Source: Candidatus Pacearchaeota archaeon (GTDB taxonomy: Archaea > Nanobdellota > Nanobdellia > Pacearchaeales > UBA284). Taken from it: DNA of 32,000 nt. The stretch covers positions 330,001 through 362,000 of the forward strand of contig CP061211.1 of assembly GCA_026016245.1 (NCBI GenBank). Direction: 5' to 3'. Positions within the stretch are counted from its first letter, which is position 1, and each line of letters starts with the position of its first letter. The position numbers and the translations under genes were made by a program. This document shows positions 1-32,000 of the stretch, piece by piece. The notes below the pieces were generated by a model. That model saw only the letters and a list, made by a program, of their open reading frames with translations, searched no databases and was not told where the DNA came from.

Positions 1-1057
1 AAGCATTACACATCCTATCTTCCTCTTCCTCAATTGTTACAGAAACACCATAGCATTTTTCAACATCAATGCTGACATCATATTTCTTTAAGACTTTACC
101 ATAATCAGTTAGAATTTCAATATTAACTGAGAAGTTTCCTTCTGTCATATAAGGTGGCCTTGCAATAATATTAAAAGTTTTCTCTTCTCCCTCTGCCACA
201 TTAAGTGTTTTTTGATCAAGAGTTGTCCAGGATGGACCATACATATTAATTCTATATATATTATCTCTTGTTCCTAAATTCCTGATTTTTATAGGAATAC
301 TAAGTTCCTCAGCCTCACACATCCTATAATAGATCTTCTCACTACTTAGGGTATAATCATAACAAGAAACAATCTCTATGTTAGCCACTTTGTTTGCCTG
401 AGCATAAGGACTCTCAGATGTAACAACAAAATTTACCTCATAAGTCCCAGCAACATTACAGGGTGTTAATACATAAACTTCAATATCTGTTTCTGTACAG
501 CTTGCTAGTGTTACAGATTCTGAAGAAAGACTTATCCAATCTGCAGCTGGTCCTTCAACTATTATGTCATAATTTTCTAGATAATTACCCATATTATTAA
601 TATTTAATAATATAGTTTCTTCTTCGCAAGCACAAATCATGAGTGTTTCAGGTTCAACACTTAAAATAGTATTATGACAATTTTCTACTATCACATTATG
701 TTCAACTGTTTTTATGTTTCCATTAGCTTTTTCCACAGTTATTTTAAGCTTGTAATTGCCTGGGGTAACTTGACTGGAAGGAGTAATATAAGAATAAATT
801 GATTGAGCCTGGCCTCCTTCAAGCCAGAATCCTGTTGGAACACTTGTTGTGAATGTTGCTGCTGTTCCTTCTACTGTTACTGTAAATGCACCTGCTGTTG
901 ATGCTGTTACAATATCTTCAATAACAATAGTAGAAGAAGGACAGACAGTGTTAGTTGTAATATTAGAGGTTATAGTAAATGCAGATGCTTGTGTTAAAGC
1001 AAATACAAATACAAACAAAAACATCAAAAACAATAATGTTGACCTTAACCTTTCCAT
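1..1057 (-). CDS. Secreted Cys-containing repeat surface protein (CARDB/NEW3-like, S-layer type); 3' end lies outside the window
   Basis: Absent from the ORF track because it runs off the window. Hand translation of the minus strand from ATG 1057..1055 gives MERLRSTLLFLMFLFVFVFALTQASAFTITSNITTNTVCPSS..., a signal-peptide-like N-terminus. The frame stays open to base 1 (...IEILTDYGKVLKKYDVSIDVEKCYGVSVTIEEEEDRMCNA). It contains repeating Cys-bracketed blocks such as IRNLGTRDNIYRINMYGPSWTTLDQKTLNVAEGEEKTFNIIARPP. The + strand ORF 849..1142 is its antisense shadow. Confidence 0.65.
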   Translation of the reverse strand, partial: MERLRSTLLFLMFLFVFVFALTQASAFTITSNITTNTVCPSSTIVIEDIVTASTAGAFTVTVEGTAATFTTSVPTGFWLEGGQAQSIYSYITPSSQVTPGNYKLKITVEKANGNIKTVEHNVIVENCHNTILSVEPETLMICACEEETILLNINNMGNYLENYDIIVEGPAADWISLSSESVTLASCTETDIEVYVLTPCNVAGTYEVNFVVTSESPYAQANKVANIEIVSCYDYTLSSEKIYYRMCEAEELSIPIKIRNLGTRDNIYRINMYGPSWTTLDQKTLNVAEGEEKTFNIIARPPYMTEGNFSVNIEILTDYGKVLKKYDVSIDVEKCYGVSVTIEEEEDRMCNA

Positions 1058-1157
1058 TTTATTGTCGCTATGTTGTTACTTAAAAAGAGAAAGTGAGTAT
1101 ATAAACTTTTTTGTGGTTAAATATAACATTTATAAGATATAAAAAAAGAAAAAAATC

Positions 1158-1898
1158 TTATTTAGCAATTTCCCAAAGCAATTCAAAATAATTTAGAAAG
1201 CTTTTAACTACATCTTTACTTTCTAAAACAAAACCAATTGGATTTATATCCCAAATGATTATAGCAACTTTATTTCCGTAAACTATTGTTGTTGCTGGAA
1301 ATTCAAATTTTTCTGGCAAAAATCTAACTTCAACTAATTTTTGTTCTTTTGTTGGTCTTTTTCCTTTCAACTTAATATTATAAATTATCTTGTAGTTTAT
1401 TTTTGCTTTAATTCTTCTTTTCTGCCAATTATCAAAATACCATTTGAAAATTTCTTTGAACCTGCCCTCAGCTCCAAAAGCAACAAAATCTTTCTTTGTT
1501 TTTAGGATATCTTCAAGAATATTTTTAATTCCCTCTTTACCAATAAATATCCTAACTTCCTGCTTTTCAGTTGCTATTTTTTGTCTTTTAATTAATTCTG
1601 GTAAAATTTTTTTAATTTCTAATTTATCTTCTTTAATTTTATGCTCTTTGCTTTCTAAAATTTGTAAAATTCTTTCTGGATTTTCAGAATTGAAATATTT
1701 CTTGTTGTTTTTTATAATAAAGCTAACTAATCCAAGATCAATAAGCTTGTCAAGAATATCATAAATATAACTTCTATGCAATCCTGTTTTCTTTACAAGA
1801 TCACTTACTGTTGCTGTGCCTATTTCAAGCAAAGTTAGATAGACTTTTCTATCATTTTTCGTTAATCCAATTTTTTCTAATATTTGAATATCTGTCAT
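1158..1898 (-). CDS. TrmB-family transcriptional regulator (N-terminal winged HTH)
   Basis: N-terminus LEKIGLTKNDRKVYLTLLEIGTATVSDLVKKTGLHRSYIYDILDKLIDLGLVSF is the classic TrmB HTH pattern. It is a full-length paralog of 29660..30370 (shared C-terminus ATT.(I/V)YGNK(V/I)...(F/Y)F(E/N)LLW(E/K)IAK). ATG start, with BRE/TATA 23-39 nt upstream. Confidence 0.85.
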   Translation of the reverse strand: MTDIQILEKIGLTKNDRKVYLTLLEIGTATVSDLVKKTGLHRSYIYDILDKLIDLGLVSFIIKNNKKYFNSENPERILQILESKEHKIKEDKLEIKKILPELIKRQKIATEKQEVRIFIGKEGIKNILEDILKTKKDFVAFGAEGRFKEIFKWYFDNWQKRRIKAKINYKIIYNIKLKGKRPTKEQKLVEVRFLPEKFEFPATTIVYGNKVAIIIWDINPIGFVLESKDVVKSFLNYFELLWEIAK

Positions 1899-1921
1899 AT
1901 ATTTATATTATCTTTTGCTTA

Positions 1922-1937
1922 TTTATAAATCTTGCGA
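1922..1937 (-). promoter_or_regulatory. BRE/TATA promoter of the TrmB-family gene (leaderless spacing)
   Basis: The minus strand reads CGCAAGA-TTTATAAAT. The TATA centre lies about 28 nt upstream of ATG 1898. ATTTATAAAT is itself palindromic. Confidence 0.45.
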
Positions 1938-2027
1938 AATTGTCGTAAGTAACTATGCTGGCAAATATTTAAATATAAACTATTAATGATATTACTATAA
2001 AGTGAATAAATAATAGGGGATATAAAA

Positions 2028-2855
2028 ATGAATACACGTAAAATAGGGATATTGCTAGGAAAACCAATTGGAGCAGTGAAAGACCCCTTTAGGAATAAGT
2101 ATCACTATTATTATGATGGTAAGGAAATTTATTTGTGGGGTGAATTGGGGATTATAGAGGATTATTTTGATGGTAGAAACGTTAATTTTAGTGAAGTTGA
2201 GAATACAGCTAAAAAGGATGGTTTAACTCTTAGAGAAATTTATCACTTTCCTCCTTTCGAAGCAACAATAATAGAACATGTGATAGGAGAAGCACTTTCA
2301 CATCAAGTGCCCTTAAACAAAGCTGAAGAATTATATATAAAAAGGGTGATTGAATACCGTAAAAGAAGAAAAGAAGAAGAAAAGAAAAAAGAAGAATTAG
2401 TAAAAAGTCTACAACCTAAAATATCTAAATTAAGAAAAAAATTAGAAGAAATTGTAAAAAAAGAATTTAAAGGATTCTCTAAAGCGGAAAAGGATGAGGA
2501 GATAGTGTTTTCTTGTTGTGGTAAGGAATTACTTCCGCTCATGGAACCCTATACGACTGTTTCGTGGCCAAAGATATTTAAAGGCTACATTAAAAAAGAA
2601 CCAGTATTTACAAGAATTGAACTAACAAAAAGAACAAAAAATGAAATAAAAACGATTGATGTAATTTACTATAAAAACATGGCTATTACATTTAAGTCAG
2701 AAAAAAGGTTGCTAGCCATGGATAAGTTTGCAAGATTTTTAATAGCATATCAACGAACAGATTTCGAAAAAGCTGTAGAAGATTTTAACAGAGACAAGTA
2801 TTGGAATTCAGATAATTACAAAATCAAAGATTTAGAGATAACTAAAATCAAATGA
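2028..2855 (+). CDS. Hypothetical protein (central Lys/Glu-rich coiled-coil segment), first gene of a 3-gene operon
   Basis: 275-aa ORF with an ATG start preceded by AGGGG 8 nt upstream. It has a KRRKEEEKKKEELVKSLQPKISKLRKKLEEIVKKE segment. No signal peptide and no motif I recognise. Confidence 0.6.
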   Translation: MNTRKIGILLGKPIGAVKDPFRNKYHYYYDGKEIYLWGELGIIEDYFDGRNVNFSEVENTAKKDGLTLREIYHFPPFEATIIEHVIGEALSHQVPLNKAEELYIKRVIEYRKRRKEEEKKKEELVKSLQPKISKLRKKLEEIVKKEFKGFSKAEKDEEIVFSCCGKELLPLMEPYTTVSWPKIFKGYIKKEPVFTRIELTKRTKNEIKTIDVIYYKNMAITFKSEKRLLAMDKFARFLIAYQRTDFEKAVEDFNRDKYWNSDNYKIKDLEITKIK

Positions 2856-2861
2856 AATAAA

Positions 2862-3755
2862 ATGGAAAAAGAATATGATAATGGAAGAACAAGAGGAAAT
2901 AAAATAAGAGATTTAGTTAAAGAGAATCTTGGTCTAGAAATTTTAGTTAAAAGGAACATGGATGAAGAAATGATAATAACAAACCCTTCATTTCATGTGG
3001 GAGCTTCAGCTATTACAGCAATCGAACTTGCCAAAGCATTCGAAGAAGCTTATAAAGGAGATTCAATTTCTGCAGCAGTCGAATTTTCCTCGGCACTTCA
3101 TAAAGGGGGGGTCCCAGCTATTGCAGCGATCGAATTTGCCAAAGAAAAGGGAAAGATACTCGTGCCAAATATCTTGGCGGATTATATTATTACAGAACCA
3201 AGTCAATGGATTAGTGTTGCGAAGGATTGCTGCATCTGCAATGCATCGCCGTTTTGGACAGGAACAATGACTGCTTATCGCGAACCAGATAAGAGATTAG
3301 GATCAGCAATTGAGTATGAAGATACAAAATCAAAAATTAAATGGATATTTCCAATTCCAGCTGAATTTAGAAAAATGAAAAATACCATTCTTGCTGTAGA
3401 ATACCCCCATTATAAACTTAAAGTATGGAGAGATCAATATGAGGATAATAGAATAACAGTTCTTACAGAGAGAAATAAGATTATTCCAGTGGAGAACTTT
3501 CCAAAAAAAGAAGGATGGTACAACTTTGATAAAAATACTGGAATACCAATTAGTGTAGGGGGTACATTGTTCAAAGGCCGAAGGTATTTGGATAGACGTG
3601 GTAAGAGAGTCGGACCTTTGGCCCGTTATGGTTTTGACTCTCACACTTTCGGTCCCGGCAAAGAGACTATTGATGCCCAATGTCGCCCATCTGTTTGCAA
3701 GGGAGTATTGGTGATCAGTCATGAAGCCTATTACAAACTAGAAGGTAAAAAATGA
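2862..3755 (+). CDS. Hypothetical protein with three internal A-I-E-(L/F)-A-K-type repeats and a G+C-rich C-terminal region
   Basis: 297-aa ORF starting 6 nt after the previous stop. Repeats: SAITAIELAKAFEEA / SAAVEFSSALHKG / PAIAAIEFAKEKG, also visible in the DNA (gctattacagcaatcgaacttgccaaag vs gctattgcagcgatcgaatttgccaaag). No recognisable family. Confidence 0.6.
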   Translation: MEKEYDNGRTRGNKIRDLVKENLGLEILVKRNMDEEMIITNPSFHVGASAITAIELAKAFEEAYKGDSISAAVEFSSALHKGGVPAIAAIEFAKEKGKILVPNILADYIITEPSQWISVAKDCCICNASPFWTGTMTAYREPDKRLGSAIEYEDTKSKIKWIFPIPAEFRKMKNTILAVEYPHYKLKVWRDQYEDNRITVLTERNKIIPVENFPKKEGWYNFDKNTGIPISVGGTLFKGRRYLDRRGKRVGPLARYGFDSHTFGPGKETIDAQCRPSVCKGVLVISHEAYYKLEGKK

Positions 3756-4333
3756 AAAACAATCTAATTACAAAATTAGAGGGAATTGGAGCTGAAAATA
3801 TTTATTATGGGGACGGAAGGTATGATGAGGAAAAAAAGATGCTAGAAGAGATGTCTAATGCCAATGATCCTACATTTTTGAAAGCACGGCTCCCCATAAA
3901 CTTTACTTATAAATCTAAGAAAGTCAAATGGCTTACTTACTACGACCCCTCCATAAGGGAGTTTAAAGAAAAGGAACGTTCTTTTTACTATCAAACTAAT
4001 CCGCCTCTTTTTTTAGATTACAGCAAACAATGGAATTCATTAAAAGATCTGGAGAAAAGACTAAATAATTTTATAAGAAAAAAACTTAAAGAAATTGATG
4101 CCCATCTAGAGATTGGTGGGAAATATATTTTTGAGAAACATTATAGTAAGCATATAAATATTAAAATCCAATTAGAAGAGTTTCTTTCATTTATTAGATC
4201 TTATGAGGATATTAGAGAAAAAATAGATAGCAAAACAAAAGAAATAGAGAAAGAGTTTAATAGAAGGGTACGCAAAAATTTAATTCCTTATTTTTCTAAA
4301 CTTAAAGAAAAAGTGAATAAAATGGAGATTTGA
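3752..4333 (+). CDS. Hypothetical protein, third gene of the operon
   Basis: 193-aa ORF whose ATGA overlap with the upstream stop indicates translational coupling. Lys/Glu-rich helical C-terminal half. No recognisable motif. Confidence 0.55.
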   Translation: MKNNLITKLEGIGAENIYYGDGRYDEEKKMLEEMSNANDPTFLKARLPINFTYKSKKVKWLTYYDPSIREFKEKERSFYYQTNPPLFLDYSKQWNSLKDLEKRLNNFIRKKLKEIDAHLEIGGKYIFEKHYSKHINIKIQLEEFLSFIRSYEDIREKIDSKTKEIEKEFNRRVRKNLIPYFSKLKEKVNKMEI

Positions 4334-4434
4334 GAGATGGAATAAGTTCCTTCGGAAGAGTTTAAAAAGAAAAATAAAAAAACATTAAATAAAAAATTTA
4401 GTTTTTGAGTTCTCGGCTTTCTTTTGGTTTAGGC

Positions 4435-5832
4435 TTAATAGTAACTCTCTTCTACTTCTGCTTTTTCTGCACTCTTTCTGGTTGTCAAAAGTAAGATCAA
4501 TAAGACAATGATTGCTGCAGCAAGGATTATACCAACAATTGTTAGTATAGTTTTAAGATCTCCTATTCCTTTGCCTTCTTCTTTTACAACGTTAGCAACC
4601 ATACTGTATTGTTCACTTTTACTGTCATGCTCTATCTTAACACTAAAGATATGCTCGCCTTCAACTGCATTTTCAGAGACAGCAACATAGACATTAACTA
4701 TCTTGCTCTCACCTGGCCTTAAGCTAAAAGCTTGTGGGTTGATTGTTACTTCTGCCCAACCTGCACATGCAGTTTCTCCACAACCACCTTCAGTCCCTAG
4801 AGCACTTACAATAAAATCTTCAGTCTCATCACCAAAGTTTGCGACAAGAAGTGTGTAAACAGCTCCCTTACCTAATTCAATCTCATTACTTGTTATCTGA
4901 GGAACTATCTCTACTTCCCCTTCTTCATATTCCTTTTCTTTCTTTCCAGGACCTTCTATAATAACATCTCTGAATTCTATATCAGAAACCTCATCATTGT
5001 AGGCCTTGACTTCAAGAGTATGAATTCCTGCATAAGCATCTAAAGGTATTATTAGAGCAACAGTAACAGTTTTTGCATCTTCATCATCGTCATCATCGCT
5101 TGCCTCTAAATCACCAAGATAGATTGTTCTTTCAATACAGAGCTCATTCAAGCTAACTCTCACATAAACATCTTCTGCTTCATGATTTCCTCTATTCTTG
5201 ACTGCAACATCTACATAAAGAGTTGTTCCAGCCTCGAAAGTCATTGTACATCCACCACAAGAACCATAGTAATTACCAGAATCATAAAGTTCCACAGACA
5301 TTATCTCAATCCAGTTAGCTATTCTTTGAATCTCTGTTTCAATATCTGCTTCATCAGTTCCACTCAAACCATGTTTTTGTTGGATATCTACATGTAAAGT
5401 ATATGTGTCTCTTGCATCTATATTCTTAGGGATGAAAAGATCAAGAGTCTTAGTGTATGTTTTTCCTTCAAAAACATCAAATAAAGATGTCTCTGCTTCA
5501 ATATCATCGTGATAACCACCTATCCATGCTTTAACTTTTGTCTCTTCAAAATCATCATTGGCAATAAAACTAACTTTAATCTCTGCATTCTCTTCTCTCT
5601 CTAGAGCTGGAGTTTCATATTGGTTTATTACACAATGCCATCTGTCTTCTGTTGGTGTAGGGTCATAATAACAATAACCATACCAAACCATTTCTCCATT
5701 CACATAGACAGTCATCTCATCTATGTCTGGTAAGCTGTATTCATACCAATCATCTGCCCTTGCATTAGAAAGCAAAAATACTGAAAACAATGCGACAACC
5801 AAAATAAAAGCCAAAATAAATTTAGTTTTCAT
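4435..5832 (-). CDS. Membrane-anchored surface protein (signal peptide, CARDB/NEW3-like repeats, C-terminal TM anchor)
   Basis: N-terminus MKTKFILAFILVVALFSVFLLSNARA is signal-peptide-like. C-terminus LKTILTIVGIILAAAIIVLLILLLTTRKS is a TM helix followed by basic residues. It has an acidic stretch EASDDDDDEDAK. Blocks such as VAVKNRGNHEAEDVYVRVSL and TLLVANFGDETEDFIVSA resemble CARDB-type domains. It is similar in style to the 1..1057 product. Confidence 0.75.
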   Translation of the reverse strand: MKTKFILAFILVVALFSVFLLSNARADDWYEYSLPDIDEMTVYVNGEMVWYGYCYYDPTPTEDRWHCVINQYETPALEREENAEIKVSFIANDDFEETKVKAWIGGYHDDIEAETSLFDVFEGKTYTKTLDLFIPKNIDARDTYTLHVDIQQKHGLSGTDEADIETEIQRIANWIEIMSVELYDSGNYYGSCGGCTMTFEAGTTLYVDVAVKNRGNHEAEDVYVRVSLNELCIERTIYLGDLEASDDDDDEDAKTVTVALIIPLDAYAGIHTLEVKAYNDEVSDIEFRDVIIEGPGKKEKEYEEGEVEIVPQITSNEIELGKGAVYTLLVANFGDETEDFIVSALGTEGGCGETACAGWAEVTINPQAFSLRPGESKIVNVYVAVSENAVEGEHIFSVKIEHDSKSEQYSMVANVVKEEGKGIGDLKTILTIVGIILAAAIIVLLILLLTTRKSAEKAEVEESYY

Positions 5833-5993
5833 TTGTTTTTATTTTTTTAGTTTATTTAATTAAAATTTAGACAAATTTAGACAAAATTTTGTCATTATTT
5901 TTGAGTTAAGTTGATTTAAAAAGCTTTCCCCATTATCGACGGTGTTGTTACTAATTGCGGGTAATTTGATTTTTCTTTTTACCGAAGAGGAAA

Positions 5994-6782
5994 TCACTTT
6001 ATAGATTTCCAGACTTTTAGTCCTTTCAAAGAATCTCTGTAAGGATTTGGGCTTTCATTGATTATTGTTATTGATAGGTTGTATCTTTTAATCCATCTCA
6101 AAAGTTCTCTAAGTCTGGATTCTGGTGTAACAAGATGTCTTCTCTCACCAGCTTTTGTCCATTCAATTCCAGAAAAATGTGAATGAATATATGAGAATCT
6201 TTTTATCTTTTCAAAAATTTCTTTGTAATTTATTTTTCCCTGAACACGAGCAAGCATATGGGCAAAATCAATACAAAAATGACATTTAGTCTCTCTAACT
6301 AATTTCAATAATTCATCTAGACTTCCAAATTGACTTGCTTTTCCAGTTGTTTCAGGAGCAAGCTTAACTTTCCATCCCTTCTTTTTAATCACTCTCTGCA
6401 TTTCTTGAATTCCTTTTTTTATGATCTTATAACATTCTTTTTCATTATGTTTACCATAATAACCTGCATGAAAAACTATATACTTAACGCCAAGATAATG
6501 TCCTCTCTCACAACAATCAAGAATTCTTTTTTTACTTGCTTCAATCTTTTTCTTTTCATGAGAAGCTAGATTAATCCAGTAATGAGCATGGATACTTAGT
6601 TTTATATTAAATTTTTTAGTTATTTTTCCAATTTCTTTGGCTTGATTATTATTCATCCATACTTGATAGGTAAAAGGGATTTCTGCTGCCCTTATGTTAT
6701 CTTTATTATATTTTTCTAGGTTTTTTGGAGTTTGTTTTACTCCACCAATTCCTGCGGGACCAAACCTAATCTCTTTTTTCAT
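5994..6782 (-). CDS. AP endonuclease family 2 / endonuclease IV-like TIM-barrel protein
   Basis: 262 aa. The motifs LSIHAHYWINL, YIVFHAGYY, LAPETTGK and IDFAHMLA match the metal-ligand pattern of Nfo-like xylose-isomerase-fold enzymes. Its ATG overlaps the ligase stop (ATGA). Confidence 0.7.
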   Translation of the reverse strand: MKKEIRFGPAGIGGVKQTPKNLEKYNKDNIRAAEIPFTYQVWMNNNQAKEIGKITKKFNIKLSIHAHYWINLASHEKKKIEASKKRILDCCERGHYLGVKYIVFHAGYYGKHNEKECYKIIKKGIQEMQRVIKKKGWKVKLAPETTGKASQFGSLDELLKLVRETKCHFCIDFAHMLARVQGKINYKEIFEKIKRFSYIHSHFSGIEWTKAGERRHLVTPESRLRELLRWIKRYNLSITIINESPNPYRDSLKGLKVWKSIK

Positions 6783-8542
6783 TTTCCTTTAACAAATCTT
6801 ATTGTCTTGACTCTTTTTTGCATCTTAAACATTTTTTCTATTTCTTTTACGCTAGTTGAATCTTCTGGCTTTTTGTCTCTGATCCAACTTTTAATTCTTG
6901 GAAATCTTAGAGCATATCCTGGCTTGTCTTTTGTTTTTCCTGCTGTATGCATCGGACTTTTTGTTATTTCATCAGCCATGACTGTGAAGACATATTTTGG
7001 CTGTGTCCAGACATCTGGTTTTGTTAATGAATCTACTCTAACTGGTTTCTTTTCTATTTTTATCTTGTCTAACAGTTTTCTAATCTCTTGCCATTTTGCT
7101 TCTGTCAAACCACTTCCTATCCTCGCTATTGTCTTGAACATATCTTTCTTTTTATCATAAACACATCCTAATAAAGCGCCTATACCAAATTTTGCTCTCA
7201 TTCCTCTGCCTTTGAAATAACCGACTATACAAACATCCACTGTATCTTGTAGTTTTCCTCTATATGATCTTTTTAACTTTATCCAATTGAAGTTTCTTGC
7301 TCCTGCTTGATATTCTGCTCCTAATCTCTTGGCTATGATGCCTTCTGTTCCTCTCTGGATATTTTCCTCAAAAAATTTCTCAAGTTCTTCTGGTTTGTTT
7401 GTTAAAATTTTTTCAGCTATTCTTATGGTAAATCCTTTCTTAATTATTCTATGTAATATTTTTGTCCTCTCACTATAGGATTTTTGTGTCATGTCTTTAT
7501 TATTGATGTATAGAATATCAAAACTGAACAAAACTAAGGGAGCTTCTTTTGCTCTTTTTTCTATTTCATATTTTCTTTTTCTTGTTATCGTAACTTGGAA
7601 TGGAAAAAATTCTCCAGTTGCTTCATTGAAGGCAACTGCTTCTCCCTCAAGTATAGCTGTTTTTGCTCTAATTTGTTTCTTTATTCCTTGGACAATATCA
7701 GGAAACATGGGGGTCATTATTTCTAGATTTCGAGAAAAAATTTCAATCTTGTCTCCTTTCTTATGTACCTGAAGTCTCAGTCCGTCATATTTTGTCTCGA
7801 CTGCACATTTTCCTATTTTTTTTATTATGTCAGAAGCAGATGGAAGTCTTTCTGCGAGAGCCATTCTTATTGGTGAGCCTATTTGTACTTTGAATGTTTT
7901 TAATCCTTTGACTCCTTTCTTGAATAAAACATCTGCCACTAATCCTAAATCAGAACTTAGATTATATGCCCTTTCAATATCTGGTCTTAATTTCATTCTG
8001 TCACCAGTTATAGCTTTGCTCATTGAATCCATTATTGTTGGATCTCCTATTCCTAATCTTAATCTACCTAAAACAAATCTTACAATGTATTTTGCCTCTT
8101 TAGCTGAAACTTTGCTAAGCAAGCCAGCCAGCATATTAATTTTTCTTTCAACGCTTCCTGCTCCACCTGTTTTTGCTATTTTTAATATAGTATTATAAAC
8201 TTCAATTATTGTCGGAGCTTTAGTTTTGATCAGTGTTCTTTGTTTTTTTGAAAGTTTTTCTGCAGCTATGCCTAGATCACCTGTTTTTTTGTATAATTTT
8301 GATACCTCGCTTGCTGATTTTCCTGAACACTTTGCTATGGATTTCTCAATCATTTTTTCTGCCATTCCAATCTCTATTCCTTTAAATGATGGCAGAAGTT
8401 TTTCTTCACAAAAATAAACAACCTCATCTACCTCTTCCTTGGAAATTTTTTTAAAAAATTGGCTTAGAATTTCAAACATTTCCAAGCGTTTTGTGGTTTT
8501 TTCTAGTTTTTCAAATACTTCGGCTAGTTGTAAAAAGAGCAT
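6779..8542 (-). CDS. lig: ATP-dependent DNA ligase
   Basis: Contains the adenylation motif ETKYDGLRLQVH (KxDG), plus EGIIAKRL, WIKLK and an OB-fold C-terminal region. The track ORF starts at a TTG (8557). The first ATG at 8542 gives MLFLQLAEVFEKLEKTTKRLEM, typical of archaeal ligase N-termini. Confidence 0.93.
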   Translation of the reverse strand: MLFLQLAEVFEKLEKTTKRLEMFEILSQFFKKISKEEVDEVVYFCEEKLLPSFKGIEIGMAEKMIEKSIAKCSGKSASEVSKLYKKTGDLGIAAEKLSKKQRTLIKTKAPTIIEVYNTILKIAKTGGAGSVERKINMLAGLLSKVSAKEAKYIVRFVLGRLRLGIGDPTIMDSMSKAITGDRMKLRPDIERAYNLSSDLGLVADVLFKKGVKGLKTFKVQIGSPIRMALAERLPSASDIIKKIGKCAVETKYDGLRLQVHKKGDKIEIFSRNLEIMTPMFPDIVQGIKKQIRAKTAILEGEAVAFNEATGEFFPFQVTITRKRKYEIEKRAKEAPLVLFSFDILYINNKDMTQKSYSERTKILHRIIKKGFTIRIAEKILTNKPEELEKFFEENIQRGTEGIIAKRLGAEYQAGARNFNWIKLKRSYRGKLQDTVDVCIVGYFKGRGMRAKFGIGALLGCVYDKKKDMFKTIARIGSGLTEAKWQEIRKLLDKIKIEKKPVRVDSLTKPDVWTQPKYVFTVMADEITKSPMHTAGKTKDKPGYALRFPRIKSWIRDKKPEDSTSVKEIEKMFKMQKRVKTIRFVKGK

Positions 8543-8581
8543 GAAAATTAAAGGCAAGGGGGTTTTTTAGATTTTTCTTTA

Positions 8582-9550
8582 TTACTGACAACACGCATTT
8601 CTATATTTTAGATATTTTTTTATACCTTTTTGTCTAATAAAATGAGATAATTCTTCTGATTTTTTTACTAAAGGATCTTGCATTTTAATCAAAAAAATAG
8701 CCACAAGAAGTTCGTCTTCGAAAATTTTTATATCATCTTTCTTAGATCTTCCTTCAGTATAATCTTCTAATTCTTTAATTGACCATAGTATTGATTCATA
8801 CTGTTCATCGAGAGGAATATTCTCTACTTTCCGTTCTTCATATTTTGCTAATTGATTTTTGTTTGATTCAACCTGTTTTTCACAGTATTCTAAAGATCCC
8901 ATCAATAAATCTTTATAATTTTCCTTACTGCTAAGGACTTTTAGGTTAGATCTTGAAACCGGAAATGGATGCTTTCGACATTTGTTTAAATCTTCAATTT
9001 CTTTATCTCCATATTTGCCAAATTTATCTCCTAACATAGAAATATATTTTTGCAATTTGGGAGATAATTTTTCTTTAACTCTTTTGTGTTGGAGCCATTT
9101 TAAAGTTATTGCAACTTTTGAATATTTTTCTATTCTATCTGGAGTCGGCTTTAAGAATTTACAAGAATATTCATGTATAGAATCCATAGTCTGTTCGTTT
9201 ATAGTTAATTTTCCTTTAATATTATCTTTAAGAAAAGAATATATTTTTTCAACTTTCTTTTTTATATCTTCTTTTGGCATAAAAGGATAATACTCCTTAA
9301 TTACATCACCAATCACTACTTCATTAAGATTATAAAACCCTTGTTCGAATTCTATTGAGCTCATGATACAAGGACACCAATTAATTAATGCTTCTAAGTC
9401 ACGTTGAAGAGTATATCTCGGACCTATTTCTAATATATCTTGAGGCAATTCACTAATTATAGCTGGGGGTTTTATTTTATTTTCAGCATAAACCACTATA
9501 TCATAAAAATTATTGAGATGTTCTATTCCTTTAACCATAAAAAAGAACAT
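8582..9550 (-). CDS. Hypothetical protein upstream of lig-nfo on the same strand
   Basis: 322-aa ORF with no motif recognised. A TATA-like CTTATAAATC at 9560..9569 sits only about 10 nt from ATG 9550 but 23-32 nt from the internal ATG 9538 (MVKGIEHL). The shorter start may therefore be the real, leaderless one. Confidence 0.55.
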   Translation of the reverse strand: MFFFMVKGIEHLNNFYDIVVYAENKIKPPAIISELPQDILEIGPRYTLQRDLEALINWCPCIMSSIEFEQGFYNLNEVVIGDVIKEYYPFMPKEDIKKKVEKIYSFLKDNIKGKLTINEQTMDSIHEYSCKFLKPTPDRIEKYSKVAITLKWLQHKRVKEKLSPKLQKYISMLGDKFGKYGDKEIEDLNKCRKHPFPVSRSNLKVLSSKENYKDLLMGSLEYCEKQVESNKNQLAKYEERKVENIPLDEQYESILWSIKELEDYTEGRSKKDDIKIFEDELLVAIFLIKMQDPLVKKSEELSHFIRQKGIKKYLKYRNACCQ

Positions 9551-9669
9551 AATTTAAAGATTTATAAGTTTTTTCATTGTAACTATTTTAAAGTAATGTA
9601 AAAAATCTTGGAAATATTATGTAAAAAAACCACAATAAAATTTTTATATTCATTATTGCTTGAATTTCT

Positions 9670-10224
9670 ATGGATTTTAAAAAAGTATTGAAAGAGAGGC
9701 GAAGTATTAGGAGATATTCCTCAAAAAAAGTTTCTGTTTCTGATCTTACTGCTGTATGTGAGGCTGCAAGATTTATTCCTGTGGCTGGAAATATTTACAC
9801 TGTAAGATTAGTTATTGTTAGTGATGAGAAGAAAAAAGAACAGCTTGCTGAGGCTGCTCTAAGTCAGGATTTTATTGCTAAAGCACCTTTTGTGATTGTT
9901 GTATGCTCTGATTTAAAACAGCTTAGAAGAAGTTATGGAACAAGAGCTGAGATTTATGGAAAACAACAAGCAGGAGCAGCTATAGAGAATATGTTATTGA
10001 AAGTTACGGAGCTTGGCCTTGCTTCATGCTGGGTTGGCGCTACTGATGATAATGCTGTTAAAAGAGTTCTGAAAATACCAGAGGATATACAAATTGAAGC
10101 ATTACTGCCATTAGCAAATCCTCTTGGCAAGGAAGAGGCTAAGAAAAAACCTGATTTATCCTTTATAACTTATTTTGAGAAGTGGGGGCAGAGAACTGCT
10201 AAACCTGCTAAAAAACCTTACTAA
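9670..10224 (+). CDS. Nitroreductase-family (FMN) protein
   Basis: 184 aa. The N-terminal RRSIRRYSSKKVS signature together with PFVIVVCSD and ASCWVGA blocks is typical of the nitroreductase fold. Confidence 0.8.
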   Translation: MDFKKVLKERRSIRRYSSKKVSVSDLTAVCEAARFIPVAGNIYTVRLVIVSDEKKKEQLAEAALSQDFIAKAPFVIVVCSDLKQLRRSYGTRAEIYGKQQAGAAIENMLLKVTELGLASCWVGATDDNAVKRVLKIPEDIQIEALLPLANPLGKEEAKKKPDLSFITYFEKWGQRTAKPAKKPY

Positions 10225-10228
10225 TAAA

Positions 10229-10822
10229 ATGGTTCAGACAAAAGATGATTTATTTCAAGGATTAAGGAATTATAGTACAGATGAGCGCAAAGTAGAATTT
10301 ATTGAGGCTGCTATCAGAAAAGGAATGCCGACTGAAGTTAAAATAACTGCTTTAGCTATAAGAGCAGAGATCTATAAGAATAAAAAATGGTTTAATACTG
10401 CTGCAAAAGATTATTGTTCTGCTGCTGATCTTGCCCCAACTTTCAGGGAGAAGATTGATTTATATTTTAAGGCAGCAAATCTATTCTTGGTGGCAGGGGA
10501 CTATTTTGGTGCAGATGATAATTTTAGGAAGGTTCTTGTTCTAGCGTCGCAGGAACAAAAAATTGCATTGCAAAAAAAGATTCATATTTTGTATATAGAA
10601 CATGCACAAAAATATGAACAAGATAGAAAGTATAGCAAAGCGATAAAGGCTTTTTCTAGAATTTTGTCTATGAAAATTTCTTTTGATAAGAAGCTTGAAA
10701 TTTATGATAAACTCTCTGCTATGTATGAAAAGATAGGCAGGCCAAGAGAAGCTGCACATATGCAGGAGCACAAGGAGAATTTGATTGAACATAAAAAAGA
10801 AAAAGGGTTAATAAAAGTGTAG
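10229..10822 (+). CDS. Hypothetical helical-repeat (TPR-like) protein
   Basis: The track ORF starts at 10175, inside the nitroreductase gene. The ATG at 10229 (MVQTKDDLF), 2 nt after the upstream stop, is the likelier start. Helical repeats such as AAKDYCSAADLAP...AANLFLVAGDYFGA look TPR-like. Confidence 0.55.
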   Translation: MVQTKDDLFQGLRNYSTDERKVEFIEAAIRKGMPTEVKITALAIRAEIYKNKKWFNTAAKDYCSAADLAPTFREKIDLYFKAANLFLVAGDYFGADDNFRKVLVLASQEQKIALQKKIHILYIEHAQKYEQDRKYSKAIKAFSRILSMKISFDKKLEIYDKLSAMYEKIGRPREAAHMQEHKENLIEHKKEKGLIKV

Positions 10823-10842
10823 ATAAAGCAATTCTGTGAAAT

Positions 10843-11874
10843 ATGGGTAAAGAAATTTTTAATAAAATATTAGATCTTGTTCAAGAGTTTAAACAGATTA
10901 GTGATAAACAATTTAATAAATTAGCATTAGAAGTTTTTTCTTATCAGTATAAAACTAACAAATCTTATAAAAAATATTGTGACCGTCTGAAAAAAGACCC
11001 TAGTAAAGTAGATCATTGGTTAGATGTTCCTTTCATCCTTACTAGATTTTTTAAAGATGTACAAATTACTAATCTTAAAGATAAAGAAGTTTATGAGGTT
11101 GGTAGAACTGGTGGGACGGGCCTTCCTGGAAAGGTAGGACATATATTCAGAGATAAAAAAACAGTAGGATTAATGTATACAGCATTCTCAAAAGTTTTGA
11201 GTTATTATACTCCTCTACAAAAAAATAAAGGAAGAAAGTTTTTATTGTTTTATCCACCTGAAAGAGAAGAAGTAGAGGATTTAGGTATAGCAGCAGTCAA
11301 AGGTATTGGAAGAAAAGCTGATGCTAAATTTTTAGATTCTTTTGAAGAGCTCGAAAAGGAAATTAAAAAAGCAAGAAAAAGTCCAGTAGATGTTTTCTTA
11401 GCCTCTCCAATTTTACCTCACTTATTAAGAAAGGCAAAAACTAACAGATGGAAATTTCCAGAAGATACTTTCCTTATAGATCAAGGAAAAAAGAGATCTA
11501 AAGGAATTGGTAAATTAGGAATTTTAAAGCACAATTATGTAAATTTGTATGGTTTAACTGAAGTAAATTCTGAATTTTGTGACAGCGCATATATTAATTG
11601 GTTAGAAAACAATAGAGATCCAGTATATAGGCCTAATTTGCCATGGACAAGAACTATAGCGGTTCATCCAGAAACTTTAGAGAGATTGCAGGAAGGTAAA
11701 AAAGGATTATTAAGACATTATGATTTAACAAATTTAACTCATTGTTTAGCTATTCAGACAGATGATTTGGGTTATGAGATAGAAAAGGGATTTGAAGTTA
11801 TTGGTAAAAAGAAGGGAGCAGAAGCGAAAACATGTTCTTATGTTACCAAAGAATTATTAGGGCTTGAAAAATAA
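10843..11874 (+). CDS. LuxE-like acyl-protein synthetase / adenylate-forming enzyme
   Basis: The N-terminal pattern LALEVFSYQYKTNKSYKKYCDRL...VDHWLDVPFILTRFFKD parallels LuxE (YQYHFHHNEDYRAYC...IPVFPTSMFK). RTGGTG parallels LuxE SSGTSG. The C-terminal VHPETLERLQEGKKGLLRHYDL...IQTDDLG parallels LuxE LDPETLKPV..GEIGLL...VTDDIG. Confidence 0.6.
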   Translation: MGKEIFNKILDLVQEFKQISDKQFNKLALEVFSYQYKTNKSYKKYCDRLKKDPSKVDHWLDVPFILTRFFKDVQITNLKDKEVYEVGRTGGTGLPGKVGHIFRDKKTVGLMYTAFSKVLSYYTPLQKNKGRKFLLFYPPEREEVEDLGIAAVKGIGRKADAKFLDSFEELEKEIKKARKSPVDVFLASPILPHLLRKAKTNRWKFPEDTFLIDQGKKRSKGIGKLGILKHNYVNLYGLTEVNSEFCDSAYINWLENNRDPVYRPNLPWTRTIAVHPETLERLQEGKKGLLRHYDLTNLTHCLAIQTDDLGYEIEKGFEVIGKKKGAEAKTCSYVTKELLGLEK

Positions 11875-11875
11875 A

Positions 11876-12370
11876 ATGATAAATAGAAATTTTAGAAAAA
11901 TAATTAATAGATTTTCGGGATTACATAAATTAAAAGAGATGAAGGACAATGTTAGATTCAAATGTCAAAAATGTGGTTTTTGTTGTCGTGCATTTCCTGT
12001 AGTAGCTACTAAAAAAGAAGCTAAACATAACAAATTGCTTATTGAAAATTCTAAGCCAATTATAAAAAATCTGAGATTACTTTCTAAAAAGAAAAATGAA
12101 TGTGTTTTTTTGAATGAAAAAAATGAGTGTGATATAAATAATTCAAAACCAATCTTATGTCAAACTTATCCTTTTTATTATAATAGTAAAAATAAAAAAT
12201 TCTATTATGATATAAATTGTCCAGGGATAGGAAAAGGAAGAAAAATTAATCTAGAAAAAATAAAAAATTTAACTCTCAAATTTGAAAACCAAATTTCTAA
12301 AAAAGAACTAGAGTTGCGTTATTTGCTAATATTTGAAGAAAAAATAAAAAAAGAAAAAATAAAATTATAA
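11876..12370 (+). CDS. YkgJ/UPF0153-type CxxCxxCC zinc/iron-chelating domain protein
   Basis: Contains FKCQKCGFCCRAFPV (CxxCxxCC), and later CVFL...C...PILCQTYPF and NCPGIG. The track start at 11864 is TTG. The ATG at 11876 lies 1 nt after the upstream stop. Confidence 0.65.
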   Translation: MINRNFRKIINRFSGLHKLKEMKDNVRFKCQKCGFCCRAFPVVATKKEAKHNKLLIENSKPIIKNLRLLSKKKNECVFLNEKNECDINNSKPILCQTYPFYYNSKNKKFYYDINCPGIGKGRKINLEKIKNLTLKFENQISKKELELRYLLIFEEKIKKEKIKL

Positions 12371-12382
12371 ATTTTTCTAGAT

Positions 12383-12520
12383 TTATTTAGCAATTGCAGC
12401 CCAGATTCCGAAGATGATTGCTAGCAAACCACCAATCCATAGGAAATATGGATCAAGTACCCATTGATTAAGAATAGCGACCAATCCACCAAGAGCAGCA
12501 ACCCAACCAGTCCATCCCAT
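12383..12520 (-). CDS. Small (45 aa) two-helix membrane protein, not in the ORF track
   Basis: Hand translation gives MGWTGWVAALGGLVAILNQWVLDPYFLWIGGLLAIIFGIWAAIAK*. A strong Shine-Dalgarno GGGAGGT lies 6-12 nt upstream of the ATG (plus strand aacctccc at 12527..12534). It is hydrophobic throughout. Confidence 0.6.
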   Translation of the reverse strand: MGWTGWVAALGGLVAILNQWVLDPYFLWIGGLLAIIFGIWAAIAK

Positions 12521-12644
12521 TTTTTTAACCTCCCATTTAATTATTTATTTACTTAATATCTTATAATATCATAGAATCCTTTATTTTTAAATTTTTTCAA
12601 AAAAGAAATAAAGAGAAAAATGAGATATAAATAATATATACTTT

Positions 12645-12689
12645 AAAACAAAAAAGAAAAAGGGGCCAGCTCTCGTTAGAGAGCTAGCC
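12645..12689 (-). terminator. Stem-loop plus T-tract downstream of ftsZ
   Basis: GGC-c-AGCTCTC / GTTA loop / GAGAGCT-a-GCC (12664..12689) forms 10 bp with one mismatch. On the minus strand it is followed by CCCCTTTTTCTTTTTTGTTTT. It lies about 40 nt after the ftsZ stop. Confidence 0.45.
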
Positions 12690-12730
12690 GAGAACCCAAA
12701 AGGCTAAGGGGAACATGAAATAAATTAAGT

Positions 12731-13810
12731 TTAGCTGTGGAAAAATTCCACGCCTAGGTCTGACATTACTGGCACTGGAGCTGTTCCTTGTGATTTTGGT
12801 CTGCCCAATACATATGGGCTTTTGACACCTGTAATGATTGTAATAACTCTAACTCTACCTTTGAAGTCTCTGTTAATTCTTGCTCCTAAAATGACTTGCG
12901 CATCAGCACTCAAGTTTTCTACAACTAACTCGCCGATGTTGTTAAGCTCTTCCAGCTTCAAGTCATCTCCACATATGACATGGATCAAAGCACCTGTGGC
13001 ACCTCTATAATCTATGTCAAGAAGTGGATGAGATAGAGCTTGTTTTACTGCTTCCTCGACTCTGTTCTGTGTGTCACTCTCACCTATACCAATAACAGCC
13101 ACATCTCCGCTCTTCATAATAGAAGATACGTCTGCATAGTCTAGGTTAATCAACGAAGGAATTGTTATTGTTTCAACAATACCCTTAATCATTGTACTTA
13201 TAAGCTCGTTGGCTACGGCAAATGCCTGTTCAACTGGCAGATTTCCAGCAATATCTACTAGCCTGTTATTATCTATTACAATAACAGTGTCTGTAGAATC
13301 TCTTAACTGCTGTAAACCAAATTCTGCCTTGTCTACCCTAGCTCTTTCTGTCTCAAAAGGCATTGTAACTACACCTATTGTAACAGCACCAATTTCTTTG
13401 GCTAGCTGTGCTACGATAGGAGCTGCGCCTGTTCCAGTACCGCCACCCATTCCAGCAACAAGAAAACACATGTCTGCTCCACTTATTGCTTTCTTTAGCT
13501 CTACTATAGCCTCTTTAGCTGCTTCTCTTCCTTTTTCAGGATATCCACCACAGCCTAGGCCTCTTGTGAGCTCTTTACCAATGAGTATTTTTTCATCAGC
13601 TTTACTCACAGAAAGATGTAAAGCATCGGTATTGGAGGCATAAACACTTGCTCCTTGGATGCCCTTATTAAAGAGCCATGTTATAGCATTGCAACCAGCA
13701 CCACCTACTCCAATAACCTTAATAGTGGCTTTTCCTGCCCTAAGCTCATCAAAGTTAATGCCATACCTGTCTGCTCCCTCTACAGCCTCTTTTGCAAAAT
13801 CTAAAGCCAT
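12731..13810 (-). CDS. ftsZ: Cell division GTPase FtsZ
   Basis: Contains the tubulin signature GGGTGTGAAP within VAGMGGGTGTGAAPIVAQLAKE, and the N-terminal IKVIGVGGAGCNA. AGGAGG lies 5 nt upstream of the ATG. Confidence 0.97.
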   Translation of the reverse strand: MALDFAKEAVEGADRYGINFDELRAGKATIKVIGVGGAGCNAITWLFNKGIQGASVYASNTDALHLSVSKADEKILIGKELTRGLGCGGYPEKGREAAKEAIVELKKAISGADMCFLVAGMGGGTGTGAAPIVAQLAKEIGAVTIGVVTMPFETERARVDKAEFGLQQLRDSTDTVIVIDNNRLVDIAGNLPVEQAFAVANELISTMIKGIVETITIPSLINLDYADVSSIMKSGDVAVIGIGESDTQNRVEEAVKQALSHPLLDIDYRGATGALIHVICGDDLKLEELNNIGELVVENLSADAQVILGARINRDFKGRVRVITIITGVKSPYVLGRPKSQGTAPVPVMSDLGVEFFHS

Positions 13811-14132
13811 TTTTCCTCCTTTTTCCTTTTGGTCTTTTAATTCTTAAATTAACAAGCCGCACACATACGAAAAATTTATATATATGCATGACTTATTTTT
13901 AGTTGTAGAAAAAGAGATAAAACTGAATAGAAAGCATTCAGGAAAAAATTATTCGACGACTTTCCCCCGAAAGTCGAATAATTTAAATAAATTTATTTAT
14001 ATTCTTAGAGTTAATTTTATTTAAATACATTATTGCAAGTTAACTATTATTTTATAATATATATCTTATAATTCAACTAACAAATAAATTTTCTGAGGAA
14101 ACCTTTTTATATCTTTACTGATAAAATTGTTC

Positions 14133-15419
14133 ATGAAAAAAGAGGGTAGTAAAGAAGGAAAGAGAGTAAAAATTCTAACAGATAAGCAGGAATTTGAAGG
14201 CATATTAATCAAGTCTTATGATATAAAAATTGTTCTTTTAAAATTATCTTCTGGATATAATATTGGTATTGAAAAAGCTAAGATAAAGAAAATTCAAGTT
14301 TTAGAGAAAAAGAAAAAAGAGGAATTTAAACCAAAACTGATCAAGCCAAAAGCAGGCTTGCCTGGAATAGCTATTATTGTGACAGGAGGAACAATAGCTT
14401 CTCGTCTTGACTATGAAACTGGGGGTGTAAAGGCATTGACAAAGCCTGAAGAGATTATTGCTGTAGCTCCAAAGATTCAAGAAATTGCAAAAATAACAAC
14501 TATAGAAATTCCTTTTACTGTTATGAGTGAAGATATAACAAGTGAGAAATGGAAAAAACTAGCTAAATTGTGTGAGAGATTACTGAACAAAAAAGAGAAC
14601 AAAGGTTTGATTATTTTGCACGGGACAGATACTTTACACTATACAGCTGCTATACTTTCATTCATGCTTCAAGATTTAAACAAGCCAGTAGTTTTGACAT
14701 ATGCGCAGAGAAGTATAGATAGAGGTAGTAGTGATTCTCTTCTTAATTTAACATGCTCAGCTCATGCAGCATTAAGTGATATTGCTGAAGTTATGTTGAT
14801 AGGTCATGCTACAACTAATGATAATTTTTGTTTTGCATTAAGAGGAACAAAAGTTAGGAAAATGCATACTTCAAGAAGAGATACATTTAGGCCTATAAAC
14901 ACAAAACCAATAGCAACAATTCATGAAGATGGAAAGATTGAAAAGTATAGCGAGTATAGGAAAAGAAATGTTGGGAAAGTTAAGGCTAATCTAGTTTTTG
15001 ATGATAGAGTATCCTTAATAAAATTCCATCCTAATAGCTCTTCAAAAATAATTGATTTTTACAGAAAACAAGGTTACAAAGGTTTAGTTATTGAAGCTAC
15101 TGGATTAGGTCATGTTTCCACAGAAGGAAAAAAATCTTGGTTAGAGGCTATTAAAAGGGCTGTAAAATCCGGAATGATAGTTTGTTTTGCTCCTCAGTGT
15201 TTGTATGGAAGTCTAAATCCGTTTGTCTATTCAGCTTTAAGAAAACTTTATGATTCTGGTGTCTTGTTTCTAAAAGATATGCTTCCTGAAACAGCATATG
15301 TAAAGTTAGGATTTCTTCTAGGAAAGGAAAGGAATAAAGAAAGGGTGAAAGAATTAATGTTGAAGAATCTTGTTGGGGAATATAATCCTAGATTAACTTT
15401 TGGGGATTTTTTGGTTTGA
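14133..15419 (+). CDS. gatD: Glutamyl-tRNA(Gln) amidotransferase subunit D
   Basis: Asparaginase-type motifs IVTGGTIASR and ILHGTDTLHYTAA follow an about 85-aa GatD-specific N-terminal domain. The track start at 14127 is TTG and the ATG is at 14133. GAAACC-TTTTTATAT lies about 25 nt upstream. Confidence 0.9.
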   Translation: MKKEGSKEGKRVKILTDKQEFEGILIKSYDIKIVLLKLSSGYNIGIEKAKIKKIQVLEKKKKEEFKPKLIKPKAGLPGIAIIVTGGTIASRLDYETGGVKALTKPEEIIAVAPKIQEIAKITTIEIPFTVMSEDITSEKWKKLAKLCERLLNKKENKGLIILHGTDTLHYTAAILSFMLQDLNKPVVLTYAQRSIDRGSSDSLLNLTCSAHAALSDIAEVMLIGHATTNDNFCFALRGTKVRKMHTSRRDTFRPINTKPIATIHEDGKIEKYSEYRKRNVGKVKANLVFDDRVSLIKFHPNSSSKIIDFYRKQGYKGLVIEATGLGHVSTEGKKSWLEAIKRAVKSGMIVCFAPQCLYGSLNPFVYSALRKLYDSGVLFLKDMLPETAYVKLGFLLGKERNKERVKELMLKNLVGEYNPRLTFGDFLV

Positions 15420-15686
15420 AGGTGAATTTGATAATTCTTCACTCCATTTTTTGATATCCCTACCAACTTTTTCTAGTTTTTCGTATAAAACAGGATCATA
15501 TTCTTTTAATAACCTCAAAGCTTGTTCTGTACGGGGGCTAAGGGAATTATACATTCTGATTTTTCTCTCTAATTTTTTCACACCATATTCTTTTATTAAT
15601 TCAGATAAACCATCTACTTTTTCAACTACATCTTTTCCATATTCTACTGCAATATCTCCAGCCATTATTTTATCGAAATAAAACAT
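15393..15686 (-). CDS. Hypothetical small helical protein
   Basis: 97 aa with charged, helical composition (…ELIKEYGVKKLERKIRMYNSLSPRTEQALRLLKEYDPVLYEKLEKVGRDIKKW). TATA-like ATATATAAAGG lies 30-40 nt upstream. The overlapping + ORF 15400..15681 is Ser/Phe-rich antisense noise. The 3' end overlaps gatD by 27 nt. Confidence 0.5.
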   Translation of the reverse strand: MFYFDKIMAGDIAVEYGKDVVEKVDGLSELIKEYGVKKLERKIRMYNSLSPRTEQALRLLKEYDPVLYEKLEKVGRDIKKWSEELSNSPSNQKIPKS

Positions 15687-16015
15687 TTTTTCCCTTACTC
15701 TTAGAGTCCTTTTCCTTTATATATCTTTCTTTTTGTTACTACACAGAAGTTAAAATAGAAAGCTTTAAATATCACTTTTTCTTTGTTATATTAACATCAC
15801 CCCCCAATTATCAATTAAATCAAATATCAAAAAAACAAAATAAATTAATCAAATATCAGAAGAATCACATTTCACAAATCAAGAATAATATATCAATATC
15901 AAGGGTACTGATTAACCTTACTTCATTTTTATTTGAAAAGGGGATTATTGTATCTTAATATATTGAATAGAAATAATAGGTTTGTGTTAAGTATGTGTTC
16001 TTCTAGGAGTAAAAA

Positions 16016-17233
16016 ATGGGAAAAGTTAGTCCACCTTCAATCAAGTATATTATAAATGCTCAATTTTTTGCAGAAGGTGTTATTGAGAAGCCTGATGTTA
16101 TTGGCGCTATTTTTGGCCAGACTGAAGGTTTGTTAGGAGAAGAGCTAGAACTCCGAGAACTCCAAAAGAGAGGGAAAATAGGTAGAATTGACGCAAGTTT
16201 AGATGTAAAGGAATCAAAGACTACTGGGAAGATTGAAATTCCTACTTCTATGGACAAAGCAGAGACTACTATTATTGCTGCTGCTATTGAAACTATTGAT
16301 AGAATAGGGCCTTGTGATGCAAGGTTTGAAATTAATAGTATAGAAGATGTGAGAAGCAGCAAAAGAGAGTATATCATAGAAAGAGCTAAGAAATTGCTTG
16401 AAAAGTTTAATGGCGAAATGCCAGAACTAAAAGAGATAGAAAAAGATATAATTAATCATTCAAGAACTTCTCGTATTAAAGAATATGGAAGAGAGTTGCT
16501 TCCTGCAGGGCCAAATATTGAGAAATCTGATGAAATTATAGTTGTTGAAGGCAGAGCAGATGTTCTTAATCTCTTAAGATATGGAATAAAAAATACAATA
16601 GCTATGAATGGAACAATGATACCAAGAACAATCAAGGATTTGAGTAAGGAAAAGAAAACTATTTTATTTGTCGATGGTGACAGGGGCGGAGTTTTAATAG
16701 CTACAGATGCTGTTAGTAATGCAAATATTTCCTCTATTGCAAGAGCTCCAGATGGCAAGGAGGTAGAAGAATTAACAGAGAAGGAAGTGATTATTTGTCT
16801 AAGAAACAGCATGAGTACAGAGGATTTCCTTGAGAGATATAAGAATGGAGGGAAAAGATACGGAAAAAAGATCACAAGAACAGTAAGGGAAATGAGAGAG
16901 ATGAAAAAAGAAACAAAAAAGGAGCAGATCATTAAAAAAGAGTTAACAGAAGAGGAAAAAGAAACCCTAAAAAATTATCTTGAAGATATTGAGGGAACAA
17001 AAAATGTTCTTCTTGTTGATAATGATTTGAAAATAATAAAGAAAGTCTCTTCAAATGATATAGTAAGAACATTATATATTTTTAGGAGAAGAAACAAGCA
17101 AGTTTTTGCATTAGTTATGGATACTATAGTCACTCCCTCAATAGTTAATATAGCAGAAAAAATCAATTGCCAGTATATTGTGGCGAGAAACTTCGCAACA
17201 ACTTCAGATAAAATTAAATTATTAAGCTTTTAA
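16016..17233 (+). CDS. dnaG: Archaeal DnaG-type primase (TOPRIM)
   Basis: The N-terminus KYIINAQFFAEGVIEKPDVIGAIFGQTEGLLG is characteristic of archaeal DnaG. TOPRIM motifs are IIVVEGRADVLNLLRYG and LFVDGDRGG. AGGAG lies 7 nt upstream of the ATG. Confidence 0.93.
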   Translation: MGKVSPPSIKYIINAQFFAEGVIEKPDVIGAIFGQTEGLLGEELELRELQKRGKIGRIDASLDVKESKTTGKIEIPTSMDKAETTIIAAAIETIDRIGPCDARFEINSIEDVRSSKREYIIERAKKLLEKFNGEMPELKEIEKDIINHSRTSRIKEYGRELLPAGPNIEKSDEIIVVEGRADVLNLLRYGIKNTIAMNGTMIPRTIKDLSKEKKTILFVDGDRGGVLIATDAVSNANISSIARAPDGKEVEELTEKEVIICLRNSMSTEDFLERYKNGGKRYGKKITRTVREMREMKKETKKEQIIKKELTEEEKETLKNYLEDIEGTKNVLLVDNDLKIIKKVSSNDIVRTLYIFRRRNKQVFALVMDTIVTPSIVNIAEKINCQYIVARNFATTSDKIKLLSF

Positions 17234-17261
17234 TTTTTGTTTTTATTTTTTCTTTTTTTAT

Positions 17262-18371
17262 TTATCTGAATGATTTTAAAATTTCTGAAATTGATTTTTC
17301 CTTTACATTTCCAATAACTTCTTTTCTTTCAGGATAATTTTCAAAAAATTGAGCATAACAATTACTTACATAACCATCATGGCTTATTCTTATTTGTTTA
17401 GTAAAAACATCATTAATAGGAAGATAATTTATTATAACTCTGTTAGTTCCATATTCATATTTATTAAATATAACCCCATATTCATCAATAAAAAGATTCT
17501 TTAAATCAATAGTTTCTTTTTCAACTAATTTATCCATTATTGATTTTGTTGTGTCATAATCATTTTTAATTATAATTTCAAGGTCATTGAATTTATTAAA
17601 ATCAAAAATTCTTCCATTGGCAATTTTTTGATATATTTCTACGATTTTTTCATCGGAAATATTTAATTCCCCATTTCCTTTTGGTGTTGGAATATATGGA
17701 GAAATAAGAAGATTTTTTAAACCAAATCCATAACTGGTTTTAAAAAATTCAGGTAAATTTTCTTTATTATGATTATTTAATGTATGAATAATAAATACTT
17801 TTTCTAAGAGCCTAGGATATTCATGCATTAGTTTTATATTATTTATGGTTTTTTCAAAATTACCTTTTCCTCTAATATAATCGTGTTTTTCTTTTGTTCC
17901 ATCAAGACTTATATCAATATAATTTGGCATAATTTCTGCTAGTTCTTTAATAATTTTTTTATTCATTAAAGTAGCATTAGTAACAATACCAAATCTTAAT
18001 TTAGAAATTTTTTCTCTTTTTTCAGCAAGAAAATATAGTAATTCTTTGGTTTTATCCCAACTTAATAAAGGTTCTTTTCCAACATTCCCAAATGTTAGTG
18101 CTCCCATATCAATCAATTCACCAAAAACATTTTTCCATTCTTTAATACTTAATTCATCATTTTTATTATTATAACCAACATAACAATGTCTACATTTGAG
18201 ATTACAAATATTATTAATAAAATAAGAAATATCTAATTCTTCTAATAAATTTTGTTTTGTAGAGAGAGAAGTATGACTATTACTAACACCGCCACAACTT
18301 CCTGAAAATCCTATTGCCATTTTTTTATGATTTGAGATTCCTCCATTGCTTCCTGAAAACCCCATTGCCAT
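17262..18371 (-). CDS. Radical SAM enzyme (SPASM/twitch-family-like core, no full auxiliary Cys cluster) with two N-terminal copies of the GFSGSxGG(I/V)S tag
   Basis: Contains CNLKCRHC (CX3CX2C), GNVGKEPLL, FGIVTNATL and ISLDGTKEKHDYIRGKGNFEKTINNIKL, all typical of peptide-modifying radical SAM families. The C-terminus has one Cys only (HDGYVSNCY). The track start at 18380 is TTG. The first ATG at 18371 gives MAMGFSGSNGGISNHKK-MAIGFSGSCGGVSNSH.... There is no in-frame ATG between the second tag and the Cys cluster. Confidence 0.85.
   Translation of the reverse strand: MAMGFSGSNGGISNHKKMAIGFSGSCGGVSNSHTSLSTKQNLLEELDISYFINNICNLKCRHCYVGYNNKNDELSIKEWKNVFGELIDMGALTFGNVGKEPLLSWDKTKELLYFLAEKREKISKLRFGIVTNATLMNKKIIKELAEIMPNYIDISLDGTKEKHDYIRGKGNFEKTINNIKLMHEYPRLLEKVFIIHTLNNHNKENLPEFFKTSYGFGLKNLLISPYIPTPKGNGELNISDEKIVEIYQKIANGRIFDFNKFNDLEIIIKNDYDTTKSIMDKLVEKETIDLKNLFIDEYGVIFNKYEYGTNRVIINYLPINDVFTKQIRISHDGYVSNCYAQFFENYPERKEVIGNVKEKSISEILKSFR
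18282..18371 (-). repeat. Two in-frame tag-coding repeats at the 5' end of the radical SAM gene (copies 3 and 4 of 4)
   Basis: Minus strand: ATGGCAATGGGGTTTTCAGGAAGCAATGGAGGAATCTCA (18371..18333) and ATGGCAATAGGATTTTCAGGAAGTTGTGGCGGTGTTAGT (18320..18282). Compare ATGGCAATACCAGGGTTTTCAGGAAGCAATGGAGGCATAAGT (18745..18704) and ATGGCAGTACCAGGGTTTTCAGGAAGCGGTGGAGGCATATCT (18561..18520). Confidence 0.9.
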
Positions 18372-18372
18372 T

Positions 18373-18561
18373 TTATTCAAATGATTGCAGAAGTTTCTCT
18401 AATTCTTTGACCCCTTTTTCAAAAATTGGTTTATATTGTTTGTCAACTTGTTCTGCCAATTTTTTATATTTAGTTATTCCAACTTGGACATCTTTTTTAA
18501 TCACTGTTCTATAAAAATCAGATATGCCTCCACCGCTTCCTGAAAACCCTGGTACTGCCAT
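18373..18561 (-). CDS. Small protein B (62 aa) with N-terminal MAVPGFSGSGGGIS tag; candidate radical SAM substrate
   Basis: ATG start 1 nt after the stop of protein A (TAA-A-ATG). The same TAAAATGGCA junction links it to the radical SAM gene. The tail aligns with protein A (D(I/V)Q, Y, L..L..S.E). Confidence 0.7.
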   Translation of the reverse strand: MAVPGFSGSGGGISDFYRTVIKKDVQVGITKYKKLAEQVDKQYKPIFEKGVKELEKLLQSFE

Positions 18562-18562
18562 T

Positions 18563-18745
18563 TTACAATTTATCTTCTAAGGAATTGAATAATTTTTTTA
18601 GATTTGAAATTGATTCTTTAAATAAAACTTTATATTGGATTTTTGATTCATACTGGTCAATTAACTTTTGGATATCCCCTTTCTTTAGCTTCCTATACGT
18701 TCTACTTATGCCTCCATTGCTTCCTGAAAACCCTGGTATTGCCAT
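18563..18745 (-). CDS. Small protein A (60 aa) with N-terminal MAIPGFSGSNGGIS tag; candidate radical SAM substrate
   Basis: ATG start. It is the first gene of the minus-strand cassette. It has a Gly/Ser-rich 14-aa N-terminus followed by a Lys/Glu-rich helical tail. The + ORF 18585..18767 is its antisense shadow. Confidence 0.7.
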   Translation of the reverse strand: MAIPGFSGSNGGISRTYRKLKKGDIQKLIDQYESKIQYKVLFKESISNLKKLFNSLEDKL

Positions 18746-18836
18746 TGTATTAGAAATAGACAGTTAGAGAAGAAGAACCTTTTCCTCATTTTTTCCTTTA
18801 AAATTAAAAAAAAATATTAATCTATTTAATAGTAGA

Positions 18837-18853
18837 GCAAAAATTTATAAATA
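18837..18853 (+). promoter_or_regulatory. BRE/TATA promoter of the Lrp/AsnC gene (leaderless spacing)
   Basis: GCAAAAA-TTTATAAATA, with the TATA centre about 25 nt upstream of ATG 18873. Confidence 0.45.
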
Positions 18854-18872
18854 AAATACCCTATTAGTTTCT

Positions 18873-19823
18873 ATGAAAATAGATAAAATTGATAGGAAAT
18901 TACTAAGTTATTTATATCACAATTATAGAGAACCTCTAACTAAAATAGCAAAAGCATGTAAACTATCAAAGGATCAGGTTGGATATAGAGTTAGAAAATA
19001 TGAAAAAGAGGGGTTTATCAAAAAATATATTACTATTTTTAATTATAATCTCTTAGGTTATAATGAATTTATTGTAGTTTGGTTAAAATTAAAGAAAAAT
19101 AAAGAAAGTATTAAGAAAAAACTTGAAGGTATGAAAAATGTTGTCTCTGTTGGAGATATAATTACTAATTATAATTTATTCATTGATTTTGTTTCTAAAG
19201 ATAAACAAGAATTTGAAAGAGTATTTTATTCTTTTTTAAAAAAACATGAAAGGGAAATACAAGATTACTCAATTTTTATAATAACTTACGCTGAATTTTT
19301 TCCTCTCAAAGGTTTTGGAATATCTGACGTAGAAAAAACATATACTATTGTAAGTTCAGTAAAACCTATAAAAATTGATAAAAAAAGTTTAGAAGTTTTA
19401 AAAACATTAGAGAATAATGGTAGGGTAAGGATTATAGATATTGCAGAAAAAACGGGGCTTTCAAGTGAACTTATATTGTATAAATTGAAGCAATTTTACA
19501 AGAAAAAAATAATTCTTGGAATGAGAATACAATTTGATATGGAAAAATTAGGTTTTTATTTTGGGGTATTAAGAATTAAATTAAAAAATCAAACAGAAGA
19601 AATTAAATCAAAAATAAAAAAGTTTTGTAAGAATTATAAAAATATTAATGCTTTATCTTTTGGAATTTCTGAATATAATTGTTTAATACAAATTTTTTAT
19701 CAACAAGAAGAAGAATTTAGACAAACTATAAGAGACATTAATAAAGAATTTAAAGGAGAAATAGAAAAATCTGAAATTGTGTTAATAGAGAATGAGGGGA
19801 GAGTTAAAACTTTACCCTATTGA
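18873..19823 (+). CDS. Tandem-duplicated Lrp/AsnC-family transcriptional regulator
   Basis: Two HTH_AsnC-like segments are present: IDRKLLSYLYHNYREPLTKIAKACKLSKDQVGYRVRKYEKEGFIKKY and IDKKSLEVLKTLENNGRVRIIDIAEKTGLSSELILYKLKQFYKKKIILG. Each is followed by a RAM-like beta-alpha region (GYNEFIVVWLKLK / GFYFGVLRIKLK). Confidence 0.75.
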   Translation: MKIDKIDRKLLSYLYHNYREPLTKIAKACKLSKDQVGYRVRKYEKEGFIKKYITIFNYNLLGYNEFIVVWLKLKKNKESIKKKLEGMKNVVSVGDIITNYNLFIDFVSKDKQEFERVFYSFLKKHEREIQDYSIFIITYAEFFPLKGFGISDVEKTYTIVSSVKPIKIDKKSLEVLKTLENNGRVRIIDIAEKTGLSSELILYKLKQFYKKKIILGMRIQFDMEKLGFYFGVLRIKLKNQTEEIKSKIKKFCKNYKNINALSFGISEYNCLIQIFYQQEEEFRQTIRDINKEFKGEIEKSEIVLIENEGRVKTLPY

Positions 19824-19898
19824 TTTTTTCTTAATTTTCTAAAATTCAAAGACAGCAATAGCTATAAGATACAAAAAATAAAAAAATTAGAAAGTAGA

Positions 19899-21182
19899 TT
19901 ACAGTTTTTTAGGAGTTAGGTCGATACATATGCCTGCTGCTACTGTCTGTCCAGCATCCCTAACAGCAAATCTTGCCATATTAGGATTGTCAGATTGTTT
20001 TTCTATCACTAATGGTTTAAGCGGCTTAAGCTTTGCTATAACTACATCTCCATTCTTCACAAAGTCAGGATTTTCTTGAGCCACTTGTCCTGTTTTTGGA
20101 TCAAGTTTCTTTTGTAGCTCAACAAATTGTGCTGGCACTTGTGCTGTATGTATATGTAATACAGGTGTGTAACCTTTTGCAATAACAGTTGGATGATTGA
20201 TAACTGCTATCTGTGCTGTAAATTCCTCTGCTATTGGTGGTGGACTTGCTACAGAAGCAATGACATCTCCTCTTGCAATATCTGTCTTGCCTACACCACG
20301 AATGTTTATTCCTACATTATCTCCAGCAATAGCTTCTGGCATTGTTTCATGATGCATTTCTATTGTCTTAACTTCTCCTGAAATTCCTTTTCCTGTTTTT
20401 GCTGGCAAGACGATAACTTGTTCGCCCACTTTCATTTTTCCTGTTTCTATCTTACCGACTGGAACTGTTCCTACACCAGTAATTGTATAGACATCTTGGA
20501 CAGGCATTCTTAGAGGCATATCTGTTGGTTTCTTTGGCTCATCAAACAAATCAAATTGTTCAAGCAAAGTTGGACCTTTATACCAAGACATTTTATCACT
20601 TTTCTTTGTGATATTGTCACCAACAAAAGCACTTGCTGGTATAAAGTTCATCTTATCTGTTTTATAACCCGCTGTTTTTAGAAGTGTTGTTATATCTTCG
20701 ACAACTTTCTTGTACTTAGACTCATCATAGTTAACTGTATCCATCTGGTTCACAAGAACTGCCACCTGACCAACACCCATGGTTCTGGCCAGCCAAACAT
20801 GTTCTTTTGTTTGCGCCATAACACCATGCTGAACAGCTACAACAAGTATTGCTGCATCTGCTTGGCTTGTTCCTGTAATCATGTTCTTAACGAAATCTCT
20901 GTGTCCAGGAGCATCAATAACAGTAACACTATATTTATTTGTGACCATCTTCCTATATGCTAGATCTATAGTTAAACCTCTCTCACGCTCTTCCTTGAAT
21001 CTATCCATAACGAATGCGAACTCAAAACCTTTCTTACCTAGCTTCTCTGCAATATCCTTCATCTTTTGAAGTTCTTGTTCTGTAAACTTACCAGTCTCGA
21101 AAAACATCCTTCCTATAGCTGTACTTTTTCCATGATCAACATGTCCTATAAACACTACATTAAAGTTTGGTTTATTTGCCAT
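19899..21182 (-). CDS. tuf: Translation elongation factor EF-1 alpha
   Basis: Contains [17 protein letters not shown] and NQMD GTPase motifs, with archaeal/eukaryotic-type length and sequence. The track start at 21194 is TTG. The ATG at 21182 gives [21 protein letters not shown]. Confidence 0.97.
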
Positions 21183-21282
21183 TTTATTTATCAAATTTTA
21201 AAACAAAAATTTAAAATTATTAAGAAAACAGAAAATATATTTATAAACCTTTCGTGTGTTTCTCGAGGAAATTAAAAACTAC

Positions 21283-22566
21283 TTAAAAAAATTCCAAGGC
21301 TTTTTTTAATTCTATATGTGTTTTTGCATAATTTTTCAATGTTTTTCCTTCCATTACTGCAGTCAGGGCTTGCCTTGCAGCTTTTGCTCCTCCAAATGTA
21401 CCTAAAGGATGGCCATGAATGCCTCCCCCCATTTGAATTATAATGTTTTTGCCTAAATGTTTTACAAGATAAGAAATATGCCCGGGATGAAGACCACCAG
21501 AACATACTGCAAAAGTAGGTTTGATATGATACCATCTTTGCTCTAACATGTGTCTTGATTCTAATCTATGGTCAAGGATCATTGATTGTTCCATTTCTTG
21601 ATCTAATCCAACAACTTCAGTCTTAGGAGTTTCCATTTTTCCTACAATAGTTCCTATATGGAGCTGATCTAAACCAATAAGTCTGGTTAGCTTTGCGATA
21701 ACAAGCATGCTGATTCCATGTCTTGGATTTCTGCTTAAGGCAGCATAACCTGCACGATGAGCATGTAATACTAACTTTAATTTTTCATTTTCTTCCCTAA
21801 GTGTCTGCAAAGCACCCCATCCACAAGAAACAATGTCAATCATAGCATACTCACAACCATGTTTCTTGACAAATCTTGCTCTTCTTAGCATTTCTTCAGT
21901 TTCTGCAGTTATATTTGGCATATACATCTTCTTTTCTCCTGTTTTTTCTTCAGCTTTATCTCTTGCTTTTAATGTTTCAATAACTCTAGTAAGAAATTTG
22001 TTGAAAGACTGACTAGATAAATTTTCATCATCTTTTACAATATCACAACCACCAATCCAAGCATTATAAGCAACTTGTGCATGTTCTTTCTCATTTAATC
22101 CTAATTTTGGCTTAATAATAGTTCCAAGAAGAGGCCTATCTTTAACTTTCAACAATTTCCTGACACCATAAATACCATACATAGGGCCTCTAAAACTCTT
22201 GATAATATTTTCAGGAAATTCTATATCCAACAATTTGAGATTTTTAATAGTCTTCATGCCAAAAATATTTCCTGCTATACTGCTTAAAATTTGTGGGATA
22301 TTGTTTAATTCAAAAAGAACAGAGGGATAGGCTATTTTGATGTAATAGCCTTTATTGCCTTTTATAGAGAAAACTTTTGCAACAAGTCTATCTATTCTTT
22401 TTGGAGCTTCTGTCACATCTGTCCAGGTTCCAATACTAGATTCAGAAGCTATGGCTCCAGCAGCTTCATGAGGCTTAATTTTTGAAGCAGGCTCCATATA
22501 AAATTCACATATGAGATCTGTCTTTTTTGGCTTATATTTTAAGTCAACATAATCAGTATACTTCAC
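21283..22566 (-). CDS. rbcL: RuBisCO large subunit, archaeal form III type
   Basis: Contains GGCDIVKDDENL (carbamylated Lys context), SIAGNIFGMK, LHAHRAGYAA, SGGLHPGH and GGGIHGHP. At 427 aa it aligns along its length with the Thermococcus form III enzyme as I remember it. GTG start. No small-subunit gene is present. Confidence 0.92.
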   Translation of the reverse strand: MKYTDYVDLKYKPKKTDLICEFYMEPASKIKPHEAAGAIASESSIGTWTDVTEAPKRIDRLVAKVFSIKGNKGYYIKIAYPSVLFELNNIPQILSSIAGNIFGMKTIKNLKLLDIEFPENIIKSFRGPMYGIYGVRKLLKVKDRPLLGTIIKPKLGLNEKEHAQVAYNAWIGGCDIVKDDENLSSQSFNKFLTRVIETLKARDKAEEKTGEKKMYMPNITAETEEMLRRARFVKKHGCEYAMIDIVSCGWGALQTLREENEKLKLVLHAHRAGYAALSRNPRHGISMLVIAKLTRLIGLDQLHIGTIVGKMETPKTEVVGLDQEMEQSMILDHRLESRHMLEQRWYHIKPTFAVCSGGLHPGHISYLVKHLGKNIIIQMGGGIHGHPLGTFGGAKAARQALTAVMEGKTLKNYAKTHIELKKALEFF

Positions 22567-22939
22567 TTTTCTTCACCTCTTTACCTCTTTTTATTTTATC
22601 TAATAAAACACAAACTTGATTTATTAAGTTTTTCTTTTCATCTAAGACACATTTACAATATTCATACTTAATTCTTTCATCTGAACGTTTTTTCTGTATT
22701 CTACAATCCTTATCTAAAGCACCATAATTACATAGGTATTTTACTCTGCTTTTTTTATCAAATTTTCTTGAAACATAACAGCACATGGTATCTTCTCTTT
22801 CAATAGGGTTACATCCATTGCCAAATATTTTATAATATAACACAATGGAAAAATCAGATACAAGGTTAAAAAACCAATCTGTAATATTTATATCTGACTC
22901 TGTAAATTTCTCTAACCAACTAGTTTTCCCCTTTGCCAT
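22553..22939 (-). CDS. Hypothetical Cys-rich protein overlapping the rbcL start
   Basis: About 128 aa from ATG 22939 (the track start at 22951 is TTG), with 9 Cys (GCNP, MCCY, LCNY, DCR, YCKC, VCV). Its 3' end overlaps rbcL by 14 nt. No family recognised. Confidence 0.45.
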   Translation of the reverse strand: MAKGKTSWLEKFTESDINITDWFFNLVSDFSIVLYYKIFGNGCNPIEREDTMCCYVSRKFDKKSRVKYLCNYGALDKDCRIQKKRSDERIKYEYCKCVLDEKKNLINQVCVLLDKIKRGKEVKKSEVY

Positions 22940-22999
22940 CTTTATTATCAAGATATTTCATATAAAAATATTATTATGCTAGAGAATAAAAAATAAGAG

Positions 23000-23071
23000 T
23001 GGGCCTACCAGGATTCGAACCTGGATCCTCCGGTCCGAAGCCGGGAGTTCTATCCATTAAACCATAGGCCC
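23000..23071 (-). tRNA. tRNA-Arg (anticodon UCG)
   Basis: The minus strand folds by hand as GGGCCTA TG GTTT AATGGATA GAAC T CCCGG CTTCGGA CCGGA GGAT CCAGG TTCGAAT CCTGG TAGGCCC A. The acceptor has 7 bp, the T arm 5 bp with a TTCGAAT loop, and the D arm 4 bp. The anticodon loop is C-U-UCG-G-A. There is one C27.A43 mismatch. There is no encoded CCA and no intron. ORF 22974..23195 is spurious. Confidence 0.85.
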
Positions 23072-23118
23072 AATAAAAACAAGAGAAGATATTTAAAATA
23101 CTTTTCTTTATTATTTTT

Positions 23119-24249
23119 ATGAAAAAGGGGATTAGTACTGCTGAAGCTATAGCTACTTTGGTAGGAATGATAATTGGTGCTGGAATTCTTGGCATTCCTT
23201 ATGTTATTGCACAGGCTGGATTATTCTGGGGTCTTGTTAATATCATAGGTATAGGTCTTATTGTCCTGCTTGTTTATCTTTATCTTGGTGAAGTCATCCT
23301 GAGAACAAAAGGTAAACACCAATTACCAGGATATGCCTCTCTTTATCTCGGCAAGGCTGGAAGAATTTTGATGTTAATTTCAATGCTACTTGTACAATAT
23401 GGTGCTCTAATAGCGTACATGTTTGGGGAGGGTGAAGTTTTAAGCTTTATTTTTCTTGGAACAGTTCCTTTGTCTTCACATCTCATGTTCTCAGTTATCT
23501 TTTTAGCAATGATGGCTGTATTTGTCTTTTTTGGTCTTAAAACTTTAGGTAAAGGAGAGTTAATTGGTCTTGGGGCTATTATTGTTATTGTTATAGCTAT
23601 TGCAGTTTATTTCTTACCTCAAGTTCAAGTAATTAATTTCATGAGCTCAAATCCTAACTTGACTTTCAGATTTTTCTTTCCTTTTGGGGCTGTTCTTTTT
23701 GCTTATCTTGGTTTTGCTGCAGTTCCAGAGATGAATGAGATTTTGAAAAATAAAAAAAAGATGAAAAAAGCTATCATTATAGGGGGTATAATACCCATTG
23801 CTGTCTATCTACTGTTTACTATAACTGTGATAGGTTTTAAAGGAATAGCAACTCCTGAAATAGCAACTATGGCTTTGGGAAAATTTGTTTCTTTATTTGC
23901 AGTATTTACTATGTTTACATCTTTCCTTGCAGTAGGAATAGCACAAAAAGAGATTTTTTGGTATGATTTAAAATTTAAACATTTTATGTCATGGTTGCTT
24001 ACATTCCTTCCTGTTTTGCTAATAACTCTGTTAATTATCTTCTTTAATCTTGTAGGTTTTATAGGTATAATTTCATTTGCCGGCGCTGTTGGAGGGGGGA
24101 TTGCAGGGATCTTAATTATGTTGATGGCAATTAGAGCAAAAAAATTAGGCCAGAGAAAGCCGGAATACACTGTAGGAATAAATTGGCTTGTGGCAGGAAT
24201 CTTAATTTTGCTGTTTGCCTTAGGGATACTTTATCAGTTTATGTTTTAA
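23119..24249 (+). CDS. Amino acid permease (APC-superfamily, Trp/Tyr-permease-like)
   Basis: 376 aa with about 11 hydrophobic helices. The N-terminus STAEAIATLVGMIIGAGILGIPYVIAQAG is typical of amino-acid transporter families. Confidence 0.7.
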   Translation: MKKGISTAEAIATLVGMIIGAGILGIPYVIAQAGLFWGLVNIIGIGLIVLLVYLYLGEVILRTKGKHQLPGYASLYLGKAGRILMLISMLLVQYGALIAYMFGEGEVLSFIFLGTVPLSSHLMFSVIFLAMMAVFVFFGLKTLGKGELIGLGAIIVIVIAIAVYFLPQVQVINFMSSNPNLTFRFFFPFGAVLFAYLGFAAVPEMNEILKNKKKMKKAIIIGGIIPIAVYLLFTITVIGFKGIATPEIATMALGKFVSLFAVFTMFTSFLAVGIAQKEIFWYDLKFKHFMSWLLTFLPVLLITLLIIFFNLVGFIGIISFAGAVGGGIAGILIMLMAIRAKKLGQRKPEYTVGINWLVAGILILLFALGILYQFMF

Positions 24250-24264
24250 AAATAAAAAAGAAAA

Positions 24265-25170
24265 ATGTTATGGTTAATTTTGGTATTAGTTTCAGTATTT
24301 ATTTGGGCACTTGTTAATATCTATGATAAACATATTATTACAGATGAACTTAGAGATCCTTTTTTATGCACAACAGTTTGTGGGATCATAACTTTTATTT
24401 TATTTGCTATTATAGTTTTCTTAACAAAACAAGAAATATGGCTGCCGCGTAATATTATTCTAACTTCAATGGGGGCTGGAATTTGTCTAGGAGTGGCTAT
24501 TTTTTTCTACTACAAGAGTTTAAGTCATGAAGAAGTTTCAAGAGTAATGCCAATGCTAGAGTTAGTACCTTTATTTACTCTTATATTAGCAACTATTTTT
24601 TTAAATGAATTCTTTACCTTAATAAAATATATTGGTATGGCTTTTCTTATTGCTGGAGGATTTTTAATTTCAATAAAAAAACATAAGAAAAAAAGTAAGA
24701 AATGGAAAGATAAATTCTATTTGACTTCTGTTATTATTACTGTTTTAATAGCTGCAATATTTTTTGCGACAAGAAGTGTTCTTTTAAGATATTCAACACT
24801 TTATGTTTCTACTATGCAAATAATCTTCTGGGTTGCTCTGGGTGAATTTCTTGTTGCCTTAATATTATTTATTTTTCATCATCCACATATCATCAAGAAA
24901 ACTCAGCTAAAAGGTTTTGAACATTTAGTAATTATTTCTATTATTAGTGCTTTAACATTCATTCTTTATATCTATGTTATCCAAATTGCTCCAGCTGTTT
25001 CTTTGGTTAGTGTTTTTGGTGCTGTACAGGGTTTGTTTGTTTTTATCATAGCTACTATATTAAGTAAAACTGGAAAAATTGTAAGAGAACCATTAAAAAA
25101 GGGTATAATAATTCAAAAAATAATGGCTATTATTATGATTATAGGGGGCATTATTTTAATTACACTTTAA
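24265..25170 (+). CDS. EamA/DMT-superfamily transporter
   Basis: 301 aa with about 10 TM helices arranged as two 5-TM halves separated by KKHKKKSKKWKDK. It ends with ...IIGGIILITL, typical of EamA repeats. Confidence 0.65.
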   Translation: MLWLILVLVSVFIWALVNIYDKHIITDELRDPFLCTTVCGIITFILFAIIVFLTKQEIWLPRNIILTSMGAGICLGVAIFFYYKSLSHEEVSRVMPMLELVPLFTLILATIFLNEFFTLIKYIGMAFLIAGGFLISIKKHKKKSKKWKDKFYLTSVIITVLIAAIFFATRSVLLRYSTLYVSTMQIIFWVALGEFLVALILFIFHHPHIIKKTQLKGFEHLVIISIISALTFILYIYVIQIAPAVSLVSVFGAVQGLFVFIIATILSKTGKIVREPLKKGIIIQKIMAIIMIIGGIILITL

Positions 25171-25903
25171 TCAAATCAAGAACATAATGATCTAGAGAAG
25201 GAGAATAACTTTTTACTCTTACTGCTTTAATTAATTTTACTTTCTTTATTCTACTTATTTTCTCTACTAATTTTTTTATTTCTTGTTTAGGATTTTTTCT
25301 TAAAATCAAACAGCTATAATGAATTATTGTTCCTTTTTTTGCAACTTTGAATGATATTTTAAGATAAGGAAAAGGTGAAGGGAGATAACCCATAATAATT
25401 CTGTCTGCTTTAATCTCTAGTCTTGGAACAATCTTTTGGCAGTCTCCTCTTATGGCTTTAATATTCTTTATCTTATTCAGTTTTATATTTTGAACAAGAT
25501 ATCTATAAGCTTGAGGGTTCAATTCAATTGAATAGACATTATTAACTTTTTTTGTAAGAGGGAGTGAAAAATAGCCGATTCCTGCAAACATATCAATAAC
25601 AATATCATTCTTCCTGGAAATTTTTGCTATCCTATGCCTCTCATTGATATTTCCTTTAGCAAACATGACTTTTTTTATATCAAGCTTGTAAAGAATTCCT
25701 GATTCTTTATGAATTGTTTCTGTTTTTTTTGTTTTTGCTCTGCTCAGTATGACTTTAATTTGCGGTTTCCTCAGCTTTCCTTTGATTTTTCCTATTCTTA
25801 TGCAGATTGTTTTTATTTTAGGAAATTTTTTTAGAAATTTTTCAGCTTCTTTTTTAGTTATTTTATTAAAGATAGCAATATTGCCAATTTGTTGATAGCC
25901 CAT
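25160..25903 (-). CDS. Met-10+ (Trm5/Taw2-family) SAM-dependent tRNA-modifying enzyme
   Basis: Contains KVMFAKGNINERHRIA, VIDMFAGIGYFSLPL, SIELNPQAY, RGDC and ADRIIMGYLP, which are the Trm5/Taw2 motifs. It lacks the Trm5 D1 domain (247 aa only). That, together with its divergent position next to taw1, favours Taw2. Confidence 0.8.
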   Translation of the reverse strand: MGYQQIGNIAIFNKITKKEAEKFLKKFPKIKTICIRIGKIKGKLRKPQIKVILSRAKTKKTETIHKESGILYKLDIKKVMFAKGNINERHRIAKISRKNDIVIDMFAGIGYFSLPLTKKVNNVYSIELNPQAYRYLVQNIKLNKIKNIKAIRGDCQKIVPRLEIKADRIIMGYLPSPFPYLKISFKVAKKGTIIHYSCLILRKNPKQEIKKLVEKISRIKKVKLIKAVRVKSYSPSLDHYVLDLIKV

Positions 25904-25944
25904 ATCAGAATAAATTTAAATATACTTTAAATATTTTCTTTGTT

Positions 25945-26883
25945 ATGATACCAGAAAAAGTTAGGGATTTGTTCAGAAAGCAACATTATGCTCTTGTTGG
26001 CAATCATAGCGCTGTTCAGATTTGTAGATGGACCAAGAAAAGTCTGCTTGATAAAGATGTCTGCTACAAGCAAAAATTTTATGGAATACAATGTCACAGA
26101 TGCTGCCAGATGGCTCCTTGTATTTCTTGGTGTCAGCATAGATGTGTTTTTTGTTGGCGTGCTATAGAATATACACTTGGAGATAAAATGCAAGGAAAAA
26201 TAGATGATCCAAAAGAGATTATTGATAAATGCATAGAAGCTCAGAAAAAACAACTTATAGGTTTCATGGGAAATTCTAAAGCTAATAAGATTAAGTTACA
26301 AGAAGCATTTCATCCAAAACATTTTGCAATCAGTCTTGCAGGAGAACCAACTATTTATCCAAAACTTAGCGAATTGATTAAAGAGCTGCATAGAAGGAAA
26401 ATAACAACTTTTCTTGTCACAAATGGCATGCTTCCTGAAGTTTTAGGAAAGATAGAAATGCCTACTCAGTTATATGTTTCAGTTGATGCACCAAATGAAG
26501 AACTTTACAAAAAAATAGACAAGCCAGTTACAGGAAAATGGAAAAATTTGATTGAAACTCTAAAACTACTGCCAAGATTAAAGACAAGAACTGTGATGAG
26601 GATAACTTGTATAAGAAATTTGAATATGATAGAGCCAGAAAATTATGCTAAATTTATTAAAATGGCTGAGCCAATGTTTGTTGAAATTAAAGGTTATGTT
26701 GCTGTAGGTTTTTCTAGAAAGAGGCTTGGGGTTAATTTTATGCCGCAACATTCTGAAGTTAGAGGGTTTGCAGAAAAAATTTCAAAGCATAGTGGTTATA
26801 AAATTATTGATGAAAAAGAAAATTCTCGTGTTGTCTTGTTAATGAAAGAAGATAGAAATCGTTTCATTAAGTTAAATGAATAA
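25945..26883 (+). CDS. taw1: 4-demethylwyosine synthase Taw1/TYW1 (radical SAM)
   Basis: Contains the CQHRCVFCWR radical SAM cluster, upstream Cys residues (CRWTKK, CYKQKFYGIQCHRCCQMAPC) for the second cluster, and LAGEPTIYP, LVTNG. Confidence 0.88.
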   Translation: MIPEKVRDLFRKQHYALVGNHSAVQICRWTKKSLLDKDVCYKQKFYGIQCHRCCQMAPCISWCQHRCVFCWRAIEYTLGDKMQGKIDDPKEIIDKCIEAQKKQLIGFMGNSKANKIKLQEAFHPKHFAISLAGEPTIYPKLSELIKELHRRKITTFLVTNGMLPEVLGKIEMPTQLYVSVDAPNEELYKKIDKPVTGKWKNLIETLKLLPRLKTRTVMRITCIRNLNMIEPENYAKFIKMAEPMFVEIKGYVAVGFSRKRLGVNFMPQHSEVRGFAEKISKHSGYKIIDEKENSRVVLLMKEDRNRFIKLNE

Positions 26884-27877
26884 AATCTTTTTGGATTTCT
26901 TTTCTCAGTTTAAAACTATTGGCCCATTTTGCATAAGCCTGCCAGCCCTGATAAGATTCAATCATTTTTTCATAAGACAGGAAGCCTATTTTATATTGCT
27001 CTATTCTTAATAATATATTTCTTATATTTCTCTTTCTCAACAGTTTGAAATAATAAAAATTCCTGAAGCCAACAAAATCAACTCCTTTAAATAAAGGAAT
27101 TACCCTAGATTTTTCTGGATGTAATTCCAACTTTAATTTTTCTTCTAAAAATTTACCAATATAAAATTTCCATATCTCAAGCTGAATTTTATTTTCATGT
27201 AAAATTACAAAATCATCAACATATCTAATATAATATTTTGTTTTTAATTGGTGTTTAACAAAATAATCAAGTTCATTAAGATAAACATTAGCAAAGAATT
27301 GGCTTGTCAAATTGCCAAGAGGCATGCCTTTTTCTTTAAAGCCGTTATTTAAAATCTGATTGATAAGCCACAAAACTTTTTCATCACTTATCTTCTTGCT
27401 TATTATATTCAATAAAATTCTATGGCTAACTTCCTGAAAATAATGCCTTATATCTGCTTTTAATACAAAACATGCTCTTGTATTATTCCTTGAAACTTTT
27501 CTCTTAAAAAAGTCAAATCTTTTCAAAGCAAATAAATTTCCCTTATTTTTTCTATTGGCACAACTATCACAAATGAAGGTTTTATCAAAAATATGCTCAA
27601 TAACTCTATAAACTGCATGATGAATGATTCTATCTCTAAAATTGGATTTACTTATTTTTCTTGTTTTTGGATCTCTCAAGATGAAAGTTTTTAATGGTTT
27701 TGGTTGATAGGTTTGTTCTTTAAGTTCTTTGTGTAAAGATAGTAAATTTTCTCTTAAATTACTTTCAAATTCAATAACATAATCTTTGCGAGTTTTGGGT
27801 TTTCTTGCTTTTCTCCATGCAAAGTATAAATTCCTTATAGAATAAATTTTTGGATAAAGATATTTTTGGGTTTTCAT
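26867..27877 (-). CDS. DGR-type reverse transcriptase
   Basis: From ATG 27877: MKTQKYLYPKIYSIRNLYFAWRKARKPKTRKDYVIEFESNL.... Motifs are RDPKTRKISKSNFRDRIIHHAV, LKADIRHYF, GMPLGNLTSQFFANVYLNELD (the LGxxxSQ motif characteristic of DGR RTs) and IRYVDDFVI (YxDD). The track ORF extends to TTG 28072 only because the in-frame TR contains no stop codon. Confidence 0.9.
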   Translation of the reverse strand: MKTQKYLYPKIYSIRNLYFAWRKARKPKTRKDYVIEFESNLRENLLSLHKELKEQTYQPKPLKTFILRDPKTRKISKSNFRDRIIHHAVYRVIEHIFDKTFICDSCANRKNKGNLFALKRFDFFKRKVSRNNTRACFVLKADIRHYFQEVSHRILLNIISKKISDEKVLWLINQILNNGFKEKGMPLGNLTSQFFANVYLNELDYFVKHQLKTKYYIRYVDDFVILHENKIQLEIWKFYIGKFLEEKLKLELHPEKSRVIPLFKGVDFVGFRNFYYFKLLRKRNIRNILLRIEQYKIGFLSYEKMIESYQGWQAYAKWANSFKLRKEIQKDFIHLT

Positions 27878-27922
27878 ATCATTAATAAATATAATATGGT
27901 TTTCTGAAGTCCCAGAAGAGAC

Positions 27923-28007
27923 CATTCCAAACACCCTGTTGTCGTTGTTGAGGTTTCTGTCGTTGCCATTAAGGTCTGAGTCATTATCAGGATTCCTGAA
28001 CCACAGG
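27923..28007 (-). repeat. DGR template repeat (TR)
   Basis: Minus strand: TGTGGTTCAGGAATCCTGATAATGACTCAGACCTTAATGGCAACGACAGAAACCTCAACAACGACAACAGGGTGTTTGGAATGG. It contains 8 AAY (Asn) and 5 GAY codons. It aligns with 28370..28460, with all of about 22 substitutions at TR adenines. Confidence 0.85.
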
Positions 28008-28207
28008 ACATCTATAGCCAGTTTACCACAACAGAATTTATTTCTGCCACCACCAATCCAGGTTTCGTACAAAAACTACTTGCTGTTTTGATTGAATTTT
28101 ATGACTTAAAATTAATTTGAATAATGTGCTAATAAATTGGCATGTGGCCTCTTCTATTTTAAAAATAGAGCTGAGGCAAAACTAAAAAACAAGAAGGATT
28201 TAAGAAT

Positions 28208-29014
28208 TTATTGTCTAAGCTTATGAATAAGATTCTCTAAATTTTTTGTTTGTTCTGGTTTTAAGAATTTTCCTAATCTAGCAATTTCTTTTTCTGCATT
28301 TTTTAAATCTGACAAATTATAAGCCAAACCTTTTTGCTGACGCGAACTGGCTTCGCCAGTTTCTCCTAACACCCCAAACACCCTGAGGACGCCGTCGTCG
28401 AGGAGGCCCCTGCCGATGCCACCAAGGTCCGAGCCACCACCAGGACCCCCGAACCACAAGTAATTAATCACAGTTCCTTTTTGTTTATCAACATATGGAG
28501 AATTGATTGGATAGAAGGTGATTTTATTCTGGGCAAATTTATCAAAATATTGGGTCTCTACATCTTGAAAAAGAGTTTCTGCAGTTTCACTGCCTTTCTT
28601 AATACTAAATCTGCTTCTTTCAGGAAGAAATACTGCCCTTCTTTTTTCTGGCTCTTTATTTTTATCTTCTTCTGCAAATTTAGAATACATATCATAAATC
28701 CCCAAGTCTTTTGTAACAAAATAATATCCATTTCTGTTAGCTTGAACTGCTTTTTCAGCCATTTTTAAGTCTTCTACTAAAGGAGAAATCATTGCTAGAA
28801 TAATAGGAGATTTTTTAGCATAAATAGGTGCATGGCATGTTCTTGTGCTATCTGTTGAGCCGCCATTAATTCTCATATAAGCACAATCTCTCACACTAAT
28901 AGGATATTTTGCCCCTGCTTTTTTTAATGTTTTTAATTGTTCATCAAAAGGAGCATAAACTCTTATAATTTCTCCTAAACCTTTTACTTTTCCAATATGT
29001 TTTACTTTTGCCAT
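28208..29014 (-). CDS. DGR variable (target) protein, no signal peptide; VR encodes aa 186-215 of 268
   Basis: ATG start with BRE/TATA 25 nt upstream. The VR-encoded segment LWFGGPGGGSDLGGIGRGLLDDGVLRVFGV matches the TR-encoded LWFRNPDNDSDLNGNDRNLNNDN--RVFGM. It is followed by a 50-aa helical tail. The N-terminal 185 aa has no motif I recognise. Confidence 0.85.
   Translation of the reverse strand: MAKVKHIGKVKGLGEIIRVYAPFDEQLKTLKKAGAKYPISVRDCAYMRINGGSTDSTRTCHAPIYAKKSPIILAMISPLVEDLKMAEKAVQANRNGYYFVTKDLGIYDMYSKFAEEDKNKEPEKRRAVFLPERSRFSIKKGSETAETLFQDVETQYFDKFAQNKITFYPINSPYVDKQKGTVINYLWFGGPGGGSDLGGIGRGLLDDGVLRVFGVLGETGEASSRQQKGLAYNLSDLKNAEKEIARLGKFLKPEQTKNLENLIHKLRQ
28345..28361 (-). promoter_or_regulatory. 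GC-rich hairpin 8 nt 3' of the VR (candidate DGR target-recognition element)
   Basis: Perfect inverted repeat AACTGGC-GAA-GCCAGTT (7-bp stem, 3-nt loop) embedded in the codons for ETGEASS. The TR copy has no equivalent sequence at the same offset. Confidence 0.6.
28370..28460 (-). repeat. DGR variable repeat (VR)
   Basis: Minus strand: TGTGGTTCGGGGGTCCTGGTGGTGGCTCGGACCTTGGTGGCATCGGCAGGGGCCTCCTCGACGACGGCGTCCTCAGGGTGTTTGGGGTG. This is the most G+C-rich stretch in the window. It is identical to the TR at non-A positions and 6 nt longer than the TR. Confidence 0.85.
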
Positions 29015-29033
29015 GTTTCTTATAATAAAAAAG

Positions 29034-29050
29034 AATTTATAAATCTTTCG
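29034..29050 (-). promoter_or_regulatory. BRE/TATA promoter of the DGR target gene (leaderless spacing)
   Basis: The minus strand reads CGAAAGA-TTTATAAATT, with the TATA centre about 25 nt upstream of ATG 29014. This closely matches the CGAAAGG-TTTATAAATA box upstream of tuf (21235..21254). Confidence 0.5.
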
Positions 29051-29116
29051 TTTTTGTTGTTATTTGAGAGAGGCTACAAAATAAAAAGACTAGGACTCAC
29101 AACAGAAAAGACAGGA

Positions 29117-29341
29117 TTATGAAGTTTGACTAATATTTTTGATTACTTCATCTATACATTTCTTACAGTAAACATTTCCATTAATGAAAATTCCAGTTTC
29201 AATATGTTCCATACACTCTGGACATGTTCGTGGATTAACAGATTTTTCAGAATTGTAAACATTAATGAAGTCTCTTACCAAATATTTAATTGCAGCTTTA
29301 CGTATATCATATTTGCTTCCTATCCTAATTTCCTTAGCCAT
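29117..29341 (-). CDS. Small zinc-ribbon protein (CPEC...CKKC)
   Basis: 74 aa with two CxxC pairs 20 residues apart (TCPECMEH...VYCKKCIDE). ATG start. The + ORF 29126..29344 is its antisense shadow. Confidence 0.55.
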   Translation of the reverse strand: MAKEIRIGSKYDIRKAAIKYLVRDFINVYNSEKSVNPRTCPECMEHIETGIFINGNVYCKKCIDEVIKNISQTS

Positions 29342-29391
29342 TAATTTACTAGACTAAAAAACTTTATAAAATTAGTTGTGTTTGGATTGTT

Positions 29392-29658
29392 ATGATAGAG
29401 GTGATAATTGGTTTTATTGGGATGTTTTTAATCTTGCTGGCTTTCTTTATGAATCAAATACATAAATGGAAAACTAAAAATCCTATTTATGACATTGTTA
29501 ATTTTTGCGGAGCTTTATTATTAATTATTTATTCTTATTTGATAAAGAGTTGGCCTTTTCTAATCCTTAATTTAATCTGGCTTGTTGTTTCTTTTAGAGA
29601 AGCTTTGGTGGATATTGAAGGGAGAGAGAAAGGAACAATTGGATATAAAAGAAAATAA
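29392..29658 (+). CDS. Small 3-TM membrane protein
   Basis: 88 aa with three hydrophobic helices (IIGFIGMFLILLAFFM, IVNFCGALLLIIYSYLI, FLILNLIWLVVSF). ATG start. Confidence 0.55.
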   Translation: MIEVIIGFIGMFLILLAFFMNQIHKWKTKNPIYDIVNFCGALLLIIYSYLIKSWPFLILNLIWLVVSFREALVDIEGREKGTIGYKRK

Positions 29659-29659
29659 T

Positions 29660-30370
29660 TTAACTTTTCGCAATTTTCCATAAAAGATTAAAATATCCTT
29701 TATACGCCTGGGCTATTTTTTTACTTTCAATGATAATCAAAAAAGGTTTGCCATATAAAATTGAAATAGAAATTTTATTTCCATAAATTGTAGTTGTAGC
29801 AGGACTACCATATTCTTCTGGTAGATATTTTGTTTTTATTGTTTTAGGAAATTTTGAAAAATATCTTCTTGCTTCTTCATTAGCTATAAACCTAGCTTTT
29901 TTTACATTTTTTATAAATTTTTTAACAAGAACAGGCATTTCATATTCTAATATATCCCATGCTTTTCCCCTCATACCTAAACCGTAGACTTCTTTAAGTT
30001 TTATAAATTCCTTCATATAACTTTTAAATCCTTCTTTACCTTCATAAATTTCAACTCTTTGTTCTTCTTTTGGTTTTTTTTCTAAAGAAAGAAGTCTAGG
30101 TAAAATCTCTTTAACCAAATTTTCTTTTTCTTGAAGATTTTTTAATAATGTTCTAGGATTTGCTGCTCTAAAATATTTTTTTCCAGATTTAATAACATAA
30201 CTAACAAGACCTTTGTTGATAAGTCGTTTTAGGGTATCATACACATAGGGTCTATATAATGTGGTTTTATGGGCAATCTCTGTTGCTGTTGACTGACCTA
30301 ATTCAATTAAGTTTAAATAAATTTTAATTTCATTATTACTTAAACCAACTTTTCTAAGTTGTTCTTCCAT
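29660..30370 (-). CDS. TrmB-family transcriptional regulator (paralog of 1158..1898)
   Basis: Contains LRKVGLSNNEIKIYLNLIELGQSTATEIAHKTTLYRPYVYDTLKRLINKGLVSY. Full-length collinear similarity to the 1158..1898 product. Confidence 0.85.
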   Translation of the reverse strand: MEEQLRKVGLSNNEIKIYLNLIELGQSTATEIAHKTTLYRPYVYDTLKRLINKGLVSYVIKSGKKYFRAANPRTLLKNLQEKENLVKEILPRLLSLEKKPKEEQRVEIYEGKEGFKSYMKEFIKLKEVYGLGMRGKAWDILEYEMPVLVKKFIKNVKKARFIANEEARRYFSKFPKTIKTKYLPEEYGSPATTTIYGNKISISILYGKPFLIIIESKKIAQAYKGYFNLLWKIAKS

Positions 30371-30455
30371 ATAATAATTAATTTTTTTCTCTTTAAAAAA
30401 GTTGTCATTTTTAAAACGACAAAGATTTATATACTGAAAAGCTTGTTACTCAAAA

Positions 30456-31859
30456 ATGAGGATTTGTGTAATAGCACCAAGGACAGGCAAGGAATTATCC
30501 AGGCAAGTTCCTATAATAAGAGAACCTTTAGGTGCTTGTTGTATATCAGCTTATTTAAAAAAATATGGTTATGAATCTAAAGTGATACACCAAGTAGAGA
30601 TGGTTGATGATGACGTTTTATATAAAGTTAAAGAATTCAAAGCAGATATTGTCGGTATTTCAACATGGTCATATAATTTCAATGCTGGCAAAAGAATAGC
30701 AAAATTAATTAAATCTAGATATAAAGATATTCCAATAATTTTCGGTGGTGATCATGTTACAGCCTGTCCTGAAGTTGTAAAAGGAGATTGCATAGATTAT
30801 GTGGTGATTGGTGAAGGTGAAACCACAATGTTAGAATTAGTTAAAGCCTTAGAGGGTAAGAGAGATATAAATTCTGTAGATGGCATAGCTTATTATAAAA
30901 ATAAAGAAATTAAATTAACAAAATCAAGAAAAAGAATTAGAAATTTAGATGAATTGCCTTTTCCTGATAGAGAAGACTTGCCAATGGAAAAATATAGGGC
31001 TACTAAGCATGATTGTAGTCTTGTTTATCCTCCTGGACAGCAAATAGGAACTCAACATACTTCAAGAGGTTGCAGATATAAGTGTACTTTCTGTTCTACA
31101 CCAGTAACTTGGCCAGGAATGTGGGTTGCTAGATCTGCTAAAAATGTAGTGGATGAAACAGAAGATTTGTTGGACAACCACAATGTCAAAAGTATTTTCT
31201 TTTGTGATGAGGATTTTATGTGTAATATTGAAAGGATATATCAAATATGTGATGAGATTAAAAAAAGAAACCTTAAATTTAACTGGCTTTGTTTTTCAAA
31301 AGTTACTGATGTAAACAAAGATATCTTAAAAGCTATGAAAGATGCTGGTTGTACAAGAGTATTTTATGGAATAGAAAGTTGTGATAATATAACATTAAAA
31401 AAATTACATAAAGGCACAAATTTAAAGAAGATAATAAAGACATTTGAAATAACCGAAGAAATTGGACTTGATGTTTGGGGCACTTATATGGCGGGATACC
31501 CATGGGAAGATGAAAAGACTCTTCTAAAGTCACTAGGAAAACTAAAGGAAATGCCCATAGATTACTTATATCTTACTTTTTTAACTCCTTTTCCAGGTAC
31601 AGAAATTTATAAATATTGCAAAGAGAATAATTTGTTGCTTAATGAAAATTTTGATGATTATGATTGTAGTAAACCTATAATAAAAACACAAATTCCACCT
31701 AACAGATTACAAAAAATTCTATCAGAGTTTGAATATGAATTTTATACTAGTAATAGTTATATGTTGAGAGCTCACGAAAAGATAGAAAAAAATCCGCGAC
31801 TTAAAGAAATATATAATAAATTTTTTAAAAATATGGTAAAAGAGTTAAATAAAATCTAA
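30456..31859 (+). CDS. B12-binding-domain radical SAM protein (class B-like)
   Basis: The N-terminal cobalamin-binding-type domain shows DIVGISTWSYNF, IIFGGDHVT and VVIGEGE. The radical SAM cluster is TSRGCRYKCTFC. Later motifs are FCDEDF and YGIESC. Confidence 0.8.
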   Translation: MRICVIAPRTGKELSRQVPIIREPLGACCISAYLKKYGYESKVIHQVEMVDDDVLYKVKEFKADIVGISTWSYNFNAGKRIAKLIKSRYKDIPIIFGGDHVTACPEVVKGDCIDYVVIGEGETTMLELVKALEGKRDINSVDGIAYYKNKEIKLTKSRKRIRNLDELPFPDREDLPMEKYRATKHDCSLVYPPGQQIGTQHTSRGCRYKCTFCSTPVTWPGMWVARSAKNVVDETEDLLDNHNVKSIFFCDEDFMCNIERIYQICDEIKKRNLKFNWLCFSKVTDVNKDILKAMKDAGCTRVFYGIESCDNITLKKLHKGTNLKKIIKTFEITEEIGLDVWGTYMAGYPWEDEKTLLKSLGKLKEMPIDYLYLTFLTPFPGTEIYKYCKENNLLLNENFDDYDCSKPIIKTQIPPNRLQKILSEFEYEFYTSNSYMLRAHEKIEKNPRLKEIYNKFFKNMVKELNKI

Positions 31860-32000
31860 GATTTTTCTAGAATTTGTGCTTTAATATCTTGTTCTTTGCA
31901 AAGTTTGACAAATTTTTCTGCATCACTCCTTGAGCCAACTATTGCGCCATAATGCATTGGAATAGCAAGAGTTGGTTTTATTATTGAAGCTGCTTTTGCA
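31856..32000 (-). CDS. C-terminal fragment of an MBL-fold metal-dependent hydrolase (5' end outside window)
   Basis: Hand translation of the minus strand gives ...AKAASIIKPTLAIPMHYGAIVGSRSDAEKFVKLCKEQDIKAQILEKS*. The PMHYG...G...DAE.F pattern is typical of the C-terminus of UPF0173/Lactamase_B_3-type hydrolases. Its stop overlaps the stop of the convergent radical SAM gene. Confidence 0.5.
   Translation of the reverse strand, partial: AKAASIIKPTLAIPMHYGAIVGSRSDAEKFVKLCKEQDIKAQILEKS

Follow-up and report, generated by a model that had tools for sequence, protein, structure and literature searches.

Radical SAM enzymes that modify peptides and proteins are a main source of new enzyme chemistry. 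One of them, anSME, contains three [4Fe-4S] clusters and acts on substrates with a (C/S)xPxR motif. The signature of glycyl-radical enzymes, which have a Gly_radical domain and a PflA-type activase, is R-V-x-G-Y, and GrcA (YfiD), a spare-part protein of these enzymes, has the same radical-site motif as the larger protein. The core of the fused fungal borosins is at the C terminus. More generally, borosins carry their substrate segment either fused to the enzyme, which is then autocatalytic, or on a separate, adjacent small precursor, and their cores can be multicopy (10.1101/2021.12.24.474128). In MoaA, SAM cleavage is triggered by a terminal tail that is disordered and contains a conserved GG motif, and GG mutants are restored in trans by an 11-mer peptide (PMC12625886). 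Here we describe an archaeal locus in which a radical SAM enzyme and the two small proteins encoded beside it open with the same short tag.

The locus lies in the window, by which we mean the whole 32,000-nucleotide stretch of DNA that was analyzed, and its operon is read from the minus strand. Small protein A (60 amino acids; positions 18563 to 18745) consists of the tag MAIPGFSGSNGGIS followed by a Lys/Glu-rich tail, and small protein B (62 amino acids; 18373 to 18561) consists of the tag MAVPGFSGSGGGIS followed by a beta-type tail, in which KPIF resembles KPLY. The third gene (17262 to 18371) encodes a radical SAM enzyme of the tagged family, 369 amino acids long from its ATG, an assignment drawn from Pfam, its homologues, and an AF2 model. 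The ORF list bears out the coordinates and the ORFs given in the original prediction, and the TAA-A-ATG junctions that were said to chain them are visible in the sequence. We concluded that ORF A, ORF B, and the radical SAM gene form a single translationally coupled operon. The N-terminal tag had been described as shared by the two small proteins; it is real, but the window holds four copies rather than two, and two of them are on the enzyme itself. Repeat and motif searches placed copy 1 at the start of ORF A (18704 to 18745), copy 2 at the start of ORF B (18520 to 18561), copy 3, the distal tag MAMGFSGSNGGIS, at the enzyme N terminus (18333 to 18371), and copy 4, the proximal tag MAIGFSGSCGGVS, at enzyme residues 18 to 30 (18282 to 18320), all on the minus strand. 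The enzyme opens with two in-frame tags in tandem, MAMGFSGSNGGISNHKK-MAIGFSGSCGGVSN. The tag follows the pattern M-A-x-(P)-G-F-S-G-S-x-G-G-[IV] in the window, where its 15-nucleotide core, GGNTTTTCAGGAAGY, occurs four times against 0.02 expected, the repeat search listing the same four copies.

Divergent from the operon, on the plus strand, lies the gene for a tandem Lrp/AsnC-type regulator of 316 amino acids with two HTH domains (18873 to 19823), recognized from Pfam and from PDB sequence matches. The sequence of the 127-bp divergent intergenic region (18746 to 18872) is A+T rich, and we presume that it contains putative promoters for both the operon and the regulator. Within ~8 kb, the cassette is flanked by housekeeping genes (FtsZ, GatD, DnaG, EF-1alpha, and RuBisCO), none of which encodes a YcaO, protease, PqqD/RRE protein, or exporter, as had been predicted.

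The tag had been noted only on the small proteins, but it is in fact the N terminus of the enzyme family itself. A sequence search returned 439 homologues of the enzyme; the window enzyme is 45 to 67% identical to 119 homologues over 80 to 100% of the query, and ~110 of 120 homologues, archaeal and bacterial, open with the tag. The hosts of tagged enzymes are DPANN archaea, CPR, and many anaerobic bacteria. The family module, always at the extreme N terminus, comprises ~25 residues, M-A-[LIVM]-(P)-G-[FWLI]-S-G-S-N-G-G-[IV] followed by ~10 residues and a conserved D-[LIV], and positions M1, A2, G4, S6, G7, S8, N9, G10, and G11 are 88 to 100% conserved in proteins that are ~50% identical as a whole. 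In nine bacterial loci, an Opp-type ABC importer and a SIR2-like gene precede the enzyme gene. No NCBIfam model reaches its cutoff with the window enzyme, the best match scoring 78.4 bits against a cutoff of 650 and the best 25 of the 66 families listed all lying far below their cutoffs; the curated families compared included NirJ1, AhbC, WgkB, StsB, PapB, the SCIFF maturase, and mycofactocin. Pfam, NCBIfam, and PADLOC scans of the enzyme, the small ORFs, and the neighbors gave no specific family, only a weak generic match to pVip. In the literature that we searched, we did not find the tag motif in print, nor anything specific on DPANN RiPPs or on a combination of SIR2, radical SAM, and Opp. 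We concluded that the tag is the hallmark of an uncurated and uncharacterized radical SAM family with hundreds of members in both prokaryotic domains, in agreement with the original prediction of a real, conserved, uncurated radical SAM cassette. We propose the name “N-tagged rSAM” for a family defined by a tag, borne either by the enzyme or by a small ORF next to it, together with the blocks SYFxNxxCNLxCxHCYV and TFGNVGKEP; judged by sequence, the window enzyme, with four tags at its locus, is a member.

Pfam Radical_SAM (PF04055) matches enzyme residues 52 to 211 with 83.5 bits (cutoff, 29.5), and the CNLKCRHC, GKEPLL, TNATL, and ISLDG blocks first noticed in the enzyme were all found. It belongs to the radical SAM superfamily, with C56, C60, and C63 of the CxxxCxxC cluster motif CNLKCRHC (18183 to 18206, minus strand) as invariant alignment columns and GKEP conserved. 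The Pfam SPASM match is weak (26.8 bits; cutoff, 21.5), a fold remnant, and the enzyme falls outside the SPASM/twitch class, whose C-terminal domain supplies Cys ligands to one or two auxiliary [4Fe-4S] clusters: in the C-terminal half, C338 alone (IRISHDGYVSNC; 17358 to 17360, minus strand) is conserved, being invariant in 111 sequences. Since this is the sole conserved cysteine outside CxxxCxxC, no auxiliary cluster is expected, and C338 may be an H-atom donor or a thiyl site. The earlier statement that the SPASM cluster is incomplete therefore holds, the only cysteines beyond CxxxCxxC being C338 and C26, the latter inside the second tag. The enzyme is not an RRE-dependent maturase either, a class with a PqqD-like RiPP recognition element at the N terminus, as only 26 to 48 residues precede strand beta-1 and there is no PqqD/RRE match in Pfam. 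Tag copy 4 lies 31 residues ahead of SYF in strand beta-1, and a tag-to-SYF spacing of 30 residues is the commonest among the short-linker enzymes, which are mostly archaeal.

The AF2 model of the window enzyme has a pLDDT of 88, and its closest folds are CteB, anSME, ChlB, SuiB, and SkfB (Foldseek E values of ~1e-11 to 1e-12; TM score of ~0.58), with MoaA also among the structural matches. These five SPASM/twitch modifiers are its best matches in both structure and sequence, the profile match to CteB having an E value of 1.5e-20, and the fold supports the peptide-maturase type originally assigned to the enzyme. In contrast to them, however, the window enzyme is not expected to have an auxiliary cluster; it also has no RRE and bears a substrate-like motif on itself. 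anSME is of the same size and is likewise without an RRE, but the auxiliary cysteines are absent here and the tag has no xPxR context, so that the likeness is at the fold level only. AF2 confidence across tags is only 27 to 62. The pLDDT of <50 at the tags of the window enzyme suggests that the arm they form is flexible; in the model of a canonical homologue, confidence is moderate at the tag (mean pLDDT of 62 for residues 1 to 10) and high at residues 11 to 40 (~90).

Small protein A (P0158) is a member of a DPANN small-protein family, and small protein B (P0121) scores 83.6 bits against the profile of that family, which comprises ~40 clusters, is restricted to DPANN archaea, and is conserved past the tag (D24, K31, Y32, and L57). 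ORFs A and B are genuine genes. The original prediction was to fall if tagged ORFs did not accompany this radical SAM family in other genomes or if the small ORFs lacked coding conservation, and we found both the co-occurrence and the conservation. A homologue search with ORF B alone returned only itself, and a profile made from locus-derived small proteins was needed. An exhaustive HMM search with this profile found no further tag-bearing protein family; its sensitivity to the tag alone is low, because most tagged enzymes fell below the threshold. Profile-profile alignment of the small proteins with the N terminus of the bacterial enzymes extends over 25 columns, past the tag to the conserved Asp, with a probability of 98.5%. 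The tails of the small proteins are of several types, namely, DPANN alpha and beta, a CPR type (59 to 61 amino acids), and Lys-rich types (35 to 40 amino acids).

In DPANN archaea and some CPR bacteria, the module is present also on one or two small proteins beside the enzyme, encoded directly upstream of it in DPANN loci and adjacent to it in CPR-type loci too. Small tagged proteins accompany the enzyme only in these lineages, and a simple precursor-plus-maturase picture, as first envisaged, does not fit, since most bacteria have none. A metagenome-wide DNA scan turned up the tag pattern at 59 loci; 52 of these were genuine, and we rejected the other 7 as chance matches, in which Thr, Cys, or Arg replaces Ser. 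Where contig context survives, the genuine tags sit on a radical SAM enzyme or on a small ORF of its operon, with a single exception (L104). The tag is on the enzyme only in 44 loci, on both the enzyme and one or more small proteins in 17, and degraded on the enzyme but accompanied by an upstream tagged small ORF in 4. In one locus (L130), the enzyme is tagless and a small ORF lies downstream of it, two more (L140 and L142) have tagless enzymes with small ORFs, and no locus among those counted is wholly without a tag. Thus, cis and trans tags complement each other, a degraded or missing enzyme tag always being found with a tagged small ORF nearby.

With a probability of roughly 0.45, our preferred reading is that the N-terminal arm is the substrate of the enzyme, supplied fused or split as in borosins. 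The anatomy, the family, the co-occurrence, the cis/trans complementarity, and the fold class were observed; beyond them, we infer the entry of the tag into the active site, its role as a substrate, and the type of chemistry. The flexible Gly/Ser-rich arm would thread N terminus first into the active site of the partial TIM barrel, and a 5'-deoxyadenosyl radical would abstract hydrogen from a Gly, Ser, or Asn residue of the arm, which would be presented in cis (fused, in most bacteria) or in trans (split, as on the small proteins here). The absence of auxiliary clusters and the invariance of C338 make a redox-neutral outcome more plausible than thioether formation or oxidative cross-linking; it might be epimerization or the retention of a radical or modified residue on the arm. 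In archaea, the divergent Lrp/AsnC-type regulator would control the operon. The fused/split substrate architecture is common to borosins and this family, but the borosin enzyme is a SAM methyltransferase without sequence relationship to this radical SAM enzyme, which has no methyltransferase domain and so is not a borosin, and the arm is strictly N-terminal, in contrast to the C-terminal core of the fused fungal borosins. As is typical of precursor-like elements, the tag is multicopy, duplicated in tandem, and subject to concerted evolution within a locus, which favors the arm as a substrate. Against this, the enzyme is the only tag carrier in about two-thirds of loci, which implies a self-modifying or single-turnover enzyme, and enzyme-fused substrates are, to our knowledge, rare. 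The Opp-type importer and SIR2-like gene of the nine bacterial loci hint at an imported true substrate there, the MoaA tail shows that a Gly-rich terminus can be a catalytic gate that works in trans, and there is no protease or exporter to release a product.

The main alternative, possible if on balance unlikely, is that the tag is instead a catalytic or regulatory tail, a MoaA-like terminus that inserts next to SAM, closes the active site, and gates reductive SAM cleavage upon binding of the true substrate, the small proteins being separable subunits or activators that bring a tail of their own and can stand in for a cis tail that has been lost. MoaA provides the precedent (PMC12625886), being likewise a radical SAM enzyme whose terminal tail is conserved and flexible and contains Gly; this tail enters the active site of MoaA, which is also among the structural matches. 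The tag is strictly terminal and present on nearly all enzymes, trans complementation would fit the invariable presence of a small tagged protein near enzymes with degraded tags, and the bacterial ABC importer and SIR2-like gene could supply or process a separate substrate. However, the MoaA tail is C-terminal and only its GG is critical, whereas the tail here is N-terminal and hardly varies at 9 of 12 positions, two Ser and one Asn among them, far beyond the needs of a GG gate. MoaA has no separate tail-bearing genes, whereas the tag here is duplicated on stand-alone proteins, and MoaA has a nucleotide substrate and an auxiliary cluster, which is not expected in the window enzyme. A gate also leaves unexplained the 17 loci with an intact enzyme tag plus one or two small tagged proteins, the upkeep of two small-protein paralogues with conserved tails across DPANN, and the tandem duplication of the tag; moreover, the nearest folds modify proteins or peptides rather than small molecules, and we found no gene in DPANN loci that is a candidate for a second substrate. 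An improbable third reading makes the arm a carrier rather than an expendable substrate or a simple lid, on which the radical SAM enzyme installs a stable radical (e.g., glycyl) or a protein-derived cofactor that then performs or relays chemistry, the arm being borne by the enzyme or by detachable, GrcA-like “spare-arm” small proteins. The likeness to glycyl-radical enzymes and GrcA is a lead only: a hydrophobic-x-Gly-aromatic-small pattern (A-x-G-[FWY]-S), a small and a larger protein that share a motif, no auxiliary cluster, and anaerobic hosts. R-V-x-G-Y is unmatched, the motif here is N-terminal on a flexible arm, and we rejected membership of the glycyl-radical class because the tag has no Arg at -3 and, where the signature has Y, typically carries F, W, L, or I; Gly_radical of Pfam matches neither the small proteins nor the enzyme, and the top NCBIfam and PDB fold matches listed are SPASM maturases, with no glycyl-radical activase among them. 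Somewhat less probable still is a classical leader-core RiPP, with the tag as an N-terminal leader, the variable tails of the small proteins as cores, and the enzyme tag as an autoinhibitory pseudoleader. A conserved recognition part and a variable core are the RiPP norm, the tails do differ by lineage (DPANN alpha/beta, CPR, and Lys-rich types), and an enzyme without an RRE needs another handle, but the tails have no modifiable motif common to the classes and no conserved Cys, Trp, or Tyr pattern, the small protein is absent from most loci, protease and exporter are missing, known leaders do not resemble a Gly/Ser segment of 13 residues, and the likeness of the small proteins to the enzyme N terminus is confined to the first 25 residues. 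The bottromycin analogy, originally drawn from a conserved N-terminal segment that is shorter than the C-terminal part behind it, a layout that the two do share, fails on every defining component: there is no YcaO, B12-dependent radical SAM methyltransferase, protease, or exporter, the enzyme is itself tagged, and bottromycin-type genes are found neither near the window locus nor among the conserved neighbors of 26 loci.

The DNA of the A and B tags is identical at every synonymous site, as the original prediction had it, although the tails of the two proteins are only 49% identical, and the repeat could accordingly be a nucleic acid or translation element at the 5' ends of cistrons (an initiation enhancer, a ramp, or an attenuator that responds to Gly/Ser supply) rather than a functional peptide. 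The choice of TCA for Ser6 in 46 of 81 distinct tags, against a background of 19%, and the adjoining amino acid-responsive Lrp-type regulator are consistent with this. However, at each Gly position the choice among the four Gly codons is free from locus to locus and variation at the x positions stays within the hydrophobic residues, which argues that selection acts on the protein, and the tag is kept in bacteria and archaea despite their different initiation signals. Because the Gly codons wobble freely across loci, concerted evolution among the copies is the best explanation of their identity within the window; in L003, the beta small ORF and the enzyme both use the rare TCA for Ser8. Folding at the three starts is no better than that of shuffled sequences (z = 0.59, 0.99, and -0.11), and with no significant RNA structure and no Rfam match, we rejected an RNA-level explanation as extremely improbable. 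The Lrp/AsnC gene does adjoin the cassette, as noted at the outset, but it is not a mere neighbor: in 12 archaeal loci, it is kept in the same position as a conserved part of the cassette. By sequence, its product is a member of the Lrp/AsnC (FFRP) family, in which a RAM-like effector domain comes after an AsnC-type winged HTH, with two stretches each of Pfam HTH_24 and HTH_AsnC-type, an E value of 1e-19 against AsnC of NCBIfam, and PDB sequence matches only to archaeal Lrp/FFRP regulators (residues 3 to 138 and 166 to 293). The top NCBIfam matches of the enzyme are NirJ1, AhbC, and NirJ (78, 73, and 71 bits), and the neighbor weakly matches AhbA and AhbB (37 and 30 bits), as would be expected in a tetrapyrrole pathway with a NirJ/AhbC/AhbD-like radical SAM enzyme and, in place of a regulator, an AhbA/B (NirDL)-like siroheme decarboxylase. 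The enzyme scores, however, are about one-tenth of the cutoffs (650, 650, and 515) and equal to those of many unrelated SPASM maturases, the enzyme lacks the auxiliary-cluster cysteines, the neighbor scores higher against genuine AsnC/Lrp models (71 bits), the Lrp-like gene is absent from bacterial and CPR loci, and the tag would be left unexplained. On the scores, the missing cysteines, and the gene context, we rejected this reading too, which has scarcely any likelihood.

The layout is unusual in that most lineages have a near-invariant arm fused to the enzyme and ultrasmall DPANN and CPR organisms have it split onto small proteins. If, as we prefer, the arm is the substrate, the family would be the first among radical SAM enzymes to follow the fused/split logic of borosins and one of the few systems with an N-terminal core. 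If it is a gate, the tail-gated radical initiation of MoaA would be extended to a new family with natural trans-acting tails, and if it is a carrier, a minimal self-activating radical system would be common to DPANN archaea, CPR, and anaerobic bacteria. Genome-reduced symbionts retain a dedicated, regulated radical enzyme cassette.

The operon lies on the minus strand of the window and comprises ORF A (18745..18563), encoding a 60-aa protein that begins MAIPGFSGSNGGIS; ORF B (18561..18373), encoding a 62-aa protein that begins MAVPGFSGSGGGIS; and the radical SAM gene (18371..17262), encoding 369 aa counted from its ATG. The tagged starts of the two small proteins are as the original prediction described them, as are the TAA-A-ATG junctions chaining the three genes, visible in the window sequence, and the CNLKCRHC, GKEPLL, TNATL and ISLDG blocks claimed for the enzyme, all of which we found. 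The two tag copies claimed on the small ORFs stand, but two more had been missed, since the enzyme itself begins with two further in-frame copies, MAMGFSGSNGGISNHKK-MAIGFSGSCGGVSN. A repeat search recovered all four copies at the DNA level (18282-18745), and the 15-nt tag core GGNTTTTCAGGAAGY occurs four times in the window against 0.02 occurrences expected by chance.

A homologue search with the window enzyme returned 439 proteins, the best 120 of which are 45-67% identical to it over 80-100% of the query and come from archaea (Pacearchaeota, Woesearchaeota, Aenigmatarchaeota and Nanoarchaeota) and bacteria (Patescibacteria, Brocadia, Desulfobacteraceae, Bacteroidales, Dehalococcoidia, Ignavibacteriales and others); P0001, from a Candidatus Pacearchaeota MAG, has a sequence identical to that of the window enzyme. 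About 110 of these 120 open with M-A-[LIVM]-(P)-G-[FWLI]-S-G-S-N-G-G-[IV], and tag positions 1, 2, 4 and 6-11 are 88-100% conserved in proteins that are ~50% identical as a whole. The tag, whose motif was not found in print in the literature searched, is the hallmark of the enzyme family. Counted from the start, strand beta-1 (SYF) lies at one of two sharply separated spacings, ~30 or ~39 residues; in the window enzyme the proximal tag lies 31 residues before SYF, near the short class, and the distal tag is an extra copy. Tandem in-frame duplications occur in the window enzyme (18282-18371), in P0109, P0122-P0124, P0160 and P0161, and in locus L097 (1390), and in every one the internal copy keeps its own Met-Ala. 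These independent duplications suggest alternative initiation or a tag-only mini-ORF fused to the next cistron, and the retained Met-Ala, together with the strictly N-terminal position of the tag, suggests that its free N-terminus matters.

The co-occurrence of tag and enzyme that had been put forward for checking was borne out both in loci fetched with the enzyme and in a metagenome scan for the tag. Among 25 enzyme-fetched genome loci, small tagged ORFs lie immediately upstream in DPANN loci only, and the closest relatives of the window enzyme share this layout: a divergent Lrp-like gene is followed by one small ORF and the radical SAM gene in the P0002 locus (67% identical to the window enzyme) and by two small ORFs and the radical SAM gene in the P0005 locus. 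A DNA-pattern scan of metagenome contigs gave 59 loci, 52 genuine and seven chance matches, the genuine tags being placed on the radical SAM enzyme, on a small ORF of the same operon or where a contig ends, with L104 as the sole exception. This only apparent orphan among the 52 has the tag twice in a single 75-aa ORF (P0160; L104:424-651), and no radical SAM gene is recognisable in the ~800 nt downstream. The enzyme tag was intact in 44 loci with no small tagged ORF and in 17 with one, and was degraded in four that have a small tagged ORF upstream; beyond these, tagless enzymes in L130, L140 and L142 each adjoin a small tagged ORF. No locus in this combined set lacked a tag altogether, a rule that rests on the enzyme-selected L001-L025 and the 120 homologues because L081-L139 were picked via the tag itself. 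Tags in cis and in trans complement each other, and the Gly/Ser-rich N-terminal arm bearing the tag is found in cis, in trans or both. At L140, a tagged 40-aa ORF (2904-3026) overlaps, in another frame, the start of the tagless enzyme P0020 (3001-4032); by appearance this is a frameshift-split tagged enzyme, the split being either genuine or an artefact of assembly. L126 (437-3878) holds a more distant family member with the cluster motif CNLKCPAC, in which a 372-aa periplasmic-binding-protein-like gene lies between a 40-aa tagged ORF and the tagged radical SAM ORF, itself apparently frameshift-split, with a divergent TrmB-like regulator. A MazE-like antitoxin gene and a weak HEPN-domain gene lie directly downstream of the tagless enzyme of L142 (1460-2199).

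The locus-derived small proteins can be aligned end to end, with D24 and L52/L57 invariant and G28, K31, Y32 and Y47 nearly so. A profile search gave ~40 clusters, all source-named ones from DPANN, and 1.84 billion representatives, scanned exhaustively by HMM, gave 27 matches, ~19 of them true members, and no second protein family with the tag. These small proteins are genuine and confined to certain lineages. They have no Pfam or PDB relative, giving weak matches to helical bundles only. Two types of paralogue, 71 and 67 aa long, are seen repeatedly, often paired upstream of the enzyme (e.g., L003, L006 and L144), and ORF A and ORF B encode divergent members. The metagenome scan added small-ORF classes whose tails are unrelated: one of 59-61 aa, found where the enzymes resemble that of the Patescibacteria (CPR) locus L022; one of 35-40 aa and Lys rich; and a 36-aa ORF downstream of the tagless enzyme of L130. 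When the small proteins were compared by hhalign with N-terminal regions of enzymes that have the long linker and are mostly bacterial, 25 columns matched (probability, 98.5%), a module in which ~10 residues separate the tag from a conserved D-[LIV]. AF2 modelling of the canonical homologue P0043 gave ~90 (confident) for residues 11-40 and 62 (moderate) for residues 1-10, and in the model of the window enzyme, whose tag is doubled, residues 1-23 fall below 50; the models thus predict a flexible arm anchored by a docked segment. Some enzymes of small-ORF loci (L093, L130 and L142) have lost the whole arm down to RPLEVSYF, so the arm is dispensable for folding and a copy in trans can take over its role.

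By fold, the enzyme is a radical SAM protein of the peptide-modifier class, and it lacks auxiliary clusters. Pfam matched Radical_SAM at 83.5 bits and, weakly, a remnant of SPASM at 26.8 bits, and the AF2 models are confident overall (pLDDT of 88 for the window enzyme and 92 for P0043). The nearest Foldseek matches to the window model were CteB, anSME, ChlB, SuiB and SkfB (E ~1e-11 to 1e-12, TM ~0.58, 15-19% sequence identity), followed by Viperin and MoaA, and a PDB-sequence profile search found CteB (1.5e-20) and SkfB. The SPASM-like domain has lost its auxiliary-cluster ligands, because only C56, C60, C63 and C338 are invariant Cys residues in 111 family sequences; apart from C338, every Cys of the window enzyme belongs to the cluster motif or the second tag. 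The N-terminal spacing of the enzyme family leaves no space for an RRE domain ahead of strand beta-1. By defining features the enzyme belongs to the radical SAM superfamily and to none of the curated SPASM, RRE, anSME, Ahb/NirJ, bottromycin, glycyl-radical or borosin families.

The window neighbours are housekeeping genes (FtsZ, GatD, DnaG, EF-1alpha and RuBisCO), with no YcaO, protease or exporter among them, as had been predicted. The RuBisCO large-subunit homologue (21283-22566, minus strand) has both Pfam domains (E = 3e-91) and adjoins EF-1alpha; a LuxE-like acyl-protein synthetase ORF (343 aa) overlapping a CxxCxxCC zinc/iron-chelating-domain ORF (168 aa) at 10843-12370 (plus strand) is unrelated to the tagged enzyme. 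A divergent tandem Lrp/AsnC-type gene of ~316 aa is kept in 12 archaeal loci, and CPR loci have a divergent TrmB-like regulator. In nine non-CPR bacterial loci (L008:120-7110; also L002, L005, L007, L010, L011, L013, L016 and L023), the tagged enzyme ends a conserved cassette with an Opp/Dpp/Nik-type ABC importer (ATPase, SBP_bac_5 and two permeases) and, with a stop codon overlapping the radical SAM start, the gene for a 375-aa SIR2_2-domain protein.

Among 81 distinct tags (from the window, L001-L025 and L081-L142), every Gly position uses all four Gly codons, so selection acts at the peptide level. Tags A and B of the window are identical at all synonymous sites, with tails of ORF A and ORF B 49% identical, and in L003 (5567-6045) the beta small ORF has the same rare TCA codon for Ser8 as the enzyme; the tags of one locus evolve in concert, and their shared synonymous codons beside diverged tails indicate gene conversion or concerted evolution. 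Ser6 is TCA in 46 of the 81 tags against a 19% background, an excess inflated by their phylogenetic non-independence, and Ser8 is AGY in 65. Shared ancestry probably lies behind much of this bias; it leaves the TCA preference at Ser6 within the TCN box unexplained. An RNA or translation-level element is extremely unlikely: Rfam had no match, and RNA folding around the window starts was no better than that of shuffled sequence. An Ahb/NirJ-type pathway is just as far from probable. NirJ1 was the best NCBIfam match to the window enzyme (78 bits against a cut-off of 650), with none of the best 25 of 66 models near its cut-off and a dozen SPASM maturases scoring similarly, and the Lrp/AsnC-type neighbour matches real regulators more closely than AhbA/B. 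We consider a leader-core RiPP highly improbable.

The arm is invariant, flexible and strictly N-terminal. We prefer the reading, with a probability of roughly 0.45, that it is a substrate of the radical SAM enzyme. Threaded into the opening of the barrel, the arm would lose a hydrogen from one of its Gly, Ser or Asn residues to 5'-dA•, and the candidate role of C338 as H-donor or thiyl site would point to a redox-neutral outcome. The distribution of the arm, fused or split, parallels that of the substrate segment in borosins, which are methyltransferase systems. The main rival, which we think rather unlikely, is a MoaA-like gate, the arm being a tail that triggers SAM cleavage and not a substrate: the disordered GG tail of MoaA responds to substrate by setting off SAM cleavage, and it can be complemented in trans by an 11-mer peptide (PMC12625886). 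Such a gate fits the enzyme-borne tail and the importer context of the bacterial loci but explains less well the multiple conserved small-protein paralogues, the loci retaining tags both in cis and in trans, the tandem duplications and the near-invariance at nine tag positions. That the arm carries a radical or protein-derived cofactor, the small proteins being spare arms, seems improbable. By analogy, the enzyme would be most like either a fused/split self-substrate system, following borosin logic, or a tail-gated radical SAM enzyme, following MoaA logic.

Follow-up and report, generated by a model that had tools for sequence, protein, structure and literature searches.

Diversity-generating retroelements (DGRs) have been catalogued in DPANN archaea and CPR bacteria since 2015–2017. 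Among those described, the DUSEL4 DGRs of nanoarchaea (Paul et al. 2015, PMC4372165) are chromosomal and ordered target, template repeat (TR), reverse transcriptase (RT), and that paper describes a TGGGGT/TGGAAT pair of IMH and IMH* together with a GRA-loop hairpin inside the gene. The variable protein AvpA (PDB 5ioo) has a C-type lectin fold, and its description (Handa et al. 2016, PMC5006420) portrays a protein of ~260 aa that lacks a signal peptide, belongs to no detectable sequence family and has an internal variable repeat (VR) followed by a tail of ~50 aa. The DGR of Bordetella phage BPP-1 (mtd-avd-TR-brt) transfers TR sequence to the VR with adenine-specific changes; it has AAY-rich template codons, IMH and IMH*, an inverted repeat that follows the VR, and a target of C-type lectin fold, and its structured spacer RT-10 lies 3' of the TR (PMC5737381).

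The accessory protein Avd is present in ~74% of DGRs and is not universal. Wu et al. (2018, PMC5758913) describe a poor conservation of Avd proteins; in their survey, elements consisting of TR and RT with no accessory gene (Architecture A) make up 29% of DGRs, and no distant avd was found in genomes whose cassettes lack one. The survey classes DGRs by their protein genes alone and considers no RNA module; 90% of its CPR/DPANN set carry a reverse-strand avd between TR and RT (B3). The RNA motif RT-16 comes from a published set of 19 'RT' motifs located near RT genes, of which RT-10 alone was tied to a DGR (Weinberg et al. 2017, PMC5737381).

Here we analyse a locus of a Ca. Pacearchaeota archaeon (DPANN) that had been predicted from its sequence to be a complete DGR lacking Avd. 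Its identity as a DGR is confirmed: the element is real, intact-looking and chromosomal, and of the standard type for DPANN archaea. The modestly new point concerns RT-16, which, as far as sequence can tell, forms the 5' part of the RNA that carries the TR in the clade studied here, one that lacks Avd.

Results

The window, i.e. the whole 32-kb stretch of DNA that was analysed, belongs to a contig of 710,724 bp. The element lies on its minus strand in the order target gene, RT-16 RNA, TR, spacer and RT. Neighbouring genes in the window encode FtsZ, EF-1alpha, RuBisCO, DNA ligase and GatD, and no integrase or phage genes occur across the 32 kb, in line with the original prediction of a chromosomal element that is neither phage- nor plasmid-borne. 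The coordinates also bear out its claim that the RT 3' end overlaps the convergent taw1 gene (25945..26883; Wyosine_form and radical SAM domains by Pfam), the two sharing 17 nt.

The RT (26867..27877, minus strand) is an ORF of 336 aa with the motifs GMPLGNLTSQ and YVDD. A motif 4 ending in SQ is diagnostic of DGR-clade RTs. The protein matches Pfam RVT_1 (E 1.2e-16), and its closest solved structure is the Bordetella DGR RT (bRT) 8ub7 (E 1e-40 over residues 5–325), so that the DGR type first proposed from LGNLTSQ and YVDD is upheld by motifs and closest solved relative alike. Among phage records, the DGR RT of archaeal virus ANMV-1 ranks first (42% identity). More than 7000 homologues were found, annotated mostly as DPANN archaea and some as Patescibacteria.

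The TR occupies 27923..28005 (minus strand) and measures 83 nt, or 85 nt counting two ambiguous bases; its 3' end lies 45 nt upstream of the RT ATG, or 43 nt if the 85-nt length is taken. A TR of 85 nt at a distance of 45 nt had been described there. The matching VR (28370..28458, minus strand; 89 nt, encoding LWFGGPGGGSDLGGIGRGLLDDGVLRVFGV) sits, as anticipated, inside the upstream gene of 268 aa, where it codes for residues ~186–215, and has a GC content of 69% compared with 31% for the window. TR and VR differ by 22–24 substitutions, the number being set by the placement of a single 6-nt gap, and all of them fall at TR adenines, as had been reported for about 22. None of the 55 non-A positions of the TR differs in the VR, while 4–6 of its 28 adenines are retained. 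Everywhere else on the + strand of the window the first 55 nt of the TR meet at least 17 non-A mismatches; no second VR-like site was thus seen there, and the TR/VR match lies far beyond chance. Adenines occupy codon positions 1 or 2 in 25 of 28 cases, and the codons AAC (five), AAT (three), GAC (four) and GAT (one) give exactly the 8 Asn and 5 Asp of the AAY/GAY template that had been described. One TR codon, AGA, can become TGA, which makes some variants non-productive.

The same pattern holds for the clade. Across 38 TR/VR pairs of relatives, 57% of 980 TR adenines are changed as against 1.0% of 2212 non-A positions, and the substitutions at TR adenines are 67% G, 27% T and 5% C. The VR studied here exceeds its TR by 6 nt (two codons) within AAC repeats, an insertion that sets it apart from the DUSEL4 DGRs. 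In-frame TR/VR indels occur in 7% of DGRs, and 74% of these are adjacent to AAC (PMC5758913). The 6-nt excess bears this known signature of slippage, and slippage of the RT at the last homing is its best explanation.

The 3' ends of the two repeats carry the IMH core TGGGGT (28371..28376, in the VR) and IMH* TGGAAT (27924..27929, in the TR), both on the minus strand. This pair recurs in related loci and is shared with the DUSEL4 DGRs (PMC4372165), as is a GRA-triloop hairpin inside the target: 8 nt 3' of the VR, within the target coding sequence, lies the hairpin AACTGGC-GAA-GCCAGTT (28345..28361, minus strand). Its 7-bp stem appears alike in the MFE and centroid structures; the folding z-score of the 76-nt hairpin stretch is only -1.33, which is not significant on energy alone. 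Hairpins of the form stem-GAA/GTA-stem follow most VRs on their 3' side in at least 30 related loci, and by analogy the GAA-loop hairpin is presumed to be the target-recognition element.

The target gene (28208..29014, minus strand) encodes 268 aa; its VR is internal, and a helical tail of ~50 aa follows. A TATA-like box, TTTATAAA (29036..29043, minus strand), is centred ~26 nt before its ATG, and this position, together with archaeal promoter geometry, suggests a leaderless mRNA. The protein sequence gave no Pfam, NCBIfam or PDB match; a profile of its 15-sequence family retrieved no PDB chain either, and with an E limit of 10 neither query reached 5ioo, so sequence comparison detects no homology between the target and AvpA. 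Its AF2 model (pLDDT 88.8), in contrast, has 5ioo as top and sole significant PDB match in Foldseek (E 2.4e-5, probability 1.00; TM-scores 0.49/0.60, structural identity 14%), animal C-type lectins being weak matches that rank below it. The target shares with AvpA the C-type lectin fold and the features of length, internal VR, tail, missing signal peptide and missing sequence family listed above, and its RVFGV motif at the IMH resembles the RFxGV described for AvpA (PMC5006420). The predicted structure thus matches an AvpA-like variable protein of C-type lectin fold. The target had been called unusual, a view that we do not share: the family counts 15 close relatives and 629 representatives, the model matches 5ioo, and an internal VR followed by a C-terminal tail is the arrangement of AvpA. 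Homologues of the target with no RT nearby exist in other genomes (loci L001 and L002).

The gap of ~200 bp between target and TR, in which no Avd-like ORF had been seen, is not featureless. It holds a full-length RT-16 RNA (Rfam RF03019; 28009..28176, minus strand) that scores 99.8 bits, well above the gathering score of 50, spans model positions 1–158 of 158 and ends 4 nt before the TR. In 33 of 35 related loci RT-16 precedes the RT and shares its strand, once per cassette even where there are 2–4 targets, and in most of these loci the TR begins -8 to +7 nt from the point where RT-16 ends. In an alignment of 28 clade sequences made with MAFFT and not structure-fitted, 18 of the 20 pairs called by RNAalifold have changed on both sides with pairing preserved, the long-range helices being among those that covary. 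A putative TATA box, TTCTTAAAT (28198..28206, minus strand), is centred ~26 nt upstream of RT-16 position 1, and in 33 loci (32 related ones and the window) G and C are all but absent from positions -32 to -23 relative to RT-16, most of which reach an A/T content of ~90% or more. We infer that this box drives transcription of RT-16, TR and RT. The TR–RT spacer (27878..27922, minus strand; 45 nt) contains CTGGGACTT (27915..27907), a version of the CAGGAYTT motif that recurs in the clade (18 loci, compared by eye). In the literature searched, no paper names both RT-16 and diversity-generating elements.

The composition of the element had been considered minimal; this does not hold, because the gap between target and TR contains an RNA conserved in 33 of 35 related loci, and the IMH/IMH* pair and the GAA-loop hairpin of the clade are present besides. 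What does hold is the lack of Avd. A profile search of the small ORFs near the element in the window returned no match to an Avd family, as claimed. Furthermore, among 106 small ORFs from 33 cassettes (32 related and that of the window), no Avd family stood among the 25 families listed of 102, and no family was common to more than 3 of the 106, i.e. no accessory ORF recurs. A reverse-strand avd between TR and RT, as in B3, is impossible here because the gap measures 45 nt. In the relatives, whose RTs are 55–77% identical to the one studied, a single strand carries targets, RT-16, TR and RT, and the layout target–TR–RT with no Avd is the norm of the RT clade.

Discussion

The locus is, with a probability of about 0.9, a chromosomal DGR of the nanoarchaeal/DPANN type that diversifies the ligand-binding surface of a protein of AvpA-like C-type lectin fold. 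It shares chromosomal DPANN hosting and the order target–TR–RT with the nanoarchaeal DGRs described in 2015 (PMC4372165), in keeping with the remark in the original prediction that DGRs are known from DPANN archaea. With BPP-1 it has in common the RT family, the adenine-specific transfer from TR to VR, the AAY-rich template codons, IMH and IMH*, the inverted repeat after the VR and a target of C-type lectin fold. It differs in having no Avd, a chromosomal rather than phage-borne setting, a VR that is not C-terminal, a TR–RT spacer of only 45 nt, and RT-16 on the 5' side of the TR. Architecture A elements resemble it in order and in the lack of avd, HRDC, MSL and CH1 (PMC5758913). Compared with the published RT-16 motif, the match in the window is full-length and above the gathering score, and it immediately precedes the TR of a DGR that lacks Avd; the passages of the DUSEL4 and AvpA papers that bear on these elements do not mention an RT-16 beside the TR (PMC4372165; PMC5006420).

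Many homologues of the RT are named 'retron-type reverse transcriptase' in public records, and the NCBIfam group II model matches it with E 6.5e-43, as if the RT belonged with retrons or group II introns and the repeats came from an ordinary duplication of a gene fragment. That match reaches 147 bits, however, against a model cut-off of 300, the retron St85 model 42 bits against 235, and the bRT structure leads those of group II intron RTs (~1e-18) by 70 bits, so the RT does not group with retron or group II enzymes. Moreover, RT-16 is the sole Rfam match in the window, which holds no group II intron or retron RNA, and ordinary divergence of a duplicate is excluded because at least 22 changes are confined to adenines, with none elsewhere. 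Scores, Rfam and the adenine-only pattern together refute this explanation, to which we give virtually no credence. We consider it quite improbable that the element is a fossil, in which diversification belongs to the past, homing has ceased and the VR is a frozen allele. Two scans with strain-specific 28- and 30-mers found no match in JGI metagenome contigs, independent records of related elements have identical VRs, VR and TR now differ by 6 nt in length, some target homologues stand without a nearby RT, and the RT genes of some relatives are split by frameshifts (L047, L057). Against this, an intact RT ORF retains the catalytic motifs, and RT-16, IMH/IMH* and the hairpin are intact too; an in-frame indel beside AAC is a known product of homing, and both homology arms are kept. 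Very little time can have passed since the last homing, since no non-A position separates TR from VR.

A further explanation would assign the missing function to an Avd-like protein encoded elsewhere and acting in trans, with RT-16 serving only as a leader or regulatory structure or as a 3' end signal of the target mRNA. The analysis covered 32 of 710 kb, so that an Avd gene or further VRs may lie elsewhere; Avd proteins show poor conservation (PMC5758913), and the first RT-16 hairpin lies 31 nt past the target stop codon, from where it might influence the preceding mRNA. The absence of both a recurrent syntenic small ORF in 33 cassettes and an Avd Pfam family among the 25 families listed of 102 nevertheless argues against a protein in trans, as does the lack of distant avd genes reported by Wu et al. 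for such genomes. In addition, RT-16 travels with the TR–RT unit, not with the targets, in a single copy whatever their number, its long-range helices covary, and the TR boundary follows the RT-16 3' end. On balance we regard this explanation as unlikely. As to RT-16 itself, we tentatively suggest, while rating the idea at somewhat under even odds, that Avd-less DGRs have in it their missing cofactor, a structured module that makes up the first 160 nt of a TR–RT mRNA transcribed from a TATA box of its own, recruits or positions the RT in place of Avd and fixes the cDNA 5' end. On this view, DPANN DGRs would be an RNA-plus-RT core, more retron-like than Bordetella-like.

In the mechanism that we propose for the element, a transcript would arise from the start driven by the TATA box ~26 nt upstream of RT-16 and would read through RT-16, TR, the 45-nt spacer and the RT ORF, the layout observed. 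The RT would be translated from the same RNA, on which the RT-16 module, not Avd, may provide the grip on the template. Synthesis of cDNA might begin close to IMH* (TGGAAT), at the 3' end of the TR, and proceed toward the 5' end, with misincorporation at template adenines, as the TR/VR pattern and the clade spectrum indicate. RT-16 probably marks the 5' limit of the transferred sequence, since TR/VR homology stops within a few nt of its 3' end, a position that is observed. The cDNA would finally replace the VR at a site picked by the IMH TGGGGT and the GAA-loop hairpin, if the DGRs of Bordetella phage and of nanoarchaea are a guide. The current VR allele would owe its two-codon insertion in the AAC-AAC-GAC-AAC stretch to RT slippage in the last such round.

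The DGR alone is one more example of a known DPANN/CPR type and changes little. By position and conservation, however, the orphan Rfam motif RT-16 gains a concrete genomic role as a conserved RNA that abuts the TR 5' end in a large clade of DGRs lacking any accessory protein, and that is preceded by a conserved promoter box of its own. Some quarter of DGRs function without Avd, and how they do so is a mechanistic question for which this locus and its at least 30 relatives offer a compact construct, namely RT-16, TR, spacer and RT in ~1.3 kb, plus the 17-nt hairpin and the IMH. If the proposed role of RT-16 is true, the absence of a need for accessory protein would suit the engineering of targeted mutagenesis. 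The likeness to retrons (msr-msd-RT) is one of layout only, with a structured RNA immediately 5' of the template and cotranscribed with the RT; the enzyme falls outside the retron clade, the product of a DGR rewrites a gene, and no evidence of branched msDNA was seen at the element. As a counterpoint, the functional RNA structure of the sole biochemically studied DGR, that of Bordetella, lies 3' of the TR (PMC8867640; PMC5737381).

Identity of the element

[quoted passage not shown] The DGR call of the original prediction was correct; elements of this kind have already been published, and within its lineage this one is ordinary. What the present analysis adds is an insertion in the variable repeat (VR), the RT-16 RNA, a second promoter box and the AvpA-type nature of the target.

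The RT gene (minus strand, ATG at 27877 to 26867) encodes 336 amino acids, a start that is supported by homology, and the protein deposited at NCBI is the same 336-residue RT. It contains the motifs GMPLGNLTSQ and YIRYVDD and matches Pfam RVT_1. Its best match among solved structures is the RT of the Bordetella phage DGR (8ub7, E 1e-40, residues 5–325 of 336), with group II intron RTs following at 1e-18 or weaker, and its scores against the NCBIfam models for group II, retron and DRT enzymes all lie far below the cut-offs. Among phage records, the top match is the DGR RT of the archaeal virus ANMV-1 at 42% identity, and every one of the 172 matches stays below 60%. Searches at E ≤ 1e-20 yield more than 7000 homologues of the RT, and those at 65–76% identity are assigned in their records to Pacearchaeota, Woesearchaeota, Nanoarchaeota and, in some cases, Patescibacteria.

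According to the ORF list, the RT frame is open from 28072 to 26867. A TTG at 28072 marks the upstream end of this frame, giving an ORF of 401 amino acids whose extension (27878..28072, minus strand) spans the whole TR; the TR, a copy of coding sequence, has no stop in this frame. The target family profile matches this extension at E 2.8e-11, and gene callers could over-extend RT starts at such loci. In two related loci, L047 (1722..2749) and L057 (5001..6081), the RT is divided into two overlapping ORFs by an apparent frameshift, although both loci retain RT-16 and a TR/VR pair with adenine bias; decay of these copies or errors in assembly may lie behind the split.

Adenine-specific variation and an in-frame insertion

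The TR (28005..27923, minus strand) and the VR (28458..28370, minus strand) contribute 83 and 89 nt, respectively, to an alignment with one 6-nt gap, which can be placed anywhere in the block CTC-AAC-AAC-GAC-AAC-A. Depending on this placement, there are 22–24 substitutions, all at TR adenines (A to G 19–20, A to T 2–3, A to C 1), with 4–6 of the 28 adenines unchanged and none of the 55 non-A positions altered. The original prediction gave these numbers correctly and did not mention the two codons by which the VR exceeds the TR in length. With adenines masked, a scan of the window's plus strand gave no second TR-like site; every other position showed at least 17 non-A mismatches over the first 55 TR nucleotides. 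The TR contains eight AAY and five GAY codons, and 25 of its 28 adenines occupy codon positions 1 or 2; arithmetically, 4^28 (~7e16) DNA variants are possible, and one codon, AGA, is convertible to TGA. The GC content of the VR is 69%, compared with 31% for the window.

Since the 14 closest target homologues have the length of the TR at the gap site, the two extra codons are an insertion in this VR allele. The VR sequence CTC-GAC-GAC-GGC-GTC-CTC is consistent with NNC-NNC-NNC-NNC-GNC-NNC, the pattern expected if AAC-AAC were copied twice. Wu et al. found TR/VR length differences in 7% of DGRs, mostly in multiples of three, with 74% of them adjoining AAC, and ascribed such differences to slippage of the RT (PMC5758913). 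The indel therefore counts as a familiar product of homing, not as a sign of decay. In L026, L035 (second VR) and L041, the ungapped TR/VR match breaks off midway and the sequence of the initiation motif (IMH) returns further along, which suggests length differences in further clade members.

We searched for adenine-tolerant repeats in 32 RT-16-bearing related loci and the window, leaving out L025, where RT-16 is cut by the contig end. All 32 loci, like the window, have at least one upstream VR on the same strand, and some cassettes have up to four. Over 38 TR/VR pairs (loci L005–L057), 57% of 980 TR adenines are changed as against 1.0% of 2212 non-A positions, and the replacing base is G in 67%, T in 27% and C in 5% of cases, so that the G bias in the window is a property of the clade. 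Part of the clade's G excess is accounted for by the fixed difference (AA to GG) between IMH* at the TR and IMH at the VR.

These motifs also tie the element to published DGRs. The VR ends in TGGGGT and the TR in TGGAAT, and a hairpin with a 7-bp stem and a GAA loop (28361..28345, minus strand) lies 8 nt past the VR, within the target coding sequence. For the DUSEL4 nanoarchaeal DGRs, Paul et al. 2015 (PMC4372165) describe exactly this arrangement: an IMH of TGGGGT, an IMH* of TGGAAT and GRA-triloop hairpins within the target gene. The same features recur downstream of VRs in the related loci, with GGGGTA/GGAATA-type IMH/IMH* and a stem-GAA-stem hairpin after most VRs.

Judged from its sequence, the element is likely to be currently active in homing, since every part is intact and the TR/VR differences fall only at adenines or are attributable to slippage. 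Strain-specific words from the hairpin flank and the TR were absent from JGI metagenome contigs in two exact-word scans. Record pairs with identical RTs (L005/L006, L009/L010, L011/L012) have the same VRs and differ only at contig ends, and are therefore uninformative on VR variation.

An RT-16 RNA ahead of the template repeat

The gap between target and TR, in which the original prediction saw no Avd-like ORF, holds an RT-16 RNA (28176..28009, minus strand), which Rfam detects over the full model at 99.8 bits (gathering score 50). It is the only Rfam match in 26500..29500 and the only RT-16 match in the window; it begins 31 nt past the target stop codon and ends 4 nt ahead of the TR. Of 35 related loci scanned with Rfam, 33 have RT-16 upstream of the RT and on its strand, the exceptions being L027 (no match) and L031 (a match only downstream on the other strand). 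In most of the loci searched for repeats, the 5' boundary of the TR falls between -8 and +7 nt relative to the 3' end of RT-16.

In a MAFFT alignment of 28 copies, 18 of the 20 pairs of the RNAalifold structure show compensatory double changes. Comparison of the 50 nt upstream revealed an A/T box of the TTTATAAA or TTTATTAA type, practically without G or C, at -32 to -23 before RT-16; in the window it reads TTCTTAAAT (28206..28198, minus strand). As this spacing is that of an archaeal TATA box, we infer a transcript predicted to start at RT-16 position 1.

In Weinberg et al. 2017 (PMC5737381), RT-1 to RT-19 appear only as motifs found close to RT genes; the authors linked RT-10 to the BPP-1 DGR and speculated that further RT motifs might belong to DGRs. 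RT-10 is sited between TR and brt in BPP-1, whereas RT-16 precedes the TR here. No paper in the literature searched mentions 'RT-16' together with 'diversity-generating'. We consider it reasonably probable that RT-16 functions as a component of the retrohoming RNA, because its link to the TR-RT unit is near-universal, each cassette has one copy however many targets it has, its helices covary, and its position matches both the predicted start of transcription and the limit of TR/VR homology on the 5' side. That RT-16 takes the place of the accessory protein Avd is a stronger claim, which we offer tentatively, at somewhat less than even odds.

A further motif, CAGGAYTT, occurs 10–30 nt ahead of the RT start codon in related loci, whatever the TR type; its window version, CTGGGACTT (27907..27915, minus strand), lies in the TR-RT spacer. 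Possible roles are priming, base pairing with another sequence, or a signal for translation. Pairing of CAGGAYTT or the TR ends with RT-16, sought by eye, yielded only ambiguous candidates, because CCWGG words are near-palindromic and the sequence is AT-rich.

Search for an accessory protein

The claim that the cassette lacks Avd holds: neither of the small ORFs beside the target, a 74-residue zinc ribbon and an 88-residue membrane protein, has an Avd match, and at the loci of close RT homologues the genes called in and around the target-RT interval have no Pfam family on record. Furthermore, we collected 106 small ORFs of 60–230 amino acids from 33 cassettes (32 related loci and the window); among the 25 of 102 Pfam families listed, none was common to more than three ORFs and none was an Avd family. 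All-against-all BLAST over the 33 cassettes revealed no syntenic small-ORF family, the groupings consisting only of truncated targets, RT fragments and antisense ORFs over conserved TR/RT-16 DNA. Such Avd-less cassettes are a described class, Architecture A, which makes up 29% of 372 DGRs (PMC5758913).

Two candidates were rejected. The zinc-ribbon ORF (29341..29117, minus strand), directly upstream of the target, has a CPEC...CKKC pattern and only a weak RING-finger match (E 0.0018, below cut-off), and its counterpart is absent from related cassettes. Short antisense ORFs of 60–79 amino acids over RT-16/TR (minus strand; L008 1090..1278, L021 4796..4978, L033 4701..4940) could pass for an accessory gene encoded on the reverse strand between TR and RT, but their mutual likeness comes only from the conserved DNA underneath.

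The target protein

The target gene (29014..28208, minus strand; 268 amino acids in the ORF list) found no match in Pfam, NCBIfam or PDB sequence and profile searches. It has 14 close homologues, and a profile built on them retrieves 629 representatives at E ≤ 0.001; members of the target alignment differ in the block YLWFxxPDxxSxLDGxxRxLxxxxRxFGV. The AlphaFold model has a mean pLDDT of 88.8, with confidence reduced over the VR and lowest at residues 219–230 just downstream of it. Its sole significant Foldseek match is the nanoarchaeal DGR variable protein AvpA (5ioo, 'Accommodation of massive sequence variation in Nanoarchaeota by the C-type lectin fold'; E 2.4e-5, TM 0.49/0.60), followed by weak matches to animal C-type lectins.

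The two proteins belong to distinct sequence families, yet the AvpA study (PMC5006420) describes a closely similar layout: 256 residues versus 268 in the target, a VR at 181–203 versus ~186–215, a tail of 46 versus ~50 residues, a hairpin within the coding sequence, and an IMH encoding an RFxGV strand, where the target has RVFGV. This layout, together with the fold match, makes the target the expected kind for a DPANN DGR, and its description as unusual is to be dropped.

Homologues of the target also occur on contigs without an RT within 6 kb (P0007 at L001; P0008 at L002–L004), with diversified-looking VR blocks. At L002 the homologue has a family B DNA polymerase as its neighbour, with a Trm5/Taw2 methyltransferase 5.5 kb off, as in the window. 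Possible readings of these RT-less homologues are remote or orphaned targets, or conserved synteny.

Genomic context

Target and RT are encoded on a 710,724-bp MAG contig of Candidatus Pacearchaeota. Consistent with the chromosomal location first proposed, no integrase or virion genes occur in the window, and the RT gene reaches 17 nt into the convergent taw1, the overlap already noted. Besides Taw1, the window encodes FtsZ, GatD, a Toprim (primase-like) protein, EF-1alpha, DNA ligase, TrmB regulators, Trm5/Taw2, a tRNA (23000..23071, minus strand) and a RuBisCO large subunit (21283..22566, minus strand), which we take from its context to be form III-like.

Further along, two small ORFs (18373..18561 and 18563..18745, minus strand), starting MAVPGFSGSGGGIS and MAIPGFSGSNGGIS, respectively, stand ahead of a radical SAM/SPASM gene (17262..18380, minus strand). 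Their GFSGSxGG(I/V)S motif also appears twice in the called N-terminus of the enzyme, whose start is possibly mis-called, and the whole (17262..18745) looks like a RiPP-type precursor/maturase cluster.
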